Part shown: positions 1 to 64,000 of the stretch, in pieces
Layout: each line of letters starts with the position of its first letter
Numbering within the stretch: position 1 is the stretch's first letter
DNA from: Candidatus Saccharimonadales bacterium
Lineage (GTDB): Bacteria > Patescibacteriota > Saccharimonadia > Saccharimonadales > JACQNP01
Length of the DNA: 64,000 nucleotides
Assembly: GCA_038257245.1 (NCBI GenBank)
Contig: JBBSJL010000001.1
Coordinates: 23,776 to 87,775, forward strand
Direction: 5' to 3'
Notes under the pieces: generated by a model
What the model saw: only the letters and a program-made list of their open reading frames with translations
What the model was told of the DNA's origin: nothing
The model's database searches: none
Translations under genes and position numbers: made by a program

Positions 1-101
1 TGATTGCCGTTCTTGGGGGCTTGTCTGGTCTTTCTGGCTGGGTAAGATTCTTAATTAAAAAGATAAAGAATATTGGGGATGACGATTCCTACATAAGTTA
101 G
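1..101 (+). CDS. partial 3' end of an unidentified upstream gene (hydrophobic/basic C-terminal tail)
   Basis: Frame open from window edge (codons from nt 3) to TAG at 99-101: ...IAVLGGLSGLSGWVRFLIKKIKNIGDDDSYIS*. Too short to identify. Confidence 0.3.
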   Translation, partial: IAVLGGLSGLSGWVRFLIKKIKNIGDDDSYIS

Positions 102-132
102 TATCCATCCAAGCTGTTATAATAGCTGAGAA

Positions 133-1212
133 ATGCTGGTAATTATAAAAAAAGTAAATGAACTTGACACAGAAGTGGCAGACGTTATGAGACGTCTGGA
201 CATTGAAGCCCTAAAACAAGAAGCAGAAGAACTAAAAATTCAGTCGCTCGGACAAGAGTTTTGGGCAGATAATATTAAAGCCCAAGAAGTCATGAAGAAG
301 ATTAGTAAGTTGGAATCTAGAATTCAACCATGGATTGAAATTGAAACTGAGCTTAGTGAGGTCAAAGAGCTCGCACAACTAAATGACGACAGCATTTCAC
401 CAGATCTTAAAAAACAATTAGCAAACATAAATAAAAAGCTTTTGGCATTAAAAAAAGAACTACAGTTTTCTGGTAAGTATGATGACCATGATGTAATTCT
501 AAGCATACATGCTGGGGCAGGCGGTACGGATGCCCAAGATTGGGCTCAAATGTTAATGCGTATGTATGTACGGTGGGCTGAATCGCATAATTACAAAGTC
601 ATTATGATAGATGAATCCTCTGGGGACGAGGCAGGTATAAAAAGTGTAACTTTGGAAATCGAAGGTAAATTTGTATTCGGTAAGCTTCAATATGAACATG
701 GGGTACATCGTTTAGTTAGGCTAAGTCCGTTTAACTCAGATAATCTACGCCAAACAAGTTTTGCGAAAGTAGAAATCATGCCAAAGGTGGATACACCCAA
801 CGAAGTCGAAATTGATGAAGGTGATCTAAAAATAGATGTGTATAGAAGTGGTGGTAAAGGAGGACAGTCTGTAAATACAACTGATTCGGCGGTGAGGGTA
901 ACCCATATACCAACAAAAACAGTAGTTGCGATTCAAAACGAACGTAGTCAAATTCAAAACAAAGAAACTGCTATGACAATATTGCGTTCGAGACTTGCTC
1001 AATTACAGATAGAACAGCATGCTGAAAAAGTATCAGAGCTAAAAGGTCCGAATCAATCAGCTGAGTGGGGCAACCAAATCCGTAGCTACGTACTACACCC
1101 GTATAAACAGGTCAAAGATCTGCGGTCTAAATACGAAACTAGCGATGCTGACGGTGTATTGGATGGCAAATTAGATGACCTAATTAATGCTAATCTAGAG
1201 AATAACCTTTAG
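133..1212 (+). CDS. prfB: peptide chain release factor 2
   Basis: 359-aa ORF with RF2-specific SPF tripeptide (LSPFNS) and GGQ motif (GGKGGQSVN). Collinear with RF2 from the N-terminus and uninterrupted. TGT-TATAAT extended -10 at 115-123. Confidence 0.95.
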   Translation: MLVIIKKVNELDTEVADVMRRLDIEALKQEAEELKIQSLGQEFWADNIKAQEVMKKISKLESRIQPWIEIETELSEVKELAQLNDDSISPDLKKQLANINKKLLALKKELQFSGKYDDHDVILSIHAGAGGTDAQDWAQMLMRMYVRWAESHNYKVIMIDESSGDEAGIKSVTLEIEGKFVFGKLQYEHGVHRLVRLSPFNSDNLRQTSFAKVEIMPKVDTPNEVEIDEGDLKIDVYRSGGKGGQSVNTTDSAVRVTHIPTKTVVAIQNERSQIQNKETAMTILRSRLAQLQIEQHAEKVSELKGPNQSAEWGNQIRSYVLHPYKQVKDLRSKYETSDADGVLDGKLDDLINANLENNL

Positions 1213-1234
1213 CTATTTGCTATAATAAAGACAT

Positions 1235-1915
1235 ATGATACTTCTGGATAGAGTTACAAAATCATACAGCCGCAGCGGTGCCGCTTTGGATCGAATAAGT
1301 TTGCATATTGAACCAAAAGAATTCGTTATTATTATTGGTAAAAGCGGAGCAGGTAAATCGACGCTACTAAAACTTTTAACCAGAGAAGAGAGACCAACTA
1401 GCGGCAAAATCGTGGTTGGTGGTGTGGATTACGACAAATTGAAAGATCGTGACATACCGCTATTAAGGCGAAAAATTGGGGTTGTTTTCCAAGACTTTAA
1501 ACTTCTTCCTAACAAGAATGTATTTGAAAACGTAGCGTTCGCATTGGAAATTGTCGGATATGGTAACAAAGAAATAAATCATACCGTGCCAAGGGTATTA
1601 GATATAGTAGGGTTAAAAGGCAAAGAAAAGCGTATGCCCTTGGAATTATCAGGTGGTGAGCGCCAACGGGTGGCTATTGCCAGGGCAATAGTACGCCAGC
1701 CAAAAATTCTTATTGCCGATGAGCCAACAGGCAATCTAGATCCAAAACATGCATGGGATGTAATTAAGGTGCTAGAAAAAATTAACCGCTATGGCACCAC
1801 TGTCCTTCTAACTACCCATAATCAGGATATCGTCAATAAGCTTAAACGCAGAGTCGTAGTTATAAATGACGGCAAAATCGAAAGCGATAGAGCTAACGCG
1901 GAGTACAAACACTAA
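1235..1915 (+). CDS. ftsE: cell-division ABC ATPase FtsE
   Basis: Walker A GKSGAGKST, ABC signature LSGGERQR, Walker B ILIADEPT. 226 aa, immediately upstream of an FtsX-type permease. Confidence 0.9.
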   Translation: MILLDRVTKSYSRSGAALDRISLHIEPKEFVIIIGKSGAGKSTLLKLLTREERPTSGKIVVGGVDYDKLKDRDIPLLRRKIGVVFQDFKLLPNKNVFENVAFALEIVGYGNKEINHTVPRVLDIVGLKGKEKRMPLELSGGERQRVAIARAIVRQPKILIADEPTGNLDPKHAWDVIKVLEKINRYGTTVLLTTHNQDIVNKLKRRVVVINDGKIESDRANAEYKH

Positions 1916-2859
1916 TGAGACGCAAGTTCATTACATTCACCAGAATTATTCGTGCAGGGCTGCAGAATTTTGCTAGAAACCTGACACTGGGGATAGCCGC
2001 TATGGCCGTAATGGTTATTACTCTAACAATAGTGTTGTTTTCAGTAATAGTTAATGAAACATTTGTTCATACAGTACAGCAAATAACAGATAGGATTGAT
2101 ATATCTGTTTATCTTGTTGATGATATCAAAAATGATCAATTAGATAATCTTATCAATGACCTAAAGTCTGACAAAAATGTTAAATCCGTAGAATATATTT
2201 CTAAAGATCAAGCATTAGAAATCTACAAGCAGCAGAATGTTGATAATGTAGATCTTCTGGTAGCTATATCACAAACCGATAATCCACTACCAGCCAGCTT
2301 ACAGATAAAACCAGTAGACCCCAACCAGATCGAACCGATTAAACAATTTTTAGAACAACCAGAAATTGCAAAATTACAGTCTGACGAAACATCCTATTCG
2401 GGTGACAGGAAAGACGCAATCGACAAAATTTCACAAGCCACGAAGTTTTTTAGAGAAGCTGGGTTTGTAGGCATAGTAGTTTTTATGATGGTATCAATAC
2501 TAATAATTTTCAACACAATCAAGATGGCAATATTTAATCGTCGTGAAGAACTAACCATAATGCGATTACTCGGTGCTAGCACTACTTATATACGTGGTCC
2601 ATTTATAATTGAAACAATTGTTTACGGTATTATTGCAGGAGTGGTGTCTGTTTCTCTAGTTAGTGCTATGTTCGCAGTATCTGCTTCGGCTTTCGATGCC
2701 AGTAGCCTAGGTCTACTAGATATTAAGTTTGCTAATGATTATTTTGCCAAAGGGTTCTGGGTTATTATTAGCGCCCAGATTGGAATAGGTATACTAATAG
2801 GATCATTTTCTTCACTAATTGCTACACGACGATATCTAAAGTTTAAATCCCCAAAGTAA
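1915..2859 (+). CDS. ftsX: cell-division permease-like protein FtsX
   Basis: Start overlaps the ftsE stop (TAATG). One N-terminal TM helix, a ~140-aa extracytoplasmic loop, then three C-terminal TM helices (FtsX topology). Confidence 0.85.
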   Translation: MRRKFITFTRIIRAGLQNFARNLTLGIAAMAVMVITLTIVLFSVIVNETFVHTVQQITDRIDISVYLVDDIKNDQLDNLINDLKSDKNVKSVEYISKDQALEIYKQQNVDNVDLLVAISQTDNPLPASLQIKPVDPNQIEPIKQFLEQPEIAKLQSDETSYSGDRKDAIDKISQATKFFREAGFVGIVVFMMVSILIIFNTIKMAIFNRREELTIMRLLGASTTYIRGPFIIETIVYGIIAGVVSVSLVSAMFAVSASAFDASSLGLLDIKFANDYFAKGFWVIISAQIGIGILIGSFSSLIATRRYLKFKSPK

Positions 2860-2956
2860 GCAATAATAACAGGGGTGATAACGCTTGCAAATAGTTGTAA
2901 TCTGTGCTAGTATTAAAAAGCTTATGATAAAACAAAAAACTACAAATATACTTAAG

Positions 2957-4114
2957 ATGACGAAACTGCGGTTTACGCCTCTGGTTGTGAGTTTAATTTT
3001 TTTTGCTGGGCTTGCGGTACCAATTTATGTTTACGCCGATACTTTTGATGAACAAATAAGTAAACTTCGAAATGATAACGACAACAAGAAAGAACAAGTT
3101 AATAGCCTCGCGGTAGAGGCCGGCAACATTCAGGAAACTATTGTTAAACTCCAGCAGCAAATTGATGGTTTGCAATCGCAAATAGTTAAAAATAATGCCA
3201 AAAATGAACAACTAGCGAAAGAAATAAAGGCAGCACAGATAGAGTTAGAAAAACAGAAGAATTTGTTAGGCCAAAATATCAAAGCGATGTATCTTGAAGG
3301 CAAAATAACCCCCCTAGAGATGCTGGCCTCCAGTAAAGACCTTAGCGAGTTTGTTGATAAGGAACAGTATCGTGATGCAGTAAAATCCAAGATTAAAAGC
3401 TCGTTAGATAAAGTTACAGAACTTAAGGCAACCCTTAAGTCACAGAAAGAAGATGTCGAAAAATTATTAAGAGAACAAGAATCACTTAAGAAACAAATTG
3501 GATCCCAGCAAACCCAGCAGAACAGACTTCTTGGGCTTAATCAATCTGAGCAAAACAAAGTCAATTCCGACATTGAAGCTAATAAGGAAAAAATCAATGA
3601 TTTAAGACAACAGCAGATAATTGAAAACCTAAAGATATTTGGTGGTGGTGTCCAGCCGGGTATTGCTGGTGGTGGTGGTTATCCTTGGGGTAATGCATAC
3701 TGTGTTTATACTAACCAAGTCGGGGGACCATGCTTTAATTATGATTGGTATTTTAATGGTTCTGCTTGGGATAGCTGGGGCTACGGTTTTAGAAACTGTA
3801 CCAGTTGGGTAGCATTTAAACTAGCGGCTTCAGGTAAAGTTGGGTTTACATACCTTGGTAACGCCGCAAACTGGCCAAGTAACGCTGCAGCCAGAGGCAT
3901 TCCTGTAACTTATGGCTCAGGAGCACAAGTCGGCAATGCTGCCGTAAACCCTAATGGATATTATGGACATGTTATGTATGTAGAAGCAATAACACCAGAC
4001 GGTAAAGTTGTAGTTAGTGACTATAATCGAACGGGGGATGGTTACTATAGAGGACCCGACAGCGGTAGTGCTGCCGTACTAGATCAATCAGGGCTAGTCT
4101 TCATACATTTTTAA
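2957..4114 (+). CDS. secreted coiled-coil + CHAP-domain peptidoglycan hydrolase (PcsB-like)
   Basis: ORF opens at TTG 2885, but ATG 2957 gives a signal-peptide-like start (MTKLRFTPLVVSLIFFAGLAVPIYVYA). ~200 aa Q/K/E/L-rich coiled coil, GGGVQPGIAGGGG linker, CHAP-like Cys (FRNCTSWVAFK) and His (GHVMYVE). Confidence 0.75.
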   Translation: MTKLRFTPLVVSLIFFAGLAVPIYVYADTFDEQISKLRNDNDNKKEQVNSLAVEAGNIQETIVKLQQQIDGLQSQIVKNNAKNEQLAKEIKAAQIELEKQKNLLGQNIKAMYLEGKITPLEMLASSKDLSEFVDKEQYRDAVKSKIKSSLDKVTELKATLKSQKEDVEKLLREQESLKKQIGSQQTQQNRLLGLNQSEQNKVNSDIEANKEKINDLRQQQIIENLKIFGGGVQPGIAGGGGYPWGNAYCVYTNQVGGPCFNYDWYFNGSAWDSWGYGFRNCTSWVAFKLAASGKVGFTYLGNAANWPSNAAARGIPVTYGSGAQVGNAAVNPNGYYGHVMYVEAITPDGKVVVSDYNRTGDGYYRGPDSGSAAVLDQSGLVFIHF

Positions 4115-4184
4115 AAAGTTAATTCACAGTTGTTTTTCAGTTTTGTGAGATAATGTAGCATAGAATATTTATTACGGAGGCAAA

Positions 4185-5405
4185 GTGTACAAAGAAATAG
4201 AAACTAAATCTGAAAAAAAATCTACATTAATAAAAACTATTGGGTTAACGTTTGCGTTTGCCTTGGTTTTTATTTTTGGACTTAATATTGGCAACGGGAA
4301 AATCAGGGCAGGTGATAGTCTAAAACTTGTTCAAAACAATTCAAATGGTAGTCTTCCAGCTGATCTTGATTATTCGTCAGTAGAATCCCTGTATGATTCA
4401 TTAAAGAAAACTTACGATGGTGATCTTGAGGAAACAAAGCTAATGGATGGTATAAAAAAGGGTCTTGTTGAAGCTTCCGGCGATAAATATACAGAATACC
4501 TAACAACCAAAGAATCTCAGGAATTTGAAGAAAGTCTTAATGGTACTTTTAGCGGTATTGGGGCAGAGCTAAGTAAAGAAGAGAATGCTATTGTAATTGT
4601 CGCACCTATTTCTGGTTTCCCAGCTGAAGAGGCTGGGCTTAGAGCAAAAGACGTTATTATAAAAATAAATGATGAAAACGCATTAGACATATCAGTGTCA
4701 GAAGCCGTTACAAAAATTCGCGGACCAGAGGGAACGAACGTAAAGCTTACAATAGTGCGTGATAGTAAGGAAGAATTAGAGTTTGATATAACTCGTCAAC
4801 AAATAAAAATACCGAGTGTCGAATTCGAAGTCACTGACGATATCGGATATATAAAAATAAGTCGTTTTGCAGAAGATACTGAACAGTTAGCACAAAAGGC
4901 TGCCGAGGAGTTTAAGGCTAACAATGTTGTTGGAATTGTATTGGACCTTCGTAATGACCCAGGCGGCTTACTGGATGCTTCGGTAGATGTCTCTAGTCTT
5001 TGGTTGGACAGAGACAAAGTAGTACTAGAAGAAAAAAGAGGTGGCGAGACGATAAAGACATACAGGTCTAAGGGCGGAAACATTCTTGGTGGAATACCAA
5101 CAGTAGTTTTGATAAATGAAGGTAGTGCCAGCGCAAGCGAAATTACTGCAGGAGCTTTAAGAGATCACGGTGTAGCCATACTAATGGGGCAAAAGTCATT
5201 TGGTAAGGGAAGTGTTCAGCAGGTCACCCCGCTAAATGCTGGGGGCACTCTCAAGGTTACAATCGCCAAATGGTTTACACCTAATGGCAGGAACATAAAT
5301 GAAGAAGGTATAGAGCCAGATCAAAAAGTCGAGATTACTGACGAAAATCTAAAGAACAAACAAGATCCTCAAAAAGACGCTGCATTCGGGTATTTAAAAA
5401 AGTAA
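4185..5405 (+). CDS. C-terminal processing (S41) peptidase with PDZ domain
   Basis: GTG start 6 nt after GGAGG. N-terminal TM anchor, PDZ-like segment (GFPAEEAGLRAKDVIIKIN), S41 catalytic region (NEGSASASEI ... SFGKGSVQ). Confidence 0.85.
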   Translation: MYKEIETKSEKKSTLIKTIGLTFAFALVFIFGLNIGNGKIRAGDSLKLVQNNSNGSLPADLDYSSVESLYDSLKKTYDGDLEETKLMDGIKKGLVEASGDKYTEYLTTKESQEFEESLNGTFSGIGAELSKEENAIVIVAPISGFPAEEAGLRAKDVIIKINDENALDISVSEAVTKIRGPEGTNVKLTIVRDSKEELEFDITRQQIKIPSVEFEVTDDIGYIKISRFAEDTEQLAQKAAEEFKANNVVGIVLDLRNDPGGLLDASVDVSSLWLDRDKVVLEEKRGGETIKTYRSKGGNILGGIPTVVLINEGSASASEITAGALRDHGVAILMGQKSFGKGSVQQVTPLNAGGTLKVTIAKWFTPNGRNINEEGIEPDQKVEITDENLKNKQDPQKDAAFGYLKK

Positions 5406-5501
5406 CAATATACTAAATAAAATGTTGTGAAAGAGGTAAACCTTATTCCATCCTCGGCATTGTTGTGGTAGTATTTCTTAGTAATAAGAGGTAATAGGTA
5501 G

Positions 5502-7106
5502 GTGGCCAAGCCAACAAAATACGTGTTTGTAACAGGTGGTGTGCTTTCTGGTTTAGGAAAGGGCATCACGGCCGCCTCAATCGGTAACCTGCTTAAAGCC
5601 CGCGGACTCAAAATAAACATTCAAAAATGTGACCCTTACCTTAATGTAGATGCTGGTATGCTAAATCCGGCAGAGCACGGAGAGTGTTTTGTTACCAAGG
5701 ATGGAGCAGAAACTGACCTTGATCTCGGGCATTACGAACGATTTTTAGATCAAGAATTGACCAAAGGTAGCTCTTTGATGAGTGGTCGAATATTATCTAA
5801 GGTAATTGACGACGAAAGAGCCGGTAAATACTCCGGCAAGACTGTTCAATTCATTCCGCATGTTACCAATGCGATCCAAGAAGAAATTATTAAAGTATCA
5901 AAAAACTATGATGTTCATATTGTTGAGATTGGCGGTACAGTTGGAGATTATGAGGGGCTTAATTTCATAGAAGCAATCAGAGAGTTGGCGTTTAAGGTGG
6001 GCAAAGAAAACTGTGCATTTGTTCATGTTGTTTATATGCCTTATCTGGGTGCTAGTCGCGAATTCAAAACCAAACCAGCGCAGAACGCCGTCAGGGAACT
6101 AAGAGGACTTGGTATTTCTCCAGATGTGTTGGTAGTGAGAAGTGAAGAGCAGTCACCCAAGGATGTAGTATCAAAACTAAGTATGTTTTCTGGAGTTGCA
6201 CCCGAAGCAATAGCGCTTTTGCCAAATGCTTCATCAATTTACGAAGTGCCACTAACGTTAGAGGACACAGGTATATCAAGTGTTATTGCTGGGAAGTTGA
6301 ACATCAAAATGTCTAGGCCAAATCTAAAGCAATGGCGAAATGTAGTTGATAGAGCTACAGCTCGTTATAGCAAACGAGTGACTATTGGTGTCGTAGCAAA
6401 ATATATGGATAACCAAGATACATATATGTCGGTGTTTGAGGCTTTGCAGTCTGCTGCTTGGTGGCAAGATACCTCTGTTTCAATTAAATGGATAGATGCC
6501 GAAAAATTGGATAAAAGTTCGAATGGAGTCAGCGATATAATAAATGAGTGCGACGGCATAGTTGTACCGGGTGGATTTGGAACACGGGCTCTTAACGGCA
6601 AGATTAAAGCAGCCCAATATTGTCTCAGGAACAATGTACCATATTTAGGGCTATGCTTGGGGTTACAGATGGGGGTAATTGCCGCAGCTCGTAACGCAGG
6701 TATTTCTGATGCTTCAACCCCAGAGCTGGGAGACAGCTCAAAGAACCTAGTAATAGACACAATGTACGGTCAAAAGGGCAAAGAAAATACTGGCGGGACT
6801 ATGAGGCTCGGTGATTACCCATGTAATATTGAAAAAGGTAGTTTAGTAGAAAAACTCTATGGGACTAAAAATATTACTGAACGACATCGCCACCGTTATG
6901 AGTGTAATAACAAATATACGGGTCAGTACGAAAAATGGGGGCTAAAAGCATCGGGGACTAGTCCAGACGGTAAATTAGTGGAAATTATAGAAGCAATTGA
7001 CCACCCATTTTTTGTTGCTAGTCAGTTCCATCCAGAGTTTAAATCACGTCCAAATAAGTCGCACCCAATGTTCGATGGATTCATAAAATCACTATTGCAA
7101 AAATAA
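5502..7106 (+). CDS. pyrG: CTP synthase
   Basis: 534 aa. N-terminal synthetase signature (KYVFVTGGVLSGLGKGI) and C-terminal class-I glutamine amidotransferase (GLCLGLQ ... FHPEF). GTG start. Confidence 0.95.
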   Translation: MAKPTKYVFVTGGVLSGLGKGITAASIGNLLKARGLKINIQKCDPYLNVDAGMLNPAEHGECFVTKDGAETDLDLGHYERFLDQELTKGSSLMSGRILSKVIDDERAGKYSGKTVQFIPHVTNAIQEEIIKVSKNYDVHIVEIGGTVGDYEGLNFIEAIRELAFKVGKENCAFVHVVYMPYLGASREFKTKPAQNAVRELRGLGISPDVLVVRSEEQSPKDVVSKLSMFSGVAPEAIALLPNASSIYEVPLTLEDTGISSVIAGKLNIKMSRPNLKQWRNVVDRATARYSKRVTIGVVAKYMDNQDTYMSVFEALQSAAWWQDTSVSIKWIDAEKLDKSSNGVSDIINECDGIVVPGGFGTRALNGKIKAAQYCLRNNVPYLGLCLGLQMGVIAAARNAGISDASTPELGDSSKNLVIDTMYGQKGKENTGGTMRLGDYPCNIEKGSLVEKLYGTKNITERHRHRYECNNKYTGQYEKWGLKASGTSPDGKLVEIIEAIDHPFFVASQFHPEFKSRPNKSHPMFDGFIKSLLQK

Positions 7107-7130
7107 GCATTACCTGATAGCATAAGCACT

Positions 7131-7514
7131 ATGGATAACCAAAAACAAAAAAAGATTTTACTAGTAGAAGACGATGACGCACTAGCTAGTGTGTATCAAA
7201 CACGTTTACAAGCAGAAAACTTTGATATTAGGCGGGTGCCGAATGGCGAAGATGCTTTAGCTGCAACCTTAGAATACAAACCAGACCTGATTTTGCTAGA
7301 TGTAATGATGCCTAAAGTTAGTGGATTCGATGTGCTGGATATTTTACGAAATACGCCCGAAACTGCAACAGTTAAGATCATTATGCTAACAGCACTCAGC
7401 CAAGACGCAGATAAAGAGCGTGCTAAGAGCTTGGGTGTAGATGACTATTTAGTGAAATCACAAGTTGTAATCGCCGACGTTGTCGACGTTATAAAACAAC
7501 GTCTTGGAATATAG
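7131..7514 (+). CDS. single-domain response regulator (receiver only)
   Basis: 127 aa. VEDDD acidic pocket, phospho-acceptor context DLILLDVMMP, MLTA, and K in DDYLVKS. Close paralog of the receiver domain of 45403-46686. Confidence 0.85.
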   Translation: MDNQKQKKILLVEDDDALASVYQTRLQAENFDIRRVPNGEDALAATLEYKPDLILLDVMMPKVSGFDVLDILRNTPETATVKIIMLTALSQDADKERAKSLGVDDYLVKSQVVIADVVDVIKQRLGI

Positions 7515-7544
7515 CTCAAAGTAAACCAGTAAAGCCATAAAATC

Positions 7545-7567
7545 AGAGCTCACAAAGGGCTCTTTTT
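7545..7567 (+). terminator. weak intrinsic terminator after the receiver gene
   Basis: AGAGC (7545-7549) / GCTCT (7559-7563) stem followed by TTTT. Confidence 0.45.
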
Positions 7568-7576
7568 AATACCAGA

Positions 7577-7605
7577 TTGACAATCTGTAAAAAGTATGCT
7601 ACATT
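7577..7605 (+). promoter_or_regulatory. sigma-70-type promoter of the Fic-like cassette
   Basis: TTGACA (7577-7582), 17-nt spacer, TACATT (7600-7605). Lies ~25 nt upstream of ATG 7630. Confidence 0.55.
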
Positions 7606-7629
7606 ATATATGTAATTTAAAACAAAAAA

Positions 7630-8340
7630 ATGTCAGTAATATCTAGTTCAGAATCATCATTTACGTCTAATGGTAACGAAATCGAACATTCTCGTAATGT
7701 TTTACAACTTGCAGAGTTAAAAGAAATGCTTGGTGCATACGGGTTAGAAGGTGGCAGTCCAAAAGAGAGATTAGATAGTTTGAGAAATCAAAGTAAGGAA
7801 TCACTGGCATTATTTATGACTGACCTAAATGCACGATTAAATGGTTCAGAGGGTAGTCTGGTTCATGAGGACGCTATGAAAATAGGTGATAAGCAAACCG
7901 TTGCACCAGAGGACAGATATGATTTATTTAGTTCTATAGTTGAAAAGGTTAGAAATTGTCCAGAAGATGTAAATCCAGCACGAGTGGGAGACACTTTAGC
8001 ATTGACGACAGTTTTATTACATCCTTATAAAGATGCCAATGGTCGAACCGCTAGAATGTTTGGATATATATTTCGTGATGATATTGATGGTCTAGATGGA
8101 CAAGAAGATTTTAACACTTTAGTTGAACCTCGTGATCAAGCTCGAGAGCGTGGAGGCTTTACGATTAATGGATACATACCATATGTGGGTGAAGGCACAG
8201 ACCAGTCTGATCCCACAGTGGTATCTGGATATGTTGATAAGCTACTTGCGAGTAATGACACAAGTTTGTACACCAGTCCTTATGGACAAGCTGAGCTAAT
8301 CAAGCCACCCGACAATATTCTGCAAGGTGGAGCTGAATAA
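7630..8340 (+). CDS. Fic/DOC-family protein (putative AMPylase/phosphotransferase)
   Basis: 236 aa with HPYKDANGRTAR, a near match to the Fic core HxFx(D/E)(G/A)NGRxxR. I could find no (S/T)xxxE(G/N) inhibitory motif. Confidence 0.6.
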   Translation: MSVISSSESSFTSNGNEIEHSRNVLQLAELKEMLGAYGLEGGSPKERLDSLRNQSKESLALFMTDLNARLNGSEGSLVHEDAMKIGDKQTVAPEDRYDLFSSIVEKVRNCPEDVNPARVGDTLALTTVLLHPYKDANGRTARMFGYIFRDDIDGLDGQEDFNTLVEPRDQARERGGFTINGYIPYVGEGTDQSDPTVVSGYVDKLLASNDTSLYTSPYGQAELIKPPDNILQGGAE

Positions 8341-9332
8341 TGAACCACGAAGTAGTTAGCCTACACGAGGCAGAACATGGTCCTGAAACACAATTGCCAG
8401 CTAACGTTGAGATTATTGATGGTATGTTGACTGAAGAGTTTACTGCAAAGAGGGCAAAGTGGTTGCAAGATCAAATAGAAGGTCAGTATGACCCGCAAAT
8501 GCGACATATAGGAAAGTTGACTGACAGAATAGACCAGACAAGAGCGGAAGGCTTCAGCGCTTACGATAATCAGGATCAAGAAACATATAAAAAGAAAATA
8601 GAAATAGCAAGCCAAACAAAAGAGTATATGTATAAAACTTTTGGTGCTACGAATGTGCGGGAATTCAACAGGTACAAAGAGGCTGAATATAGACAGCAAA
8701 AAATTGGTACAATTGAGTTTTGGGGAGAAGATTCAGATAGGATATTTGATGAAATAGTTGGATGTACTGAAATAATTGACGATGGCATCGATCGTGAGTT
8801 TAGCGTGCCACCGGCTGACAGAGTCGATCCGAAACGAGAGGATTTCCAAGAATATTTAGGTAATAAAATATTTATCGACCATAGTACTTTACAAAATTAT
8901 GTAGAATCAGATACATCTATAGAGTTAGGATATAAAGAGGGTGCGGGTTATAAGATACCGTTGGCAAATATTGTATCAGCAGGAGGCTTTGATAGTTGGG
9001 CTGGTAGGGGCGTCAATGGTCGTAAAGATGGAATGGACGATAAAGATTATCAGAAAAGCTCGGGAGAACAAGTTATTGGTAGGAGTATAGATGCCATAGC
9101 GGACTACGCATTAAGGGAAACAGAAATTCCACCTATTGAAGGAGTTGATGCCTATGTTCAGCCAAATGGTATAGTAATATTTTCTGTCGGTAATTCAAAC
9201 CATAGGATTGCAGCAGCCGTAGCAAGAGGCCAAGAGTTTATCGAAGTAGATGGTATGGTCAGTATACATAAGTTGGGGCAAAATTTAGTTGAAGCCAAGC
9301 AAGATTTGGATAGTGCCGCGGTTGCAGCGTAA
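8340..9332 (+). CDS. hypothetical protein with C-terminal ParB/Srx-like segment
   Basis: 330 aa, start overlaps the Fic stop by 1 nt (TAATG). The C-terminus PIEGVDAYVQPNGIVIFSVGNSNHRIAAAVARGQEFIEV resembles the ParB N-terminal/sulfiredoxin fold (..G.HR..AA...G...I). The N-terminal 230 aa are unassigned. Confidence 0.4.
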   Translation: MNHEVVSLHEAEHGPETQLPANVEIIDGMLTEEFTAKRAKWLQDQIEGQYDPQMRHIGKLTDRIDQTRAEGFSAYDNQDQETYKKKIEIASQTKEYMYKTFGATNVREFNRYKEAEYRQQKIGTIEFWGEDSDRIFDEIVGCTEIIDDGIDREFSVPPADRVDPKREDFQEYLGNKIFIDHSTLQNYVESDTSIELGYKEGAGYKIPLANIVSAGGFDSWAGRGVNGRKDGMDDKDYQKSSGEQVIGRSIDAIADYALRETEIPPIEGVDAYVQPNGIVIFSVGNSNHRIAAAVARGQEFIEVDGMVSIHKLGQNLVEAKQDLDSAAVAA

Positions 9333-9358
9333 ATTGCATGACAATAGTTTTCTAAAAT

Positions 9359-9631
9359 TTAGTCTACTGTTACTTCGGTGCGGGCAACAGATTTGCCGCT
9401 AAAAAGTCGGACGCGTCTTTGGTTGAAGTTTACAATTCCATCTTTTTTGGCATGAATTGTATAGTTACGGCTCATGAATGTGCCTTTACCGGGTCGCTTA
9501 CTCATACCAGTTTGACGTATGATTACTTGACCTGTTTTTACTTTTTGGCCACCAAATAGCTTAACGCCAAGCCGTTGTCCCGGACTGTCGTGTACGTTTT
9601 TACTCGATCCACCAGCTTTAACTTTTGACAT
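9359..9631 (-). CDS. rpmA: 50S ribosomal protein L27
   Basis: 90 aa. The N-terminus MSKVKAGGSSKNVHDSPGQRLGVKLFGGQ is the canonical bL27 N-terminus. Confidence 0.95.
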   Translation of the reverse strand: MSKVKAGGSSKNVHDSPGQRLGVKLFGGQKVKTGQVIIRQTGMSKRPGKGTFMSRNYTIHAKKDGIVNFNQRRVRLFSGKSVARTEVTVD

Positions 9632-9634
9632 AAA

Positions 9635-10816
9635 TCACTTTCTTATTAGTACCACTAGTTCACGTCCTACAAACTGATCCGGTCTATGATAGATTAGGTC
9701 AGCTTTGTTTGCATGAACAAAACTCTGACGAGTATACCCTAAATTATCGAGAGAATCAAGCGTTTTCAGGTGCATGAACCCGTTATTTGTCTTCCAGGCT
9801 GGGACGGCTATACATAATCGTATGCCGGCTTTGGTCTGAGAGGCCATGTTTTGGAGGAATTTCTTATGAATTACGTCACAATCATTTATGATTTTTTGCA
9901 TAACATTCGTGTCGGGCAGGGCAGTTAAGGGTCGGCCTAGATAAGTTTCGGTCGCAATAAAATCAAATTCCTTGGGCCAGGTCGCGTTTGTGGCATCTGC
10001 TTGCTCGGCATGCCAAGTAAACGAAGGAGGCAGAAGGAGTTTGGCAAACCAGTCAATATTCTCGTTGGTGTATTCAATCATTCTAGGTTCGAGATCGGTA
10101 CCGTAAGCATTGAATCCCATCAGCCCAGCTTCTTGCAAAATGACGCCAGTACCGCAAAATGGATCTAGCACTGTTGCCCCGTAGCGATTATTGCCAACAG
10201 AAGCCAAGTTGGTAATAATTTGTGCTAGCTTGGGCGGCAACATCCCAACCCTAGCATCTCTTTTTGGTCGCTTCTGGTCGCGGGCAGCGTAAGCATCTAT
10301 ATCCTGAACTTCTGTAGTTTGGGCTAGGATCGTCTCACTTCCATTTATAATCAATACAAGCTCCCAGCCTAGCGGGCTGGTTAGTTTGTTGTACAAAACT
10401 TGTGCAGAATTAAGCTGTGGAGCTTTGTTTGGAACAACTCTGACTGATTTACCTGCTTGTTTAATTACTTTTTTTACCGCAAGGGCAGAAGCGTTGATCT
10501 TTCTAGGGTTAATCGTCTTGCCGTAAACGCTAACACCTAAATGCAATTTACCCTCAGGCAGATATTTTAGGAATTGGGGTACCGTAGTAGTAATATATTC
10601 CTCTATTTTGCTCCACTCTGTGTAGGGTAAGGTCGTCAGGACTTTACAAACTTTCATGCTTCCTCCTAGTCTGGAAAAAGGAATATAACTTGGGTCATTG
10701 GTAGATCCTATTGCAAAATCACCAATACGAAAAATATTATCGGCACCAAGTAAACTTTCGAGCTCAGCGGTACCAATTTCTGGTTGTCTACCCAAGATAT
10801 AAACTGATTTCATCAT
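9635..10816 (-). CDS. class-I SAM-dependent (RNA?) methyltransferase with N-terminal THUMP/Trm11-like region
   Basis: 393 aa. SAM motif I VLDPFCGTGVILQEA followed by YGTDLEP. The substrate is not determinable from sequence alone. Confidence 0.55.
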   Translation of the reverse strand: MMKSVYILGRQPEIGTAELESLLGADNIFRIGDFAIGSTNDPSYIPFSRLGGSMKVCKVLTTLPYTEWSKIEEYITTTVPQFLKYLPEGKLHLGVSVYGKTINPRKINASALAVKKVIKQAGKSVRVVPNKAPQLNSAQVLYNKLTSPLGWELVLIINGSETILAQTTEVQDIDAYAARDQKRPKRDARVGMLPPKLAQIITNLASVGNNRYGATVLDPFCGTGVILQEAGLMGFNAYGTDLEPRMIEYTNENIDWFAKLLLPPSFTWHAEQADATNATWPKEFDFIATETYLGRPLTALPDTNVMQKIINDCDVIHKKFLQNMASQTKAGIRLCIAVPAWKTNNGFMHLKTLDSLDNLGYTRQSFVHANKADLIYHRPDQFVGRELVVLIRK

Positions 10817-10863
10817 CTAATAGTATACGGCTATAGCAAGATTTCGTATAATGTAATCAGAAT

Positions 10864-11913
10864 ATGGTTGAAAAGATTAAAAAACGAGGCTGGAAATCAG
10901 TCCTGACAGTAGTAACTATGCTAGCTTTAGCTGGACTTGCGTATTTTTTGCATGAACAAATATACGATACATATAGGAATATACAAAATGTGTATTATTG
11001 GGTCTTGTTTCTCATAATTCCATGGGAAATTCTTAACTACCACTCGCAGACTAAACTGTTTCAAGGGATATTTCATGTTATTAGGGTCAAAATTCCGTAT
11101 AAATTTATGTATAAAACAGCGCTGGAATTAAATTTTGTAAATACAGTTTTCCCGAGCGGTGGTGTGTCGGGTATTTCTTATTTTAGCTTACGTTTAAAAC
11201 CCAAGGGGGTTTCTACGGCTCAGTCTACATTGGTAAGTTTCATGAAGCTAATAGTTATTTTTGTATCGTTTCAGATACTTATGTTTATTGGCTTATTATT
11301 GCTGGCAATAGATGGCAAGGCAAGCGGTGTGCTGATTTTGATTGCCGGGTCGTTGGTAACGTTCATGGCATTTGGTACGTTCATGTTTGCATTTATTATC
11401 GGTAGCAAAAAGCGGATTAATGATTTCCTAATGTTTTTTACTAGGATAGCTAACAGGTTAGTGCATATTTTTAGCAAGAAAAGGGAAACAATAAATACTA
11501 AACGAGCAGAAGCAGTATTTTCTGAAATACACGAACAATATATGCAGATAAAATCGAATTTACGTGAATTAAAGCAACCATTAATGTATGGCTTGCTTGC
11601 AAATCTAGCAGAAATCCTAGTGATCTACACAGTTTATGTCGCATTTGGTCAATGGGTTAACCCAGGAGCGATAATTATTGCATATGCTGTGGCAAATTTT
11701 GCGGGGCTAATATCGGTGTTACCTGGAGGTGTTGGAATTTATGAAGTGTTAATGACGGCTGTGTTGGCCGCTGGTGGCATACCTGCGAGCCTAAGTTTAC
11801 CGGTAACAGTAATGTACAGAATACTCAACATGTCTATTCAATTGCCCCCAGGTTATATTCTTTATCACAAGGCAATAAACCAGGATCCCGATGTCGCACT
11901 TAACAAAAAGTAA
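10864..11913 (+). CDS. polytopic membrane protein (UPF0104 / lysyl-PG-synthase-TM-region-like)
   Basis: 349 aa, ~8 predicted TM helices, basic cytoplasmic loop in the middle. The family call is by overall pattern only. Confidence 0.45.
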   Translation: MVEKIKKRGWKSVLTVVTMLALAGLAYFLHEQIYDTYRNIQNVYYWVLFLIIPWEILNYHSQTKLFQGIFHVIRVKIPYKFMYKTALELNFVNTVFPSGGVSGISYFSLRLKPKGVSTAQSTLVSFMKLIVIFVSFQILMFIGLLLLAIDGKASGVLILIAGSLVTFMAFGTFMFAFIIGSKKRINDFLMFFTRIANRLVHIFSKKRETINTKRAEAVFSEIHEQYMQIKSNLRELKQPLMYGLLANLAEILVIYTVYVAFGQWVNPGAIIIAYAVANFAGLISVLPGGVGIYEVLMTAVLAAGGIPASLSLPVTVMYRILNMSIQLPPGYILYHKAINQDPDVALNKK

Positions 11914-13051
11914 CGATTATCAAAACAACCAAGTTTGGTCGGTCAGTGATTTCGTTGCTATATTTAACCAAACGATAGAATATGCGTATCCGTTTGTTAG
12001 TATTCAGGGTGAGCTGACTAACTTTAAAGTAAGTAAGAATAAATGGGTATATTTCGATCTAAAAGACGAAAATTCAAGTGTGAGGTTCTTCGGAACAATA
12101 TATGGCCTACCCGGCCCATTAGAAGACGGAATGTTGGTCAAGGTAAATGGTAGCCCAAGACTACATCCACAATTTGGGTTCAGTGTTTCGGTCCAGTCAA
12201 TTCATCCAGTAGGTGAGGGTGAAATAAAAAAGGCTGCCGATTTATTGCAGGCCAAATTACAAAAAGAAGGCTTATTCGAGGTATCGCGAAAACGCCCAAT
12301 ACCGTATCCGCCAACAAAAGTCGGGCTTGTAGCATCTTCAGAATCGGCGGCTTTTCATGATTTTATGAAAATATTAAATCACAGATGGACAGGAGTTGAT
12401 ATTCGATTAATCGATGTACAAGTACAAGGCGAGTCTGCACCTGGACAAATCGTAGGCGCAATCAGCGAACTAAACGCAACAGATGTGGAAGTGATTATTG
12501 TAACTCGTGGTGGGGGAAGCCCCGAAGACCTAGCTGCATTTAATCATGAAGTAGTTGTCCGGGCAGTGGCAACTAGCCGTATACCCACTGTGGTAGCTAT
12601 TGGTCACGAGGTTGACACATGTTTAGCTGAGTTGGCGGCCGACAAGCGTGCGAGTACTCCCAGCAACGCTGCAGAATTATTAGTTCCTGATAAAAAGTGG
12701 GAACTGGCAAATATTGAACAAATTTCTGATGAGCTAAACAGACTAATGAGCGTACATTTACTTAACCATAAAGATGCAGTACAGCAATCTGCAAAATTTT
12801 TAGATTCATCTCTTGAGCAGATGGTTGAAGCAGCCAAAAAAGAGGTAATGTCTGTAGGCAGCTTACTAAATAGCCTGAGCCCAAAAAATATACTAAATCG
12901 CGGGTATGCTTTAGTCAGATCTGAGGATGGAACATTGATCAGTAATATCAAGAAACTTAAGATAGGTGATAAGATAGCAATTGAACTTAGCGATGGTAAC
13001 GTCGCTGCAAAAATTATAGGAAGGACAAATAATGCCAAATTCAAAAAATAG
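11891..13051 (+). CDS. xseA: exodeoxyribonuclease VII large subunit
   Basis: 386 aa. N-terminal OB-fold (VSIQGELTNFKVS), catalytic core (IIVTRGGGSPEDL, IGHEVD). Overlaps xseB. Confidence 0.9.
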   Translation: MSHLTKSNDYQNNQVWSVSDFVAIFNQTIEYAYPFVSIQGELTNFKVSKNKWVYFDLKDENSSVRFFGTIYGLPGPLEDGMLVKVNGSPRLHPQFGFSVSVQSIHPVGEGEIKKAADLLQAKLQKEGLFEVSRKRPIPYPPTKVGLVASSESAAFHDFMKILNHRWTGVDIRLIDVQVQGESAPGQIVGAISELNATDVEVIIVTRGGGSPEDLAAFNHEVVVRAVATSRIPTVVAIGHEVDTCLAELAADKRASTPSNAAELLVPDKKWELANIEQISDELNRLMSVHLLNHKDAVQQSAKFLDSSLEQMVEAAKKEVMSVGSLLNSLSPKNILNRGYALVRSEDGTLISNIKKLKIGDKIAIELSDGNVAAKIIGRTNNAKFKK

Positions 13052-13226
13052 CTACAGAGATTTGCGGCAAGAACTGGATAACATTGTGGAGCAGCTACAA
13101 CAGGGCAACACAGAAGATATTGATAACGCTTTCAAACAATATGAACGAGGACAACTGTTAGTCAAGGAACTTTCACAATATCTTAAGGAAACTGAGAACA
13201 AGTTAAATAAGATTTCAAATAAATAG
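13032..13226 (+). CDS. xseB: exodeoxyribonuclease VII small subunit
   Basis: 64-aa helical protein (LDNIVEQLQQGN..DIDNAFKQYERGQLLVKEL). Overlaps the xseA 3' end by 20 nt. Confidence 0.85.
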   Translation: MPNSKNSYRDLRQELDNIVEQLQQGNTEDIDNAFKQYERGQLLVKELSQYLKETENKLNKISNK

Positions 13227-13234
13227 GATAAGTT

Positions 13235-13735
13235 TTGTTGCATACTTTATGGTTAACGACAGTCGTTTTATGTTTTATCGGGTTTGTTTGTTTTGTGTTT
13301 GTTATTGCTTATGGAGCTCCATTCTTGCCAACGCTAAAACCCCAGGTAGCCAAAGCACTAGACCTAATTGACCTAAAACCTGGGCAAACCTTATTAGAAC
13401 TAGGCAGTGGTGATGGGCGAATCATGGTAGAAGCCGCTAAGAGGGGTATTAATAGCATAGGTTATGAATTAAACCCATTACTTATCCTATATTCATTATG
13501 GCTGACGCGTAAATACAGAGACAAGATTACGATTAAGATGGCTAATTTTTGGAAGGTTCAGTTACCCAAGGCGGACGGGGTCTTTGTTTTCCTACTCACA
13601 CCTTATATGCAAAAGTTAGATGAAAAGATAAGTACTGAAAACCAGTCAAGACTAAAGCTTATAAGTTTTGCTTTTGCAATTCCAGGTAAAAAACCATCAA
13701 AAACCAGCGACGGATTATTTTTGTATAAGTACTAA
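13235..13735 (+). CDS. small membrane-anchored class-I SAM methyltransferase
   Basis: TTG start, N-terminal TM helix, SAM motif I LLELGSGDGRI. Confidence 0.6.
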   Translation: MLHTLWLTTVVLCFIGFVCFVFVIAYGAPFLPTLKPQVAKALDLIDLKPGQTLLELGSGDGRIMVEAAKRGINSIGYELNPLLILYSLWLTRKYRDKITIKMANFWKVQLPKADGVFVFLLTPYMQKLDEKISTENQSRLKLISFAFAIPGKKPSKTSDGLFLYKY

Positions 13736-13775
13736 AGTATTGCACAACTGATCATTTGGCATTATCATAAGCACT

Positions 13776-14522
13776 ATGCCTCCAAATACGCCGCAAACGC
13801 CGACGTCTAATCCTGTGGGTGGGATGCCACAAAATCAACAACCGCTGCAAGGTCCGTTGATGTCACCCCCAAAACGGAAGAATAATACACTTCTAGTAGC
13901 CCTCGTTGTCGCTAGTGTATTCTTTATAATTAGTTTAATTTTTGCCATTTGGTCATTTATGGGAATGCAAAAATATAAAAACAACTCCGATGAAATTGTG
14001 GCTGTTGAAGTAGAAAAAACAAAACAAGAAACCGCAACCCAAAAAGATAATGAGTTTCTTGAAAAAGAGAAGACGCCATACAGGAACTACACCAGTTCGG
14101 ATGTTCTGGCTTCTATTAAGTTTGACTATCCTAAAACATGGTCGGCATTTATAGAGGAGGACAAGAATACTAATTCGGGTACCCCTCTTAACGGATATTT
14201 GCATCCTAATTTTGTGCCCGCTGTAGACTCAGGTACCGATTTTGCCTTACGTATAGAAGTAATTAGTCGACCATATAGTGATTCTTTGAAGGAACTTGAA
14301 AGCAAGGTAAAACAAGGGAAGATAAAAATTGCACCATATTCACTAGCGAAAGTCCCAACGGTTTTGGGTGTTAGAGCCAGTGGAGAGATAAATAAAGGAC
14401 AAAACGACACAATGGTCATGCTACCGATAAGAGACAAGACCTTAAAAGTTTATACAGAATCACAACAATTTGTACCTGATCTCGATAAAATTATTTTAGC
14501 TTCTCTGACATTTGTTCCGTAG
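13776..14522 (+). CDS. hypothetical membrane-anchored extracytoplasmic protein
   Basis: 248 aa. P/Q-rich N-terminus, a single TM helix (LLVALVVASVFFIISLIFAIW), then a ~170-aa beta-rich ectodomain. Confidence 0.6.
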   Translation: MPPNTPQTPTSNPVGGMPQNQQPLQGPLMSPPKRKNNTLLVALVVASVFFIISLIFAIWSFMGMQKYKNNSDEIVAVEVEKTKQETATQKDNEFLEKEKTPYRNYTSSDVLASIKFDYPKTWSAFIEEDKNTNSGTPLNGYLHPNFVPAVDSGTDFALRIEVISRPYSDSLKELESKVKQGKIKIAPYSLAKVPTVLGVRASGEINKGQNDTMVMLPIRDKTLKVYTESQQFVPDLDKIILASLTFVP

Positions 14523-14572
14523 TCAGTGATATACTACTTATTATAGACAGATAGGAGGGTAGTTCTTAAGTT

Positions 14573-15265
14573 ATGGTAGCAAATCACAGTTTTGATGATG
14601 GGCGCCTTTTAAGAGCACTAGCGGAACAGCTGAAGTTGCCGTTAATACAGATAGCAAGACTTGCTGAGCTAGGAGTGGGTGACAAAGAATCCATAGAACA
14701 GATTCTCCATACATCAGATATGGCAATTCAATTAATAGACGGGTTGTTACTGAGTAATGATATTCATGCTCAGCAAACGCTAGGGCTCGAACCAGTTTCA
14801 GTTAGTTCCGTACTACTGGCGGCTACTGAAGATCTTCGTCATCATGCTAAAAACTACGGGTGTGAGGTCGAGCTTGATGTAGGTGGCCGATTTGCGCCTG
14901 TTATGGGTAACTTTAGGGCACTAAGAACTGCATTTACAACACTGGGTTATTCAATGATAGAAGCACAAACCCAAGAATTGAATAACAAGATAGTCTTGTC
15001 GGTCCATTTAGGCAATAAGGGTATTGTTGCAGGAGTTTTTGGTGGCAGTAATGAAATTACTAAAGACGCATTTAAACGTGCAAAGGCACTAATGGGTTCA
15101 GCAAAACAGCCGTTTGTGTCAAAGAGCTCATCGTCCGCAGCTGGAATATTTATAGCTGATTCGTTATTTAGTGTTATTGCATCTCAGCTTCAGGTTGCTA
15201 AACATAACAAACTTTCGGGGCTGACTACCACGCTAACTCCTAGCCAACAATTAAAACTGGTCTAA
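14573..15265 (+). CDS. degenerate histidine-kinase-like protein (pseudo-HK, no TM/sensor)
   Basis: 230 aa collinear with DHp+CA domains, but the H-box reads ALAEQLKLPL (no His). The N-box region is GNFRALRTAFTTLGYSMIE and the G-boxes are degenerate (SSSAAGIFIADS). Confidence 0.5.
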   Translation: MVANHSFDDGRLLRALAEQLKLPLIQIARLAELGVGDKESIEQILHTSDMAIQLIDGLLLSNDIHAQQTLGLEPVSVSSVLLAATEDLRHHAKNYGCEVELDVGGRFAPVMGNFRALRTAFTTLGYSMIEAQTQELNNKIVLSVHLGNKGIVAGVFGGSNEITKDAFKRAKALMGSAKQPFVSKSSSSAAGIFIADSLFSVIASQLQVAKHNKLSGLTTTLTPSQQLKLV

Positions 15266-15269
15266 GCAG

Positions 15270-15650
15270 ATGAAAGTTCTACTGATTGAACCCGACAAAG
15301 TACTAAGGCAAATATATATTCAGGCATTTGAAGACCAAAACATTATAGTTAGTGCCTGTGCTAGTTCACAAGAAGCCGTGACTATACTCGAGGACTTTTT
15401 TGCAGATGTCATCGTTACTGAACTGCAGATTGCAGAACATAACGGGGTAGAGTTAATACACGAAATTCGTAGTTACCTCGAATGGCAAGACATACCAATA
15501 GTCATCAATTCAATAATCCCTCACAGCAACGTTGCTATTAATAATGCCGTGATGAAGCAACTTAACATCACAGATTATATGTATAAAGCAGTAACTAGTT
15601 TGCAAAAATTAATTTCTGTTACCGAACAGGCTTGTTACGAAAAAGCATGA
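15270..15650 (+). CDS. pseudo-receiver protein (phospho-Asp replaced by Glu)
   Basis: 126 aa with receiver-fold pattern. LLIEPD replaces the DD pocket. ADVIVTELQIAEHNG has Glu where the phospho-accepting Asp is expected. Conserved Lys retained (DYMYKA). Confidence 0.55.
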   Translation: MKVLLIEPDKVLRQIYIQAFEDQNIIVSACASSQEAVTILEDFFADVIVTELQIAEHNGVELIHEIRSYLEWQDIPIVINSIIPHSNVAINNAVMKQLNITDYMYKAVTSLQKLISVTEQACYEKA

Positions 15651-16348
15651 AACATCGAACCACTAAAGTTATTATATTAAAACGTACAAATTTTAAAGAA
15701 GCAGATAGGATATTGACTTTACTCAGTGATGAATGGGGTAAGATAAAAGTTATCGCTAAAGGTGTCCGAAAACAAAAATCAAAATTAGCGGGGGGTCTAG
15801 AATTACTTAGCGTGAGTGAAGTTAGCTATATTATCGGCAAGTCAGAAATATATACATTGACATCAAGCAGGCTAGTCAAGCATTATCAAGAAGTAGTCAA
15901 TGATATCGATAGAACGATGATAGCTTATTCTCTTATTAACAAGGTATATAAGCTCTCAGAAGATCATACAGGTCAAGAATTCTTTACATTACTTGATCAG
16001 TCACTTGTAGCATTGAATGATCAGATTGATTTGCGGCTGGTTGAGTCATGGTTTAACATTCAACTCCTTAAGCTTACAGGCCACACACCTAACTTGGTTA
16101 CCGATATAGATAACAAACCTCTCAAACAAGGGATGGAATATGCTTTTGATACGGATAAAATGTTGTTTAATCAAAATACAGCCGGTAAATATTCTGATAA
16201 TCACATAAAACTAACGCGTTTGCTGCTGAAAGTTGAAACTTGTGACAGGCTAAAACCTTTAACAGGATTAACAGAATATTTTGATTTAATGTTAAGGTTA
16301 TCCAAGCAGCTTGTAGGGCTAAATTTACGGCTAGAGTCAGACAATTAG
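15647..16348 (+). CDS. recO: DNA repair protein RecO
   Basis: The ATG at 15647 overlaps the upstream TGA (ATGA). N-terminal OB-fold pattern (VIILKRTNFKEADRILTLLSDEWGKIKVIAKGVRK) is typical of RecO. Confidence 0.85.
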   Translation: MKHRTTKVIILKRTNFKEADRILTLLSDEWGKIKVIAKGVRKQKSKLAGGLELLSVSEVSYIIGKSEIYTLTSSRLVKHYQEVVNDIDRTMIAYSLINKVYKLSEDHTGQEFFTLLDQSLVALNDQIDLRLVESWFNIQLLKLTGHTPNLVTDIDNKPLKQGMEYAFDTDKMLFNQNTAGKYSDNHIKLTRLLLKVETCDRLKPLTGLTEYFDLMLRLSKQLVGLNLRLESDN

Positions 16349-16409
16349 ATTGTGTAATTATTTCTCATAGGGCTATCGTACTAGTCCTTCTAGGTGGTAA
16401 CATATATAA

Positions 16410-17621
16410 ATGCAGGGGATCAATATCTATGTAGTTACTATATTAATAAGTAGCTTAATAATTCTTTCATATCTTTACATAGTTTTATCACGTAGAACAA
16501 AAATACCCACTGTTTTGATGCTGATATTAACAGGGGTGATTATCCGCCAGTTGTTTGTAACTTTTGGAATCAATGTCGATATACCTAATGAGGCAGTAGA
16601 GTTTATTGGTATTGTTGGTCTTATAATGATTGTTCTAGAAGCTGGACTTGATCTTAAATATTCGAAAATCAAAAAGGATCTTATCAAAAATGCTTTGTTG
16701 TCTTCGATTTTTGCACTAGTCTTGTCAGTAATTGGGGTGACATTATTACTGCATTGGCAGCTTGGACAGTCTTGGTTAAGTAGTGTAGTTTATGCAATAC
16801 CACTGTCAGTAATGAGTAGTGCGATCATTATATCAAGCAGTAAAGAACTAACTGAGCGAAAAAGGGAATTCCTAGCATATGAATCATCATTTTCTGACAT
16901 AATTGGGATTTTGATATTCGACTACTTCATAACAACTACAGTATTTTCAGTCCAATCAATGCTACCAGTTGCAATAGGGATTGTGTTTGCAATAGGGCTA
17001 TCGGTATTATTTTCAATTATTTTGGTTTGGGTGCTTAGTAAAAGCACGATAAACATTAAGTTCTATCTAATGTTCGCTACATTGTTTTTGATATATTCCA
17101 TGGGCAAGTTGTTGCACTTGCCAGCGTTGCTGATTATGCTGATTTTTGGTTTGATTCTAAATAACTGGTCAAAACTAAAGCATCCTTATCTAAAAAACCT
17201 AGTCCCGAACGATAAGATATCTGAAACCAGAAATTTACTAAAGCAAATTACAGCCGAGACAGCATTCCTTGTTCGTACACTGTTTTTTGTATTATTTGGC
17301 TACAGCATAGAGATAGGTGGGTTAATCAGCAGAGAGGTATTTGTAACTGGCTCGCTAGTTGTCGTTATTTTGTATGTTGTTAGATATCTATATCTCAAGA
17401 TATTCGTGACGCAACATGTCGTTCCAGAGATATTCTATGCCCCAAGAGGTTTGGTCACGATACTATTATTCTATAAAATTCCAGATTATTTAAGATTGGG
17501 TGAGTTTAATGACGGAATAATATTTTTTGTTATCTTGGTTACAAGTTTGATAATGATGCTGGGTGCTATGTTCCTGACACCAGAAGACGCGATGGATCCA
17601 AAGCTTAACGGCAAAATATAA
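16410..17621 (+). CDS. cation:proton antiporter (Na+/H+ exchanger family)
   Basis: 403 aa, ~11 TM helices, CPA-type pattern. The very A+T-rich coding sequence is typical of membrane genes here. Confidence 0.7.
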   Translation: MQGINIYVVTILISSLIILSYLYIVLSRRTKIPTVLMLILTGVIIRQLFVTFGINVDIPNEAVEFIGIVGLIMIVLEAGLDLKYSKIKKDLIKNALLSSIFALVLSVIGVTLLLHWQLGQSWLSSVVYAIPLSVMSSAIIISSSKELTERKREFLAYESSFSDIIGILIFDYFITTTVFSVQSMLPVAIGIVFAIGLSVLFSIILVWVLSKSTINIKFYLMFATLFLIYSMGKLLHLPALLIMLIFGLILNNWSKLKHPYLKNLVPNDKISETRNLLKQITAETAFLVRTLFFVLFGYSIEIGGLISREVFVTGSLVVVILYVVRYLYLKIFVTQHVVPEIFYAPRGLVTILLFYKIPDYLRLGEFNDGIIFFVILVTSLIMMLGAMFLTPEDAMDPKLNGKI

Positions 17622-17660
17622 TTCATCTATTGAAGTAGGCTGTCTGTTATAATTAACATA

Positions 17661-19031
17661 ATGAGTAAAGAAAAATCAGAAGTTTCTATGGAAGATATTG
17701 TTTCTCTTTGTAAAAGACGTGGGTTTGTATTCCAGGGCTCTGAAATATATGGCGGGTTGTCTGGTACTTGGGATTACGGACCATTAGGTGTTCAACTGAA
17801 GCGGAACTTAGTCGACATTTGGTGGAAGAAGTTTGTCGATGAGCGCGATGATATGTATGCCGTTGATGCAGCAATACTAATGAATCAAAGAACGTGGCAG
17901 GCTAGCGGACACGTAGATACCTTTAACGATCCTATGATCGAAGACGTCAAAACACACGAGCGATTCAGGCTTGATCATATCCTAGAAGACAATGATGTAG
18001 ATCCTGAAGGCATGAGCCTAGACCAAATGGCAGAAACTATAAATCAAAAAGGTATTAAGAGCCATAGCGGAAATGAGCTAGGGAACGCGGCCCAATTTAA
18101 TCTGATGTTCAAAACGCAGGTTGGGCCCGCGAGTGACGAATCTTCAATTAGTTATCTGCGGCCGGAAACGGCCCAGGGTATTTTTGTTAACTTCAAAAAT
18201 GTTGTGGATACGTTTTATCCAGATTTGCCATTTGGTATCGGCCAGGTAGGTAAGGCTTTTCGTAACGAAATTAGCCCACGGGATTTTATATTTCGATTAC
18301 GCGAAATGGAGCAGATGGAAGTAGAATATTTTGTTCAACCTGAGGATTGGGAATCTGCATTTGAGGATTGGCGTAATACAATAAATAACTTCTATGAATT
18401 CATCGGACTTCCAAAGTCCAAAATTCATGAACACGAAATTGGTGATGAAGACAGAGCCCATTATAGTAAGCGTACGATAGACTTTGAATTTGACTTTCCA
18501 TTTGGACGAAAAGAGTTAATGGGGTTAGCATATCGTACAGATTACGATTTATTGAAGCATCAAGAATATTCAGGAAAGAACCTAGAGTATAGACTTAAAG
18601 ATGGCAGTAAGTCGCTTGTACCGCATGTAATTGAACCTTCTATGGGTATGGAACGCCTGTTGCTGGCGGTATTAGTGAGCGCGTACACTATAGATGAAGT
18701 TAATGGGGATAAGAGAGTATTCCTTAAGCTATCAAAAGACATTGCTCCAGTAAGACTTGCAGTATCACCGTTATTAAAGAACAAGTCTGAACTAGTTGAT
18801 AAAGCCAGAGAAGTTTACGTAATGCTCAAACGGGAGTTTGGGAACGTCATGTGGGACGATAACGGCAATATTGGAAAACGTTATCGCCGTCAGGATGAAA
18901 TAGGCACACCTAGCTGTGTGATTATTGACTTTGATACGCTTGAAGACGACGCAGTGACAATACGTGATCGAGACACAACCGAACAGAAACGCGTTAAAAT
19001 TGCCGACTTAATTTCTACGATTGGGGTTTAA
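17661..19031 (+). CDS. glyQS: glycine--tRNA ligase (homodimeric class II type)
   Basis: 456 aa. N-terminus EDIVSLCKRRGFVFQGSEIYGG, class-II motifs (FRNEISPR, GMERL) and a C-terminal anticodon-binding domain. Confidence 0.95.
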   Translation: MSKEKSEVSMEDIVSLCKRRGFVFQGSEIYGGLSGTWDYGPLGVQLKRNLVDIWWKKFVDERDDMYAVDAAILMNQRTWQASGHVDTFNDPMIEDVKTHERFRLDHILEDNDVDPEGMSLDQMAETINQKGIKSHSGNELGNAAQFNLMFKTQVGPASDESSISYLRPETAQGIFVNFKNVVDTFYPDLPFGIGQVGKAFRNEISPRDFIFRLREMEQMEVEYFVQPEDWESAFEDWRNTINNFYEFIGLPKSKIHEHEIGDEDRAHYSKRTIDFEFDFPFGRKELMGLAYRTDYDLLKHQEYSGKNLEYRLKDGSKSLVPHVIEPSMGMERLLLAVLVSAYTIDEVNGDKRVFLKLSKDIAPVRLAVSPLLKNKSELVDKAREVYVMLKREFGNVMWDDNGNIGKRYRRQDEIGTPSCVIIDFDTLEDDAVTIRDRDTTEQKRVKIADLISTIGV

Positions 19032-19610
19032 GTGAGGTTGTCTAAACCAACCACTGAAAAAACAAACTACGCATACGTTGATAGTCAGAATTTGAATCTG
19101 GGTATTCAAAAAATGGGCTGGAAGATGGACTGGAAAAAGTTCCGTGAATATCTACGAAATGAATTTGACGTTGGGGTCGCATATCTTTTTATTGGCTATA
19201 TGGCAGAGAACGCGCAAATGTATGAGCAGCTGCACGAAGTAGGTTATTTAATTGTACTAAAGCCGACTGTGGGAATGCTTAATCCAGTTACCGATCAGGC
19301 CGATGATGGCGAAGATAAAGAAAAGAAGGTGCCAATAAAAGGTAATATAGATGCCGAACTAGTTTTATACGCCATGAAAGACATGCCAAAATACAAAAAA
19401 GCGATTATTGTTTCGGGAGATGGTGATTTTTATTGTCTTGCGGAATATTTGGCCGAAAAGAAGCGCTTATTACATATTATGGCTCCGAACTGGCAATACT
19501 CATCTCTTCTAAAACCATACGAAGACTATATTATTCGTCTAGACAAATTACGAAAAACTCTAGAACACAAAACATACAGGAATCGTAGTAAAGCCAAGGA
19601 ATCAAAGTAA
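19032..19610 (+). CDS. NYN-domain (LabA-like) protein
   Basis: GTG start directly after the glyQS stop. YVDSQNLNLG N-terminal motif and VSGDGDFYCL acidic motif of NYN/LabA ribonuclease-like domains. Confidence 0.65.
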   Translation: MRLSKPTTEKTNYAYVDSQNLNLGIQKMGWKMDWKKFREYLRNEFDVGVAYLFIGYMAENAQMYEQLHEVGYLIVLKPTVGMLNPVTDQADDGEDKEKKVPIKGNIDAELVLYAMKDMPKYKKAIIVSGDGDFYCLAEYLAEKKRLLHIMAPNWQYSSLLKPYEDYIIRLDKLRKTLEHKTYRNRSKAKESK

Positions 19611-19615
19611 CGATA

Positions 19616-19870
19616 ATGAGTAATATTGAAATACGAGTTTTGGAAATCGAAGAGCGGAATCAAAAGGTTGAGCTAGATAAGGCATGGGAAACTAGCTGGA
19701 CCAGACGACTTTCAATTTCAACGCTGACATATTTTGTTGTTTTGATTTACATGATAGCGATCGGGAATGATCGATCTTACGTAAACGCCTTAGTACCATC
19801 AGTCGGATTTTTATTATCAACTTTGTTACTACCCTGGGTAAAGGATATTTGGCAAAAAATGTCTAAGTGA
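19616..19870 (+). CDS. small two-TM membrane protein
   Basis: 84 aa. Charged N-terminal helix followed by two hydrophobic helices. Confidence 0.5.
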   Translation: MSNIEIRVLEIEERNQKVELDKAWETSWTRRLSISTLTYFVVLIYMIAIGNDRSYVNALVPSVGFLLSTLLLPWVKDIWQKMSK

Positions 19871-19926
19871 TTAGTGGGCTTAAAAGATTATCCTGATACA
19901 ATTAGCATACTGGAAGGGGAGTTTGG

Positions 19927-21450
19927 TTGGATCAGGAATTAGCTTTAGAAATATTACTCAGTGGCAAAAATGTACTCCTGACAGGGGCGGCTGGTTCCGG
20001 TAAAACATATTTACTGAACAAGTATATTCGACATGCAAAGTCAGAAGGCAAGCATGTTGCAGTTACTGCAACTACTGGACTAGCAGCTACCCATCTTGGC
20101 GGCAATACAATTCACGCCTGGAGTGGTATGGGTATATATGACAAGTTACCAAAAAGTTTTTATGACAATTTACTAAAAGGCCGACGTGATATTATTAACA
20201 AAACAGATGTTTTAATTATAGATGAAGTGTCTATGTTGCATGACTACCGCTTAGACATGGTGGACGAAATTGCCCGGAGGGTTAGAGAAAATGATAAGCC
20301 CTTTGGGGGAATCCAGGTTGTTTTGTGCGGTGATTTCTTTCAACTTCCGCCAGTTAGTAGGAGTGACGAGCCAGAAAGTAGGTTTGTAGTAAGCTCGGCT
20401 GTCTGGGAAGAATTTAACCCAGTAACATGTTATTTGGCAGAACAACATAGGCAAAATGATGATGCATATTCGGAGATACTAAATGCACTAAGAGCAAATG
20501 ATTTGCGACGTCGCCATGCAGAAGCTTTGCTGTCGCGTCAAAAGACTTCTAAAACGGATCATGAAATTACCGAATTGCACACCACGAATGTTGATGTAGA
20601 TGCAATCAACAGTGAACGACTTGATAAACTCAACACCGAGGAACACGTTTACGAATCTGAGACTACTGGCAAAACAAATTATATAGATAATTTGAAGAGG
20701 TCGTGTTTGGCAAGTGATCAACTGGTGCTAAAAGAAGGTGCGTTTGTCATGTGCATTAAAAATAATCCAGAAAAAAAATACGTAAACGGTAGTTTAGGCA
20801 TAGTAATCGGATTCGATAAAGGTACTGACAACCCTATAGTAAAGTTAAATAACGGGCGTACACTAACAATTGGGCCCGAAACTTGGGAACTAAGAGATGG
20901 TGACAAAAAAAGAGCAAGTCTGAGCCAGGTACCGCTAAGATTAGCGTGGGCGATTACTGTTCACAAAAGCCAAGGCATGACTTTGGACGCAGCAAGAATA
21001 GATTTACGTAAAGCGTTTGTGGAAGGAATGGGTTATGTTGCATTGTCCCGAGTTAGGAGTCTAGATACACTGAGTTTGGTGGGTATAAATCAAATGGCGC
21101 TGAAGGTAAGCACAGAAGCACTAGAAATTGATCAACTTTTGCAAAGACAGTCAACTAAAGATAATAAAAGATTTGAGCATCTACGAGTACAAGCCAAAAA
21201 ACGTGCTGAAGAACCATCAGTAAAATCACCAGGCAAAGGCCCTTGGGCTACAAAACTTGCAAAAATGCGCGAGCAATACCCAAATGCTTACCGCCCATGG
21301 AAGCCATCTGATGACGAAAAGCTAGTAAAGTTATTTACGAAGAACAACAACGTTAAAGTAGACGAACTTGTAAAGACTTTTGGCAGACACCCAAGATCAA
21401 TCCGTCTCAGACTAGAAAAGCACTTTGGCGAAGACGCAGTTCCAAATTAG
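19927..21450 (+). CDS. Pif1/RecD-family SF1B DNA helicase with basic C-terminal extension
   Basis: TTG start after GGGGAG. Walker A GAAGSGKTY, DEVSM, GDFFQLPPV, TVHKSQGMTLD. ~100-aa K/R-rich C-terminal tail. Confidence 0.8.
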   Translation: MDQELALEILLSGKNVLLTGAAGSGKTYLLNKYIRHAKSEGKHVAVTATTGLAATHLGGNTIHAWSGMGIYDKLPKSFYDNLLKGRRDIINKTDVLIIDEVSMLHDYRLDMVDEIARRVRENDKPFGGIQVVLCGDFFQLPPVSRSDEPESRFVVSSAVWEEFNPVTCYLAEQHRQNDDAYSEILNALRANDLRRRHAEALLSRQKTSKTDHEITELHTTNVDVDAINSERLDKLNTEEHVYESETTGKTNYIDNLKRSCLASDQLVLKEGAFVMCIKNNPEKKYVNGSLGIVIGFDKGTDNPIVKLNNGRTLTIGPETWELRDGDKKRASLSQVPLRLAWAITVHKSQGMTLDAARIDLRKAFVEGMGYVALSRVRSLDTLSLVGINQMALKVSTEALEIDQLLQRQSTKDNKRFEHLRVQAKKRAEEPSVKSPGKGPWATKLAKMREQYPNAYRPWKPSDDEKLVKLFTKNNNVKVDELVKTFGRHPRSIRLRLEKHFGEDAVPN

Positions 21451-21455
21451 TTACA

Positions 21456-21932
21456 TTATAGATAGTTGAATATTTTGGTTTGTTGATTATCTAAGTTATT
21501 GAAATTTTCAGTGGTTAAGAACTTTGGTAGTATGTGGTTTTTGGATGGATCTACAAAGTCAATTTCTTCTATTTCTTCCTCGCCGTGAGTCGTGTTTAAT
21601 AAATCGATATTGACATAGTCTTGGGGGTTAAGAACGTTAAAGAAAAGCTCAAATTGTTCGTTGCCAGTATCTTTTTCCTTGAACTGCTGAATATATAGTA
21701 AGTTACCAACTTTTGGTTTTACTCCGGTTTCTTCGATCATTTCGCGTTCAAGTGCCGCGTGCGCGGACTCGCCAAAATCTATGCCGCCCCCAGGTGTGCA
21801 CCAGTAGAATTCTCTGGACTTTCTATTGTATGGTTTGAGCCTAACGCAAAGAAGCTTACCTTCTAGTAAAATTATCCCCCGGACAGTTAGACGTCTTTTC
21901 ATCCCACCATTATAACAATAAAACGCATTCAT
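21456..21932 (-). CDS. NUDIX hydrolase
   Basis: Nudix box GGGIDFGESAHAALEREMIEETGV. The true start may be the internal Met (MKRRLTV, 21902). Confidence 0.85.
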   Translation of the reverse strand: MNAFYCYNGGMKRRLTVRGIILLEGKLLCVRLKPYNRKSREFYWCTPGGGIDFGESAHAALEREMIEETGVKPKVGNLLYIQQFKEKDTGNEQFELFFNVLNPQDYVNIDLLNTTHGEEEIEEIDFVDPSKNHILPKFLTTENFNNLDNQQTKIFNYL

Positions 21933-21986
21933 AGATTATTATGCCTATGCTTGCAATAATCAATAGCAACTGTCAATATTGTTCCC

Positions 21987-22640
21987 ATGAGTGATCCACA
22001 TATTGGTGGTTTTCCTGATTTTGAAATGAGCCTTGGTAGCCACGAAGTAGAAGAATTTCGTGATAGTGTTGTTTTTCGGTCTATAGATAGATTATGGGGT
22101 GGTTCTTTCATAAATGAAGCAGTGCCTACGGACCAAGTAGAAATTAAAAAAACTGTAATTGGTCCAGACGAGACAACAAAATTGACACTGGGAGGGTACT
22201 GTATATTAGATCAAATCGAGCCTGAATCAGACGAAGTAGTAGCACACGTAGCACATGTTGGAGTGGATGACTTGCAGCCCACAGAAATGGTGCAAGACCT
22301 GGCTGAGCAGATTAAATGCGAATACGAATTACAAGGTCTAGACACGTGTTTAGTTGAAGACCTGGACGGCGCTACAGTATGGATGAGCCGGAACTACGAT
22401 TTCTTCGCAGGCAACGGCAGTACTATATTGGAAGTAGAACATGCGTATCTATTGATGGACTTGGACGGTGACTACATATATGATCCGCGACTTAATTTGT
22501 ATACCCCAAAGGATACGAGCGACTGCACAGAAAAATTTTTCGAAATTGTAGAAGAGCTGGGCTTAAATGATTCTGTTTTGAAAGTCGAAGATACGCTTAG
22601 AATCAGAACAGCATTATCGATGTTAGGTTTAGGTGCGTAA
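21987..22640 (+). CDS. hypothetical acidic protein
   Basis: 217 aa, strongly acidic (D/E-rich), no motif recognised. First gene of a three-ORF cassette. Confidence 0.5.
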   Translation: MSDPHIGGFPDFEMSLGSHEVEEFRDSVVFRSIDRLWGGSFINEAVPTDQVEIKKTVIGPDETTKLTLGGYCILDQIEPESDEVVAHVAHVGVDDLQPTEMVQDLAEQIKCEYELQGLDTCLVEDLDGATVWMSRNYDFFAGNGSTILEVEHAYLLMDLDGDYIYDPRLNLYTPKDTSDCTEKFFEIVEELGLNDSVLKVEDTLRIRTALSMLGLGA

Positions 22641-22644
22641 TACA

Positions 22645-23229
22645 ATGTTGCATGCTAAGAATTGCTTTGAGGCTGTCAAGGATATAGATACTGTTATTCG
22701 GGGGAGTCTAGACCCTAGCCAACGTTATTTTGCTGTAGGCGGTATCGCAACTAGTGCTATTAGGCACGAGGACACGAATTATGATTTTAGACAAAGGTTA
22801 GTCGTGCCAAGCCCAGAAGCTGCCGATCCAATTTTGCGAGAAAACAGTACCACCAGAGATATTGATTTGATAATCGCTGATGTTATAGAAGATGAGCAAG
22901 CAGAAGAAATTGTTAAGAGAGTTTCTGAAGTTACGCCATTAGTTGTCTCAGTTTTTGGGTTAGATAAGTATAGACCCCCCAGTAAAGCAATCAAGTTAGT
23001 TAATACTGCGACTGATTGGACATCAAGAAGGACTGCAGATGAAGATGGGAATATACGGCTTGAGCTATTTCCTTTAACCCAAGTACTTCAACCAGAATCA
23101 TTTGATCCGTGGACACTTGAATTGCCAGAAACAGATCGAGCTCTAAGCGTTCTGAGTCCTCCGGGGCACATGTTGGCATATAGAAACGATCAATATCCGG
23201 CGTTAGGTTTAAAGACGTTGATAAGTTGA
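22645..23229 (+). CDS. nucleotidyltransferase-fold-like protein, N-terminal part (possibly frameshifted gene)
   Basis: ATG 22645 lies 9 nt after AGGTG (ORF opens at GTG 22633). YFAVGGIATSA ... TRDIDLIIAD resembles the minimal NTase hG[GS]..DxD pattern. The frame ends at TGA 23227-29, while the overlapping frame stays open from 23184. Confidence 0.4.
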   Translation: MLHAKNCFEAVKDIDTVIRGSLDPSQRYFAVGGIATSAIRHEDTNYDFRQRLVVPSPEAADPILRENSTTRDIDLIIADVIEDEQAEEIVKRVSEVTPLVVSVFGLDKYRPPSKAIKLVNTATDWTSRRTADEDGNIRLELFPLTQVLQPESFDPWTLELPETDRALSVLSPPGHMLAYRNDQYPALGLKTLIS

Positions 23230-23516
23230 ACGATATGACCGATAAGGTGATGGCCGTTTCTGAATTTAGGCGAGAGATCTTAGAAGGACGTTTCGTGGAA
23301 TGGTTTAAATTTTCGCAAGCAATATATCAGATTATCGATGGCAAGATGGATCTGAGTGACCTAATGTTGGTAGAGGGAACAACTCAAGCCGACCTAAATA
23401 GGCTTAGTGTTAAAGGAAGAGCTCTACGTAGACTAGAAAGCGACCCTCATTTAATTAAGTTGGCTCAATCTCCTTTCGGAGAAAAAGCTCTCAGCCCATT
23501 TACTCGAACGAAGTAG
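23226..23516 (+). CDS. hypothetical helical protein (possibly the C-terminal part of 22645-23229)
   Basis: 96-aa ORF overlapping the upstream stop. Its frame is open upstream to 23184 (KRSISGVRFKDVDKLNDM...). Confidence 0.4.
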   Translation: MNDMTDKVMAVSEFRREILEGRFVEWFKFSQAIYQIIDGKMDLSDLMLVEGTTQADLNRLSVKGRALRRLESDPHLIKLAQSPFGEKALSPFTRTK

Positions 23517-23539
23517 GCCCGGTATTGTAAACTATAGTT

Positions 23540-24088
23540 ATGAAAGAGCTTACGAGAACACAGTTCGGTAACCCCATACTTAGACAGGTGGCTCGCGAGT
23601 TATCGATCGAAGAAATTGTTTCACCAAAAGCAGGTTACCTTATAAAAAATATGAGGCACACGTTGCTCTTTAAAAAGTTGGGTGTCGGCCTAGCAGCACC
23701 TCAAATTGGCCAGGGGATTGCATTGTCAGTAATTGCTATTCGCCCAACCAAACATCGGCCAAAAACAAAGAACTTCGATCTAGTTATTATCAATCCAAAA
23801 ATCACAAAATGCTTTGGATATAGAACACAAATATGGGAGGGCTGTCTTAGTGCTGGCCCAAGTGGGTTGTTTGCGAAAGTCCCAAGATATAAGAAAGTCG
23901 AGCTCGAGTATATAGATGAAAATGGCAATAAGCATAAAAAAGTTTTTACTGGGTTGCAAGCCCAGGTAATCCAGCACGAAGTTGATCATTTGAAAGGCAG
24001 ATTATTTATGGATCTAGTAAAAGACCCTAAAACGTACGCGACACTTAAAGAATACAAGAGAAGGGTAGTAAGTAAATTACACAAATAG
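23540..24088 (+). CDS. def: peptide deformylase
   Basis: All three PDF motifs are present: GVGLAAPQIG, EGCLS, QHEVDHL. Confidence 0.95.
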   Translation: MKELTRTQFGNPILRQVARELSIEEIVSPKAGYLIKNMRHTLLFKKLGVGLAAPQIGQGIALSVIAIRPTKHRPKTKNFDLVIINPKITKCFGYRTQIWEGCLSAGPSGLFAKVPRYKKVELEYIDENGNKHKKVFTGLQAQVIQHEVDHLKGRLFMDLVKDPKTYATLKEYKRRVVSKLHK

Positions 24089-24118
24089 TCGATAGACCGA
24101 TAGTGTTACAATTTATTT

Positions 24119-24415
24119 ATGGGTGATACGACTGAGTTGGAAAAAATACGATTAGAAATTGACAACGTGAATATAGGGATCCTAGACCTTTTGTCAAAGA
24201 GGAGTGAGCTTATAGATAAAGTTATTCAAGCTAAAAGAGTAGATAATATTGAACCTTTGCAGCCGAAAAGGTACCAAGCAATGCTCAGTGAATTGGAATT
24301 ATTAGCGGAATCGAAGGGCATCAGCAAAGACTACATAAACGAGGTGTTTGATGTAATACATAAATATAGTTTAAAGCAACAACATAAGGAGGATAGAAAT
24401 GCCAGACGCGATTAA
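24119..24415 (+). CDS. AroQ-class chorismate-mutase-like protein
   Basis: 98-aa three-helix protein collinear with the E. coli P-protein CM domain. R11, R28, K39, S84 and Q88 equivalents are present (IRLEID, SKRSEL, QAKR, YSLKQQ). The R51/E52 region reads KRYQ. Confidence 0.6.
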   Translation: MGDTTELEKIRLEIDNVNIGILDLLSKRSELIDKVIQAKRVDNIEPLQPKRYQAMLSELELLAESKGISKDYINEVFDVIHKYSLKQQHKEDRNARRD

Positions 24416-25133
24416 TCAAAAAAAGTTCAATGGTATGAGAGCGATATATATTAACTGCACACTGAAAAAATCTCCAGACGTTAGCCATACGGAACTGTTA
24501 ATTAATGCCAGCAAAAATATAATGGACAAGCAGGGAGTCAAGACTGAAGTTATTAGGCCGATTGATCGTGATATTGCAATTGGTGTCTATCCTGATATGA
24601 CTGAGCATGGTTGGGACAAAGATGATTGGCCACAAATTTATGAAAAAGTAAAACGTGCTGACATTGTAGTCTTATGCGGTCCAATATGGCTGGGAGATAA
24701 TAGTTCGGTAATGAAACAAATAATCGAACGACTTTACTCAAACTCACATTTACTGAACGAGCAAGGACAATATGCAGACTATGGGAAAGTCGGCGGGTGT
24801 TTAATAACAGGCAACGAAGATGGTGTGAAGCATTGTGCGATGAATGTTTTGTATAGTCTAGGGCATATTGGGTATACAATTCCTCCTCAAGCTGACGCCG
24901 GCTGGATAGGTGAAGCAGGCCCTGGTCCGAGCTATGGAGAAAAGCTAGAAGATGGCACGATCGCTGGGCTAGACAATGACTTCACAAATCGCAATACAAC
25001 ATTTATGACATGGAATTTAATGCACATGGCAGCAATGCTAAAGGCTAATGGTGGTATTCCGGCATTTGGCAATCAAAGGAGTGAGTGGGATGCAGGGTGT
25101 AGATTTGACTTCGAAAACCCAGAGTATAGATAA
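24399..25133 (+). CDS. flavodoxin-like fold NAD(P)H-dependent FMN reductase family protein
   Basis: GGAGG 7 nt upstream of ATG 24399. Overlaps the CM gene by 17 nt. Pattern AIYINCTLKKSP ... ADIVVLCGPIWLG is typical of the family. Confidence 0.65.
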   Translation: MPDAINQKKFNGMRAIYINCTLKKSPDVSHTELLINASKNIMDKQGVKTEVIRPIDRDIAIGVYPDMTEHGWDKDDWPQIYEKVKRADIVVLCGPIWLGDNSSVMKQIIERLYSNSHLLNEQGQYADYGKVGGCLITGNEDGVKHCAMNVLYSLGHIGYTIPPQADAGWIGEAGPGPSYGEKLEDGTIAGLDNDFTNRNTTFMTWNLMHMAAMLKANGGIPAFGNQRSEWDAGCRFDFENPEYR

Positions 25134-25141
25134 TAATTAAA

Positions 25142-26047
25142 CTAACACGCTTTGCGTGGAGTCGTTTTGCCCGTATGCCCAGAAGTTGCGTAGGACCGTT
25201 TTACCAACAAAGCAACATTGTTTCGGCATTTTGCAGTTTCTATACCGGAACTTATACCGGCAGATATATCTTCATGCCTACCAACGGCATAAGTGCCAAC
25301 AATTCTCAATAGGTCATGAACATCATGGTAGGCTTCTGTGCCATCAGGCTTCACAGAAGTTCTTATAACTTGTTTACCTTTTGATAGTTTTTCATCCACT
25401 ACTTTTTTATCTTTAAGGCTTCCGATATGTTTATTTATTAAGCTTCTTGATGTTTCTATTTCATCACCATGTTCAAAGCAGAATTCTACCAGGTCTTCTG
25501 TAGAAAATGACCCCGAAGTACTAGGACTATCGATAGTAAGAGACAAAATACCGGTTAGTATCCCTAGACGGTTTAGAATGGCATTAGCATTATTTGCAGA
25601 TAATCTCTTTTCGCCAATAATTGTTCGTAACGACCTATTATTTCTAATTGAATAGGTTATCAGGTCGCCAGCCAAGCCTGCAATGAAATCGCCTGCAAAG
25701 TCTGGGTTTCTCTGTGCCCATGACGCGGTTGAATGTTTTTCGGGGATTGGTTCGGAAACGACAGTGACGAATCCGTCATTGGTCTTGCTCAGTATCCCTT
25801 GAACATTGAACCGGCTTTGAGGAACCAGATCAAAAGCACCGCTATCTGACAAGCTTTCTCGAATATCTAAAACTGAAACACGCTCTTGAGGCGTGAACCC
25901 AATCGCTAAACACTTAGCTTCTGTATTTACGTCCCCAAGAATAAGAGCCATCTGTTCAAGATCAAACATAGCCACACTTCTACTATCAATTTGCTCACAT
26001 GTAAGTGCAGCACCTTCACCGAATGTCATAGACAATGATATTAACAT
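25142..26047 (-). CDS. hypothetical protein, possible C-terminal winged-helix
   Basis: 301 aa. Only a wHTH-like stretch (SRSLINKHIGSLKDKKVVDEKLSKGKQVIRTS) was recognised. Diverges from the GH1 gene. Confidence 0.5.
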   Translation of the reverse strand: MLISLSMTFGEGAALTCEQIDSRSVAMFDLEQMALILGDVNTEAKCLAIGFTPQERVSVLDIRESLSDSGAFDLVPQSRFNVQGILSKTNDGFVTVVSEPIPEKHSTASWAQRNPDFAGDFIAGLAGDLITYSIRNNRSLRTIIGEKRLSANNANAILNRLGILTGILSLTIDSPSTSGSFSTEDLVEFCFEHGDEIETSRSLINKHIGSLKDKKVVDEKLSKGKQVIRTSVKPDGTEAYHDVHDLLRIVGTYAVGRHEDISAGISSGIETAKCRNNVALLVKRSYATSGHTGKTTPRKAC

Positions 26048-26211
26048 ATAAAGTCGTAAAATTCAATACCTACTATCTAAATTAGATCATAATGAGGCAG
26101 TAGGGTATATGCCGCAAGTGTTTGGAAGCAAATAGAAATAGGTGGTGTCGGCACACTAATTAAAAACCTCACCGATTGTAAATTAAATTAAAAACAAACA
26201 TAATAGTAATA

Positions 26212-27474
26212 ATGAACGAAAATGACAGCCCAAAGATATTCCCCAAAAACTTTTTTTGGGGTGCTAGTACTGCTTCCCATCAGGTAGAGGGTGGGACAGC
26301 CAATCAGTGGTCTGAGTGGGAATTGGCTAACGCAAAAGAACTAGCCCAGACCGCTCACCAACGATTATCTTGGCTAAGCAACTGGGATGTGGTAAAAAAA
26401 CAAGCCGAGGACCCAAATAATTATGTATCTGGCAAAGGTGTTGACCACTATAGTCGCTACAAAGAAGACTTTGATATTGTCAATAAGCTAAACATGAACG
26501 CGTTTAGGTTTGGTATTGAGTGGTCTCGCATTGAACCAGAAGACGGGCACTGGGACGAAAAAGAAATTCAACACTATAAAACCTACATTGCCGAACTTCG
26601 GAACCGGGGCATAGAGCCGTTTTTAAATATTTGGCACTGGACGTTCCCGACATGGTTCGCTGATATGGGCGGGTTTAAGAATAGATCAAACATAGAGTAT
26701 TTTGAGCGATTTGTAAAAAAAGTATCGGAAGAGTTTTGCGACGATATTACGTATCTGATTACACTAAATGAACCCAACGTATACAGCAGTTTTAGTTATG
26801 CCACTGGGGAGTGGCCACCACAAGAAAAGAGTTGGCTTAGTACGTCCCGAGTCTACATTAATCTTGTTACTGCACATAAACGTGCCTATAAGCTACTGAA
26901 GAAGAACAAACCGTCCTTGCAGATAGGTGTAGCTGCACAATTAGCTAACATTCAAGCCAAAAGGCCACATAGTTTAATCGATAGCTTTGCAACGAAATGG
27001 ATGCGATATTTTTGGAATTGGTGGTTTTTGTATCGGATTAAGAACCAACAGGATTACGTAGGGTTTAACTATTATTTCACTGATTACTACGCAGGCATAG
27101 CTAAGCGTGAGAACCCCAAAGTACCTTTGAATGATCTTGGATGGTACATGGAACCGGAAGGGCTATATCCGCTACTAATCAGGCTTTGGAGTAAGTACAA
27201 AAAGCCAATATTCATTACAGAAAATGGTTTAGCCGATTCTGCAGACAAGTATCGCAGATGGTGGATTGAAGAAACGATTGTTGCCATGGAGAGGGCAATC
27301 AGTGAAGGCGTGGACATACAAGGATACTTTCATTGGAGCTTGCTTGACAACTTTGAATGGAAATATGGCTGGTGGCCAAAGTTCGGTTTAGTAGAGGTTG
27401 ATCGTGAAAATGGCATGAAAAGGACTATCCGCCCAAGTGCAAAATGGTTTGCAGCAAAAATTAAAGAGCTGTAG
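26212..27474 (+). CDS. GH1 family beta-glucosidase
   Basis: 420 aa. FFWGASTASHQVEG N-terminus, acid/base LNEPN, nucleophile ITENG. Confidence 0.9.
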   Translation: MNENDSPKIFPKNFFWGASTASHQVEGGTANQWSEWELANAKELAQTAHQRLSWLSNWDVVKKQAEDPNNYVSGKGVDHYSRYKEDFDIVNKLNMNAFRFGIEWSRIEPEDGHWDEKEIQHYKTYIAELRNRGIEPFLNIWHWTFPTWFADMGGFKNRSNIEYFERFVKKVSEEFCDDITYLITLNEPNVYSSFSYATGEWPPQEKSWLSTSRVYINLVTAHKRAYKLLKKNKPSLQIGVAAQLANIQAKRPHSLIDSFATKWMRYFWNWWFLYRIKNQQDYVGFNYYFTDYYAGIAKRENPKVPLNDLGWYMEPEGLYPLLIRLWSKYKKPIFITENGLADSADKYRRWWIEETIVAMERAISEGVDIQGYFHWSLLDNFEWKYGWWPKFGLVEVDRENGMKRTIRPSAKWFAAKIKEL

Positions 27475-27553
27475 TAGGGTAATTACTTGAGTCTGTTTCG
27501 AGAGTCAATACGCTATATCTTGTGTAGTGACGGAAAAAACATCAATAACTGTG

Positions 27554-27587
27554 GATAACTACCCAATTCAGGGTAGTTATCTTTATT
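27554..27587 (+). terminator. intrinsic terminator of the GH1 gene
   Basis: Perfect 11-bp stem GATAACTACCC (27554-64) / GGGTAGTTATC (27571-81), loop AATTCA, then TTTATT. Confidence 0.8.
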
Positions 27588-27594
27588 AAAGTAC

Positions 27595-27646
27595 TTGCAA
27601 GTGGGTAGTGGTGGGTTGTATGCTCTAGTTAGTGGGTAATCGTGGG
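27595..27646 (+). promoter_or_regulatory. mraZ/dcw promoter overlapped by four GTGGGT (MraZ-box-type) repeats
   Basis: TTGCAA (27595-600), 18-nt spacer, TATGCT (27619-24). GTGGGT occurs at 27601, 27611, 27632 and 27642, i.e. two pairs each with 10-bp phasing. Confidence 0.65.
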
Positions 27647-27710
27647 TAGACCAAAAGTAGTCTCACTCACCAAAAAACAAAAACCACTAGCAGCTTAACC
27701 AAAAAACACC

Positions 27711-28070
27711 ATGGCCACGGTAGATTATTTTGAAAGAAAACTTGACGATAAAAGGAGGTTAACCATACCTACCGAACTTCGTGATGAGTTTTCCAGAGGG
27801 ATAGTAATAACCCAAGGGTTTCAAAACTATTTACATCTGTACCCAAAATCAGTCTGGGATGAACAGGTAGAATCGCAGTTACAAGGTAATATCCTTGATG
27901 AGCGTACTGCAGATCTAAATGTAAAATTCCGGATGGGCAAAGTAGAGAGCGTGCTGGACGAAAAACAAGGACGAATCGTTATAGATCAGCACTTACTCGA
28001 CTATGCAGGTATAGACCGTGGGATAGCGGCAATAAGAGCAGGGCGATACTGGCGAATCCAGGCTAGTTAA
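27711..28070 (+). CDS. mraZ: division/cell-wall cluster transcriptional regulator MraZ (compact, 119 aa)
   Basis: Two SpoVT/AbrB-type repeats with DxxxR motifs (LDDKRRLTIP; LDEKQGRIVI). First gene of the dcw cluster. Confidence 0.85.
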   Translation: MATVDYFERKLDDKRRLTIPTELRDEFSRGIVITQGFQNYLHLYPKSVWDEQVESQLQGNILDERTADLNVKFRMGKVESVLDEKQGRIVIDQHLLDYAGIDRGIAAIRAGRYWRIQAS

Positions 28071-28262
28071 AACAAAAACCCTTGTTCGTAGCTGACGAAC
28101 ATTAACAATTTGGACCGAATAGCAAATAACGACTCGAGGTTAGCTATCCGGTAGTCAGCAAGTGGTCGAAGGCACCACTATAATAACCTTTGCACCTTAC
28201 GAAAACACCTCCCAAAACTCCACCTCACACATAAGTCTCTCAAAACTTAGGATGAACCAGAA

Positions 28263-28304
28263 CGGAGTTTATAAGATTTTCTAAAATCTTAAAAAATTAC
28301 TCCG
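28263..28304 (+). other. nested hairpin in the 323-nt mraZ-rsmH spacer
   Basis: Outer pairing CGGAGT (28263-68) / ACTCCG (28299-304) encloses AAGATTTT / AAAATCTT (28273-90). It sits in a C/A-rich spacer. Confidence 0.4.
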
Positions 28305-28393
28305 ATACGTTCCAGTTCTCCAAACAAAAACAAAAACACCAAAAAAACAAAAAGCTGATTACTGGATAGGTGACCTTGTAAAAACAAAAAGCA

Positions 28394-29302
28394 ATGAAAA
28401 ATACAAACAAAAATCACCAAAATCAACATTTTCCAGTACTTCTAGAAGAAGTGCTTTCATATCTAGATCCAAAGGAAGGGGAATCATACCTCGACTGTAC
28501 GGCTGGTTATGGCGGGCATGCTTCAAAAATATTGGAACGCACCTTAACTCCGGCGAAAGCCGTCTTAGTAGATCGCGATCAACAGGCAGTTGATTATTTG
28601 AATGATCAGTTTACGAGCGAAATAAATATAGTCCACACGGATTATCTAAATGCTGCTCAAAAGCTAGATAATGACAATAAACAATTCGACATGATTTTGG
28701 TAGACTTGGGCGTATCGTCACCACACCTCGACATAGCGAGTCGTGGGTTTAGTATTCGGACAGATGGACCACTAGACATGCGAATGGATAGCTCTCAATC
28801 AGTATCAGCAGAGACGATAGTTAATGGCTACGATGAAGACGATATAGTTGAGATCCTCCGTAAGTATGGTGAAGAGCCTAAAGCAAAAAAAATTGCCAAG
28901 CTAATAGTAGAAAATCGACCAATTACAACAACCACACAACTAGCAAATGTTGCTGCCCAAGCTTGGCCGGGTTATAGCAAGGTTCATCCTGCTACGCGAA
29001 CGTTCCAAGCAATACGCATAGCGGTAAATAGCGAATTGGAACAAATCCAACAAGCATTACCAATTTGGATAAATATGCTGAAGCCCGGTGGGCGAATAGT
29101 GATCATAAGTTTTCACAGTCTAGAAGATAGAATCGTGAAAGATATATTTAAAGAATATGCTGGTGATCACTACGACGCTTTACTGCAACTTCTGACAAAA
29201 AAGCCAGTTGCAGGCAGCAGCGATGAAATAGTTAACAATCCGCGAGCAAGAAGCGCAAAACTTCGAGCCGCAGTTAAAATAAAAACAAAAAGAACGGAGT
29301 AG
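28394..29302 (+). CDS. rsmH: 16S rRNA (cytosine1402-N4)-methyltransferase
   Basis: 302 aa. HFPVLLEEV start motif, DCTAGYGGH SAM site, DLGVSSPHLD, SFHSLEDR. Confidence 0.95.
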   Translation: MKNTNKNHQNQHFPVLLEEVLSYLDPKEGESYLDCTAGYGGHASKILERTLTPAKAVLVDRDQQAVDYLNDQFTSEINIVHTDYLNAAQKLDNDNKQFDMILVDLGVSSPHLDIASRGFSIRTDGPLDMRMDSSQSVSAETIVNGYDEDDIVEILRKYGEEPKAKKIAKLIVENRPITTTTQLANVAAQAWPGYSKVHPATRTFQAIRIAVNSELEQIQQALPIWINMLKPGGRIVIISFHSLEDRIVKDIFKEYAGDHYDALLQLLTKKPVAGSSDEIVNNPRARSAKLRAAVKIKTKRTE

Positions 29303-29382
29303 CTATGCCAATACAGGTAAAAAGCCTTTCCCGATCCTACAAAGTTAAGGTTCGAGTAGCCTAACAATAGGACGGTAACCAA

Positions 29383-29421
29383 GCCGGACTACTATCTAGG
29401 ATTGCATGATAGTAGTCCGGC
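29383..29421 (+). other. perfect 14-bp hairpin between rsmH and ftsL
   Basis: GCCGGACTACTATC (29383-96) / GATAGTAGTCCGGC (29408-21) with an 11-nt loop. No U-tract follows on either strand. Confidence 0.5.
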
Positions 29422-29459
29422 ACCAAAAATAATTTAAACAAAAACAAACATTAAAAAAC

Positions 29460-29807
29460 ATGACATATTCAAATTCATTATCAGTAAATCGGCAACGTCT
29501 TGTAGGAAAAAACCAAAATACTACAAAGATTAAAACGAGCGTTCAATCTATTGGCCCAGTAACTAATACGATTATTCTTATTGTGCTGGCATGTCTACTC
29601 GGTTTGCTTTATCTGACTCAGGTAACAAAGACCAATGCCTACAGCTATCAACTTAATAACTTGCGTAAAGAACAAACATCGCTCAATGAGGAGCAGGCGC
29701 AACTAGAAGTTGACTCAGCAAGATTACAAGCTTTAGATCGCGCTAAAAACAGTGAAGTTGCTAAAAACTTTGTATCGTTAGCACCAAGTGCAACTATCCA
29801 AAATTAA
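29460..29807 (+). CDS. ftsL: FtsL-like cell-division protein
   Basis: 115 aa. Single TM helix (IILIVLACLLGLLYL) followed by a coiled coil. Its position between rsmH and ftsI is canonical. Confidence 0.65.
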   Translation: MTYSNSLSVNRQRLVGKNQNTTKIKTSVQSIGPVTNTIILIVLACLLGLLYLTQVTKTNAYSYQLNNLRKEQTSLNEEQAQLEVDSARLQALDRAKNSEVAKNFVSLAPSATIQN

Positions 29808-29824
29808 GGTATAATAATAGTTGC

Positions 29825-31594
29825 ATGAGCAGCAAACAAAAAGGCTTACATTTAAGGCAAATAAGTCGCGTCCGTCTTTGGTATGCGATATTGCTATTTG
29901 TTACGGCAGCATTTATTGTTAGACTGTTTTATCTTCAGATTATCAGACACGATTTTTACAAAACCGCAGCCTTAAACAGTCAGCTAAAAGAATATGAAAT
30001 TCCTGCTAAAAGGGGAGTGATAGAAGCTCATAATGGTGACGGGGTTGTACCAATCGTGCTCAACGAGACAAAATATACCCTATTTGCAGACCCAAAGTTT
30101 ATTAAAGATCCTAAAGCTGCTGCAGAGGGTATACAGAGTATAATTGGTGGTGAAGTTAGTGAGTACGAAGAGTTAGCAAAAACACCTAATACAAGATATG
30201 TAATACTAGCTAAAAAACTTGACAAAGAACAAAGCGACAAACTCAATGAACTCGAACTAAAGGGTGTAGGAACCCGCGAAACAGATTATCGTACATATCC
30301 ACAAGGCGCTCTTGCTTCTCAGCTTTTGGGTTTTGTTAATGATGAAAACGAAGGTAACTATGGAATCGAGCAAGCACTTAATGACGAGCTCGACGGCACG
30401 GCAGGGTTGTTAAAAGCAATAACAGACGCTCAAGGAGTACCGCTAGCTTCTCAGAGACAAAATGTATTGGTTGAACCCAGCGGGGGGAAGAGAATTCTTT
30501 TGACAATTGATCTAGGTTTACAACAACGCCTAGAAGACATATTGAAAAAGGGGCTCGAAAATGCCAAGTCCGAATCAGGAGGCGCAATTGTAATTAACGT
30601 TAAAACAGGTGAAGTAAAGGCCATGGCAAATTATCCAACATATTCGCCAGCCGATTACACAAAAGTAGAAGATGCTTCGGTTTTCACTAACCCTGTTGTT
30701 AGCTCACCGCTAGAGGTTGGCTCTATTATGAAGCCTTTAACAACTGCAGCTGCGATAAACCAGGGAGTTGTCCATCGTTATACATCATATTTTGATCCTG
30801 GTTATTTCAAAGTTGATGATGCGACGATCACAAATATTGAAGAAGTCGGTGGGGCTACTACGAGGACTGTCCAGGATATAATCCAATTGTCATTAAACAC
30901 TGGCGCTACATGGTTACTCATGCAAATGGGTGGTGGCCAAATAAATCAAAAAGCAAGGAACACATGGCATGAATATATGACGAATCGATATCAATTCGGC
31001 AAACTTAGTGGAATCGAGCAAGGTTACGAGGCAGGGGGTACAATTCCGGATCCAAACGAGGGCTACGGCTTAAATATTCAATATGCTAACACGGCATTTG
31101 GCCAGGGTATGACGGCCACACCATTACAAATGGCGAGTGCGTTTGCGAGTGTTATTAACGGCGGAACGTATTATAAACCAACTCTAGTCGATAAAGTCAT
31201 TTCTGAAGATGGTACCATTGACGACAAACAACCACAGGTTGTAAAAGAAAATGTTGTCACAAAAGAAACATCCAAAGAGTTGTTAGACATACTAGAATAC
31301 GCGTTTTCAAAGAATCATACCTTTTATGGCTTGCCGAATCTTCGACCACAGTACCTGATGGGGGGCAAGACTGGAACAGCACAGGTTCCAGCTCCAGATG
31401 GTACTTATTATGAAGATAGATTTAACGGTACGTTTCTAGGCTTTGTCGGCGGTAATGAGCCAGAATACGTAGTTGCAGTAAGAGTAAACGAACCAAAGAT
31501 TGGTGGTTATGCAGGGTCAAAAGCCGCTGCGCCTATAGCCATGGAAATGTTAAATGTTCTGATAGACAATTATAATGTACTGCCCAAGAAGTAG
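29825..31594 (+). CDS. ftsI: class B penicillin-binding protein / peptidoglycan D,D-transpeptidase FtsI
   Basis: 589 aa. N-terminal TM anchor, SxxK (GSIMKP), SxN (SLN), KTG (GKTGTA). Confidence 0.9.
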   Translation: MSSKQKGLHLRQISRVRLWYAILLFVTAAFIVRLFYLQIIRHDFYKTAALNSQLKEYEIPAKRGVIEAHNGDGVVPIVLNETKYTLFADPKFIKDPKAAAEGIQSIIGGEVSEYEELAKTPNTRYVILAKKLDKEQSDKLNELELKGVGTRETDYRTYPQGALASQLLGFVNDENEGNYGIEQALNDELDGTAGLLKAITDAQGVPLASQRQNVLVEPSGGKRILLTIDLGLQQRLEDILKKGLENAKSESGGAIVINVKTGEVKAMANYPTYSPADYTKVEDASVFTNPVVSSPLEVGSIMKPLTTAAAINQGVVHRYTSYFDPGYFKVDDATITNIEEVGGATTRTVQDIIQLSLNTGATWLLMQMGGGQINQKARNTWHEYMTNRYQFGKLSGIEQGYEAGGTIPDPNEGYGLNIQYANTAFGQGMTATPLQMASAFASVINGGTYYKPTLVDKVISEDGTIDDKQPQVVKENVVTKETSKELLDILEYAFSKNHTFYGLPNLRPQYLMGGKTGTAQVPAPDGTYYEDRFNGTFLGFVGGNEPEYVVAVRVNEPKIGGYAGSKAAAPIAMEMLNVLIDNYNVLPKK

Positions 31595-31616
31595 AGTATA
31601 ATGTGAAAGTAATAAA

Positions 31617-32657
31617 ATGCCAGAAATAATACAGTTATCACTAGAAACAAACACGTTAATCCGAATTCTCCTTCTAGGTTTCGGTTGTTTTGTTCTGAGC
31701 ATGTTGATTACGCCAATATACACCTACGTCGCATATAAAGGTAAGTGGTGGAAACAACAGCGTACGGATGCGTGGGCTGGCGGCGAAGCAAAAGTATACA
31801 AAAAACTCCACGCAGAAAAACATAAGCGGAATATCCCGACGATGGCGGGCTTAATATTTGTAGCCTCAATTGTGATAACAACTATTTTATTTAATCTAGA
31901 TCGTTCTCAAACATGGCTTCCGTTGGCTGGCATGATTTTTGCGGGTATAATTGGGCTAATTGATGACTGGATGAACATTCGAGGAGGCGGAACGGGTGTT
32001 GCTGGGATGCGTTCTAAAATTAAGTTTACTCTACATAGCGTAGTTGCGTTGATGGGTGGTTGGTGGTTTTGGGCAAAACTTGACGTTACAAGTGTTCAGG
32101 TTCCAGGGCTTGGACAACTTTATTTAGGTGTAATCGTAGTCATTCTATTCTGGTTGGTTGTGGTTGCTACAGCCAATGCTGTGAATATCTCTGATGGTCT
32201 AGATGGCCTAGCAGGAGGGCTTTTATCTACTTCGTTTGCGGTGTATGCAGTCATAACGGCAATTCAGGGTAAATACGCTCTTGCGGCGTTCTGTGCAGCT
32301 GCTGTAGGTGCGCTACTCAGTTATACGTGGTTCAATATCTATCCTGCTAGGTTTTTTATGGGTGATGTTGGCTCATTTGCACTAGGAACCGCACTAGGCA
32401 TAATTGCTATGCAAACAGACACGATCTTCATTTTGCCAATAATCGGAATTGTTTTTGTGGCAGAGACGGGCTCGGTTATCATTAATCGAGCATCCAAAAA
32501 ATTAAGAAATGGCAAAAAAGTTTTCCTTTCATCACCTATACATCATCATTTTGAAGCCATTGGTTGGCCAGAAACAAAAATAACAATGCGGTTTTGGGTT
32601 CTTGGCCACGTTGCGGGCGTAGTTGGTCTTGCCATATTCTTGCTTGGTAGGACGTAG
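31617..32657 (+). CDS. mraY: phospho-N-acetylmuramoyl-pentapeptide transferase
   Basis: 346 aa, 10-TM pattern. NAVNISDGLDGLA and FMGDVGS motifs. Confidence 0.95.
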   Translation: MPEIIQLSLETNTLIRILLLGFGCFVLSMLITPIYTYVAYKGKWWKQQRTDAWAGGEAKVYKKLHAEKHKRNIPTMAGLIFVASIVITTILFNLDRSQTWLPLAGMIFAGIIGLIDDWMNIRGGGTGVAGMRSKIKFTLHSVVALMGGWWFWAKLDVTSVQVPGLGQLYLGVIVVILFWLVVVATANAVNISDGLDGLAGGLLSTSFAVYAVITAIQGKYALAAFCAAAVGALLSYTWFNIYPARFFMGDVGSFALGTALGIIAMQTDTIFILPIIGIVFVAETGSVIINRASKKLRNGKKVFLSSPIHHHFEAIGWPETKITMRFWVLGHVAGVVGLAIFLLGRT

Positions 32658-32659
32658 AT

Positions 32660-33925
32660 ATGACAAGTAGTCGTGCCAGGAGGGCGTCTGTGATCAACAA
32701 GAATGGGCCAAAACAGAGACGCCATCGGCCAGATTATTGGTTGATTATACTAGCATCTATTCTACTGGTCATTGGTTTAGTAGTTGTGTATTCAATAAGC
32801 CCAGGGCTGGCAGCACAGAGTAGCGTTAGCGATAATTACTACTCCTCCAAACAAGTCATTTCAATTATCTTAGGCATTGTCGCTTTTGTTGGGGCTTCAT
32901 ACGTACCAATTGATAGGTGGAAAAATTATGAAAAGCCAATGATTATATTATCGGTGATTGCGTCAATTGCCGTCGTGGCTTTTGGGGAACGAATTAACGG
33001 TGCTTTTCGCTGGATACAAATAGGTGGATTTTCTTTTCAGGCGGTAGAGCTTATTAAATTTACGCTGCTATTTTGGTTAGCGGGCTTTCTTACTCAGCGG
33101 GCTAATAGCAATGAGCTGCATAGTGATAAGAAAACAACTCAGCCATTGCTTGTACTATTGTTCATAATTGCCTTAGTAGTTGCAAACCCAGCCCTCCAAA
33201 GCGATCTAGGGTCAACCGGTGTCTTAGTGGCAATGATTGCAGCAATGACATTTGTGGTAGCTTTGCCGATGAAGAGGGTTCTAGGCATTGGACTTATCGT
33301 TATCATAGGCACTACTTTATTGATCGCTTCCTCACCTTATCGACGAGATAGGTTGCAAACCTATCTACAACCAGAAAGAGATTGTCAAAACAGTGGTTAT
33401 CAGGCGTGCCAGGCTTTGATTGCGGTTGGTTCCGGGGGCGTATTCGGTAAAGGTATCGCCCATAGTGTCCAGGCTTATGGATATTTACCAGAAGCGGCAA
33501 ATGATTCAATCTTTGCGATATACGCTGAGAAATTCGGTTTCGTTGGGGTCTCAATCATACTAGTTTTGTTTGCCACGTTGTTTACAAGGTTAAAAAATGT
33601 TATTGAAAAGGCGCCCAATATTTACAGTAGGTTACTAGTTACTGGTGTCTTAGCCTGGCTTAGTACCCAGGCAATCATAAATATTGGCGCGATGATTGGT
33701 CTTCTCCCACTTAAGGGCATAACATTGCCATTTATTAGTTACGGAGGTACCAGTATAATATTTGTTATGGCTTCACTGGGGGTCGTGTTTAATATATCAA
33801 GATATACTACTTTTGCAATCAATAATAGCCTAGATAACGAAGGGAAAAATAGTGAAGATTCTACTGACCGGCGGGGGAACAGGCGGGCATATTATGCCCC
33901 TTCTGGCCGTCGCCCACGAACTTAA
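32660..33925 (+). CDS. ftsW: SEDS-family peptidoglycan polymerase FtsW
   Basis: 421 aa polytopic. FQAVELIKF, ESDLGS-like QSDLGS, PEAANDSIFA, LPFISYGGTS motifs. R/G-rich C-terminal tail. Confidence 0.9.
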   Translation: MTSSRARRASVINKNGPKQRRHRPDYWLIILASILLVIGLVVVYSISPGLAAQSSVSDNYYSSKQVISIILGIVAFVGASYVPIDRWKNYEKPMIILSVIASIAVVAFGERINGAFRWIQIGGFSFQAVELIKFTLLFWLAGFLTQRANSNELHSDKKTTQPLLVLLFIIALVVANPALQSDLGSTGVLVAMIAAMTFVVALPMKRVLGIGLIVIIGTTLLIASSPYRRDRLQTYLQPERDCQNSGYQACQALIAVGSGGVFGKGIAHSVQAYGYLPEAANDSIFAIYAEKFGFVGVSIILVLFATLFTRLKNVIEKAPNIYSRLLVTGVLAWLSTQAIINIGAMIGLLPLKGITLPFISYGGTSIIFVMASLGVVFNISRYTTFAINNSLDNEGKNSEDSTDRRGNRRAYYAPSGRRPRT

Positions 33926-35012
33926 GAAACAAAATCCAGACTGTAAGATAGTTTATGTTGGCGAAAGAAACGGTAAATATATTAGTATGCTTGATGGCAA
34001 TGTTGATATTGATGATTTTCGCAGTATTTTTGCTGGCAAGTTCCGACGCTATCATGGTGAGTCATGGTTTAACAGACTGACAGATATAAAAACCCTACTA
34101 TTAAACGTTAGGGACTTTCTATATTTACTCATAGGAACAGCACAGAGCTTGTTAATCGTTAGAAGAATAGACCCAGATGTAATTTTTCTAAAAGGCGGTT
34201 TCGTAGGTGTGCCCATAGGCCTAAGTGGAGCATTTTGGGGTAAGAAGATGGTTACTCACGATTCGGATGCTGCCTCTGGGTTGGCTAATCGACTTATAAG
34301 TCGCTGGGTAATGTATCATGCAACCGCTATGTCAGCCCAATACTATAAATATCCAGGAGAGGCAGTTAAGCACGTCGGGGTGCTGGTCGGGTCTGATTAT
34401 AAATATGTAAGTTCAAAGCTAAGTCATGCATATAGGCAGGAACTGGACATTCCTACTGATGCGAAAGTTTTAATGATTACTGGCGGCAGTCATGGCGCAG
34501 CAGCTATCAATCAGGAAATTGCTAGGTTCGCCATGACTTATCTTAAAAAAGACGATAAATTGCACATGATCCATATAGCCGGCAAGGGCAAGACGGGTGT
34601 TTATGAGGATATATCTCATCCACGCCTACAGATACACGAGCTAGTATCGGACATGTTCAAATATAGTGGTGCCGCTGATGTTATTGTTACTCGAGCGGGG
34701 GCTAACACATTAGCCGAATTTGGTGTTCAGGCAAAATCCTGCGTAGTTGTCCCAAATCCTTTGCTAACTGGCGGCCACCAACTAATAAACGCTGAATATT
34801 TAGCCGCTAATGAAGCAGCTATAATTGTAGATGAAAACACCTTTGGGGAAGAACAGGGAAGTGTTCTCTGGTCTGAAATCGACACATTATTATATAAGGA
34901 CCAGAAACTTGCAAAGAAGCTGGCAGATAATTTCCATACAATAACTATCAAAGATGCAGCAAAGCAGATAGCCAAACTATTAATAAATATTTCAAACGGT
35001 GATGTCGACTGA
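33852..35012 (+). CDS. murG: UDP-GlcNAc:lipid I N-acetylglucosaminyltransferase
   Basis: The GTG start is needed to include the G-loop (ILLTGGGTGGHIMP). It overlaps the ftsW 3' end by 74 nt. C-terminal RAGANTLAE motif. Confidence 0.9.
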   Translation: MKILLTGGGTGGHIMPLLAVAHELKKQNPDCKIVYVGERNGKYISMLDGNVDIDDFRSIFAGKFRRYHGESWFNRLTDIKTLLLNVRDFLYLLIGTAQSLLIVRRIDPDVIFLKGGFVGVPIGLSGAFWGKKMVTHDSDAASGLANRLISRWVMYHATAMSAQYYKYPGEAVKHVGVLVGSDYKYVSSKLSHAYRQELDIPTDAKVLMITGGSHGAAAINQEIARFAMTYLKKDDKLHMIHIAGKGKTGVYEDISHPRLQIHELVSDMFKYSGAADVIVTRAGANTLAEFGVQAKSCVVVPNPLLTGGHQLINAEYLAANEAAIIVDENTFGEEQGSVLWSEIDTLLYKDQKLAKKLADNFHTITIKDAAKQIAKLLINISNGDVD

Positions 35013-35941
35013 TGTTGGGTAAAAAGAAAAATAATAATATCAAGACTCGGCAAGGCAGAAAAGCTCCATCTTCTGCGCAGAACGGCAAAAATAATAACAA
35101 GGTATTCTCGTACTACTCGAGTCGTTCCCAGATAGAAACTGCCCGACCACGCAACGACACTTTTGATCAAAAAACCAAGACATCCAACAGAGACCTCAGA
35201 CATATCCCAACTCTGTTTGCGTTACTTGTAATTGTTTTTTCGATAGGATATGCAACGATGATCAATACGGCTAATCCCAAAATTGTTCCATTGTCACCAA
35301 CGTCAATATCTATACTAAAGCAGACAGACTATTACCAACAGAGCTTCGAGGATATATTGAGTGAAAGCATTATGAGTAAATCAAAAATAACGATTGATAC
35401 CAAAGATCTAGAGAAAAAAATACTCAAAAAACACCCTGAACTACAAGATGTTTCAATCAACATCCCCCTTGTTAGCAAAAGGCCAGTTATTCAAATAAGT
35501 CCTGCTATCCCAGTTCTGATAATAACCTCAAATACAGGAGAGTTTGTCATAGGTGATAACGGTAAAGTTCTTATGAATATGTCAGAAGTCCCAGAAAACC
35601 AATACCAGGGATTGATAAGGGTAAAAGACAGTGTTATAAGTGATATTGGCGTAGGCGAAACAGTTTTACCCCTTTCGACGTTAGAGTTCATAGACGACAT
35701 AAAATATCAGTTTCAACAGAGAAACTTCGAAGCTGAATATATAGAATTACCCGCAATAGCTAACGAACTACATGTTAGACCCAGAGGGGAAGGGTACATA
35801 GTTAAATATAATCTACAGATTGATGCCAGGGAACAGACTGGTGTTTACTTTACGCTTCTAGATAAGTTAAAAGCTGAATCAGCTGCATTGCCAAAGGAAT
35901 ACATAGACGTCCGCATAGAGTCCAGGGCATATTATAAGTAA
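35012..35941 (+). CDS. ftsQ: FtsQ/DivIB-like cell-division protein
   Basis: Start overlaps the murG stop. Basic cytoplasmic N-terminus, single TM helix, POTRA-like ectodomain. The call is largely positional. Confidence 0.6.
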   Translation: MLGKKKNNNIKTRQGRKAPSSAQNGKNNNKVFSYYSSRSQIETARPRNDTFDQKTKTSNRDLRHIPTLFALLVIVFSIGYATMINTANPKIVPLSPTSISILKQTDYYQQSFEDILSESIMSKSKITIDTKDLEKKILKKHPELQDVSINIPLVSKRPVIQISPAIPVLIITSNTGEFVIGDNGKVLMNMSEVPENQYQGLIRVKDSVISDIGVGETVLPLSTLEFIDDIKYQFQQRNFEAEYIELPAIANELHVRPRGEGYIVKYNLQIDAREQTGVYFTLLDKLKAESAALPKEYIDVRIESRAYYK

Positions 35942-36017
35942 GTCCCCGATCCCTCTACCCTGACAGTTCGTAATTTGTTCATATTAGTGTACTTATAAAA
36001 CATACAAAAAAACTATA

Positions 36018-36492
36018 CGATAATGCCAAAAGGGCAGAATGTCAAATATTTATGTAACAACAGCGTAGTGTAGGGGAAAGACCACAAATAATATCAAAGT
36101 AGTGAAAAAGCAAACATTTCACGACAAGGCTGTGGAAAAGTCAAGCATTGCACAAACATACAACATCAAGAGTAGCTACTAAGTATGCCGCCGCCGGCAA
36201 AGCGCAATAGTTAAGCCAGGATCAAGTAAACAGTCAAAAGCAGCGGTTAGTAATAAAAAGTCCCCTACGCAGGCGGGTATAAGTTATCAACTATTAACAG
36301 GTATTGCGAGTCGCAAAAGGTATATTGTGCGACATCATGTCTATGTGTATGTTTGTTGTTTTGGTATTGCTGCCTGCCACGTTGTCTCCGTGTTAGTCTC
36401 GATTACCTAAGCTTATTTGCTTTCTCTATCACTTGCCCTACTTAGTGCCCAGCTGTTACGTTCTTGGTTGTTGTCATTGTTTTAGTTTATCG
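36018..36492. repeat. ~475-nt element: two collinear imperfect inverted-repeat arms (36018-36162; 36346-36492) around a ~180-nt G+C-richer core
   Basis: Collinear complementary blocks:
- CGATAA 36018 / TTATCG 36487
- GTAACA 36054 / TGTTAC 36454
- GTAGGG 36070 / CCCTAC 36436
- AGTGA 36101 / TCACT 36429
- AAAGCAAA 36107 / TTTGCTTT 36416
- GTGG 36132 / CCAC 36377
- ACAAACATACA 36152 / TGTATGTTTGT 36346. Confidence 0.6.
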
Positions 36493-36697
36493 AAAAAAAA
36501 TAGTTGGTGTTTGGTGTTCGTAAAATGTTCTTAGTTATGAAATTATCTTTTTGCTAGTATTGTTGAGCGGTTACTTCAAGTACATTATCCGTGCGTGTCA
36601 GAACCTCTTTAAACGATGCGGTTTCATAGTAACCCGAGTAGTCTAAATATATGTATCGTAAAAATGTTGGCTCGTCGGAATCGAGTGACCCACAATT

Positions 36698-36724
36698 ACT
36701 GAGACGAACGATGTTCGTCTCAGT
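36698..36724 (-). terminator. perfect 12-bp hairpin downstream of the sigma-r4/HARE-HTH gene (possible terminator, no U-tract)
   Basis: ACTGAGACGAAC (36698-709), loop GAT, GTTCGTCTCAGT (36713-24). Lies ~60 nt past the stop codon of 36783-37835. Confidence 0.4.
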
Positions 36725-36782
36725 ATCAAATTCAGGAAGTTCTAGCCTTAAATAGCGTACTTGCTTGATGTGCCATTACTTT

Positions 36783-37835
36783 TTAAGCTATGGTGTATGT
36801 TGCTTTGGCTGTTCGTTTGAACTGCAGCTTACCTTGTAGATTCAATAGGATAGTCGTTTCTTTAACGTAGCGGCTTTTTAGAACTTCTTTAACGATTTCG
36901 TCTCGGTGCATTGGTTTGCCAGTTTTTTGTAGCACTTCTGTTATGACGTCGGCGACAGTCCCTTTGCTATAACCCCATTCTCTTAGTGCGTATATCCCAC
37001 GGCCGATAAGAACAAATCGTTTATCTTTGATAAGTTCGTTGTGAATTGCTTGTGTAGTTACATCTTTGCGTTTAAATTCAGAATCTTTAATGGCAGCAGC
37101 AATTTCGTTGAAGTGCATGTACTTACCATTTTCGCTAAGTATTACGTAGATCTTATCTCGAATATTCTTAGGGTTAACTAGCGGCCATTTGATAAGCCCC
37201 CAACGATCGTTAAGGGTAGCTAGTTTTTTAGAAGTAGATGCAAGTGCCCGAGTATTAGAAACATCCTTAAGTCCAGCCGCTTCAGATACTTCTCCAATAG
37301 AAGCTGGTTTAGCGAGTTTCTTAATTGCGTCGATTACCTTAATTACGTTTGCCTTAATTTTCTTTTCATCGTTAATCTTCTTTACGCCCACAGAAAGGTA
37401 GAAATTATCGTTCTCGTCAATTACTGCAATTTCTGGGCAAAGTGCTGACAGGAATGAGACTTTAGAATAATCTGTCTTCACTGCGGTTTTTATAATGACT
37501 GCAGTTAGATCAGTAATTCTGGATACGCCACCCAGTGTAGCTATGTGGTCTGTAAGAGTTTTTTGTACATCATTGATATGAGGAAGTTTCCCCTGCTCTG
37601 CTTGGGCTCGCATTCGAGTTAATATGGCTTTCTCAAGCTGTCGTACACGTTCCCTAGTGATACCCAGTAATTCACCAATTTGTTCGAGTGTTTCTCGTCT
37701 GTCGTATAAACCAAAACGACGTGAAATAATTTCTCGCTCACGTTCTCTATCAATTGACCCCAACACGTCTTTAATAATACCGTCTAGATTTAATTGATTT
37801 GTCGCTACTTCAGCCATATTGTTCCTTTTCCTCAT
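36783..37835 (-). CDS. sigma-70 region-4 HTH + tandem HARE-HTH domain protein
   Basis: The N-terminal segment ETLEQIGELLGITRERVRQLEKAIL is sigma region 4.2-like. Two C-terminal HARE-HTH-like units (YMHFNEIAAAI...RFVLIGRGIYALREWGY; GKPMHRDEIVKEVL...). No region 2 was seen. A likelier start is ATG 37817, after AGGAAAAGGA. Confidence 0.7.
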   Translation of the reverse strand: MRKRNNMAEVATNQLNLDGIIKDVLGSIDREREREIISRRFGLYDRRETLEQIGELLGITRERVRQLEKAILTRMRAQAEQGKLPHINDVQKTLTDHIATLGGVSRITDLTAVIIKTAVKTDYSKVSFLSALCPEIAVIDENDNFYLSVGVKKINDEKKIKANVIKVIDAIKKLAKPASIGEVSEAAGLKDVSNTRALASTSKKLATLNDRWGLIKWPLVNPKNIRDKIYVILSENGKYMHFNEIAAAIKDSEFKRKDVTTQAIHNELIKDKRFVLIGRGIYALREWGYSKGTVADVITEVLQKTGKPMHRDEIVKEVLKSRYVKETTILLNLQGKLQFKRTAKATYTIA

Positions 37836-37860
37836 CTGTTAATACATATGCTTTACCATA

Positions 37861-37889
37861 ATTGTAAAACAAATGTTACTAATAGTCAA
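37861..37889 (-). promoter_or_regulatory. promoter of the sigma-r4/HARE-HTH gene
   Basis: On the minus strand: TTGACT (37889-84), 17-nt spacer, TACAAT (37866-61). Confidence 0.5.
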
Positions 37890-38003
37890 CAACAATGTGT
37901 TGTATATCTCTATTTTAGCACGAAATGGACTATATTACTCAAAAAGTGTTGTAGAAATACTATAGGACCATAGCCTTGCACAGATACAAAATTGTGGAAA
38001 AAA

Positions 38004-40322
38004 TTACTTTTTTTGGGCTTTTCGTTTGAAACTACGTTTTTTCTTGGCAGGAGCCTTATCGAGCATTACTTTGCATTCGGCCTCTGTTAATTTGCTAGCG
38101 TCGGTAGATTTTGGAATTCGAGCGTTCTTAGTACCATCAGTAATGTAAGGACCATACGGTCCGTTAATAACGCTTATGCCGCTGTCAAACTGGTTGATAT
38201 ACTTGTTAGCTTCCTTCTCAAGCTTGGAAGCGTATAACTCTAAAGCCTCTGTCTCTGTAATTGTGAAAGGATCAAGAGGCTTAATTGACACATAGAGTTT
38301 GTCGACTTGAATGTATGGGCCAAATCGTCCGAGGTTAGCTTTAATGTCTTTACCGTCTGATGTCCGGCCGACCACACGAGGAAGTTTAAACATTTCCAAG
38401 GCTTCTTCCAGCGTAACGGTTTCTAGCTTTGCTCCTTTTGGCAATGGCGCAAACTTTGGTTTGTCTGCTGATTTGTCATCCTTGGGCGGATTACCCAACT
38501 GAAGCATTGGTCCATAACGTCCAAACCTTGCTAGTACTGGTAGGCCAGTTTTCGGATCAGTCCCAATTTCTCGGGCTTGGGCCACAGTTGCCCTATCAAT
38601 TTCTCCTGAATTTTCTATAAGTTCGTGGAAAGGTTTGTAGAATTCGTCTAGCATGCCGTTTCTGGATAGTTTGGCATCAGCTATCTGATCAAACTCTTCT
38701 TCGACATGAGCTGTAAATCCATAGTCGACCACTTGGTTAAAGTGCTCACTTAAGAAGTCACTAAGTACCTTACCGCTTGCAGTCGGGACAAGTTTCCCTT
38801 TATCAGATCCAGTTTTTTCTTGGATTATTCCACTTGTTACATTGTTGTTTTCTAGTTTAATGACAATGATATCGCGTGGCTCACCTTCGGTTTCACCTTT
38901 TTCGGCATAACCTCGTATTTGAACAGTATTAATTATGGTCGCGTATGTTGACGGCCGACCAATACCCAGTTCTTCCAACCTCTTAACTAGACTTCCTTCT
39001 GTGTATCTTGCGGGAGGTCGGGCAAAAATTTGTTTAGCGTTTGCCTCACGGAGTTCCAGAATGTCATCAGTTTTTAGTGGTGGCAGGATTTCGCTGTCTT
39101 TACCGCCGCCGTAAACCTTCAGGAAGCCGTCAAATATAATAACTTCACCTTTTGCTTCAAAAACCTGGTCAGTAGCTGAAATAGAAATCGTAATGACAGT
39201 TTTCTCCAGTTTTGCAGGAGACATTTGACTTGCTAACGTTCGGCGTCGTATCAGATCATACAGCTTTTGATTATATGTATCGCTGCTGGCTTGTTCGATA
39301 GTTACGTCCGTTGGGCGAATTGCTTCGTGAGCTTCCTGAGCACTGGCAGATTTGGTTTTGAACTTCCTGACTTGGTGGTATTCTTTGCCGTAAGTTTTAG
39401 TAATATAATCCGTCATTTGTGAAAGTGCTTGACCGCCAATGTTGACTGAATCAGTACGCATATAAGTTATCTTACCGTCTTGGTAGAGTTTTTGAGCTGA
39501 CGACATAGTTGCTTTTGAGCTGAATCCTAGTTTCGCATTAGCTTCTTGCTGCAGAGTGCTGGTGGTGAAAGGCGTACTTGGGTTGCGCGTTCCTGGGCTG
39601 GTCATTACATTGGTGACACTAAATTTTGCATCAACAAGTTTTTCCAGAAAAGCCTTGGCTTCTTCTTCCGTGTCAAACCTGTTAGGTAGTTCCGACTTAA
39701 TGATTGATGAGTCAATCAAAAATTCAGCTGTAATCTTGAAAGAAAATGAACTCTCAAAACTTTCAATTTCTCTTTCGCGCTCTACTAGCAGTCTCACGGC
39801 CGGTGATTGAACACGACCGGCTGACTTACCGCCTGGAACTTTTTGCCACACAACCGGAGAAAGCTCAAAGCCTACAATTCTATCTAGTATTTGTCTGGCC
39901 TGTTGAGCCTCTACCAAGCGCATATCAACTGATCTTGGGTTTTTGACAGCTTCATCAATTGCCTGTTTGGTTATTTCGTGGAAGACGATACGCTTGGTCG
40001 TTTTGAGGTCAAGTTTTAATACTTCACACAAATGCCAAGCAATGCCCTCGCCTTCTCGATCTTCATCAGTTGCTAGCCAAACGGTATCGGCAATTTTAAC
40101 GGCTTTTTTAAGATCAGCAATAATTTTCTTTTTTTCAGGGTCAGTTTCGTAGGTTGTTTTAAATCCGTTTTTGACATCAATAGGTTCCACCCCGCCTTTA
40201 ACTTTTTTGGCGATGGAACGAATATGACCAACACTTGACCGCACTACGAAATCTTTACCGAGGTATTTTTCAATAGTTTTGGCTTTTGCCGGTGACTCAA
40301 CGATTACTAAATTTTTTGCCAT
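38004..40322 (-). CDS. topA: DNA topoisomerase I
   Basis: 772 aa. TOPRIM start (LVIVESPAKAKTIEKYLG), active-site Tyr region (ITYMRTDS), basic C-terminal tail. Confidence 0.95.
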   Translation of the reverse strand: MAKNLVIVESPAKAKTIEKYLGKDFVVRSSVGHIRSIAKKVKGGVEPIDVKNGFKTTYETDPEKKKIIADLKKAVKIADTVWLATDEDREGEGIAWHLCEVLKLDLKTTKRIVFHEITKQAIDEAVKNPRSVDMRLVEAQQARQILDRIVGFELSPVVWQKVPGGKSAGRVQSPAVRLLVEREREIESFESSFSFKITAEFLIDSSIIKSELPNRFDTEEEAKAFLEKLVDAKFSVTNVMTSPGTRNPSTPFTTSTLQQEANAKLGFSSKATMSSAQKLYQDGKITYMRTDSVNIGGQALSQMTDYITKTYGKEYHQVRKFKTKSASAQEAHEAIRPTDVTIEQASSDTYNQKLYDLIRRRTLASQMSPAKLEKTVITISISATDQVFEAKGEVIIFDGFLKVYGGGKDSEILPPLKTDDILELREANAKQIFARPPARYTEGSLVKRLEELGIGRPSTYATIINTVQIRGYAEKGETEGEPRDIIVIKLENNNVTSGIIQEKTGSDKGKLVPTASGKVLSDFLSEHFNQVVDYGFTAHVEEEFDQIADAKLSRNGMLDEFYKPFHELIENSGEIDRATVAQAREIGTDPKTGLPVLARFGRYGPMLQLGNPPKDDKSADKPKFAPLPKGAKLETVTLEEALEMFKLPRVVGRTSDGKDIKANLGRFGPYIQVDKLYVSIKPLDPFTITETEALELYASKLEKEANKYINQFDSGISVINGPYGPYITDGTKNARIPKSTDASKLTEAECKVMLDKAPAKKKRSFKRKAQKK

Positions 40323-40356
40323 TAATGCTTATAGTTTACCTATTTATAAGTTAACA

Positions 40357-40399
40357 GCAAGCAGACTACGTGTTTTTTGCAAAGATTGCAAGTCTGCTT
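40357..40399. repeat. 10-bp perfect inverted repeat upstream of topA
   Basis: CAAGCAGACT (40357-66) / AGTCTGCTTG (40390-99) with a 23-nt loop containing TGCAaagatTGCA. Lies 35-77 nt upstream of the topA start. Confidence 0.45.
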
Positions 40400-40409
40400 G
40401 AGGTAAGTT

Positions 40410-40595
40410 TTAGCTATTTCCCAGTCTGTACCCGGCCCAAATACCAAGAATGGCGCCAAAGGTACTAAAAAGTATCCCCCAAATACCGAATATGTTTCCG
40501 TGGTCTAAAACGCTGCCTAGCCATCCACCCGCAATAGAACCTATGCCGATGTCTATATATATGTATGTTTTCGTTTCCACAATTTTATAATACAC
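40410..40595 (-). CDS. small membrane protein (GlsB/YeaQ/YmgE-like)
   Basis: G-rich two-TM pattern (IGSIAGGWLGSVL...FGIWGILFSTFGAILGIWAGY). GTG start is uncertain. Confidence 0.4.
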   Translation of the reverse strand: MYYKIVETKTYIYIDIGIGSIAGGWLGSVLDHGNIFGIWGILFSTFGAILGIWAGYRLGNS

Positions 40596-40609
40596 CTAGT
40601 ACTGTGTTT

Positions 40610-41467
40610 CTAGTATCGTATCCAATGTCCAGATCCAGCAGGACGGATTTTTTTAGTTATTTCTAGCATAGTTAGGGTTTGGCTAAACTCTTGATTACCC
40701 AGCTTGCTTTTAATTAATAATTCTTCACCGTTTGTAATACCTTGGCTGAGGAGGTCTATGATTATTTGTTCTTGCCTGTTAGCGGCAAATATTTCTTTTT
40801 CTGTGGATATAGCTTCTAGCTCTAAGGCGTTCAAGATGTCTGTCGCCGAGGCTATGGGCACAGCACCCGTACTAATTAAGTTATTTGTACCTTCGCTTTG
40901 GGGACTATTTATATTACCTGGAACGGCCATGACGACTTTCCCTTGCTCTAGTGCGAAGTTTGCAGTATGAATTGTTCCGCTTAGTCGGCTTGCTTCAGTA
41001 ATTAATGTACCATCACCTAATCCCGCTACTAATCTGTTCCTAGCTATAAAGTTTTGCTTCAGTGCTGGCATTCCTGGTTCGTATTCGCTTAGTAGTAGAC
41101 CTCCACGCTCTAATATTCTAATTGCAAGGTTACGATGTGAGGACGGATAAATGTTATCCAGACCTGCCGGCAAAACAGCTATGGTCTCCCCTCCAGCATC
41201 TAGTGCAGCTTGATGCGCAATAGAGTCGACGCCCAGGGCTAGACCACTAATAATGACAACTCCATACCCAGCAACCTCATGCACTAGATTGGCAGTAACT
41301 TGTCTACCATAAGCAGTAACCTTGCGACTACCCACAACAGATAGAGTATATTTACGATTTAAGAGATCTGTATTACCAATTACGTAGAGTTTTTTAGGAG
41401 GCGACGGTATACAGGCCAAGCGGCTAGGGATATCGTTTTCTTTAAGCGTTAGCAAATTGACATTCAT
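40610..41467 (-). CDS. dprA: DNA-processing protein DprA
   Basis: 285 aa. Rossmann-like core (VVGSRKVTAYG..., ISGLALGVDSIAHQAAL, GGLLLSEY) and a C-terminal wHTH. The dprA-topA synteny is classic. Confidence 0.9.
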   Translation of the reverse strand: MNVNLLTLKENDIPSRLACIPSPPKKLYVIGNTDLLNRKYTLSVVGSRKVTAYGRQVTANLVHEVAGYGVVIISGLALGVDSIAHQAALDAGGETIAVLPAGLDNIYPSSHRNLAIRILERGGLLLSEYEPGMPALKQNFIARNRLVAGLGDGTLITEASRLSGTIHTANFALEQGKVVMAVPGNINSPQSEGTNNLISTGAVPIASATDILNALELEAISTEKEIFAANRQEQIIIDLLSQGITNGEELLIKSKLGNQEFSQTLTMLEITKKIRPAGSGHWIRY

Positions 41468-41486
41468 ACAAATATGTATTTAAGTA

Positions 41487-41515
41487 TTGACATAATGTCA
41501 TAAATTTGCTAGAAT
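41487..41515 (+). promoter_or_regulatory. near-consensus sigma-70 promoter
   Basis: TTGACA (41487-92), 17-nt spacer, TAGAAT (41510-15). No ORF follows for ~380 nt. Confidence 0.65.
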
Positions 41516-41521
41516 AGCAAC

Positions 41522-41878
41522 CTGTAAGTACGCTATATGCGTTCTTACGTACCTTACACCCCTATTCTAACAATATTGTTAGATTGTTTTAGAGCGTGCT
41601 GGCTTAAGTTGTTACCCTCCACTTATCTAGCTTTAATTCGCTTGCGAGTTAAAAACATGCGTTCTAAAACAAACTAACCCCTTTAAGACACCCCACGTCC
41701 GCGTGGGGACCCCTTCTCGTAAGGGTCCGTCCCGTTTAGAGTGAGTCTAGACGATTCCAGCTTGCTGGAGACACAGAGCTGTAACTTATTGGCTTCTGAT
41801 GTTTCACTGGGTGGGCTTAAAGGGTGTAAATGACCTCCAGCGGTGCCCACCCCCTCTGGAGGTCTTTTATATTTGTAA
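41522..41878 (+). ncRNA. candidate ~350-nt structured RNA of unknown family
   Basis: Bounded by a promoter and an intrinsic terminator. At least six hairpins were verified by eye (41524-48, 41566-83, 41586-93/41663-70, 41691-708, 41711-25, 41756-69). GGGTGGGC (41809-16) is complementary to the terminator loop GCCCACCC (41855-62). Confidence 0.45.
41842..41878 (+). terminator. intrinsic terminator
   Basis: GACCTCCAG (41842-50) / CTGGAGGTC (41866-74), 15-nt loop, then TTTT. Confidence 0.8.
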
Positions 41879-41900
41879 AAATTGTGCTATAATAATTGTA

Positions 41901-42125
41901 ATGAGTGATGACGGAGAAAAAGGTTTTGGTAGTGAATATGCGCAGGCTGTAGCTGCCCTGATTGAAGCTTCTGGATTTCAAAAAGATGGTAGTCATACAA
42001 CACCTGAAGCTGCCGCTAGTAGACGATCACTATTATCCATAACTGGTATACTAGCAAAATCACTAGGTGAAGTTACCTCACCCTTATATTTAGAGCCCCA
42101 AGAACCTAGTTCAGGAAGCTTCTAG
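41901..42125 (+). CDS. hypothetical 74-aa protein, possibly leaderless
   Basis: The ATG at 41901 lies 7 nt after an extended -10 (TGC-TATAAT, 41885-93). The longer ORF form from 41799 would run through the terminator. The 3' end overlaps pth convergently. Confidence 0.3.
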   Translation: MSDDGEKGFGSEYAQAVAALIEASGFQKDGSHTTPEAAASRRSLLSITGILAKSLGEVTSPLYLEPQEPSSGSF

Positions 42126-42756
42126 TCTCACTGACTAGACTGTTCCCATAGATATACTCGGTAACTAGTGCACTGACTTCGCGAGTTAGTAGATTTAAAC
42201 TAGACTGTTCTTCCTTAGAAAATTTTTGCAAAACGAAATCGGCACTGTCGATCTTAGCGGAATGGTCATTATCGATACCAATACGTACCCGTCCAGTTTT
42301 TTGTCCGGAGTCCTCGCCTAGTTGCTCAAGGATGGACTTTATACCGTTGTGCCCCGCTGAGCCACCACCAATTCTTGTTCTGATCTGACCAAAGGATATA
42401 TCAAGTTCATCGTGGATAATTATGGTGTCATCAGCTGTAATCTTATAAAAACTCATTACTGATTGAACAGCCTGACCACTGATATTCATAAAAGTTGTAG
42501 GTTTTATTAGAATAATTCGTTGATCACCGGCTTTGCCCACAGAAATTTCTGATTTCAAATCCTTTTTAGTTATCCAATCAGGCAGGTCAAGGGCTAAACG
42601 CAATTTATCGATACACATAAAACCTATATTGTGCCTCGTAAGATCGTATTCTTTGCCTATATTACCCAGTCCAATAATAAGAGTAGATTTCTGAAGCCCG
42701 ACAGTATAGAGGGGTGCTGATGTGCTGCTTTGAGGCTTTTTTTGAAACAATGCCAT
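42106..42756 (-). CDS. pth: peptidyl-tRNA hydrolase
   Basis: LIIGLGNIGKEYDLTRHNIGF N-terminal signature and GGGSAGHNGIKS motif. Confidence 0.95.
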   Translation of the reverse strand: MALFQKKPQSSTSAPLYTVGLQKSTLIIGLGNIGKEYDLTRHNIGFMCIDKLRLALDLPDWITKKDLKSEISVGKAGDQRIILIKPTTFMNISGQAVQSVMSFYKITADDTIIIHDELDISFGQIRTRIGGGSAGHNGIKSILEQLGEDSGQKTGRVRIGIDNDHSAKIDSADFVLQKFSKEEQSSLNLLTREVSALVTEYIYGNSLVSETRSFLN

Positions 42757-42788
42757 GGACTTAGGTTATAGGTAATAGATTGCAGTGT

Positions 42789-44180
42789 CTAGTCTTTGGT
42801 GGGACTTCGGCCGTGTTTGTGTGTAACGTGCTTTTCAAAAAACCACATTTTTATGGCTGTACCAGAAAACCCAAAGCTTTCTCGAAACTCACGTTCCAGA
42901 TATCGTTTATAAGACCAGTGCAAAAACTTTGTGTGAGATCCGTAGACCTTAAAATTGGTTGGATTCTGTTCTTCTTGAATCATGTAGTTCAGCTTTGGAG
43001 CCCGATTTTTTAGCCCGGCAGGTGGATGCTTTTCGGTTACGGTTTTGAGCCAGCGATTTAACTTGGCTGTAGTTACATGGGTTTTTTGGACTTCGTCGAT
43101 CTCGGTAACTATTTCGAATAGCTTGGTAACATTTTGGCCAGTTACAGCACTTGTGAATATTAGGCTTGCCCACGGCACAAAGTCGTAAATATGTTTGATC
43201 TGTGCGGCCATCTGGTCACGTGTGAAAGGTGTTTTGTCTTCCAGGCTGTCCCATTTGCTAACTACGAGCACCAGACCTTTATTAGCCTCCTTAATGGCAC
43301 CTGCTAGTTTTTGGTCTAAGGCTACACTAAGCTCGTTAGCATCCATAAGGAGTAAACAAACATCGGCTCGTTCTATAGCGCTAAGCGATCTGATTACACT
43401 AAAATGCTCGACTCCCCGCTCTATTTTCCCGTTACGGCGAATGCCTGCCGTGTCCATTATAATAATTTCTTTTTTGTTAAACATAACAGAAGTTTTGTTA
43501 ATGTCCCTTGTAGTTCCAGCTCTATCGGCTACGATCGCCTGCTGCTTCTTTACCAAGCTATTAAAAAGATATGACTTACCGACGTTTGGCCGACCGATCA
43601 ATGCAACTGATATCTGTTCTTCGGACTGTTTGAAGGTTGCTTCAGGTATTAGATCAATAGTTTGGCCTAGGAGTTCGTGAATGCCTCTGTTTTGGGTGGT
43701 GCTAGTTAAATATATATCTTTGATGCCAAGTTTTTGAAACTCTTTAGTGGTCGCCTTGTGGTTTTTATCTATCTTATTTACAATCAACAGAACTGGTTTT
43801 TTGGACTTTAGAGCCATCTTGGCAACTCTTCGATCTTCTTCTGTGATGATTGTGTCAGATTCAATCACAACCCATATTACATCTGCACTGTCGGATGCCT
43901 GTGTTATCTGTTCCTGGATCGTATATTCGAAGTCGTCCTCGGCGGTTTTTATGCCGGCCGTATCGACTAGCCAAAAATCTTGGTCATCGTAGCTGGCCTT
44001 TTCCCATATTGAATCGCGGGTTGTGCCGGCTTCTTGGGCGACAATTGCCTCTCGCTTTCGCAGGACAGAGTTAAAAAGGCTGGACTTGCCAACATTGGCC
44101 CGCCCAACAATCGCAATTATAGGTATAGAATTACTGCTCATACTTTCATTCATTATAACAGAGGTAAGGTATATTGACAA
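42789..44180 (-). CDS. der: ribosome-associated GTPase Der (EngA)
   Basis: Two tandem GTPase domains (GRANVGKSS / DTAG; GRPNVGKSY / DTAG) plus a C-terminal KH-like domain. The true start may be an internal Met (44153 or 44141). Confidence 0.95.
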   Translation of the reverse strand: MSIYLTSVIMNESMSSNSIPIIAIVGRANVGKSSLFNSVLRKREAIVAQEAGTTRDSIWEKASYDDQDFWLVDTAGIKTAEDDFEYTIQEQITQASDSADVIWVVIESDTIITEEDRRVAKMALKSKKPVLLIVNKIDKNHKATTKEFQKLGIKDIYLTSTTQNRGIHELLGQTIDLIPEATFKQSEEQISVALIGRPNVGKSYLFNSLVKKQQAIVADRAGTTRDINKTSVMFNKKEIIIMDTAGIRRNGKIERGVEHFSVIRSLSAIERADVCLLLMDANELSVALDQKLAGAIKEANKGLVLVVSKWDSLEDKTPFTRDQMAAQIKHIYDFVPWASLIFTSAVTGQNVTKLFEIVTEIDEVQKTHVTTAKLNRWLKTVTEKHPPAGLKNRAPKLNYMIQEEQNPTNFKVYGSHTKFLHWSYKRYLEREFRESFGFSGTAIKMWFFEKHVTHKHGRSPTKD

Positions 44181-44240
44181 GAATTTACAATGATGTCAAA
44201 AATTATTGGACTTGTCGTTACAATATGCTAAAATTGCATC

Positions 44241-44337
44241 ATGGCAATTATCAACAAGACAACAAAGAAGATTCAGCCCTAGACGGTCTGCTTTTTATTG
44301 TCCAAATAAGAACCCCAGATCGTCGGGGTTCTTTTCT
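44241..44337 (+). ncRNA. short promoter-to-terminator unit (sRNA or leaderless 13-codon ORF)
   Basis: TTGGAC (44206-11), 17-nt spacer, TAAAAT (44229-34). An ATG 6 nt later opens MAIINKTTKKIQP* (44241-82). Terminator at 44308-37. Confidence 0.35.
44308..44337 (+). terminator. intrinsic terminator
   Basis: AAGAACCCC (44308-16) / GGGGTTCTT (44325-33), 8-nt loop, then a T-rich tail. Confidence 0.75.
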
Positions 44338-44399
44338 ATTTGAGAATAGGATTCATTTAGGGCAAAAAGAAGCGAGACCACTAACTAAGGAAAAAAATT

Positions 44400-44753
44400 A
44401 TGTATATAACGGATTCAGAACTACTCCCAGACAAATATCGCGAACTTTTGGCTTCAGATAGAGACTTGCTGGTATCTGGTCGCCCACTTAATATATGGCG
44501 GTTAGGTGGTAAAGACTCGCACCTGTATGATTGCGAAGAAGTTATACAAATGTCATTTAGGCCAACTCTAGCTGTCGAAACGGAAATTAATCCACAGTCC
44601 AATCGAGAAATATCTCCGGCTTTCACCGGTATATTTGTTGTTATTACAGGGATTAACTACGAAACTGGTGACGAGTACAGGTTTGGTATAAAGGACAGCC
44701 TTAACTTTTGTTTGCAGTCTCTTGATTCTGTACTGCGCACCACTTGCCCATAG
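44400..44753 (+). CDS. hypothetical protein
   Basis: 117-aa ORF with AAGGA 9 nt upstream of the ATG. Its 3' end overlaps the convergent pseudouridine synthase gene by 53 nt. No motif recognised. Confidence 0.4.
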   Translation: MYITDSELLPDKYRELLASDRDLLVSGRPLNIWRLGGKDSHLYDCEEVIQMSFRPTLAVETEINPQSNREISPAFTGIFVVITGINYETGDEYRFGIKDSLNFCLQSLDSVLRTTCP

Positions 44754-45390
44754 GTAGATTGTCTAGCTTATATTTGTCTAATCTAATTCTGTGCAATGAA
44801 ATAGTAATGTATTTAAGCTCACTAAATGTTCGCCGTATTTGCCGGTTTCGGCCTTCGTGCATTGTGATTTGCCACTTCAGTCTATCAGGGCTAAGTGATG
44901 TTAACGCAAGCCTACTGTGTCCATCAGTCAATTTTATCCCTGTTTCAGAAATCGATATTTGGTCATGAAGCACTAAGGGCTTATCAAGCTCAACTTCGTA
45001 TACCTTTTCTTTTTTCTTGGAGGGATGAGTTAAGTTATTCGCGAGATCTCCGTCATTGGTCATGATTAGTAGTCCCGAAGAGTCTTTATCTAACCGTCCA
45101 ACAGGATTAAGGTTATGTAGCTCAGGTGGCAGTAAGGAATATATTGTTTTACTCCCCTGGCCATTTCTTGAGCAGACAAACCCCCTAGGCTTGTTAAGCA
45201 AAAAGGTCGTGTTCGTTTTTTCTACAGTCTTAAATGTTCGCCCACCGTAGGTAACGTTATCTACGTCAGAAACGATTTGTCCCATTTTAGCGACCTGATT
45301 ATTTACAATAACCAGACCACTTTCTATAGCCTCATCAGCTTTTCGACGAGATAATTTGGTGTTTAATGCTAGGAACTTATTGAGTCGCAC
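44701..45390 (-). CDS. pseudouridine synthase, RsuA/RluB family
   Basis: N-terminal S4 domain (MRLNKFLALNTKLSRRKADEAI) and catalytic motif PVGRLDKDSSGLLIMTNDG. Confidence 0.9.
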   Translation of the reverse strand: MRLNKFLALNTKLSRRKADEAIESGLVIVNNQVAKMGQIVSDVDNVTYGGRTFKTVEKTNTTFLLNKPRGFVCSRNGQGSKTIYSLLPPELHNLNPVGRLDKDSSGLLIMTNDGDLANNLTHPSKKKEKVYEVELDKPLVLHDQISISETGIKLTDGHSRLALTSLSPDRLKWQITMHEGRNRQIRRTFSELKYITISLHRIRLDKYKLDNLPMGKWCAVQNQETANKS

Positions 45391-45402
45391 ACACTAATGG
45401 TA

Positions 45403-46686
45403 CTACAAAGCGATATTATTGGGGCTATTTGGGTCGCTTGATTCGGGAGCCTCAGCGACTGGTGTTTCGGTTGCTGCTGGCTGTTCAGTCGGAGCAGTAG
45501 CAGTTGCGGCGTTGCCATTTATTGTTCCGTCTTCAGAAATATTGATATTTGCAGCTTCAGTTTCTGGGGCGCTTGGTTGTGGAAGATCTACAGCAGGGCC
45601 ACTGTTGGCTTGAGCATTTTTAAGTTCCTCTTGTTGTAATAAGGCATTCAGGTCCGGTCCGGTTGAGTTGAGGTCGTTTATAGGGGTTATTACTTTCTTT
45701 GACGCAGCTGGTGAGTTTTGGTTAGCTACAGGGTTTGGTGCAGGAGTTTCTGGTGTAGTGTCCGTTGTGGTAGGTGTGTGTTCAGGAGCAATGGCTTGGG
45801 GCTGAGCTCCAGTTTCTGTAGCTGGTTTATCGAGTAAATCGTTAACTGCATCAGCTAGTTTTGCAGCATTGTCGGCTGCAGCTGTCGTTGCATCTTGTGG
45901 TTCTTCAGCTACTGCAATCTCTTCTACAGGATCAGGGTTAGTTTCGGGCTCTGGTGGTGACGCTACAGGAGTAGGTGTTGGCTTGGGCTCTTCTGCTGGC
46001 TCAGTTGTCTTGGCGTTCTCTACAAAATTATTTATTTGGTCTTCAATTTTTTTCCCCTGATCTTGACTCGATTCACTCAATTGTTGTTCGTCAGGTTGAT
46101 CGTCGTTAGTTACTGGGTCTGTAGCTGGGGGCTGGGCTGGCTCAGATACAGGAGCAGGCATAGCGGTTACTGATGGGGTGTCTTGTTGATCGGTATCGGT
46201 ACTATCTGAGTTATCGGTTGCAGTCGTGTTAGACTCATCTACCACGGGCTGTGGCATAGGGTCTGGGCTGGCGGCAGGTACAGGATCTGGGCTACCAGTC
46301 TGGGCAGCCGGTGCTGCTTCACCAGAAAGAACTTCCCGGGCAACTGCTGCCACATCTTCAAGTGTAACTTGGGATTTGACCAAGTATCGGTCGGCACCAA
46401 GTTTATCAGCGCGCTCTTTATCTTCGGCCTGTGACAAAGCTGTCATCATAATTATTTTGGTATTCTTGGTTTCTGGGGTTGTGCGAAGAATATCTAGCAT
46501 ATCAAAACCGCTTATCTTAGGCATCATTACATCAGAGATAATAAGATCTGGTTTTTCCTTTACTGCTAATGCTAGCGCCTCTTCACCGTCTTTTGCCGAT
46601 ACAATTTCATAACCTTCTGCGATTAAACGTGCTTCGTAAATTTCTCGTAGATTGTTGTCGTCTTCGACTAACATTATTTTTGACAT
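45403..46686 (-). CDS. response regulator: receiver domain + ~300-aa acidic P/T/A/E-rich low-complexity tail
   Basis: The receiver (VEDDNN, DLIISDVMMP, MMTA, RYLVKS) is ~60 % identical by eye to 7131-7514. The remainder is low-complexity (PDPVPAASPDPMPQP..., TPTPVASPPEPETNPDP...). No output domain recognised. Confidence 0.8.
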   Translation of the reverse strand: MSKIMLVEDDNNLREIYEARLIAEGYEIVSAKDGEEALALAVKEKPDLIISDVMMPKISGFDMLDILRTTPETKNTKIIMMTALSQAEDKERADKLGADRYLVKSQVTLEDVAAVAREVLSGEAAPAAQTGSPDPVPAASPDPMPQPVVDESNTTATDNSDSTDTDQQDTPSVTAMPAPVSEPAQPPATDPVTNDDQPDEQQLSESSQDQGKKIEDQINNFVENAKTTEPAEEPKPTPTPVASPPEPETNPDPVEEIAVAEEPQDATTAAADNAAKLADAVNDLLDKPATETGAQPQAIAPEHTPTTTDTTPETPAPNPVANQNSPAASKKVITPINDLNSTGPDLNALLQQEELKNAQANSGPAVDLPQPSAPETEAANINISEDGTINGNAATATAPTEQPAATETPVAEAPESSDPNSPNNIAL

Positions 46687-46766
46687 ATATCTTACCTATT
46701 ACCCCTTGTTATAGTGCTTATGTTACTTGTTAGTAATTGTATCATAACTTATCCCCCAGTGTTCTT

Positions 46767-48497
46767 TTATACATTTAGTTGCGGGTTTGCTGCTTCGGCT
46801 GTTTGCAGCTCCTTAGCCTGTAGTGAACTAATTCTAGGTAGATTGATATAGAATGTGCTTCCCTTGTCGACCTCACTATCCACCCAGATTCTTCCGCCAT
46901 AGATTTGTACGATTTTTTGGCAAATAAATAATCCAAGTCCAGTTCCTCCAACGGTTCGTGTGCTAGAATTATCGACTCGATAAAACTTTTGGAATAGGTG
47001 TGGGACGTCCTCTTTTGGAATGCCTGGGCCAGTGTCACGAATGTAGAACTGTATGACATCGGGGTTTCCAGTTAAGCCGATCGATATCTTGCCATTCTCG
47101 GTGTACTTCACGGCGTTATCGAACAAATTAGTAATAACTTCACGTAATCTATCGGGATCGGCGTAGGTATAGTAAAGCGGTGTAATTACTTTCTTGCCAG
47201 CACTCGCGTCGTTAGATTTGTTGCTTGTACCGATAGTAAACTCGACCAATAGGCCTTTCTTTTCGGCAGTAAACCTAAGCGAGTCAGCGACCTGCTCAAG
47301 GAATACTCCCATATCAATTGCTGCCGGGTGGCTAACTAATCGGCCGTCTTCTGCTTTGGCGCTAGTAAGCAAGTCCTGAAATAATTGCCCTAAGTGTTGT
47401 GTGCTGGAGTGGGCCTTTTCTAGATAACTCCTAGCCTTGACGTCGATATTGCTAACCTTATCATTCAGGGCAAGGGCTAAGTAACCTTCGATGGCTGCTA
47501 CTGGTGTACGCATTTCGTGGCTTGCTGTACTAATAAAATCAGCTCGGCGTTGTTCTTCGGCTTTCGCATTGCTAACATCGCGGATAACTGCAACCGTTCC
47601 AGCAAGTTCATTAGATTTATCAATAATGACTGGAGACACAACAAACGAAACGACGTGAGTTTTTTTGTCTCTGGCAGCAAGATTGTAGGTATTGCTCGTG
47701 GCTTGCCTATGAGCGATTACCATCGAGAAAGGATTAATATTACTAGGTATGTCTTCATCAAGTTCGTTTTTTATATTAACCACGTTATGGACGTTTATCC
47801 CAAGTGCTTCTTCTACGGGCCAGCCTGTTAGAACTGCGGCAGTTGAGTTCATGTTGTTAATATTGCCATCAGTATCGGTCACAATAACACCGTCGGCTAT
47901 AGACTGAATGAGGATCTCGGATTGTAGTTGTTTGTTTTTTAACGCCCCCGACAGTTTAGAAATTTGGGCGTTGGTTTTTAGGTCATAATAACGACGAAAA
48001 ACGAGGTAGCTAAGTATGCCTATGAGATAAGATCCGAAAAGACCTAGCATACTGAGAGTGCTTACTTCAAAAACACCTTCAGAGGAAGTTGACGACAAAA
48101 TAAAGTAAAGCGAAATCACAAAACACATACCGGTGATGGCGTATGTACCAAAAAGGCCACTAAACAAAGCTAGAGCAAGCCAAGAAATCATATAGATTGA
48201 GCTAAATTCGCCAGTCGTGTGTACGAGGCTGAGGATAGTCAAACATTGTAGGAGATAAAGTATTAGGGTTGCCTGCCAGGCATTTGCATGTGCAACCTCT
48301 CTCTTGTATATAAATACAATGTAAACTAGTTGCATTAGTGCAAAGCCGAGGGTCATGTAGGTTAGGGCTGATTCCTGGCTGTCTAAAATGTATTGGGGGG
48401 CAAACTGATTAACTGAGCTCACCAATGCAAGTGCAGCCGCTAAAACTAACGAAACGCGACTATACAAAAGATACCACCGGTCAGAAACAGATTGCAT
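46767..48497 (-). CDS. sensor histidine kinase (multi-TM N-terminus, PAS, HisKA, HATPase_c)
   Basis: 576 aa. ~6 N-terminal TM helices, PAS-like segment (IADGVIVTDTDGNI), H-box STASHEMRTPVAAI, N box NLFDNAVKYT, G boxes DTGPGI / GTGLGL. Confidence 0.9.
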   Translation of the reverse strand: MQSVSDRWYLLYSRVSLVLAAALALVSSVNQFAPQYILDSQESALTYMTLGFALMQLVYIVFIYKREVAHANAWQATLILYLLQCLTILSLVHTTGEFSSIYMISWLALALFSGLFGTYAITGMCFVISLYFILSSTSSEGVFEVSTLSMLGLFGSYLIGILSYLVFRRYYDLKTNAQISKLSGALKNKQLQSEILIQSIADGVIVTDTDGNINNMNSTAAVLTGWPVEEALGINVHNVVNIKNELDEDIPSNINPFSMVIAHRQATSNTYNLAARDKKTHVVSFVVSPVIIDKSNELAGTVAVIRDVSNAKAEEQRRADFISTASHEMRTPVAAIEGYLALALNDKVSNIDVKARSYLEKAHSSTQHLGQLFQDLLTSAKAEDGRLVSHPAAIDMGVFLEQVADSLRFTAEKKGLLVEFTIGTSNKSNDASAGKKVITPLYYTYADPDRLREVITNLFDNAVKYTENGKISIGLTGNPDVIQFYIRDTGPGIPKEDVPHLFQKFYRVDNSSTRTVGGTGLGLFICQKIVQIYGGRIWVDSEVDKGSTFYINLPRISSLQAKELQTAEAANPQLNV

Positions 48498-48613
48498 GCT
48501 CCTTGTGATTATAACTAAATGCTTATGTTTGTGCTAGTCTAAGATGGATCTTTCTTCCCTGTTATGTTACTATTTTTGTGTTCCGTCAATATACGACAAG
48601 TTTTTAGTAACAC

Positions 48614-48689
48614 GGTCCCGTCGTCTAGTGGTTAGGATATCTGGTTCTCATCCAGAAGATCGCGGGTTCGAATCCCGCCGGGATCACCA
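48614..48689 (+). tRNA. tRNA-Glu (anticodon CUC), CCA encoded
   Basis: Cloverleaf folded by hand: acceptor GGTCCCG/CGGGATC, D-arm GTCT..AGGA, anticodon stem TCTGG/CCAGA with loop TTCTCAT, T-arm GCGGG-TTCGAAT-CCCGC, then A-CCA. Confidence 0.9.
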
Positions 48690-48700
48690 TGATTGTATAC

Positions 48701-49891
48701 TTAGGCTGCTTTTAATACTTTACCGGGGGTTCGAACAGCTTTGCTGACTATGCTTATGCCTGGTCCTCGGGTGACTTTACCGATTCGTTTTGCGGATATT
48801 CCCTGTTTGGCTGCTTCGTCTTTTAGTCTCTCGCCGTCACTCCCGTCGATTGCTAATATATATCCTTGCCCACCGTGCCATGTGGTGTATGATTCTTCAT
48901 CGCTCATTGGACGAAGAGTTCCGTCTGGGTTTTCTACTTCAGTTATTTCTTGCGCATGCTGTAAAATATCTGGAACTTCGAAGGGGTCGTAAATATGCGC
49001 GCCAAGTTGAGTCGCTTCGAGCATTCTGCCCAGCTTCTCCCAAATTGAGCCACCTGAAACATGTGCAACGCCGTGAATATCAACTTTTTCTTTTACCTCA
49101 ATCTTGTAACCACCAGTCAGAGTTGTCATAAGACCGGAGTAAATAGTGGAAGGAGTGACAGCGAGTTCGCCAAGTGTAGTATCTTTGAACTTCTCAGTTT
49201 CCCACCGGTTTCCGTAGACTTTTTCAAACGTCTTACGTATTCGCGAAATACCATTACATCTTGCACTTATAGGTTCAGCAAATCCCCAAAGCTCATCGTT
49301 TTCCTGGACACGCTCTCCGGTAATCATTCGGTCTTGGTGTACTAAGCCAACCGCATCACCAATCCAGTCCACAGAGAAATCTCTTCTTCCCTGTAGTCTA
49401 GCTCCATGAACAGCGATTTCGCCAGTAAACAATACCGCTTTTGCATCATTTGCGCCTTCAGCAAGACCTTGGAAAAGTTGGTCAATGTAATGCAGATAGT
49501 CATCGCCAGGTTCGCCCAAAGTACTCACGATGAGAGCGTTATTGATAAACACGGTCTGCCCGCCCTCAACCGGGTTGTCGTCTGCCGCCATTGCAACCAA
49601 ATCTTTACCTAGCCCAAAAAAGTTACCGTTTCCTTCATAAAAGTCGGGTTTCGTGCCTGTTCCATCAATACCTGACGTCCCGTAAACATCTGGACGGTTT
49701 CTTATTTCGTCAAAATTTAGATACTTTGATGCAGAAAAGCGAGTGTCAAATGAAATTGGTTCGCCGAATTCACCTGCCCTGTTTGCCCAAGTTGTTTGAC
49801 ACCAGTCCGCGGCTATTTGTGAGGCTGCATTACTTAAACCTAAGTCAACTCCAGCCTGTCTGTAGGCTTCCATTCTGTCTAACTCTGCCAT
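48701..49891 (-). CDS. purM: AIR synthase (PurM)-family protein, divergent and extended (396 aa)
   Basis: Collinear with E. coli PurM: YRQAGVDL, GIDGTGTK, DLVAMAADD, GLAEGA...TGEIA, HVSGGSIWEKL. Confidence 0.75.
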   Translation of the reverse strand: MAELDRMEAYRQAGVDLGLSNAASQIAADWCQTTWANRAGEFGEPISFDTRFSASKYLNFDEIRNRPDVYGTSGIDGTGTKPDFYEGNGNFFGLGKDLVAMAADDNPVEGGQTVFINNALIVSTLGEPGDDYLHYIDQLFQGLAEGANDAKAVLFTGEIAVHGARLQGRRDFSVDWIGDAVGLVHQDRMITGERVQENDELWGFAEPISARCNGISRIRKTFEKVYGNRWETEKFKDTTLGELAVTPSTIYSGLMTTLTGGYKIEVKEKVDIHGVAHVSGGSIWEKLGRMLEATQLGAHIYDPFEVPDILQHAQEITEVENPDGTLRPMSDEESYTTWHGGQGYILAIDGSDGERLKDEAAKQGISAKRIGKVTRGPGISIVSKAVRTPGKVLKAA

Positions 49892-50697
49892 TACATCTCC
49901 TTTGCGTAGTTAACCGCACCTTGAATTATTTTCGCTGCAAAATCCTCTGCAAATATAGTCTCAGGACGACGCCAGTTTGGATGATGCTCGCGTCGAGTAA
50001 AGCGTTCGTCGTGGGGCATCATCCCAAAAACAATCTCATTCGGACTGCAAGTCCCTGCGATGCCAAGTGGCGAACCGTTCGGGTTATCAGGATGTTCTTC
50101 GGTAGGGTTGCCGTTGCTGTCACAGTAGCGTAGAACTACCTGCTTGCTCAGAACTAGTTCGGCGTAATCGTTCGGATCACGGGCTACTATACGACCTTCA
50201 GCATGGGCTACCGGAAGCTCGATGATACGACCAACATCTTCCTTTGGAATAAAAGGACAAACCGTATCTTCAACACGTGCCTTAACCCAGCGACACTCAA
50301 ATTTCATATTCGCATTACGATCAAGTGTAAATGTAGGCTTGTCATCAGGATCAATGCGCCCATGTTGCAAAAGACCAGATTCGAGAAGGATTTGGTTACC
50401 ATTACAGTTACCTAATACTGGTTTTCTAGCTTCAACAAAAGCGTTTAGCTGATCGGCAACAATGGATGTTCTCATATCGCTGGCGGCTATCGCACCGGCA
50501 CGAATGATATCACCGTAGCTGAACCCGCCGGGCACGAACAGACCTTGCAAGTTATCAATCCTAACTTCGCCACTCTTTACGTCGGCAATGTGAACGAATT
50601 GTGCTGCTGCTCCTGCCTGGTTTAGCGTATCGAAAGTTTCCGCCTCACAGTTGATTCCTGGGAATAGTAGGACTCCAAATTCTGGACTTCTGCTCAT
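49891..50697 (-). CDS. purQ: FGAM synthase glutaminase subunit (PurQ)
   Basis: FGVLLFPGINCEAET, VPGGFSYGD, catalytic Cys context LGNCNGNQIL, C-terminal HPNW. ATG 50697 overlaps the purL TGA (ATGA). The stop overlaps the purM ATG. Confidence 0.8.
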   Translation of the reverse strand: MSRSPEFGVLLFPGINCEAETFDTLNQAGAAAQFVHIADVKSGEVRIDNLQGLFVPGGFSYGDIIRAGAIAASDMRTSIVADQLNAFVEARKPVLGNCNGNQILLESGLLQHGRIDPDDKPTFTLDRNANMKFECRWVKARVEDTVCPFIPKEDVGRIIELPVAHAEGRIVARDPNDYAELVLSKQVVLRYCDSNGNPTEEHPDNPNGSPLGIAGTCSPNEIVFGMMPHDERFTRREHHPNWRRPETIFAEDFAAKIIQGAVNYAKEM

Positions 50698-53540
50698 GCT
50701 AGGGCCTCTTGATTTGTTGCTTTCCACACTTGTTTTAGTTCATCGACCGAGTCACTGAACAGTTGCCCTGTGCCTTCCTGTTCAATGTACAGGAACTTGT
50801 CTGGTTGAGTCGTACCAATGACTTGGTGAGGTATATTACCGAGGAGCTCTGCAATATGCGCATCTGCAGGAACTTCGATCACAAGCGCAGGCGTCTCGTT
50901 AAAGAGTACTCGCTCTAGTGGTGAATTGCCGTCGAAGTTTAGCGTAGCACCGCAGTCACCCCCGAACAGCATTTTACTAACGGTGGTTGCTAGTCCGCCC
51001 TTGCCAACAACACCACACGATAGTACGTGTTGTGGCCGAATAACTTCGTGCATATGGGTATAAAATTCCATATCGCTCATGCCATGATCAGCTCTGGGTA
51101 CTTTAGCACTGGAACCGTCGTAAATATCGTACAGAATTGAACCGCCCATTGCATCAAGGTCCTGTTGCCCCACTAATACAAGTGTAGAATCAGTGCGCTT
51201 TATATCAGTGCTCGTGGTTTCTTTGATATCGTTAGTAAACGTAACACCGCCTAGGCCGAGGTAATAAGGGTTCTTGATCACATTGCCTTTTTCATCAGTG
51301 TGTTCGCCAGAACAGCTATCCTTGCCTGTAAACGGTGCAGTTCCCATGCCGTCCAATTTATCTAGAAGAGTATCAACCGAAAGAAGTAATGTTCCCATAA
51401 CTTGTTCATTTGGGCGCGGTGAGATGTAGTTGTTGTTACCTTTTACTTGCCTTGGGTCGCCACCAACAGCCACGATGCGTCCGAACAAGTCATCGACCAC
51501 CCACTCAGTTCCACGGATAGGATCTAGATCTGTTAGTGCCGGATGAGCACTTTGCGCAAATACTATTCCACCGTCTTGACCCAGTATAGGTGCCAGCACT
51601 GTCGCATAGTTTGGACTATCCATGTGGATACCAGTGAACGGCTTCAGTACATTCATGCCTTGTACTTCATGATCGAACTGGCGAATAGCCGGTTCTGTTG
51701 AAGAAATATCATCATGAGCTAGCACTCGTCGCAACGCATCAACATAGTTGCTGACTTCAATCGAACGCTCCTCAACTTCAGGAGGTACATAGTTGGCTAC
51801 ATACTCTAATGGAGGCAGCGCGTTTTTGATAAAATCGTATTCCCAATCAGAAACAACATCGTCTCCTGATGTGATTGTATAGCGAGGACAATCGCCGCCG
51901 TTTCCAAATACACCAATTGCAGTAGCTTCAGAATCGTGTTTTGCAAATATGGCTATCACAGCCTCAACATGCTCAGGTGCAACGGCTAGTACAGCACGTT
52001 CCTGAGATTCACTTATGATTTTATAATCAACCTCAAAATCAGCTGCCTTGAGCGGCAACTTATCTGCGTCCCAAATAACACCTATCTCATTACCGAGTTC
52101 GCCTGCGGCTAATCCAACACCACCTGCTCCACAATCTGTTCCTGCCCGAATGTAGCCCAGTCGGGAAGCTTCTAAGACAGCGTCTATCATCTTCTCTTCT
52201 TCATATGCCCCCGGTTTTTGGACCTCGCTGGTGTCAGCAAGAGTCTCTGTGTTCGATGCGGCGGAAGACCCTGTCGCTCCACCGACACCATCCATGCCAG
52301 TACGTCCTCCAATAACGAACAGCACATCACCTGCTACGGGAGATTCCTCTGTTGATCTTCCGACTTCACCGAGCCCTATAGAAATACCCTTGAACATAGG
52401 TTTAGCTGAGTAGCCTTGATGGTGATGTACTGCAATATCAACCGTTCCAACACCAATGCGATTACCATACTTACTAACTGCACTTACGGCGCGCCGAAAT
52501 ATTTGTAGTGGCGTTTGTAGTCCTCGAGGTAGCTGTTCTTTTTTGAGCTCGAGTGCGCCGATACCTAAACTAACGACAGTTGCAATGGGCTTGAAACCCT
52601 TTCCGGTCATTAGAATGTCACGGATCAGACCACCAACACCAGTAGCAACACCGCCCTCCGCTTCGATCAATGTTGGATGGTTATGAGTCTCACCCTTAAT
52701 ATTAACGGCAAGCTGTTTCCCGTCTTTATAGAACGGTGTTCGAAATACTGCAGAGTTGCCATCAAATGCCTGTTCAACTCCCTGCTGTTCGTAGTGTTTC
52801 TTTGCTCGATCCTTAATCCTGCCAAACAACGAACGAGCCTTCTCTCCATTCACAATTAGATCAGCACCAAATGTTTCATGCCGGCAATGATCACTCCAGA
52901 ACGGACCCATTAGGCGTAGACCAGCCTCGGGGCTTATTCCGCCAGTTTTATGGCTTTCACGCTGGAGGGCTTGCATCTTTACGAGAGACAGACCGTATTT
53001 TCTAGAATCTGACAGCTGCATTAGCTCGTTATCAGTCATCATACTAAGATTGATTTGCTCGGTTGGTTTTGCTCTGGACTCTGGAGTCAAGCTACGAGGA
53101 GCTTGCTCACGAACTTCTTGGATTTCCTTATTAACAAGCTGCTCTTTCACTACTCGACCTATTGATTCAATCGGTGTGTCTGGACTAAATCGTACTTCAG
53201 TTCCGAGTGCTAAATTGGTAACAGGTATTCCTAGTCGTTTTGCAGCTGTTCGAATGGGCTCAATGTCAGAGTTGATCATTCCTTCGCGGTCAGTGATTTC
53301 TACCCTAAGAGGATCGTCCCAGTCTTCACGAGGCCCAACTACTACTTGTTGTGTTACTGGATTTGCCAGTAATCTCTCCCCGAGCTGCAAAGCCTGATCT
53401 TCGCTAATGCCCTCGGCATAGTAGACGTCTGCAGTTGCAGGTGCAGCGACTGTACAGATTTCTGCTGCTTCACGTGCAATTTGTTGACCCCTAACATCGT
53501 CACCGATGTTTTCAACCCGAATCTCAAGAATATCAGCCAT
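50694..53540 (-). CDS. purL: FGAM synthase synthetase subunit (PurL) with two N-terminal PurS-like repeats
   Basis: 948 aa. The PurL core starts around aa 175 (WSDHCRHETF, two PurM-like ATP-grasp halves with GGLIRD / DCGAGG). The first ~170 aa carry two PurS-like units (..ERLLANPVTQQ; ..EQLVNKEIQE). Confidence 0.8.
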   Translation of the reverse strand: MADILEIRVENIGDDVRGQQIAREAAEICTVAAPATADVYYAEGISEDQALQLGERLLANPVTQQVVVGPREDWDDPLRVEITDREGMINSDIEPIRTAAKRLGIPVTNLALGTEVRFSPDTPIESIGRVVKEQLVNKEIQEVREQAPRSLTPESRAKPTEQINLSMMTDNELMQLSDSRKYGLSLVKMQALQRESHKTGGISPEAGLRLMGPFWSDHCRHETFGADLIVNGEKARSLFGRIKDRAKKHYEQQGVEQAFDGNSAVFRTPFYKDGKQLAVNIKGETHNHPTLIEAEGGVATGVGGLIRDILMTGKGFKPIATVVSLGIGALELKKEQLPRGLQTPLQIFRRAVSAVSKYGNRIGVGTVDIAVHHHQGYSAKPMFKGISIGLGEVGRSTEESPVAGDVLFVIGGRTGMDGVGGATGSSAASNTETLADTSEVQKPGAYEEEKMIDAVLEASRLGYIRAGTDCGAGGVGLAAGELGNEIGVIWDADKLPLKAADFEVDYKIISESQERAVLAVAPEHVEAVIAIFAKHDSEATAIGVFGNGGDCPRYTITSGDDVVSDWEYDFIKNALPPLEYVANYVPPEVEERSIEVSNYVDALRRVLAHDDISSTEPAIRQFDHEVQGMNVLKPFTGIHMDSPNYATVLAPILGQDGGIVFAQSAHPALTDLDPIRGTEWVVDDLFGRIVAVGGDPRQVKGNNNYISPRPNEQVMGTLLLSVDTLLDKLDGMGTAPFTGKDSCSGEHTDEKGNVIKNPYYLGLGGVTFTNDIKETTSTDIKRTDSTLVLVGQQDLDAMGGSILYDIYDGSSAKVPRADHGMSDMEFYTHMHEVIRPQHVLSCGVVGKGGLATTVSKMLFGGDCGATLNFDGNSPLERVLFNETPALVIEVPADAHIAELLGNIPHQVIGTTQPDKFLYIEQEGTGQLFSDSVDELKQVWKATNQEALA

Positions 53541-54234
53541 TTACTTCCCCTAATGCTTTATGTATCCAGGTTGGTACCCAAAGTTTCTCCACTCGCATTA
53601 CTTCATTTTTTAATTTATTAACTGTACCGAATTGTTCCCATTCCTGTTGCATTTCTGGAGATACTGTTACTGGTTGATGCCCAATCGAGGCGCCTGTATC
53701 GTATGCGGGTAAGCCATTTTTATCTAATCTCGTATCCATCCAGTGGAACGTGGGGCCGGAATGTTCAAGACCTAGCTGCATAACCTGTTCTTGTACACCA
53801 GTACCGTGAAAGCCCTGAGTTTCTGGTAATGGCCCAGGATGGGTGTTAGCTATCGGGACTTCTTCTAACACTTTCCCGATTATTTTTTTCATAAAGCCCA
53901 ATGCTACAAATATGCTAACGCCATACTCATCTGCAAGTTGGACTAATTTTTCACTTGCTTCGTAGCTAATGGTTCCCTCTACTTCATTTCCATCAATTTC
54001 TGGCAGAGTACAGGCCTTCTCTGTTTTGTTAGATATGTGATGTATTGGTATATCTAGTCTGTCTGCTCTCTCCCATACTCCTGCATTTGAGCTGTTTGGA
54101 CCATTGTTGCATGCGACGAAGGCTATTGTTGTATTTGGTAGCTCGTTTGCACCTATAGCGTCTTGGACTGCCTCGAAGGTACTGCCCCCTCCTGATGCTA
54201 ATACGCCAATTCTAAATTCTGGATTATCGGTCAC
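53533..54234 (-). CDS. purN: GAR transformylase (PurN)-like formyltransferase
   Basis: GTG start after GAGGT. IGVLASGGGSTFEAV, catalytic N/H in IANTHPGPLP, Asp in MDTRLDKNG. ~40-aa C-terminal extension. Confidence 0.7.
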   Translation of the reverse strand: MTDNPEFRIGVLASGGGSTFEAVQDAIGANELPNTTIAFVACNNGPNSSNAGVWERADRLDIPIHHISNKTEKACTLPEIDGNEVEGTISYEASEKLVQLADEYGVSIFVALGFMKKIIGKVLEEVPIANTHPGPLPETQGFHGTGVQEQVMQLGLEHSGPTFHWMDTRLDKNGLPAYDTGASIGHQPVTVSPEMQQEWEQFGTVNKLKNEVMRVEKLWVPTWIHKALGEVNG

Positions 54235-54291
54235 TGTCTACCTCGTTTTAGTTATTTTCGCAGGCAGCAAATATAAACGCAAGCATAAGCG

Positions 54292-55572
54292 TTAACGGAT
54301 TTTTACTTTGGGGAGTTCATCCCAGTGTGTAACGTAGCGGGGGCTACGTAGTAGGTATTTGGGTTGCCACTTGTCCCCCAACTTTTCAGCCGCGTAACCA
54401 ATATGCTCTTTGCCAAACCGTTCGTTGATGTTGTCGATAGTCTGCATACGTCGATTCGATCTATTAATCGCTTGGGGTTTGACATCACCTAGCAAATCTA
54501 TTTGGACTAGGTCTTGTGGAACGAAATCGTAAAGACATATACCAGCGCGGTGGTAGTAGGCAGAAGAACTGAATATTTCTTCTAGAGCATTAACAACAGC
54601 TTTTATTAGGGTACCAGTATCATTTGTAGGGGCTGATAGTTTAATTTCTGTTTGCCATGTCTTGTACCCGGGTTTATGTCTGTTACTAGTCATAAAAATA
54701 CTGATACGTTTGGCTACTTGCTTACTTTTACGTAGCTGCTGACTAGCGCGTACAACAAAACTAGCTATAGCAGATTCCATAACATCAAAACTGTTGGTAT
54801 CTTCACCAAACGTTCTGGTTCGGGCGATACTTTTGCAGGGTTTACCAATTATTTCCAAAGGCAAGCATGGTATACCCTTTAGCTCGCTAATCATCTGTGC
54901 CCCATGAACTCCCACAATGCTTCTAGCCAGCTCTGGGCGCATTCTAGATAGGTCTAGGGCAGTCAATACGCCAGTAGCTTGGAGCTGTGGTGCTAATCTT
55001 CTACCCACGCCCCATACTTCGCCTACAGCCATTTTAGATAATGCTTCTGTTTGTAATGCCTGACCCTGCAAGTTTACAACGCCATTTGAACCAGAGGTTT
55101 TCTTGGCTTGCTCGGCGGCTAGTTTTGCCAGGGTTTTGGTAGGAGCTATACCAATCGACACAGGTACTCCCACCCATTCGAGGATCTTTTGCCTTAGAGT
55201 TGTTCCCCACTCCTCGTAACTTTGTATGTCTAGCTGGCTGAGATCCAGAAAAGATTCATCTACTGAATAGACTTCTATGCGAGGAGTGACTGACGATAAT
55301 ATGCCAATGATACGTCGAGATATATCGCTGTAAAGCGAAAAGTTAGCCGAAAATGAAATGACATTGTTTTTCTGAAAGACGCTTCGATATTTGAAGGCGG
55401 GAGCTCCCATTGGTATGCCTAGGGCTTTGGCCTCATTGCTGCGCGCCACAGCGCAACCATCATTGCTAGACAGCACAACTACGGGTTTGCCTTCCAGGTC
55501 AGGGCGGAATATACGCTCACAGCTGACAAAGAAGTTGTTGCAGTCCACCAGCGCAAAAACAGGTGTATTCAT
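54292..55572 (-). CDS. umuC: Y-family translesion DNA polymerase (UmuC-like)
   Basis: FALVDCNNFFVSCERIFRPDLEGKPVVVLSSNDGCAVARS is the UmuC/DinB N-terminal signature. SVDESFLD catalytic motif. Confidence 0.9.
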   Translation of the reverse strand: MNTPVFALVDCNNFFVSCERIFRPDLEGKPVVVLSSNDGCAVARSNEAKALGIPMGAPAFKYRSVFQKNNVISFSANFSLYSDISRRIIGILSSVTPRIEVYSVDESFLDLSQLDIQSYEEWGTTLRQKILEWVGVPVSIGIAPTKTLAKLAAEQAKKTSGSNGVVNLQGQALQTEALSKMAVGEVWGVGRRLAPQLQATGVLTALDLSRMRPELARSIVGVHGAQMISELKGIPCLPLEIIGKPCKSIARTRTFGEDTNSFDVMESAIASFVVRASQQLRKSKQVAKRISIFMTSNRHKPGYKTWQTEIKLSAPTNDTGTLIKAVVNALEEIFSSSAYYHRAGICLYDFVPQDLVQIDLLGDVKPQAINRSNRRMQTIDNINERFGKEHIGYAAEKLGDKWQPKYLLRSPRYVTHWDELPKVKIR

Positions 55573-55932
55573 TCAAAATTTCCTATAGCGATGAATGATA
55601 GCAGTCACGACACCCCACACAATGGACTGCTTTGGCAGTTCATTGGTATGGGAAATCGAGAACGCATCATTATGTATCCAGACAATTTTGTCACTTTGTT
55701 TTACTTTTAGCGCCCGGTCAATCAGGGCCACATCACCACTAAATATCCCCAAGTCAGACCACTCATTCCCCTCAATGTTCATCATAAAGGTACTAGCACT
55801 GTGCCATATCAATAGACTGTTTAAATCGAGGTTCTTTATATTTACATCAGTTGCAGGGTTTGGAAAACCACTATGAACTGATATGCCCGTAGAATCATCC
55901 ATGCCTATTACCGTGTGCCTACTAGAGTCCAT
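55573..55932 (-). CDS. UmuD-like S24-fold protein lacking the Ser/Lys catalytic dyad
   Basis: Collinear with E. coli UmuD (SGFPNPATD...LDLNSLLIWHSASTFMM...). GDSM is replaced by GNEW and the TVKK Lys region by SISHT. Its stop abuts the umuC ATG (TGAATG). Confidence 0.65.
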   Translation of the reverse strand: MDSSRHTVIGMDDSTGISVHSGFPNPATDVNIKNLDLNSLLIWHSASTFMMNIEGNEWSDLGIFSGDVALIDRALKVKQSDKIVWIHNDAFSISHTNELPKQSIVWGVVTAIIHRYRKF

Positions 55933-56150
55933 TGGTTATTTTCTAGACGCAAACGGTATGTTTTGTCGCCATCAGTCATTTCGAATATTCGTATAACTTG
56001 CTGACCCTTTTGTACTAAGTACTGTAGTCCGTCTGTGAAAATGTATTTCTGGCTATTAAGGTCTATCTGTTTTGGAAATGATTTTAGTTTGCCCAGACAG
56101 TTTAGAAAGTAAAAGGCGTCAACCTGTACGTTTTGATTTATATAAGACAT
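55908..56150 (-). CDS. hypothetical 80-aa protein, first ORF of the umuDC-pur transcription unit
   Basis: ATG 56150 lies 7 nt after GGAG (the ORF track starts at 56174). Overlaps the umuD-like start by 25 nt. Confidence 0.45.
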   Translation of the reverse strand: MSYINQNVQVDAFYFLNCLGKLKSFPKQIDLNSQKYIFTDGLQYLVQKGQQVIRIFEMTDGDKTYRLRLENNQWTLVGTR

Positions 56151-56384
56151 TTCAAGCTCCTTATTTTGCAGCAAAAAGCCGCTGAATTGTTAATAGTCAG
56201 CGAACGGGTTTTGATGAGGAGTTGCCTGGTAGAAAATACTTGACCGTTCTGACAGTATCTTCGTTACAGGAAACTTATTGCTTGAAATGTAAGCGCACAG
56301 TGACCGGAGTATGATTGCTAGTTTAGGAGTTTGTAAGTGAAAATCCAGGTGTGTTCCCGGAAGTACTCACATAACTGTGCTATT

Positions 56385-56412
56385 GATTATAATACTTACG
56401 CTTGGATAAGCA
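56385..56412 (-). promoter_or_regulatory. candidate promoter for the 80-aa ORF/umuDC/pur gene string
   Basis: On the minus strand: TTGCTT (56412-07), 16-nt spacer, TATAAT (56390-85). Would give a ~230-nt leader. Confidence 0.45.
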
Positions 56413-56430
56413 AGTTTAGTTTAGCTCTTT

Positions 56431-56823
56431 TTATGACTCTAGTTGTTTAACAAATTCCACTAGCTGTCGTGGAGTTATCTCGGCCTTTATAACGTAACCG
56501 TCGGCTTGTTTTTCGATTTCTTCCCTGCCGTTAACGCCTTGCTCTAGGTTAGTTGTGATTATTATTTTTCCTTTGATTTGTTCGGTATTGTTAGGGTTCC
56601 TAAGTTGTTTTAATATTTCAATACCAGTTATTGTCGGGATCATAATATCGAGGAGTATCACGTCATAAGTATTGGTCTGAGCTTGCTTAAGTCCATCTTC
56701 TCCGTCTACAGATACAGTTACACTGTAGCCGGCCTTTGTCAGAGCACGTACATATAGTTCGCTAATGAAATGCTCATCCTCGATGCAAAGTATTCGTTTT
56801 TGTGCGGTAGTTGTTTCTTCCAT
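56431..56823 (-). CDS. single-domain response regulator
   Basis: 130 aa. IEDEH, DVILLDIMIP, K in GYVIKA. Sits 3 nt downstream of its kinase gene. Confidence 0.85.
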   Translation of the reverse strand: MEETTTAQKRILCIEDEHFISELYVRALTKAGYSVTVSVDGEDGLKQAQTNTYDVILLDIMIPTITGIEILKQLRNPNNTEQIKGKIIITTNLEQGVNGREEIEKQADGYVIKAEITPRQLVEFVKQLES

Positions 56824-56826
56824 GAT

Positions 56827-58368
56827 TTATCTCCGGTAAAGTGAGTGATTTTTTATCCAACCGTGTGCGGTTCGGGTTACTTCCGTATTATTGCTGTTTT
56901 TAGCTTCATCGGCAAGTTGGGAGTAAGGTTTAAGAGTGAAAGCAAAAGTACTACCCTCGTTTTCTTTAGACTTGGCCCAAATTTGCCCGCCATGTGCGTC
57001 AACTATTGACTTGCATAAGAACAATCCCAGCCCAGTTCCGCCGACTTCTGTCTTGGTACGATGATTTCGGTAGAATTTATCGAATAGATACGGTAAAACG
57101 TTGTTCGGTATTCCTAGGCCGAAATCCTGCACAGACGTTTCAACCATACCGTTATCATCGATCTTTGTACTAACCAGTATCCTCTTGCCATTTGGACTGT
57201 ATTTGATGGCGTTTTCGATAAGGTTATTAATAACCTCGAACATACTAGTTCGATCCACGGCAACAGACGGTAGCCCCTCGGGAATACTATATTCAATTGC
57301 AATACCATGGGCTCTAGCTCGCATATCAGGATCTTCACAGGCATTTTTTAGGGTAGCTGCCCAGTCTTCTTCGTGAAGCTCCATATACATTTGGTTTGCT
57401 TCTATTCTGGATACATTGAGTATGTTGGTTACGAATGCATTAAGTTGACTTGCTGATGCTTCCATTTTGGCCATAAAGCTCTTTAATTCGTCGTCCAGCT
57501 TGTCATTTAGCTCATCTTGGAATATTTCGATATAGCCTCGTAGCATCGTCAGTGGGGTTCTTAGTTCGTGGACGGCTAGTGCTACAAAACTCATGGCCTC
57601 ATCATCTTGATTATATTGAACCGTTCTATCAAATAATGTGACTATAAATTCGGTACCGCTAGGGTTATCTCGGTTGTAATAGGCAGCAATGTCACACTGT
57701 TTAACAGCTTTTTCCTCAGGTAATCTTAGTCGGACTCTCTCCCAGTAGGCCGTATCTGTAACTTTATTATTCTGGCATTCCACTAGCCATTTTTCTAGCG
57801 TGTGCTCACTGGGGAATTCGAGGTTAACACTTTCATATAATGGTTTTCCAAACAGTTTAGAACTTTCCATTTTGCAGTACGCTAAAGCACTATCACTGGC
57901 ATTCGTCACAATCTGCGTGCTGTTAAATACAAATAATGGCAACGGCAAATGACTAACAATATTTGCAGATTGAACGACTGCTTTTCTGTGGTCGGTCAGA
58001 TCCGAATCTTTATTTGGTTGCTGACTAGCATACTGATAGACCTGCATGACAAGCGAAGTCACTAGCTCCCTTCCTAGCTTTACTTCATCAAGATTTGGTG
58101 CCTGGATATTGGAATTTTCGGGAGAAACATGGATAATGCCTTGCCACACGTATTGAAGAGGCTTGAGTGCATAGTTCGTGAATTTTACACCCAATAAACC
58201 GGCCATTAACATTGCTAGAACAAGCAGACCGGTAACGGACAAGATTAATGGCAAATCCAGAAAATCCAATAACACCCATGCTGCCAGCACCAATATAGCG
58301 TTCGATAGAATAAGAAAAACGACTAGGTTATTAGTGATTTGCTTCTTTAATCGTTGAAAATTATCCAC
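56827..58368 (-). CDS. sensor histidine kinase
   Basis: 513 aa. Two N-terminal TM helices, PAS-like middle, H-box LAVHELRTPLTML, N box NLIENAIKYS, G boxes DFGLGI / GTGLGL. Confidence 0.9.
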   Translation of the reverse strand: MDNFQRLKKQITNNLVVFLILSNAILVLAAWVLLDFLDLPLILSVTGLLVLAMLMAGLLGVKFTNYALKPLQYVWQGIIHVSPENSNIQAPNLDEVKLGRELVTSLVMQVYQYASQQPNKDSDLTDHRKAVVQSANIVSHLPLPLFVFNSTQIVTNASDSALAYCKMESSKLFGKPLYESVNLEFPSEHTLEKWLVECQNNKVTDTAYWERVRLRLPEEKAVKQCDIAAYYNRDNPSGTEFIVTLFDRTVQYNQDDEAMSFVALAVHELRTPLTMLRGYIEIFQDELNDKLDDELKSFMAKMEASASQLNAFVTNILNVSRIEANQMYMELHEEDWAATLKNACEDPDMRARAHGIAIEYSIPEGLPSVAVDRTSMFEVINNLIENAIKYSPNGKRILVSTKIDDNGMVETSVQDFGLGIPNNVLPYLFDKFYRNHRTKTEVGGTGLGLFLCKSIVDAHGGQIWAKSKENEGSTFAFTLKPYSQLADEAKNSNNTEVTRTAHGWIKNHSLYRR

Positions 58369-58379
58369 CCATATTCTCC

Positions 58380-59678
58380 CTAAGGCGTAAAGCCAACTGA
58401 CCCATCTAGTTCAACCGCGCTGATCCAAGTATTGCCTCTATTTAGAGGGATCACAGCTTCATTAGCTGCTTTAAATATCATAGGGCTTTTGCGGTCTTTT
58501 TTCTCCCATTTGCCAACTGTGACTGTGCCATCTTGAAAAATAAAGGCCTTCCCACTTCCACTGGTGCCGTAGATTGTATGCACACCATCGGGGTGAATAC
58601 TCTTTGGCATGATTGCGGCAATAACTACTTTTGGCGTAATTTGTTGTCCGGTTTTTTCATCTACATGGGGTTTGCCCGCTTGGCTGCGCACATATGAGTT
58701 GGTCGTTACATCATAGTCGTAGTGTGGGTTATATAAAAAACTAGATATGTTGAAATCAATCGTTTTGGCATTCGGTGTTGCTATTGGAGAGTCGTCTTTG
58801 CGCCCCCAGCCAGTAAAAGTGCTAGTACTCCAATCTTTAGAGTTTTGTAACTCCAATAGTTTGGCACGGCTCGTATAAACATTATGAGGTGCATAACGGT
58901 TACTAACTCGCTGATAGTAGTTACTGTTAAACCCATAGTCTAGGTCTTTTAAACCTTCGTTTCGAATTTGTGCTAATGCTTCAGCGCTTCCCCCAACATG
59001 GGCTACCGGGGCGTCAAAAGGCACTAACCAATCAAGGTAATATGGCCGTACGCTTCTAATTGGTCCAATATATTCAGGCTGAGATTCTTGAAATAAAGTC
59101 AGGAACCGCGTAATACCACCTTCTGCTACGGCTTCGTATACCACCCCAGCGTCTTTTAACCCTGCTTGTGGCCTAGCATCTGGGCTGTTTTCTATCATTA
59201 CTGCTGTTACTGGCAGAGCTGATTCGGATTCAGTAACCTTTGCCCCTGTTAGATTTGAATTAAATACTTTAGGTTTAGGGGGTACTACAACTTCTACAAC
59301 TTCCACCGATTCCACGGGCTTAGGTTTATGTGTTAGCTTCCAAACAAGAAGACTTACACCGATTAGTACTAACGCCGATACGATACCTATTATGATCCAT
59401 TGTTTTTTGGATAAATCAGGCAGCCTGAATCTACCCTTGCCCTTTTTACTGTGTTTACCTTTGGGTTCAAAGTCTATTTTTTTGGGAGTTGGTGTCTTTA
59501 TCGGTTCCGGATTAGGAGCAGTTGCTTCGTTGGAAAATTGGCTAACAGAGTAGGATTTATCAACGTCTTCAGGGGGCCGAAAGTCAGGTTCTGCTATGTC
59601 GTTACTCTCTGTTTGTTCTAGGTCATCTCTAGAGCCATCCGGATTATTTGACCCCGGGGCAGCAAAATCATCAATCAT
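58380..59678 (-). CDS. membrane-anchored DUF3048-family protein
   Basis: 432 aa. Acidic/basic N-terminus, one TM helix, then MIENSPDARPQAGLKDAGVVYEAVAEGGITRFLTLF, typical of DUF3048 (YerB-like). Confidence 0.7.
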   Translation of the reverse strand: MIDDFAAPGSNNPDGSRDDLEQTESNDIAEPDFRPPEDVDKSYSVSQFSNEATAPNPEPIKTPTPKKIDFEPKGKHSKKGKGRFRLPDLSKKQWIIIGIVSALVLIGVSLLVWKLTHKPKPVESVEVVEVVVPPKPKVFNSNLTGAKVTESESALPVTAVMIENSPDARPQAGLKDAGVVYEAVAEGGITRFLTLFQESQPEYIGPIRSVRPYYLDWLVPFDAPVAHVGGSAEALAQIRNEGLKDLDYGFNSNYYQRVSNRYAPHNVYTSRAKLLELQNSKDWSTSTFTGWGRKDDSPIATPNAKTIDFNISSFLYNPHYDYDVTTNSYVRSQAGKPHVDEKTGQQITPKVVIAAIMPKSIHPDGVHTIYGTSGSGKAFIFQDGTVTVGKWEKKDRKSPMIFKAANEAVIPLNRGNTWISAVELDGSVGFTP

Positions 59679-59782
59679 AAAGTTAATTATATCAATGCTT
59701 ATGCTATATGACTAGATTAAAATAATAATGACATTTGTGTGATATCATTATTTAAATAATCGAATAAGTCGTTGGAGAAATT

Positions 59783-61093
59783 GTGATCCCTAGTGCCTCT
59801 ACAGAATATAGTGATTCCATCGTTAAGTACCATCAATATAAACACGAACTTGGAATTACAAATACCGAAGCAAAATCACATCCGGATACGCAAGAAGTAT
59901 TTTTCGAATTAATCGGAGTTGTCGAAGAATATCCTGAATTGATTTTGGCATATACTGGGGTACAAAGATGTAGGGGCAATAATAGGCGTGAAGCGATAGA
60001 AAACGTAAGAGAAATTGAGGATACAATCCTAGACTTATCATTAGACGTTGGGATAATTTCTAGTTTAGAACACTCAAAAAGAAGTATGTCATTGGATGAT
60101 AACGGAATCAAAGATATATCTAAACAGTTCGTTAAGTTGTTTAAGGATATTATCCCACCAGAATTACTGCCCAAAAAACCAGCAAAGAGGAAAAGGATAA
60201 AAAATAATCAAATTGCAAGTTCAATTGAAGCTGTTGATGAGGATATGGATGTCGTGCTGATCGATGGCAATAAGTTAATTTTCAATAATATTGAAGACGT
60301 CGATCCAACAGATACTCAAACAGAGCTACCTACCCCCACAAATGGCATCAAAAACCCATTTGACTATAATACGGATAGTGCGGCGAATAGCCTAGCTGTT
60401 CAAGTTAGAAATCTGGATACTGCCGAAAAGGCTTTGGCTGGCTATATAGTGTTTGGACGCTTGACGGCTGGAATCAACTTAACGGTTTATTCACTTCAAA
60501 GGGTCATGAGAACATTAGTTGGTACGGATGAAATGCTCACAGTGCGTGGGGCAACCAAGAGATTTGAGATGTGTAATGATTTTATTCTGGGCAAACACGG
60601 CAAAGGTACTACTATTGCAAGGTCGAGTAATAGAGACCAGATTTTAAGTGATATTGGGCCTTCGTTCTCGCATCCTCAAGCGGCCTGCAGTACTGGCAGA
60701 AATGATAACGATATAGCGGCAAGACTAGAATGGTGGTTCCCTGGTAGGGGTGAATCAACTAGCTTACAGAAAATTAAGTGTTTCGGTTGTTCCGCCATAG
60801 ACGCATGTCTTGAATTTTCAATTGCCCATCCTCAGAAGTTTGGTATTTGGGGGGGTGCAAGCGAAAGAGAGCGCCGAGCGCTTAGAGGCACAATGAAAAA
60901 AAGTGGGCGCGCTAGTTTCGAGAGTAGGGTCGTTACTTATAGGAAAAGATCGGCCGAGAGACTTATGTCATTTATTGAAGTACATGCAGATGAAGAAGAC
61001 AAACCAGACCTAGAGTTTAATTTGTTAAGATTTCTCGACCCAGACTATAGGTATAAATTTGATACTTTAGATAAATTCGTAACAACGGAATAA
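59783..61093 (+). CDS. 436-aa protein with C-terminal WhiB-like (Wbl) Fe-S cluster domain
   Basis: GTG start after GGAGA. The C-terminal AACSTG-x-WWFPGRGE-x-KCFGCSAIDACLEFSIAHPQKFGIWGGASERERRAL gives a C-x30-C-x2-C-x5-C pattern plus G[IV]WGG and a basic tail. The N-terminal ~300 aa are unassigned. Confidence 0.75.
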   Translation: MIPSASTEYSDSIVKYHQYKHELGITNTEAKSHPDTQEVFFELIGVVEEYPELILAYTGVQRCRGNNRREAIENVREIEDTILDLSLDVGIISSLEHSKRSMSLDDNGIKDISKQFVKLFKDIIPPELLPKKPAKRKRIKNNQIASSIEAVDEDMDVVLIDGNKLIFNNIEDVDPTDTQTELPTPTNGIKNPFDYNTDSAANSLAVQVRNLDTAEKALAGYIVFGRLTAGINLTVYSLQRVMRTLVGTDEMLTVRGATKRFEMCNDFILGKHGKGTTIARSSNRDQILSDIGPSFSHPQAACSTGRNDNDIAARLEWWFPGRGESTSLQKIKCFGCSAIDACLEFSIAHPQKFGIWGGASERERRALRGTMKKSGRASFESRVVTYRKRSAERLMSFIEVHADEEDKPDLEFNLLRFLDPDYRYKFDTLDKFVTTE

Positions 61094-61096
61094 ATA

Positions 61097-62521
61097 CTAT
61101 CGGAGAGCCTCGATGGAATTATTTATGCGATTTAGGGTTAAGTCTTTTCCCAGTATGTTTAGGGATTCTGCAAGAGCGGGGCTTGATTGTGCCCAGGTTG
61201 TCGCAACTCTAATTAGACTAAACAATACAGCAGGTTTCTGATTGGACTTTTCTAATAGTCCATTTAGTTTCTCATTAAGGTCTTTTATGCTAAAATCGCT
61301 CTCGGCTAAAGCGGCAAGAGTTTGCTCCAACAAATTAACCAATTCTTGTTTATCAAGCTTCTTAAGTTGTTTGTGAGACGAAATAAGGTCTAGGTTCACA
61401 GGCAAGTCTTCAAAGAAAAAATTTGTGAGCTCGGGTATCTCGGATAGAAATTTTAATCTTTCTTGGATTTGTCCCAGAACTTGTTGTTTGTATGGTTCAG
61501 GGGCATCAGAGGCACTTTTTGGCCAGTAATCTGCTGTTAGAGTATAAAGCTCGTCGGTGTCCATTGCTCGTATAAATGAACCATTAACCCACCTAAGTCG
61601 TTGTTCGTCGAATCTGGCACCACTTTTCTGTACACGGTCCAGGCTAAATTTTTTGACAAGTTCATCTCTACTAAACACTTCTTGTTCTGTGCCATCATTC
61701 CAGCCGAGTGTGGCTATAAAACTTACCAGTGCCTCTGGCAGGTAGCCGTCACGTATGTAGTCTAGTACATCTTTGGCACCGTCGCGTTTACCAAGTTTCT
61801 TGTTACCTTCGGCGCCAAGAATATGAGGAACAGTTGCCATTATTGGCGGCTTAATCTCCAGTGCCTCATATAGATTTAAATAATTTGGTACGCTCGATAT
61901 AAATTCTTGACCGCGAATAATATGAGTTATTGCCATTTCATGGTCATCTACTATATGTGCAAAGTTGTATGTGGGATAGCCATCAGTTTTTATAAGAATA
62001 AAATCATCGATTACTTCCGGGCCTGTAGATAAGTCACCCATGACCTCGTCGTGCCATTTATGAACTTTTGGATCAGATTTAAATCGTAGTGGTTGAGTGC
62101 CATCCCATTTTGGAGGCTTGTCCGGACGGTGGTTTCTGTATAGAAATGGTAACTTATTTTTTTGTGCTTGTTCGCGGAACAATTGCACCTCTTGGGTCGA
62201 GTAAGGGTCGGCGTAAGCGCGACCATCTTCTATGAGTTTGTTTGCCCATTTTTTGTATATATCTAGCCGGTCGCTTTGTTTGTACGGCCCAAAATCGCCA
62301 CCAACGTCTGGACCTTCGTCGTACTTCAGACCCAGAATATTCAGGCTGTCTATTAAGTGTTGAGCCGAACCCTCAACCTCACGGTTTTTGTCGGTGTCTT
62401 CTAATCGTAATACGAATATGCCTTTAGTCTGCTTGGCAACTAGCCACGCAAACAAAGCTGTGCGGATACCGCCAACATGTAAATAGCCAGTAGGGCTTGG
62501 GGCAAATCGAGTTCTAATCAT
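61097..62521 (-). CDS. gltX: glutamate--tRNA ligase
   Basis: 474 aa. RFAPSPTGYLHVGGIRTA (HIGH region) and KLGKRDG (KMSKS-like). Confidence 0.95.
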   Translation of the reverse strand: MIRTRFAPSPTGYLHVGGIRTALFAWLVAKQTKGIFVLRLEDTDKNREVEGSAQHLIDSLNILGLKYDEGPDVGGDFGPYKQSDRLDIYKKWANKLIEDGRAYADPYSTQEVQLFREQAQKNKLPFLYRNHRPDKPPKWDGTQPLRFKSDPKVHKWHDEVMGDLSTGPEVIDDFILIKTDGYPTYNFAHIVDDHEMAITHIIRGQEFISSVPNYLNLYEALEIKPPIMATVPHILGAEGNKKLGKRDGAKDVLDYIRDGYLPEALVSFIATLGWNDGTEQEVFSRDELVKKFSLDRVQKSGARFDEQRLRWVNGSFIRAMDTDELYTLTADYWPKSASDAPEPYKQQVLGQIQERLKFLSEIPELTNFFFEDLPVNLDLISSHKQLKKLDKQELVNLLEQTLAALAESDFSIKDLNEKLNGLLEKSNQKPAVLFSLIRVATTWAQSSPALAESLNILGKDLTLNRINNSIEALR

Positions 62522-62559
62522 CTGACACTATTGTAAAACAAGATTGGTGATTAGTATAT

Positions 62560-62838
62560 TTATTGATTACTTTGTTCAGAGATAATATCAGAAACTTTAC
62601 TAGCGCTGATTGCAGAAATGACTAAGGCAGCTGCTCCCACCATCACTTCACTCATGTCGGCTCCAATAGTCTTGCCGAGTAATTCAGTAGACATAACTAT
62701 GTTTGACCCTTCAGCAGTGTGGGTTGCGCCATATAATAAACCAATAGTAATAGCTGAAATGGCACCACCCGCCCATGCCGCAGTCTTTGGAATTAAATTT
62801 TCTCGTGTTTGAATTGGAGTATGTTCTGAATTTTTCAT
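62560..62838 (-). CDS. small membrane protein
   Basis: 92 aa with two A/G-rich hydrophobic helices. Confidence 0.5.
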   Translation of the reverse strand: MKNSEHTPIQTRENLIPKTAAWAGGAISAITIGLLYGATHTAEGSNIVMSTELLGKTIGADMSEVMVGAAALVISAISASKVSDIISEQSNQ

Positions 62839-62903
62839 AGAACGGTTATTATATTACAAACATACCAAAAAAGCAATGTTCTGCTTTCTGTGGCAGTCGT
62901 GGC

Positions 62904-63947
62904 CTACAGGCTATTAGCTATTCTTATAACCTGATCGGTATTTAGAGATGAATTGCCGTTAATTTCGTACCATATGCCGTTGTCTACCCAGCTTGCGCTA
63001 TCGCTATCGTATATATAAATCGTTTTGCCCTTTTCTTGGAATGTCTGGTAACTGCGATTACTGGTTGCAACATGGTTTTCCAGGAGCGCGTCACTGTTCC
63101 AGTCTGAGTTTTTTTCTGTTACAGAATAGCTTCTGTCATCTGAGTTTGATCCGTAACTAATAATTATTTGACCTGCTTTGTACTGCAACGGACCATCTAG
63201 TGCATAGCCGTTAGGTTGGTATTTTGGCATAGAACCTGGGATGCCTGATCTTGTGGACGCAACTCGCATAGCCAAGTTCGGGACATTATTGTACGCAAAA
63301 TAGCCACCAAGCACCAATACAGTCATAACTACCATACTGACATTAAGTAGACTAGGACTAATTTTTAATTTTTTGGCAATTTTATGGCGCCTAGTAGGTT
63401 TTTTGGTTTTTTGGTTATGATGACTATCTGATTTATTTATAACGTTTTCAATATGACTATGTTTGTTAGATGGGGGTTTGGGCGTAAGGTTATGTGCTTT
63501 GACTGGAGCGGATTTTGTTTCTTTGTGGTTTTGTTCAGGGTGGTCAGTGACTGCAATAGGAGAATATTGTGTTATTTTCTTCATCTCGGTGCCGAACTTA
63601 CTTATCAGGGAGCTTCGGGCGACGTCTTGTGACCTTTTTTCTCTGGTTACATCAAATGCAATATTCTTCTTGATTGTTACATCAGACGAGTCGTTGTTTA
63701 CCGTCTTTTTAACTGGCTTAGGTACAGCACTTCGCATTAATGTTTTTGATTTTAACGATTGCCGGGCAATATGATGTGCTTCTCGGGCACTATGAACCGG
63801 TTGTTTCTTACTAACGAAGCCATCGATACTTGGGCCAGATGTAGGTTTTTTGACAGCTCGACTCGATTGAGAGTCGTCAAGTAATTCACCGGTCACGGCA
63901 TCGTAGCGATTGCCGTTTAGAGTTATTATGTTTCTTCTAGTACCCAC
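62904..63947 (-). CDS. hypothetical bitopic membrane protein with DUF4367-like ectodomain
   Basis: GTG start. Basic K/H-rich cytoplasmic region, one TM helix (VSMVVMTVLVLGGYFAY), ~120-aa C-terminal beta-rich domain. Confidence 0.55.
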   Translation of the reverse strand: MGTRRNIITLNGNRYDAVTGELLDDSQSSRAVKKPTSGPSIDGFVSKKQPVHSAREAHHIARQSLKSKTLMRSAVPKPVKKTVNNDSSDVTIKKNIAFDVTREKRSQDVARSSLISKFGTEMKKITQYSPIAVTDHPEQNHKETKSAPVKAHNLTPKPPSNKHSHIENVINKSDSHHNQKTKKPTRRHKIAKKLKISPSLLNVSMVVMTVLVLGGYFAYNNVPNLAMRVASTRSGIPGSMPKYQPNGYALDGPLQYKAGQIIISYGSNSDDRSYSVTEKNSDWNSDALLENHVATSNRSYQTFQEKGKTIYIYDSDSASWVDNGIWYEINGNSSLNTDQVIRIANSL

Positions 63948-64000
63948 TTATTTAATTACTCGACTTTCTTTTAGGATCCCTATACTATAATCTTAAACCG

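Follow-up and report, generated by a model that had tools for sequence, protein, structure and literature searches.

The closest described systems are the XerC/XerD-dif system of E. coli and its B. subtilis equivalent CodV/RipX-dif, in which the site is 28 bp long, with two 11-bp arms of partial dyad symmetry around a 6-bp centre (11-6-11), and is found as a single intergenic copy at the replichore junction. The XerS/difSL systems of streptococci and lactococci and the XerH/difH systems of Helicobacter and Campylobacter have near-palindromic arms and a xer gene a few hundred bp from the site, and such linkage is a possible hallmark of single-recombinase systems (PMC5357621). Archaea have XerA/dif without FtsK, and the dif of Thermococcales has conserved flanks and flanking repeats that were proposed as partner-binding sites (PMC2958812). 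The plasmid Xer sites cer and psi consist of a core with about 180 bp of accessory sequences, and Xer-exploiting elements are a known class of mobile elements that copy the dif of their host (PMC5357621). Full-text literature searches on Saccharibacteria and other Patescibacteria yielded no publication in which a dif site of these phyla is described.

Here we analysed 64,000 nucleotides of a contig from a Candidatus Saccharimonadales bacterium, referred to below as the window. An intergenic gap at 35942-36782 is very probably the meeting point of the two replichores of this Saccharibacteria (TM7) chromosome, with a functional core dif at 36308-36335. The site is a lineage-specific example of a known system, an expected component of the chromosome and not a new kind of element.

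The convergent gap and its 28-bp core

The gap (35942-36782) lies between the convergent 3' ends of an FtsQ-like gene (+) and a Sigma70_r4/HARE-HTH gene (-). With 841 nt it is the longest stretch of the window without an ORF of at least 60 aa, the runner-up having 331 nt. Gene orientation is nearly all + up to 35941 and nearly all - for 36783-59678, and the dcw cluster (mraW, ftsI, mraY, ftsW, murG and the FtsQ-like ORF) stops at the gap, with ftsA and ftsZ absent there. On the + strand the left side is A-rich (A 0.455) and the right side T-rich (T 0.451). The ORF-free stretch, the switch in gene orientation, the end of the dcw cluster without ftsA/ftsZ and a compositional contrast between the left and right parts had been pointed out in a first-pass annotation of this DNA and were confirmed.

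For a compact genome, a gap of this length is unusual. Sixteen Saccharimonadales genomes of species level showed matching synteny, with a gap of 730-1950 bp. In the Saccharimonadales relatives the FtsQ-like neighbour is only 27-35% identical, and an exact-sequence look-up of this protein gave no record. No conserved small ORFs were found in the gap; the recurrent peptide-like strings of the relatives are one DNA motif read in three frames. The gap also contains no pseudogene remnant of the extra gene that follows the sigma-like gene in some relatives.

The genes converge on the site in most of about 100 other loci, as in the window. In the metagenome loci the ORFs upstream of the site were mainly on the + strand (244:37) and those downstream mainly on the - strand (263:94). 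Over 200 nt on each side, GC skew changed from +0.12 to -0.13, with a flip in 86 of 99 loci, and AT skew from +0.08 to -0.14, with a flip in 83 of 99. In the window itself GC skew is about +0.1 left of the gap and about zero or negative right of it. The GC3 of genes directed toward and away from the site did not differ (-0.029 vs. -0.032), and the skew is inseparable from coding-strand bias. Because of this confounding, the main grounds for the terminus call are the orientation of the genes and the evidence for dif. The locus was also placed on long contigs of 706 kb, 942 kb, 1.1 Mb and 907 kb.

The core, GAGTCGCAAAA-GGTATA-TTGTGCGACAT (36308-36335, +), was recognised by its match to dif sites, its conservation and uniqueness, its linkage to Xer genes and the junctions of phage-like insertions beside it. 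It consists of a left, XerC-type arm GAGTCGCAAAA (36308-36318), the hexamer GGTATA (36319-36324) and a right, XerD-type arm TTGTGCGACAT (36325-36335), all on the + strand. The two 11-bp arms, the partial dyad symmetry and the 6-bp centre of a 28-bp dif are all present, and 9 of 11 positions agree between GAGTCGCAAAA and ATGTCGCACAA, the reverse complement of the right arm.

The core was nearly invariant in 17 of 17 Saccharimonadales genomes. Exactly 28 positions are conserved (-1 to 26 relative to the 24-mer within the core), and conservation stops outside them. The arm consensus across the lineage is GTCGYAAAA / TTGTGCGAC, in which either arm varies at a single position (Y at 5 and R at 20 of the 24-mer), independently of the other. 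The other variable positions are those of the central hexamer, which was found as GATATA, TATACA, GGTATA, GATACA and TGTATA; the hexamer of dif is known to differ between species (PMC2731167). The window holds a single copy of the site even when up to three mismatches are allowed, and each retrieved stretch (120 metagenome and 43 IMG/VR contigs) contained exactly one exact match. Altogether, over 160 public contigs contained the site, and they represent two or more classes of Patescibacteria.

Both strands of the window were scanned for summed identity with a set of eight bacterial dif sites, either established or predicted. For E. coli and B. subtilis we used the sequences that we take to be the dif sites of these species. 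The remaining references were taken from PMC2731167. The core has the sequence similarity expected of a dif: the summed identity peaked at 36308 (+) with 144, compared to a mean of 60.8 (sd 14.5; z about 5.7), which is rank 1 of about 128,000 positions. The core was also the best match of the window to the predicted dif of Bradyrhizobium japonicum (22/28) and to those of Agrobacterium tumefaciens (20/28) and E. coli (19/28). It shares with the XerC/XerD-dif sites the length, layout and partial dyad symmetry, the inner arm bases and a similar central hexamer, as well as the intergenic position, at a probable replichore junction, in a single copy in the available sequence. In comparison to the E. 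coli site, the arms are lineage-specific and more symmetric.

Xer recombinases and phage-like elements near the site

A full-length Xer-family recombinase gene was found about 300-1350 bp from the site in eight loci, at 300-600 bp in five of them. Two of these recombinases were tested and scored about 240-248 bits against the XerC and XerD models, which is under the equivalog cut-offs. Close homologues of the tested recombinase bear the name Candidatus Shapirobacteria, and one more long contig has a xer gene adjoining the site in the Shapirobacteria-type arrangement. None of the Saccharimonadales loci had a xer gene less than about 6-10 kb away from the site, a point against the dif reading, and Pfam scans of all ORFs of at least 150 aa detected no Xer-family recombinase in the 64-kb window.

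In the closeness of xer to the site, Shapirobacteria resemble the XerS/difSL and XerH/difH systems, and the near-palindromic arms are a further likeness. However, difSL has 31 bp with an 11-bp centre, whereas the present site has the classical 28 bp and a centre of 6 bp, and it has no sequence likeness to the difH consensus. The Shapirobacteria recombinase fits the XerC and XerD models far better than the XerS model (242-248 vs. 131 bits), and the Saccharimonadales site differs from single-recombinase modules in having no linked xer gene. With the NCBIfam XerA model the Shapirobacteria recombinase reached 217 bits, nearly the cut-off of 220, and the conserved flanking sequences and repeats are another resemblance to archaeal XerA/dif, as seen in Thermococcales (PMC2958812). 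In contrast, the 28-mer matches the Pyrococcus abyssi dif at 7-11/28 positions only, and Saccharibacteria, unlike archaea, have FtsK: the cultivated Saccharibacterium TM7x carries an ftsK gene (TM7x_00370; PMC10768705).

In seven oral-TM7 contigs the site is directly followed by an element of 5.1-5.9 kb. These elements encode a Rep of the rolling-circle type (PF23343, E 2e-10; phrog_3419, E 2e-14) together with a Zot-like ATPase (phrog_197, E 1e-7 to 6e-9), and no Xer-like integrase was detected in these filamentous-phage-like elements. With none found, they presumably rely on the host for an enzyme to which the site is a target. In all seven cases the borders are a full site and a hybrid copy with the central hexamer and right arm only. 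In two contigs with 93% identical host flanks, different elements lie exactly between the full and hybrid sites, and the host flanks resume exactly at these sites. Judged from the contig sequences, such junctions are typical of Xer-exploiting elements. Site-specific strand exchange at the central region is the property expected of a dif, and the seven element junctions, which share exactly the hexamer and right arm, are indirect but specific evidence of it. The elements are similar to CTXphi, VGJphi and TLCphi of Vibrio cholerae in being small and filamentous-phage-like, with Rep, a Zot-like ATPase and no integrase found, and also in integrating directly at the site, leaving one full and one hybrid site, with different elements at the same position. 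They differ in having Patescibacteria as hosts and show no close kinship to the Vibrio phages.

Conserved boxes around the core

The core of Saccharimonadales sits in a conserved module of about 565 bp with additional boxes, which distinguishes it from the XerC/XerD-dif sites. The left edge of the module is the box GTTCGTAATTTGTTC (GTTCG-N5-TGTTC; 35966-35980, +) and the right edge is the box GTTCGTAAAATGTTC (36516-36530, +), its direct repeat; these two are the only perfect matches of GTTCG-N5-TGTTC in the 64-kb window. In Saccharimonadales-type loci the left box lay between -307 and -454 relative to the core, mostly near -345, and usually 18-45 nt past the stop of the last + gene. The right box of the relatives was found at +184 to +257, mostly near +195, and often no more than about 25 nt from the stop of the last - strand gene. 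The GTTC boxes of Saccharimonadales are direct, not opposed, repeats.

Between the left edge and the core, an alignment of 42 sequences showed a conserved block (36072-36094, +) in which AGGGGA (36072-36077) precedes TAATAT (36089-36094), an A/T-rich box similar to TATAAA. CAGGGG occurred 15 times at -300 to -201 from the core, in comparison to about two expected. Conserved in the relatives are also the box GTGAAAAAGCAAACATTTCACG (36102-36123, +), with the consensus AAAAAGCAAAT-TTTTCACG, and the box GTCTAT (36339-36344, +), 3 nt past the core. Just upstream of the core lies the aligned block TCCCCT ... GGGTAT ... TTATCAACT (36261-36292, +). Many relatives have an inverted pair CCCCTG/CAGGGG before the core, and CCCCTG was found 23 times in the 50 nt preceding it, with about one expected. 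CAGGGG repeats flank the site in phage genomes as well.

Another conserved box, CTGTGGAAAAGT (36130-36141, +), is a DnaA-box-like motif (TGTGGAWAA) aimed at the core; the DnaA-box match itself is TTTTCCACA at 36131-36139 on the - strand. Within 400 nt of the core this motif was almost exclusively oriented toward it (TGTGGAA 46:0, CTGTGGA 43:1). In Saccharimonadales-type loci it clustered at about -150 to -370, mostly near -180 to -250, whereas in Shapirobacteria it lay on the opposite strand, at about +180 to +230. The TGTGGAWAA box is usually present on one side of the core only, with opposed pairs in three loci (L031, L040, L127). A fork trap of the Tus-Ter or RTP-Ter type would have opposed polar terminator sites on the two sides of the terminus together with a terminator protein, and no such protein was identified. 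The presence of this conserved motif at about -180 counts against the reading as dif and terminus, since one would rather look for it close to an origin.

The boxes of the module are read most simply as putative protein-binding sites. The GTTCG-N5-TGTTC boxes are direct repeats with 11-bp periodicity, which is how binding sites of OmpR-type response regulators such as ArcA are built, and ArcA acts at psi. The likeness to cer and psi is one of resemblance only, a core plus a couple hundred bp of conserved accessory DNA. The accessory boxes here flank the core on both sides, the site is chromosomal and not on a plasmid, and the two lineages carry the DnaA-like box on different sides of the core. 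We tentatively suggest, as a rather unlikely idea, that in Saccharimonadales, and partly in other Patescibacteria, dif forms the core of a nucleoprotein module of about 565 bp, with the two direct repeats, the polar DnaA-box-like motif some 190 bp away and the CAGGGG repeats. If these boxes are accessory sites, accessory proteins, acting as a cer/psi-type topological filter or through DnaA/cell-cycle coupling, could control dimer resolution, perhaps with a single XerA/XerC-like recombinase in place of plain FtsK-XerCD.

Alternative readings and the meaning of the site

The first-pass annotation had described two inverted arms of about 145 nt in the gap and proposed a large ornate ncRNA, two diverged sRNA copies or a replication-terminus or fork-trap architecture. 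The unusual length of the gap for a compact genome and the short complementary blocks, including the 11-bp pair 36152-62 / 36346-56, speak for a structured ncRNA or two opposed sRNA genes closed by an interrupted helix (36018-36162 / 36346-36492), and conserved blocks with variable spacers can also signal RNA. However, the arms were no better than the shuffled control: the best local alignment of 36010-36165 with the reverse complement of 36343-36495 was the 11-bp block, equalled by 199 of 1000 dinucleotide shuffles, and the global alignment gave z about 2 (38 of 1000 shuffles). The arm sequences and the GCCG...CGGC hairpin fall in stretches that are unconserved among relatives, and the A-rich left and T-rich right arms probably reflect the strand asymmetry of the replichores flipping at the site. 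The 486-nt element folded no better than shuffles on the two strands (z +0.89 and +0.12), and searching the region against Rfam at gathering and permissive thresholds (E up to 10) gave no match. RNAalifold on 42 homologous regions found no consensus structure beyond the 8-pair palindrome (covariation term -0.07). In a pairing test of the palindrome and its flanks no compensatory change was seen, and Watson-Crick pairing at the variable positions equalled the expectation under independence. A structured RNA would be recognised by a covariance-model match or a covarying structure, and the region has neither. Both RNA proposals are left unsupported by these results, and we consider such an RNA extremely unlikely. 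From the third proposal the terminus is retained, based on replichore convergence and the dif site, and the inverted-repeat element is dropped as a functional feature. One pairing of the annotation, TCGCA...TGCGA, is real and corresponds to the two half-sites of the dif palindrome. Besides dif, the boxes might form a promoter or regulatory region for a small, so far unannotated transcript, or roadblocks against convergent transcription, which is compatible with the dif reading. The TATAAA-like box after AGGGGA, the alternative hairpins that the GTGAAAA / TTTTCAC / GTGGAAAA segments could form and the distance of about 20-45 nt between the GTTC boxes and the flanking stop codons would fit this. 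We nevertheless find it improbable, as a scan of the region for sigma-70 promoters and intrinsic terminators was at or below chance, promoter sites being no more frequent than in shuffled sequence and never coinciding with a conserved box, and the gap has neither a conserved ORF nor an RNA structure.

Conserved boxes at fixed spacing with variable sequence between them are also a feature of enterobacterial oriC. An oriC-like origin, with a DnaA box, an A/T-rich stretch and regulator-binding repeats, would agree with these boxes, with the roughly fixed distance between the core and the conserved TGTGGAWAA box, which several relatives have as a perfect TGTGGATAA, and with the GTTC-N7-GTTC repeats that flank the module. 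An origin is expected to have a cluster of DnaA boxes, divergent genes and linkage to dnaA/dnaN, whereas the gap has a single DnaA-box match, with the window unenriched (3 vs. 1.7 expected), convergent genes and no dnaA; tblastn found no dnaA in 151 loci of 1.14 Mb in total. With the convergence seen in the window and most of the about 100 loci, about 90% of the genes would be head-on, and Xer linkage, phage junctions and likeness to dif indicate a recombination site. We give the origin hardly any credence. The 28-mer could instead be a mere attB for phages or mobile elements and not a dimer-resolution site of the host. In favour of this, the identical 24-mer is present between divergent gene blocks in terminase-encoding phage contigs (L192 with Pfam terminase domains, L154 with a terminase-like ORF without Pfam match), and one viral contig (L153) has its own Xer-like gene 630 nt from the site. 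Yet genomes with no element beside the site, including the window, retain it almost unchanged and in one copy where the genes converge, it is the best dif match of the window, and Shapirobacteria have a chromosomal xer gene linked to it. The filamentous-phage-like elements, having no detected Xer-like integrase, presumably use the host enzyme, and mobile elements that copy dif are already known as Xer-exploiting elements (PMC5357621). We therefore regard a mere attB as very unlikely.

Under the dif reading, the oppositely replicated halves of the chromosome would meet in the 841-bp gap. After replication, Xer-family tyrosine recombinases would bind the two 11-bp arms on each sister chromosome, and strands would be exchanged at the borders of the central hexamer, converting chromosome dimers back to monomers. 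In other bacteria the FtsK translocase at the division septum directs dimer resolution, and it probably does so here too. In this organism, we infer, the proteins at work on the site are FtsK and the Xer enzyme of the host itself.

The pattern GTCGYAAAA-N6-TTGTGCGAC provides a searchable landmark for the replication terminus in Saccharibacteria and at least one other class of Patescibacteria, for use in checks of metagenome-assembled genomes, contig orientation and growth-rate estimates from read depth. It also identifies where small filamentous-phage-like elements integrate in human oral TM7, as well as the integration site of some tailed phages with the identical sequence. If anything here is new, it would lie solely in the conserved accessory boxes that surround the core.

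The ORF-free gap and its conserved core

The stretch at 35942-36782 was confirmed as the longest ORF-free region of the window (841 nt; the runner-up has 331 nt), as was the switch of gene orientation at this point. On one side lies a reduced cell-division and cell-wall cluster on the + strand (mraW, ftsI, mraY, ftsW, murG and an FtsQ-like ORF), and on the other, on the - strand, the genes for a Sigma70_r4/HARE-HTH protein and topoisomerase I, followed by dprA and pth. The FtsQ-like gene (35012-35941, + strand, 309 aa) is the last of its cluster, at the usual place of ftsQ, and its product had no Pfam match. The cluster is without ftsA and ftsZ; in TM7x these are located elsewhere than in the cell-division cluster, and ftsK is present there (PMC10768705). 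Neither dnaA, dnaN, ftsK nor a tyrosine recombinase was found in the 64-kb window, and the remaining window genes are ordinary housekeeping genes. The protein with Sigma-70 region 4 and HARE-HTH domains (36783-37835, - strand, 350 aa) adjoins topA, a synteny that is the same in every Saccharimonadales locus having both genes. Its nearest relatives are all from metagenome-assembled genomes of Candidatus Saccharimonadales or Saccharibacteria, and its naming differs by source (sigma factor-like HTH protein, RNA polymerase delta subunit). A tRNA gene (48614-48686, + strand; Rfam RF00005, 65.9 bits) lies inside the - strand gene block. The first + strand gene past that run (59783-61093) encodes a WhiB-domain protein of 436 aa, unusually long for the family, with the domain only near the C-terminus (residues 300-367).

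The order ftsW, murG, ftsQ-like gene, gap, opposite-strand sigma-like gene and topA is shared by 16 species-level Saccharimonadales genomes, with gap lengths of 730-1950 bp. Conservation inside the gap is confined to short blocks. The strongest is a 24-nt near-palindrome, GTCGCAAAATATACATTGTGCGAC, present in 17/17 Saccharimonadales genomes with 0-3 changes each, despite an identity of only 27-35% among relatives for the neighbouring FtsQ-like protein. The window's version, GTCGCAAAAGGTATATTGTGCGAC at 36310-36333, is unique within the window.

The first-pass annotation had described two ~145-nt inverted arms around a ~180-nt core and had considered a structured RNA. When one arm was aligned with the reverse complement of the other, the best local alignment was the 11-bp block only, with a score that 199 of 1000 dinucleotide-shuffled controls equalled or exceeded; for the global alignment z was about 2. 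The region 36010-36495 folded no better than shuffles (z +0.89 and +0.12 for the two strands), and an Rfam search of it, permissive E-values up to 10 included, gave no match. Both the arms and the G+C-rich hairpin belong to spacers that are not conserved among relatives. The asymmetry in composition is real (A 0.455 left, T 0.451 right), and the A-rich and T-rich arms are a compositional flip at the site. RNAalifold on 42 homologous regions, from box to core, showed no consensus structure beyond the palindrome and gave a covariation term of -0.07. In a set of 131 distinct sequences, changes at the variable sites of one palindrome half are independent of those in the other half (pair 5/20: C:G 66, T:G 53, C:A 11, T:A 1), and at the positions flanking the palindrome pairing is no commoner than base frequencies predict. 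The conserved block is a DNA site rather than an RNA helix.

Anatomy and position of the dif site

Beyond the 24-mer, two more bases are conserved at either end before conservation falls, giving a 28-bp unit (36308-36335) of the form 11-6-11. Both window strands were scanned blindly for summed identity to eight bacterial dif sequences, including dif of E. coli and of B. subtilis. The highest sum, 144 (mean 60.8, sd 14.5), was that of + strand position 36308, rank 1 of about 128,000 scanned positions. The site matched dif of Bradyrhizobium japonicum at 22/28, of Agrobacterium tumefaciens at 20/28 and of E. coli at 19/28 positions. In the arms only two positions of the 24-mer vary, 5 (Y) and 20 (R). 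The other variation between genomes sits in the central hexamer (GATATA, TATACA, GGTATA, GATACA, TGTATA), and the same variability of the centre is found in proteobacterial dif, as reported by Carnoy and Roten (PMC2731167), the source of six of the eight query sequences. In anatomy and in sequence alike the site is that of a dif, and in + orientation its left arm is the counterpart of the XerC side and its right arm that of the XerD side.

At least 120 metagenome contigs, with one match each, were found with a degenerate 24-mer and oriented by the motif before ORF strands were counted. Among the matches listed, long ORFs upstream of the site were on the + strand by 244:37 and those downstream on the - strand by 263:94, and murG and ftsW lay upstream even at 23-40% identity to the window proteins. 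In the mostly non-coding 200 nt to either side of the site, GC skew changed from +0.12 to -0.13 (flipping in 86/99 loci) and AT skew from +0.08 to -0.14 (83/99). GC3 skew was equal for genes running toward and away from the site, and replication skew could not be told apart from coding-strand bias. Convergence of the genes and the identity of the site are therefore the basis of the terminus assignment. A replication origin at the gap would account for a conserved DnaA-box-like motif, CTGTGGAAAAGT, at 36130-36141. However, this is the sole DnaA-like box in the gap, such boxes are not enriched across the window, no dnaA was found in any of 151 loci (1.14 Mb together), and about 90% of genes would run head-on to replication. 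The origin was rejected; the position of the site would be that of dif.

A putative accessory module

The core forms part of a larger unit, about 565 bp long, in Saccharimonadales. Its borders in the window are two copies of GTTCG-N5-TGTTC in direct orientation (35966-35980 and 36516-36530), the only perfect matches there; the boxes of relatives have positions near -345 and +195 relative to the core, and the stop codons of the flanking genes are usually no more than a few tens of nt away. Inside the unit are an AGGGGA plus TATAAA-like box, a AAAAAGCAAAT-TTTTCACG box, a polar TGTGGAWAA box and, directly before the core, TCCCCT..GGTAT..TAATCAnCT. Within 400 nt the polar box almost always points toward the core (TGTGGAA 46:0, CTGTGGA 43:1). 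It clusters at about -150 to -370 in Saccharimonadales-type loci, mostly near -180 to -250, and on the other side of the core, at about +180 to +230, in Shapirobacteria. CAGGGG/CCCCTG words occur 23 times in the 50 nt before the core in hosts, against about 1 expected, and are enriched beside the site in phage contigs too. We read the boxes as putative protein-binding sites. Conserved flanks are likewise present around the Thermococcales dif core (PMC2958812), and accessory DNA beside the core site is known from cer and psi (PMC5357621).

At 36697-36725, 58 nt beyond the stop of the sigma-like gene, two perfectly complementary 13-bp arms enclose a loop of 3 nt (TACTGAGACGAAC gat GTTCGTCTCAGTA), forming an inverted repeat. 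It includes CGAAC/GTTCG words, as in the boundary boxes; a canonical intrinsic terminator was ruled out by the lack of a T-run on either strand. Many relatives (loci L009, L013, L008, L020, L147 and others) have one or two extra - strand ORFs of 136-297 aa, unrelated to each other, in the space that separates the right GTTC box from the sigma-like gene. The window has none of them at this place and no remnant of the one that was tested. This terminus-proximal slot seems to be a hotspot of gene gain and loss.

Recombinases and phage-like elements at the site

In at least eight metagenome loci the site has an Xer-like gene nearby, at a distance of about 300-1350 bp, and in at least five of these the distance is 300-600 bp. 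Two tested proteins gave full-length matches to the XerC (about 240-248 bits), XerD (239-248) and archaeal XerA (216-217) models, scores that far exceed chance yet fall under the equivalog cut-offs. Near homologues of a tested protein bear the name Candidatus Shapirobacteria, and the site is therefore common to at least two classes of Patescibacteria. Linkage of recombinase gene and site has likewise been noted for XerS/difSL and XerH/difH (PMC5357621). One more long contig has the site at the meeting point of + and - genes, some 690 bp upstream of xer and faced by gyrA and gyrB; a second long contig with the same layout had no 24-mer copy at up to 2 mismatches. In the Shapirobacteria contigs L149 (1.12 Mb) and L150 (0.91 Mb), gyrB-gyrA are transcribed toward an xer locus about 36-41 kb from the contig start, an equal distance that probably reflects a common nearby assembly break point and not biology.

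The site pattern was also present in 43 IMG/VR contigs. Seven of human-oral Saccharibacteria type (L165, L173, L176, L186, L188, L189, L191) carry murG, the FtsQ-like gene, the full site (at about 1.3-2.2 kb in motif-oriented sequences) and then 5.1-5.9 kb of + strand genes. Past this element stands a second copy with the exact central hexamer and right arm and an unrelated left arm. The element genes include one for an initiator of rolling-circle replication (Pfam PF23343, E 2e-10; phrog_3419, E 2e-14) and one for a morphogenesis ATPase resembling Zot (phrog_197, E 1e-7 to 6e-9); among them an Xer-like integrase was looked for and not found. Two contigs with 93% identical host flanks hold different elements exactly between the two sites. 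Such junctions are the signature of filamentous phages which, like CTXphi and VGJphi (PMC5357621), exploit Xer recombination at dif. The elements are inovirus-like and integrated at dif of oral-type Saccharibacteria, different ones at one and the same place. Prophages, inovirus-detector matches included, have been reported in oral TM7, in the accessible part of that report with no integration site named. In L176 and L188 about 400 nt beside the two junctions are apparently swapped, which suggests arrays or repeated recombination.

In the IMG/VR phage contigs L154, L192, L190, L179 and L183 the 24-mer recurs, placed between gene blocks of divergent orientation, and in several contigs it has AACAGGGGTCA-like repeats on both sides. 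L192 encodes the large subunit of a terminase, which Pfam supports; the terminase-like ORF of L154 matched no Pfam family, and L153 has its own Xer-like gene 630 nt from the site. These sites look like attP copying host dif.

Full-text literature searches for dif or Xer in the Candidate Phyla Radiation, Patescibacteria or Saccharibacteria yielded no relevant paper, and a large 2011 dif survey does not mention TM7; dif in this lineage is apparently without earlier description. The feature in the gap is an ordinary, expected chromosomal dif site at the probable terminus, and it is accompanied by a conserved, putative accessory module.

Follow-up and report, generated by a model that had tools for sequence, protein, structure and literature searches.

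The window analysed here, a stretch of 64,000 nucleotides, comes from a genome of the Saccharibacteria (TM7, candidate phyla radiation). A gene for a structured RNA of about 350 nt is located on its forward strand between the ORFs of DprA and peptidyl-tRNA hydrolase (pth), and Der/EngA and topoisomerase I are found among the further neighbouring ORFs. The closest relatives of this DprA are Saccharibacteria proteins, with an identity of 69% or less when the self-match of the query is excepted. The features of the locus are as follows.

40610-41467, minus strand: DprA, ORF adjoining the RNA gene
41487-41515, plus strand: promoter, with -35 TTGACA (41487-92), a 17-nt spacer and extended -10 TGcTAGAAT (41507-15)
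41521-41869, plus strand: RNA gene, about 350 nt, running from the inferred transcription start through the terminator T-run
41832-41868, plus strand: intrinsic terminator, 9-bp stem 41832-40/41856-64 followed by UUUU (41865-68)
41840-56, plus strand: terminator loop motif, 17 nt, GCGGUGCCCACCCCCUC, consisting of the closing G-C pair and the 15-nt loop 41841-55
41885-42125, plus strand: extended -10 (41885-93) and orphan 74-aa ORF, outside the RNA
42106-42756, minus strand: peptidyl-tRNA hydrolase (pth), ORF adjoining the RNA gene

Promoter, terminator and coding potential

The promoter of the RNA gene is divergent from dprA, and 20 nt separate it from the dprA start codon. It scores 11/12 with the TG extension and is the top promoter-like site within 40500-43000. 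Transcription is inferred from the sequence alone to start at about 41521-41523; both transcript ends are inferred, and no expression data support them. At the other end of the unit, the strands GACCTCCAG (41832-40) and CTGGAGGTC (41856-64) form the terminator stem. The terminator scanner missed this hairpin solely through its loop limit of 8, as the loop here has 15 nt. The G+C-rich stem and the U-run at the end of the unit meet the criteria of an intrinsic terminator, and the invariant 15-nt loop is atypical.

The sense strand of 41487-41878 contains no credible ORF. The longest one inside the interval has 46 aa, and its ATG is located in a variable loop. The minimum free energy of the RNA is -135.1 kcal/mol, compared with -90.6 +/- 5.4 kcal/mol in dinucleotide shuffles (z = -8.3), whereas the opposite strand gives z = -4.2. 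The RNA strand is also favoured by U.G pairs in the long-range helix P_A and in the stems. An earlier note had described a near-consensus promoter and a terminator bracketing about 350 nt without a credible ORF, and this description held. Its statement that G+C-rich helices lie in an A+T-rich background is only modestly supported, as the G+C content is 0.48 in the RNA interval and about 0.37-0.44 in the flanks. It had also considered the RNA as a leader of the 74-aa ORF. This ORF (41901-42125, plus strand) overlaps the 3' end of pth and is preceded by its own extended -10. No Pfam family was found for it, and a tblastn search over 200 related loci detected no homolog. The leader reading is thus not supported.

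The use of Shine-Dalgarno (SD) sequences appears to be low in this genome, as 40/56 mechanically called genes have no SD-like motif. Several genes show a TATAAT-like -10 just 5' of the start codon, which suggests that their leaders are very short or absent.

Homologs in Saccharibacteria

Eighty species-representative Saccharibacteria loci were gathered via DprA alignment, and nhmmer was run with the single sequence from the window as the query. Homologs were detected in 74 of the 80 loci, immediately 5' of dprA and in the opposite orientation to it, with E values down to 6e-43, and 64 of the 74 are single full-length matches. As to the remaining six loci, three have no upstream sequence, and three (L048, L055 and L075) contain divergent short forms that were recognized by eye. 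The homologs are 283-660 nt long (median about 400), and the short form of L048 has about 190 nt. The RNA appears to be single-copy.

The promoter TTGACA-N17-TGCTA(A/G)AAT is kept in nearly all homologs, and so is the T-run of the terminator. Between them, the conservation is block-wise: near-invariant loops and junctions alternate with stems that vary in sequence and with regions that vary in length. About 70 nucleotides are nearly invariant, and they are concentrated in the junctions and loops. The length changes between homologs are not multiples of three.

The gene order around the RNA in the Saccharibacteria homolog loci is der-pth-RNA-dprA-topA. The convergent pth is the next gene in most genomes and abuts the terminator in many of them. 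A second sample was anchored on the RNA itself, by picking metagenome contigs with a 19-mer of the hairpin Ha (see below). According to the 102 loci with enough flank, dprA is adjacent in 82 loci and is not adjacent in 20. Ten dprA-less loci were examined, and in most of them the RNA is flanked by topA on its upstream side and by pth on its downstream side. A functional link to dprA, one of the candidates considered, is weakened by this persistence of the RNA in dprA-less loci. Very likely, essentially every member of the Saccharimonadia (Saccharibacteria/TM7, part of the candidate phyla radiation) carries the RNA.

Fold of the RNA

The fold was derived by comparison of the homologs, and pairs were counted on the 64-sequence alignment with the refined structure model. 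The elements are listed below from 5' to 3'.

41523-41549, plus strand: H1, 5' hairpin, outer 6 bp 41523-28/41544-49, 84% paired, apical part variable
41550-41565, plus strand: conserved C-rich single-stranded linker, consensus ACCUUAUACCCCCAUU
41566-41583, plus strand: H2 hairpin, UCUAACA/UGUUAGA, conserved in sequence
41584-97/41659-72, plus strand: H3, 14 bp, closing a three-way junction (41584-41672), 93% paired
41605-41625, plus strand: Ha hairpin, near-invariant 11-nt loop UGUUACCCUCC (41610-20)
41673-41687, plus strand: junction ACUAAC and the 5' strand of P_A, CCCUUUAAG (41679-87)
41679-87/41816-24, plus strand: P_A, long-range helix, 98% paired
41688-41739, plus strand: variable region with two hairpins (41691-708 and 41711-25), where homologs differ widely in length and sequence
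41740-41808, plus strand: central domain, closed by P_B and containing Hb and P_C
41740-44/41804-08, plus strand: P_B, 86% paired, several pairs changed on both sides
41756-60/41765-69, plus strand: Hb hairpin, 83% paired, several pairs changed on both sides
41770-76/41796-41803, plus strand: P_C, 86-97% paired, several pairs changed on both sides
41809-41824, plus strand: G-tract GGGUGGG (41809-15), followed by the 3' strand of P_A, CUUAAAGGG (41816-24)

Standard pairs are present in 92.1% of the cells, compared with 81.2% in column shuffles, and none of 500 shuffles reaches the observed value. When the 3' partner was slid by one to three columns as a control, only 36-47% were paired. Cells changed on both sides number 437, compared with 137 in the shuffles, and 41/65 pairs are affected. 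Compensatory changes were observed in ten helices. Double-sided changes are found in 4/6 pairs of H1, in 11/14 pairs of H3 and in 8/9 pairs of the terminator stem, which is 98% paired. The closing pair of P_A is C-G in 57 sequences and G-C in 4, and further compensated variants of P_A are present in L048, L093 and L133. RNAalifold, run independently on 18 sequences, recovered H3, P_A, P_C and the terminator.

The 3' strand of H2, GUUAG (41578-82), is able to pair alternatively with CUAAC (41674-78), and H3 is then lengthened. Each of the two pairings is satisfied in more than 90%, and RNAalifold prefers the H3 extension. The 5' strand CUAAC of H2 is absent or altered in 21/64 homologs; most of these retain GUUAG, and 15 also retain the downstream CUAAC. 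Since the 5' strand is so often lost or altered, H2 and the H3 extension may possibly be alternative pairings. As for the linker 41550-41565, no pairing partner was found. A pairing of 41553-60 with 41822-29, proposed in the course of the analysis, had poor support across the homologs and was dropped.

The invariant loops are C-rich. ACCCTCC of the Ha loop is invariant in the 64 sequences, and the divergent L048 has AUCACCCUCCUUA at this loop. The terminator loop is identical in about 170 homologs. The G-tract GGGUGGG (41809-15) is complementary to CCCACCC (41846-52) in the terminator loop, and its core GGUGG is invariant across about 180 homologs. Both strands are invariant, and therefore covariation cannot test this pairing. 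In L048, the most divergent form, both strands are missing together. Four other loci (L093, L133, L104 and L157) have no G-tract beside P_A, but contain GUGGG upstream of P_B. An H-type pseudoknot between the G-tract and the terminator loop is thus plausible, with indirect support from L048 and from the GUGGG upstream of P_B; we consider it likely, and it remains unproven without covariation.

All six helices listed in the earlier note are present in the sequence. Three of them (41524-48, 41586-93/41663-70 and 41756-69) held and are conserved with compensatory changes, and 41586-93/41663-70 is part of the 14-bp helix 41584-97/41659-72. The helix 41566-83 held in part, as its sequence is conserved and its 3' strand can pair with 41674-78 instead. 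The helices 41691-708 and 41711-25 exist, but they are located inside the lineage-variable region. The note had also proposed the pseudoknot, between GGGTGGGC at 41809-16 and the loop strand GCCCACCC at 41855-62. The position of the former is correct, and that of the latter is wrong by 10 (correctly 41845-52). The two strands are conserved but invariant, and the claim is unproven. P_A, P_B, P_C and the invariant Ha loop had been missed. The central claim of the note, a discrete structured transcript from promoter to terminator of unassigned family, is supported by the conservation, by the covariation and by the absence of an Rfam or ARAGORN assignment.

Search for known RNA families

With Rfam 15 at gathering thresholds, no RNA family matched, neither in the window nor in 16 homologous loci. 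Rfam searches at gathering thresholds and at E <= 10, covering the window, the 16 loci, the divergent homolog L070 and 14 viral loci, gave only tRNAs and miRNA/snoRNA noise. ARAGORN detected no tmRNA in the window or in the 16 loci. The comparison with housekeeping RNAs in the earlier note fits the ubiquity and the strong promoter, and membership in none of these families could be shown.

None of the candidate families was supported. RNase P RNA (RF00010/RF00011) gave no match at gathering thresholds or at E <= 10 in the window (41350-42150) and in L070, and no match at gathering thresholds in the 16 homologous loci. Its core motifs, GGAAAGUCC (5') and ACAGAA..GGCUUA (3'), are absent from the conserved blocks. 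In place of a P1 helix, the ends of the RNA are the 5' hairpin and the terminator, and short forms of about 190 nt exist. For tmRNA, there is neither an ARAGORN nor an Rfam match, and no tRNA-like ends are present. 6S RNA had no Rfam match; the covariation-supported fold is multi-domain with long-range helices, and is not a rod with a central bubble. SRP RNA also had no Rfam match, and its domain IV motif is missing among the conserved blocks. The raiA motif RNA (RF03072) was not matched. A riboswitch or cis leader was rejected, since conservation is lacking for the downstream ORF and pth, which comes next, is convergent. A type II CRISPR tracrRNA was considered on account of the H3 start GUUUUAGAGC and was rejected, as neither an array nor a cas gene was found. 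The window contains no tandem repeats, GUUUUAGAGC occurs in it once, and the neighbours are dprA and pth. A search of the window for SD-type targets of the loop gave nothing convincing.

The RNA was not found to be described in the literature searched, where Weinberg 2017 lists only a lysM-TM7 motif. As RNase P RNAs of the candidate phyla radiation fall below the Rfam cut-offs (PMC8172020), a very divergent housekeeping RNA is not formally excluded. Very probably, the RNA gene is a stand-alone, structured, class-wide noncoding RNA (ncRNA) gene of a family outside Rfam.

Copies of the terminator hairpin in viral contigs

The 17-mer GCGGTGCCCACCCCCTC (41840-56) has exact matches in 53 viral contigs of IMG/VR, while about 4 are expected by chance. 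This chance level was calibrated by a 15-mer (71 matches) and a 14-mer (more than 120 matches) from other conserved blocks, and the similarity extends beyond the word itself in none of these matches. Viral matches to GGTGGGTTGAAGGG and ACTAACCCCTTTAAC showed no extended similarity; they are attributed to chance and were used as background controls. A 17-mer of the Ha loop also had viral matches, 14/18 of them from one low-GC phage family, and these are consistent with chance. In this family, the reverse complement of the Ha-loop 17-mer is a ribosome-binding site.

The motif is a hairpin loop with a stem of at least 6 bp in 45/54 viral copies. The viral stem sequences are unrelated to one another and to the host stems. 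In the stems of 49 distinct viral hairpins, 35 G.U oppositions were counted vs. 11 A.C oppositions. This excess of G.U over A.C indicates that selection acts on RNA of the motif strand. In one phage family, the hairpin is located between the portal gene and a scaffold-like gene without a T-run. A phage portal protein had no match among GenBank phages. In other viral contigs, the hairpins are terminators with T-runs, or they lie directly after a promoter or between tRNA-like genes. Portal, capsid, terminase and amidase genes are found near the viral hairpins, and no integrase gene was found there. Several copies are located within 1 kb of contig ends.

The viral matches cover only the last 30-65 nt of the RNA gene, with the exception of L218, where the whole RNA gene is located beside RecT- and FtsK-like genes. 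L218 is the only link of such a viral element to a Saccharibacteria genome, and no host has been established for the viral contigs. The Saccharibacteria loci, 1.35 Mb in total, contain the 17-mer only inside the RNA gene. All viral copies but one have no G-tract within 200 nt. Given such copies without a nearby G-tract, the loop may never need the pseudoknot.

Proposed role and alternative explanations

Our overall reading is an independent ncRNA gene of an uncatalogued family that acts in trans via its invariant loops, and we give it a probability of roughly 0.55. In the fold that covariation supports, the RNA begins with the 5' hairpin, followed by a long helix that is capped by a junction displaying the invariant C-rich, anti-Shine-Dalgarno-like loop. 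P_A encloses the variable central domain, and the terminator hairpin presents its invariant 15-nt C-rich loop. The G-tract beside P_A is inferred to pair with this loop in the H-type pseudoknot. The RNA would act in trans and not on a neighbouring gene. Its invariant loops would contact a conserved partner in the cell, which may be a protein or else a G-rich RNA; no partner has been identified. Phages have this loop on stems of their own, and for that reason the terminator-loop hairpin is read as a module that is sufficient by itself for recognition. The phage loop may serve to reach the same partner, to recruit it or to titrate it, or it may pair with the G-tract of the RNA. The action in trans through the C-rich loops, with the terminator hairpin as an autonomous module copied by phages, is an inference that could equally well prove wrong.

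A more specific guess concerns translation. Both invariant loops resemble the 16S anti-Shine-Dalgarno sequence CACCUCCU, the Ha loop with UUACCCUCCAC (in L048, AUCACCCUCCUUA) and the terminator loop with CCCACCCCCUC. The resemblance is one of sequence only, and the window does not include the 16S 3' end of the organism. From these loops and from the precedent of OLE RNA and bS21, a link to translation may be proposed, but this is a weak analogy and we consider it unlikely. Models in which SD sequences are sequestered are weakened because SD motifs look uncommon and leaderless genes frequent in the genome. A bolder reading, which is no more than possible, is a contest of RNA mimicry, in which the phage copies of the loop would capture or neutralize the RNA (via its G-tract) or its protein partner. 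If this is true, the RNA would belong to an essential or defensive pathway specific to the radiation.

Several other explanations should be weighed against the trans-acting RNA with invariant contact loops. The RNA could be an antisense regulator in trans, in which the G-tract GGGGUGGG is a seed that pairs with CCCACCCC loops in targets, those of phages included. The terminator loop of the RNA itself might then be a built-in mimic that masks the seed. No conserved sequence other than the G-tract was found anywhere to complement the phage loop, cis partners are lacking at the phage hairpins, and a kissing pair would comprise 7-8 G-C-rich bp. The intramolecular pseudoknot, however, should beat pairing in trans, the 1.35 Mb of Saccharibacteria loci yielded no host target with the loop apart from the RNA gene, and the other invariant blocks are unexplained. 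The antisense regulator, including the built-in mimic, is conceivable and not favoured. A highly divergent housekeeping RNA (a 6S-like RNA-polymerase binder, RNase P, SRP or tmRNA) would account for the ubiquity, the apparently single copy and the strong promoter. Rfam thresholds can fail to capture the RNase P RNAs of the radiation (PMC8172020), and the NCBI pipeline annotates just 2 ncRNAs in a Nanosynbacter genome (PMC8830319). This explanation is improbable, as no family matched at E <= 10 in the window and L070, ARAGORN gave no tmRNA, and tRNA-like ends, the GGAAAGUCC/ACAGAA core and the SRP domain IV motif are all missing from the RNA. The multi-domain fold is also not the rod of 6S RNA, and the short forms have only about 190 nt.

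The about 70 near-invariant nucleotides in junctions and loops, the long-range helices and the likely pseudoknot would also suit a trans-acting ribozyme or ligand sensor, whose junctions and pseudoknot form an active site or pocket; the complexity is like that of raiA and OLE RNA. There is no likeness to Rfam ribozyme or riboswitch classes, and no gene set points to a ligand, so that we hold this very unlikely. Also very unlikely is the explanation that the 3' hairpin is an attB site and the viral copies are attP, which would make the gene an integration target like the tRNA and tmRNA genes. It is suggested by the restriction of the viral similarity to the last 30-65 nt and by several copies less than 1 kb from contig ends. 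The stems, however, differ from the host and from each other, no integrase is nearby, G.U pairs are in excess, and many viral copies are located between structural genes without a T-run. It can almost be ruled out that the RNA controls the 74-aa ORF in cis, as a leader or riboswitch, or that it is a regulator linked to dprA. A terminator with an alternative pairing resembles an expression platform, and the promoter diverges from dprA at 20 nt from its start codon. The ORF, however, is not conserved and has its own promoter, and the convergent pth comes next in most genomes. The RNA also persists where dprA is absent, and synteny contradicts the explanation as a whole.

Relation to known systems

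Within the candidate phyla radiation, the Saccharibacteria have been studied best; they are tiny and live attached to other bacteria. Validation is nevertheless lacking for any small or structured RNA of Saccharibacteria, and a preprint on the TM7x transcriptome states this for small RNAs (bioRxiv 10.1101/2022.03.25.485537). An RNA that occurs class-wide and keeps about 70 nucleotides invariant, in genomes of less than 1 Mb, is very likely to be important. The hairpin shared with phages gives a concrete handle for a search for the partner, and cultured Saccharibacteria strains are transformable (PMC10633639). A well-defined family that current annotation tools miss in thousands of metagenome-assembled genomes is added.

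RNase P RNAs of the candidate phyla radiation are housekeeping RNAs of about 350 nt that are missed by standard Rfam thresholds (PMC8172020). These RNAs, however, retain the P4 core and are still picked up by RF00010 at low thresholds (PMC8172020), whereas the RNA described here has no RF00010 match at E <= 10 and is without the core motifs. Short hairpins that are recognized by a factor and occur both in host RNA and in phage transcripts are known from lambda nut boxB/rrn antitermination and from phage mimics of CRISPR repeats. In contrast to these, the conserved part here is a 15-nt loop on freely varying stems, and the hairpin of the host serves as terminator for a large ncRNA. Invariant C-rich hairpin loops are shared with RsaE/RoxS and the actinobacterial 6C RNAs. 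Those RNAs are simple hairpins of 60-120 nt, and their loops pair with G-rich or SD regions of targets. The present RNA differs in its size of 190-660 nt with long-range helices, in the low SD use and in that no targets were found.

OLE RNA is an elaborate ncRNA of about 600 nt from Bacillota, with a link to the oap genes. It contains a mimic of the 16S anti-Shine-Dalgarno sequence that is paired to an SD-like strand and is bound by bS21 (PMC12054373). The present RNA shows a resemblance to CACCUCCU in two of its invariant loops (UUACCCUCCAC and CCCACCCCCUC), one of which can pair with a G-rich strand. There is, however, no sequence or Rfam similarity between the two RNAs, and bS21 is linked to the present RNA by resemblance only, without binding data. 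The raiA motif (RF03072) is likewise a single-copy, stand-alone structured ncRNA of the abundant type, with several covarying helices, pseudoknots and dozens of invariant nucleotides (PMC10861870). It adjoins comFC, a competence gene, and what it does biochemically is not known (PMC10861870). A search across all GTDB species recovered raiA from Bacillota and Actinomycetota only (PMC10861870). Its helices and conserved sequences are unlike those of the RNA described here, and it is usually without a terminator stem that has a conserved loop. Although raiA and OLE are its closest analogues in kind, the RNA described here is a member of neither family.

Possible modularity and size of the RNA

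The 5' module of the structured RNA is found alone in short RNA-like units, in a context other than that of the RNA gene:
L090:~1100-1300 (-), short unit
L210:4640-4830 (-), short unit that has both a promoter (TGCTAGAAT) and a terminator of its own
In both units, the ACCUU..CCCC linker is followed by a helix, at the tip of which sits the ACCCUCC-loop hairpin. These units suggest that the RNA is modular. Structured insertions of 100-250 nt are also observed at fixed positions in some homologues, resulting in RNAs of up to ~660 nt:
between the helix H3 and the long-range helix P_A: L005, L006, L040
after P_A: L074, L078

The 5' strand of H3 (window 41584-41597) starts with GUUUUAGAGC, with which type II-A CRISPR repeats also begin. 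As neither a CRISPR array nor a cas gene is present in the window, this likeness was taken as a coincidence.

Gene starts and the neighbouring ORF

An SD-like motif is absent from 40 of the 56 mechanically called genes in the whole window, and a TATAAT-like -10 is located directly upstream of the start codon in several genes. These -10 elements suggest that the leaders are very short or absent. Example starts from this whole-window survey are as follows:
133, 1235, 10864, 17661, 29825, 31617, 58380-59678
The only Rfam or ARAGORN match across the 64-kb window is a tRNA-Glu (CUC) at 48614-48689. Next to the RNA gene, the following feature is present:
41885-42125, extended -10 followed, after 8 nt, by the ATG of a 74-aa orphan ORF
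This ORF is likely leaderless, and overlaps the 3' end of pth (peptidyl-tRNA hydrolase gene) by 20 nt. A search of 200 related loci returned no homologue, and the ORF matches no Pfam family.

Matches in viral contigs

The reverse complement of the 17-mer of hairpin Ha (AAGUGGAGGGUAACAAC) forms the ribosome-binding site of a tail-like gene, directly ahead of its ATG, in the viral loci L201-L209 and L211-L215. As a target of the Ha loop, this site is perfect over all 17 nt. All these loci belong to a single low-GC viral family; the match represents only one independent event, and could have arisen by chance.

The terminator loop of the RNA (window 41840-41856) is exactly GCGGUGCCCACCCCCUC, and the same sequence is a hairpin loop in 53 phage contigs. 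The stems under the loop are unrelated in sequence, and the placements are intergenic, promoter-proximal or at terminators. Examples among the viral contigs L219-L270 are:
L252:5183-5199
L221:2332-2348
L256:3793-3809

In one contig classed as viral, the RNA gene itself is complete:
L218:5738-8372, RNA gene with RecT- and FtsK-like genes beside it, in the usual place of dprA
L218:6863-6879, where the loop hairpin occurs a second time, on the other strand
L218 may represent a mobile element that has inserted next to this gene.

In the phage contigs L240 (9250-9800, -) and L241, the loop hairpin has the 3' half of a tRNA on one side and the 5' half of a tRNA on the other. These halves were called by neither ARAGORN nor Rfam. 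Intron-containing tRNA genes are reported for Patescibacteria (PMC13011429), and the halves are possibly genes of this kind.

Follow-up and report, generated by a model that had tools for sequence, protein, structure and literature searches.

Does a short string of purine genes on a Saccharibacteria chromosome represent a genuine piece of de novo purine synthesis, and if so, how much of the pathway does it stand for and where did it come from? Saccharibacteria are mostly described as unable to make nucleotides, and near-complete IMP pathways have been described in some Saccharimonadia, e.g., Ca. Lutisaccharimonas (2026 preprint, bioRxiv 10.64898/2026.09.16.751625); which pur genes are present is unlisted in the supplements of that preprint and of PMC7786006. 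The stretch analyzed here, hereafter the window, is 64,000 nt of a Candidatus Saccharimonadales contig of 124,484 nt, with the following features (A and B denote two Saccharibacteria lineages, treated below).

46767..48497, minus strand: PAS/HisKA histidine kinase, the downstream synteny anchor, outside the operon
48614..48689, plus strand: tRNA-Glu(CTC), found by ARAGORN, convergent with purM
48701..49891, minus strand: purM, AIR synthetase-like, 396 aa, lineage A, CPR-type PurM variant
49891..50697, minus strand: purQ, glutaminase subunit, 268 aa, lineage B
50694..53540, minus strand: purL, PurSL/mdPurL type, 948 aa, lineage B
53106..53540, minus strand: PurL residues 1-145, two predicted PurS-like β-α-β-α-β repeats, equivalent to the large-PurL N-domain
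53533..54234, minus strand: purN, GAR transformylase-like, 233 aa, GTG start, lineage A
54292..55572, minus strand: umuC, upstream neighbor and synteny anchor (NF002955 UmuC, 376.6 bits; Pfam IMS, IMS_C and DUF4113)
55573..55932, minus strand: umuD, upstream neighbor and synteny anchor (Pfam Peptidase_S24)

The four minus-strand genes purN, purL, purQ and purM are joined by overlaps of 8, 4 and 1 nt, as an earlier note on this DNA had described. The 8-nt purN/purL overlap is ATGGCTGA, the purL/purQ junction is ATGA, and the purQ/purM junction is TAATG. The GTG start of purN has GAGG ahead of it, and the ATG at 50697 taken as the start of purQ, which yields 268 aa, agrees with the public gene call. 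A scan for promoters and terminators returned 7 promoter-like sites versus 12.3 expected, with a sole hairpin, the weak one followed by a T-run between umuC and purN (54293-54276). What the note had said of the surroundings was borne out as well: by the ARAGORN coordinates, the 3' end of the convergent tRNA-Glu and the stop of purM are 11 nt apart, the upstream genes are umuDC-like by UmuC profile and Pfam domains, and the genome, guessed to be of CPR type, has Candidatus Saccharibacteria/Saccharimonadales as its nearest relatives. Altogether, purN-purL-purQ-purM is a real, tightly coupled operon on a Saccharibacteria chromosome, predicted to serve steps 3-5 of purine synthesis. PurN would formylate GAR; PurSL, in which two fused PurS-like repeats would stand in for a free PurS dimer, would convert FGAR to FGAM together with the separate glutaminase PurQ; and PurM would cyclize FGAM to AIR, activities that we infer from the protein sequences.

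How much of the pathway surrounds these steps was assessed in the window and in related loci. Pfam scans covering about 46 ORFs in the window found no purF, purD, or purE/K/C/B/H, and tblastn of the PurE/K/C/B/O and IMPDH proteins of relatives against the window was likewise negative, in line with the note's statement that these genes lie outside it; no thiC was found in the window. Neither purF, purD nor AICAR transformylase was seen in the roughly 20-kb loci of relatives. The note's description of the cluster as GAR to AIR only is thus accurate for the window but not for the locus, since syntenic relatives hold purK-purE (L011) or purE-K-C-B-O (L001, GCA_964602865.1) at the same place; among the relatives, the module lies beside purE/K/C/B/O, purB or guaB. 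Within about 10 kb, we counted nine pur genes in L001, six in L011, four in the window, three plus a remnant in L014 (GCA_036787835.1), and PurM alone in L012 (ERZ650289), L096 and L097 (GCA_028286405.1). With these additional pur genes in relatives, what the window carries is probably a trimmed form of a purine pathway that has been kept in a patchy way. The remaining pur genes may plausibly lie in other parts of the genome, and we lean slightly toward this over their absence. The best explanation of the locus, which we consider fairly probable as a whole, is a chromosomal, translationally coupled purN-purSL-purQ-purM operon for steps 3-5, an A/B mosaic seated at an ancestral locus.

Counting against this explanation are the below-cut-off equivalog scores of PurN, PurL and PurM and the two PurM-superfamily signature positions replaced in A-type PurM (GAxP and HSNG), both treated below, as well as the absence of purF, purD and AICAR transformylase from those loci of relatives and the lack of purE and purK in the window, although both syntenic relatives have them. 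This last observation favors a rival, raised by the earlier note, in which the genome encodes only GAR to AIR and either uses a host intermediate or directs AIR to another route, for example ThiC-dependent thiamine pyrimidine. Smaller sets do persist, such as purL-Q-M with a 62-aa purN remnant at a different locus in L014, and the lone A-type PurM of L012, L096 and L097 has no pur neighbor within 10 kb. That most Saccharibacteria are without nucleotide synthesis and that all four window genes are under purifying selection also fit this rival. However, neither a transporter nor a kinase for GAR or its riboside was seen in the window, and none is known; thiC is missing from the window, the module stands in a purine context in relatives, and their pur genes are spread over at least two loci, so that absence from 64 kb says little. 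On balance, we regard an encoded pathway from GAR to AIR only as unlikely. We also find it quite doubtful that the GAR-to-AIR segment alone is kept under selection, with orphan PurM of the Saccharibacteria type, which in one case sits inside the ribosomal-protein operon, hinting at a use outside the complete pathway; if this were true, a purine intermediate from the actinobacterial host might be processed, or PurM might have a second function.

The earlier note had named the reassignment of these proteins to non-purine paralogs as one result that would refute its observation. PurQ matched GATase_5 with 213.8 bits and TIGR01737 with 203.9 bits, above the cut-off of 177.8, and was the only one of the four proteins to pass its equivalog; its Cys-His-Glu triad is kept, with GNCNGNQ and MPHDER read straight from the translation. 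PurN passed Pfam Formyl_trans_N (49.6 bits, cut-off 26.1) and aligned over its full length with the correct equivalog, TIGR00639, at 59.3 bits, below the cut-off of 150.1. Its top solved-structure matches are all GAR transformylases, and the alignments to them display the same catalytic motifs; the Asn130/His132/Asp179 triad is invariant in an alignment of A-type relatives, B-type relatives and E. coli PurN. The E. coli counterparts are N106, H108 and D144. The C-terminal extension reported for PurN in the note was not upheld, as its C-terminus aligns with canonical PurN and the extra length consists of internal insertions. Close relatives of this protein are few, only 5 being found at E ≤ 1e-30 among 1.84 billion representatives.

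PurL is built of an N-terminal PurS-like double repeat, a linker, and an FGAM-synthetase core without a glutaminase domain, with AIRS/AIRS_C present in Pfam. It scored 339.3 bits against TIGR01736 (cut-off 525.75) and 313.8 bits against NF002290 (cut-off 648), reaching neither; because no other family was matched, the scores reflect divergence, not a different family. The motifs SDHCRHETF, KGETHNHPT and GVATGVGGLIRD line up with solved PurL structures, the protein ends at residue 948 without GATase_5, and purQ overlaps the purL stop. Between the two halves of the N-domain, no sequence-level repeat was found (E of 1.5); the predicted fold is that of two PurS-like repeats matching the large-PurL N-domain, in agreement with the note's proposal of such repeats beside a separate PurQ. 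Among the matches listed for PurL (8,000 scored candidates), 7 are close cluster relatives.

PurM contains AIRS and AIRS_C in Pfam, and its sole NCBIfam match is TIGR00878, covered at model positions 2-331 of 332 with 107.8 bits against a cut-off of 236.35. Its best solved-structure matches are all PurM, led by 2z01 with residues 8-382 aligned, and these alignments display the several internal insertions that the note had described for this 396-aa protein. Compared with the signatures DGxGTK, DX4GAxP, GGETA, HSNG and AHITGGG, the protein keeps DGTGTK and AHVSGGS and has GAxP altered to GGQT, GGETA to TGEIA, and HSNG to RCNG. Identical changes were found in PurM-like proteins of CPR bacteria. 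One of these, P0157, agrees with the PurSL protein P0239 in the length of its longest contig (33,218 nt), and the two may share that contig.

Altogether, the four proteins matched only the PurN, PurL/FGAM synthase, PurQ and PurM families of NCBIfam, with no match to ThiL, HypE, SelD, Fmt or PurU. The note's view of all four as divergent from textbook forms fits PurN, PurL and PurM, which fall under their NCBIfam cut-offs, while PurQ passes. With the correct equivalogs matched over full length yet below cut-off, PurN, PurL and PurM are genuinely divergent, with catalytic motifs kept apart from the PurM changes given above. That they are instead other formyltransferases or PurM-superfamily enzymes is very improbable: the missed equivalog cut-offs, the changed PurM motifs, the orphan PurM copies, and the label of merely "AIR synthase-related protein" that NCBI gives to two relatives speak for it, but the profile matches, the best solved-structure matches, which are all purine enzymes, and the gene order and neighbors of the relatives, which form purine clusters, speak against it.

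We also rejected decay, in which the four genes would be what is left, without function, of a purine pathway on its way out. Gene loss does occur in relatives, as in the purN remnant of L014 and the purM of L001, broken into ORFs of 316 and 77 aa. In the window, however, all four ORFs are intact with start/stop overlaps and, the PurM changes aside, catalytic motifs kept, and pN of 0.20-0.27, with pS saturated, and pN/pS of 0.26-0.33 lie in the same range as those of the housekeeping genes der, pth, dprA and gltX at equal divergence, making decay a very unlikely account.

The trimmed but maintained operon can be compared with known systems. The fusion of PurS-like repeats to PurL, which had been singled out as unusual, is the mdPurL/PurSL architecture, of which mdPurL was described in methanogens (Brown et al. 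2011, PMC3261824). JGI annotates many CPR proteins as "subunit PurSL"; the family has over 120 clusters in CPR phyla, and mdPurL/PurSL with PurQ is the arrangement characteristic of CPR bacteria and a number of archaea. Like these proteins, which have about 940-950 aa, the window PurL has a small-PurL-like core without glutaminase, a domain of about 170-200 aa at the N-terminus in place of free PurS, and purQ as the next gene; unlike them, it is a strongly diverged offshoot, with 36-40% identity to Saccharibacteria PurSL and scores below the PurL cut-off. The PurS2-smPurL-PurQ system of Gram-positive bacteria and Thermotoga (3d54, 3viu) is similar in that the window core is nearest to small PurL (3viu, 142 bits), TIGR01736 is its best NCBIfam match, and a stand-alone PurQ passes TIGR01737, but the window has no separate PurS gene, and its PurL instead carries two fused PurS-like repeats. 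Compared with large PurL (Salmonella 1t3t, human PFAS 9n9w), the window glutaminase is unfused, and identity is only 25-30%. The purine clusters of Patescibacteria, including Ca. Lutisaccharimonas, belong to the same phylum-level group, have the same enzyme types, and are patchy among Saccharimonadia; in contrast to them, the window has only four pathway genes and mixes two lineages.

This mixing is what is new here, the operon design being already known from related bacteria. PurN is 65.5% identical to that of L011 and about 30% to B-type proteins, and PurM shares 67-68% identity with its L011 and L014 counterparts but no more than 26% with B-type proteins. The other two genes give the opposite picture: PurL is 53-61% identical to B-type proteins and 38% to A-type PurSL, including that of L011, and PurQ is 55-61% identical to B-type and 40-42% to A-type (40% to L011). 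The pattern is uniform along every gene in 50-aa sliding windows, and the breakpoints coincide with gene boundaries, at two gene junctions. Phylogenies of the four proteins, advocated in the earlier note, were run as neighbor-joining (NJ) trees only, with bootstrap; they resolved two Saccharibacteria lineages, placing purN and purM with A and purL and purQ with B, each at a bootstrap of 100. By identities and trees, the operon is a mosaic in which purN and purM are the A versions, as in the syntenic relative L011, and the physically interacting purSL-purQ pair is the strongly diverged B version, shared with L001 and a few further Saccharibacteria contigs. Either an A operon received purL-purQ, or a B operon received purN and purM; purSL-purQ presumably moved as one unit.

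The surroundings of the mosaic operon are shared with relatives. In L001 and L011, as in the window, tRNA-Glu separates the pur cluster from the PAS histidine kinase, giving three genomes with this order; the window kinase is 53-59% identical to those placed after tRNA-Glu in L011 and L001, and umuC and umuD of L001 are 54% and 49% identical to the window copies. The locus from umuC to tRNA-Glu and the PAS kinase is ancestral. The earlier note had entertained the tRNA gene as an insertion point, and its spot counts had put GC at 45-52% against 40-45%. GC of the genes is indeed higher, but at lower figures (43.6-47.7% per gene versus 40.6 ± 2.5% elsewhere in the window), with the excess in codon positions 1 and 2 and a normal GC3 (0.35-0.41 versus a background of 0.354 ± 0.04). 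No second copy of the tRNA-Glu 3' end was found within the window, no att-like repeats flank the operon, Pfam scans of the neighbor ORFs found no integrase domain, and a scan of viral contigs returned no relative. The genome-contig scan returned one, L008, a contig identical with L001; the matches listed from the metagenome scan are mainly large-PurL genes, and the PurSL loci among them (L016-L024) are distant. Conserved synteny, not an integration scar, accounts for the tRNA-Glu, and a recently acquired island beside it, to which the adjoining tRNA, the raised total GC, and the other location in L014 (meaning that the cassette moved at some time) might point, is largely refuted and extremely unlikely in view of the background GC3, the order common to L001 and L011, and the lack of integrase, duplicated tRNA end, flanking repeats and viral homologs.

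With no new enzyme or mechanism involved, the significance of the mosaic operon is evolutionary and practical. It lies mainly in annotation, since divergent PurN, PurL and PurM proteins fall under standard cut-offs. The PurSL-PurQ pair would be exchangeable between lineages as one piece, with purN and purM on either side left in place, a clean case of module-level replacement within an operon of overlapping genes. Together with its relatives, the locus displays several levels of purine-gene retention in Saccharibacteria, which bears on the evolution of metabolic dependence in episymbionts.

The purine genes and the adjacent tRNA gene are arranged as follows:

53533-54234, minus strand: purN-like, 233 aa, GTG start
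50694-53540, minus strand: purL, 948 aa
49891-50697, minus strand: purQ, 268 aa counted from ATG
48701-49891, minus strand: purM, 396 aa
48614-48689, plus strand: tRNA-Glu(CTC), by ARAGORN; the sole tRNA found in the window

The operon was correctly observed in an earlier note made from the sequence alone: junction sequences confirmed its overlaps, i.e., 8 nt for purN/purL (ATGGCTGA), ATGA for purL/purQ, and TAATG for purQ/purM, ARAGORN placed the tRNA 11 nt from the purM stop, and the umuDC-like ORFs upstream were assigned to umuC and umuD with Pfam and NCBIfam. The 11-nt gap (48690-48700) has no terminator, so pur transcription would enter the tRNA gene antisense; in the relative's locus L011, this spacer (L011:11204-11299) is 96 nt, with a hairpin then a T-run.

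In Pfam and NCBIfam scans, the four proteins matched purine-pathway families only, and solved-structure searches returned exclusively FGAM synthetases, AIR synthetases, and GAR transformylases, upholding the proposed identities without reassignment to other families. PurQ scored above its equivalog cut-off (TIGR01737, 204 vs 178 bits), and PurL (TIGR01736, 339 vs 526 bits), PurM (TIGR00878, 108 vs 236 bits, covering model positions 2-331 of 332), and PurN (TIGR00639, 59 vs 150 bits) scored under theirs. Aligned to solved structures, PurL keeps the motifs SDHCRHETF, KGETHNHPT, and GVATGVGGLIRD. The PurN triad N130, H132, and D179, the counterparts of E. coli N106, H108, and D144, is invariant in alignments of both Saccharibacteria lineages; the suggested C-terminal extension of PurN is absent, its insertions being internal in alignments with solved structures and relatives. 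All window proteins tested were singletons at 90 % identity in a 15-billion-protein collection. By all sequence criteria, the operon is predicted to be functional.

Operons of this sort are already known: it is a CPR-type pur cluster containing PurSL, i.e., PurL with a fused PurS-like N-terminal domain. The "PurS-PurS" description of PurL holds for the predicted fold, because the AlphaFold2 model of residues 1-170 (mean pLDDT 86) contains two β-α-β-α-β units; sequence comparison detected no repeat within this N-terminus, and the Pfam PurS match was marginal. This architecture is not new: like the window, some archaea encode an N-terminally extended PurL, "mdPurL," with ~200 extra residues, a separate purQ, and no purS gene (Brown et al. 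2011, PMC3261824). The PurL family of L011 comprises >120 clusters from Daviesbacteria, Levybacteria, Nomurabacteria, and Saccharimonadales, many of them with a Pfam PurS match and named "subunit PurSL" by JGI. PurSL-type genes also occur in metagenome loci L016-L019 (33-51 % identity to L011 PurSL) and L072 (26 %), with purQ following as its own gene in L017-L019 and L072; therefore, the PurSL/PurQ split is widespread. PurM in the L016 cluster is of the canonical type.

Comparison with relatives' loci separated the four genes between two divergent Saccharibacteria operon lineages, A and B.

Identity of window proteins to lineage A (L011/L014) and lineage B (L001, L003, L005-L007)
PurN: A, 65.5 %; B, about 30 %
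PurL: A, 38 %; B, 53-61 %
PurQ: A, 40-42 %; B, 55-61 %
PurM: A, 67-68 %; B, at most 26 %

This pattern is uniform along every whole gene in sliding 50-residue windows, placing the breakpoints at the purN/purL and purQ/purM junctions. In NJ trees with 100 bootstraps, window PurL and PurQ grouped with B and PurM and PurN with A, each with 100/100 support. By these comparisons, the operon is an A/B mosaic, which is a new result. PurL sequences of A and B are mutually closest (36-40 % identity, vs 25-30 % to large PurL). Because PurL and PurQ make one enzyme complex, their joint replacement is plausible. A-type PurM retains DGTGTK and AHVSGGS, with GAxP changed to GGQT and HSNG to RCNG, changes common to other CPR PurM-like proteins; one of these (P0157) and a PurSL (P0239) may share one contig, since the longest contig for each is 33,218 nt.

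The window spans a chromosomal region of housekeeping character, carrying a release factor gene, ftsEX, pyrG, xseA, recO, aminoacyl-tRNA synthetases, def, an rsmH-ftsI-mraY-ftsW-murG block, topA, dprA, pth, der, gltX, and two two-component systems. The relatives carry the labels Candidatus Saccharibacteria or Saccharimonadales, bearing out the guess of a CPR-type genome. Residues 300-367 of a 436-aa protein (59783-61093, plus strand) are a C-terminal WhiB domain, a type characteristic of Actinobacteria, the group to which the hosts of Saccharibacteria usually belong. The response regulator at 45403-46686 (minus strand), with the window's top GC1 and GC2, has a receiver domain 95 % identical to that of L011 across 121 residues; its other ~300 residues, a low-complexity Pro/Thr/Ala/Glu-rich tail, have diverged almost completely.

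The same locus is present in two relatives, L001 (a Saccharibacteria MAG) and L011:

L001: gltX ... HK-RR-umuD-umuC-[AAA_28]-purN-purL-purQ-purM-HAD-AAA_28-purE-purK-purC-purB-purO-tRNA-Glu-PAS kinase
L011: HK-RR-...-DinB-like polymerase-purK-purE-purN-purL-purQ-purM-tRNA-Glu-PAS kinase-RR-rluB-der-pth-dprA-topA

The tRNA-Glu gene, raised earlier as a possible insertion point, is near-identical in all three; therefore, its abutment reflects conserved synteny. No duplicated tRNA end was found in the window, no repeats flank the operon, profile scans of neighbouring ORFs detected no integrase domain, and a viral-contig scan found no homologue. The raised GC content suspected earlier was seen, in codon positions 1 and 2; operon GC3 (0.35-0.41) is normal against a background of 0.354 +/- 0.04. 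Relative to L001 and L011, the window lacks the upstream purK-purE and the ~6-kb downstream HAD...purO block. In L014, purL-purQ-purM and a purN remnant lie elsewhere, between homologues of the adjacent window ORFs 13776-14522 and 14573-15265; therefore, the cassette moved at some time. This remnant (L014:6176-6364), a 62-aa ORF immediately upstream of purL with a 59 % match to window PurN residues 182-227, looks like the C-terminus of a truncated purN; PurN searches returned other short C-terminal fragments of 62-84 aa (P0301, P0305, P0331). The umuD-umuC position (54292-55932, minus strand) is shared with L001; at L011:1594-3775, its place is taken by a DinB-like polymerase (28 % identical) with an SRAP-domain gene. 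The locus is a gene-exchange hotspot, for pur genes and beyond. The L001 pur cluster (L001:13669-21079) includes PurO (PF07826), an IMP cyclohydrolase of archaeal type, along with a HAD hydrolase and two AAA_28 kinase-like genes, and has no recognisable AICAR transformylase; purM of this cluster is broken into two ORFs of 316 and 77 aa, possibly by a frameshift or an error of assembly.

Against the nearest relatives, the four genes showed pN of 0.20-0.27 with saturated synonymous sites. This equals the pN of der, pth, dprA, and gltX, which argues that the pur genes are maintained by selection and against a decaying operon.

As claimed, purF, purD, and purE/K/C/B/H are missing from the window: Pfam scans of about 46 of its ORFs matched none of these families, and a tblastn search of the window using PurE/K/C/B/O and IMPDH from relatives as queries gave no match. 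With 64 kb of a 124-kb contig in view, we lean slightly toward the remaining pur genes lying elsewhere in the genome. In relatives the module sits in purine context (linked with purB in the B-type L007 and guaB in the B-type L003) and pur genes are scattered too; some Saccharimonadia have near-complete IMP modules (bioRxiv 10.64898/2026.09.16.751625), and one study found complete modules in 32 % of CPR MAGs. A truly partial pathway, GAR to AIR, is only a little less probable: purE and purK are missing where both L001 and L011 have them, purN is lost in L014, nucleotide synthesis is generally absent from Saccharibacteria, and A-type PurM is an orphan in 3 of 6 contexts. These lone copies (L012:10001-11179, also L013; L096:2213-3388; L097:6842-8020) are 52-65 % identical to window PurM, with no pur neighbours within 10 kb; that of L012 lies inside a ribosomal-protein operon between L15 and SecY, and that of L097 is flanked by a Ham1/ITPase-like gene and a NUDIX gene. 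Altogether, two features are of moderate interest: the A/B mosaic structure of the operon and the graded extent to which Saccharibacteria have kept pur genes.
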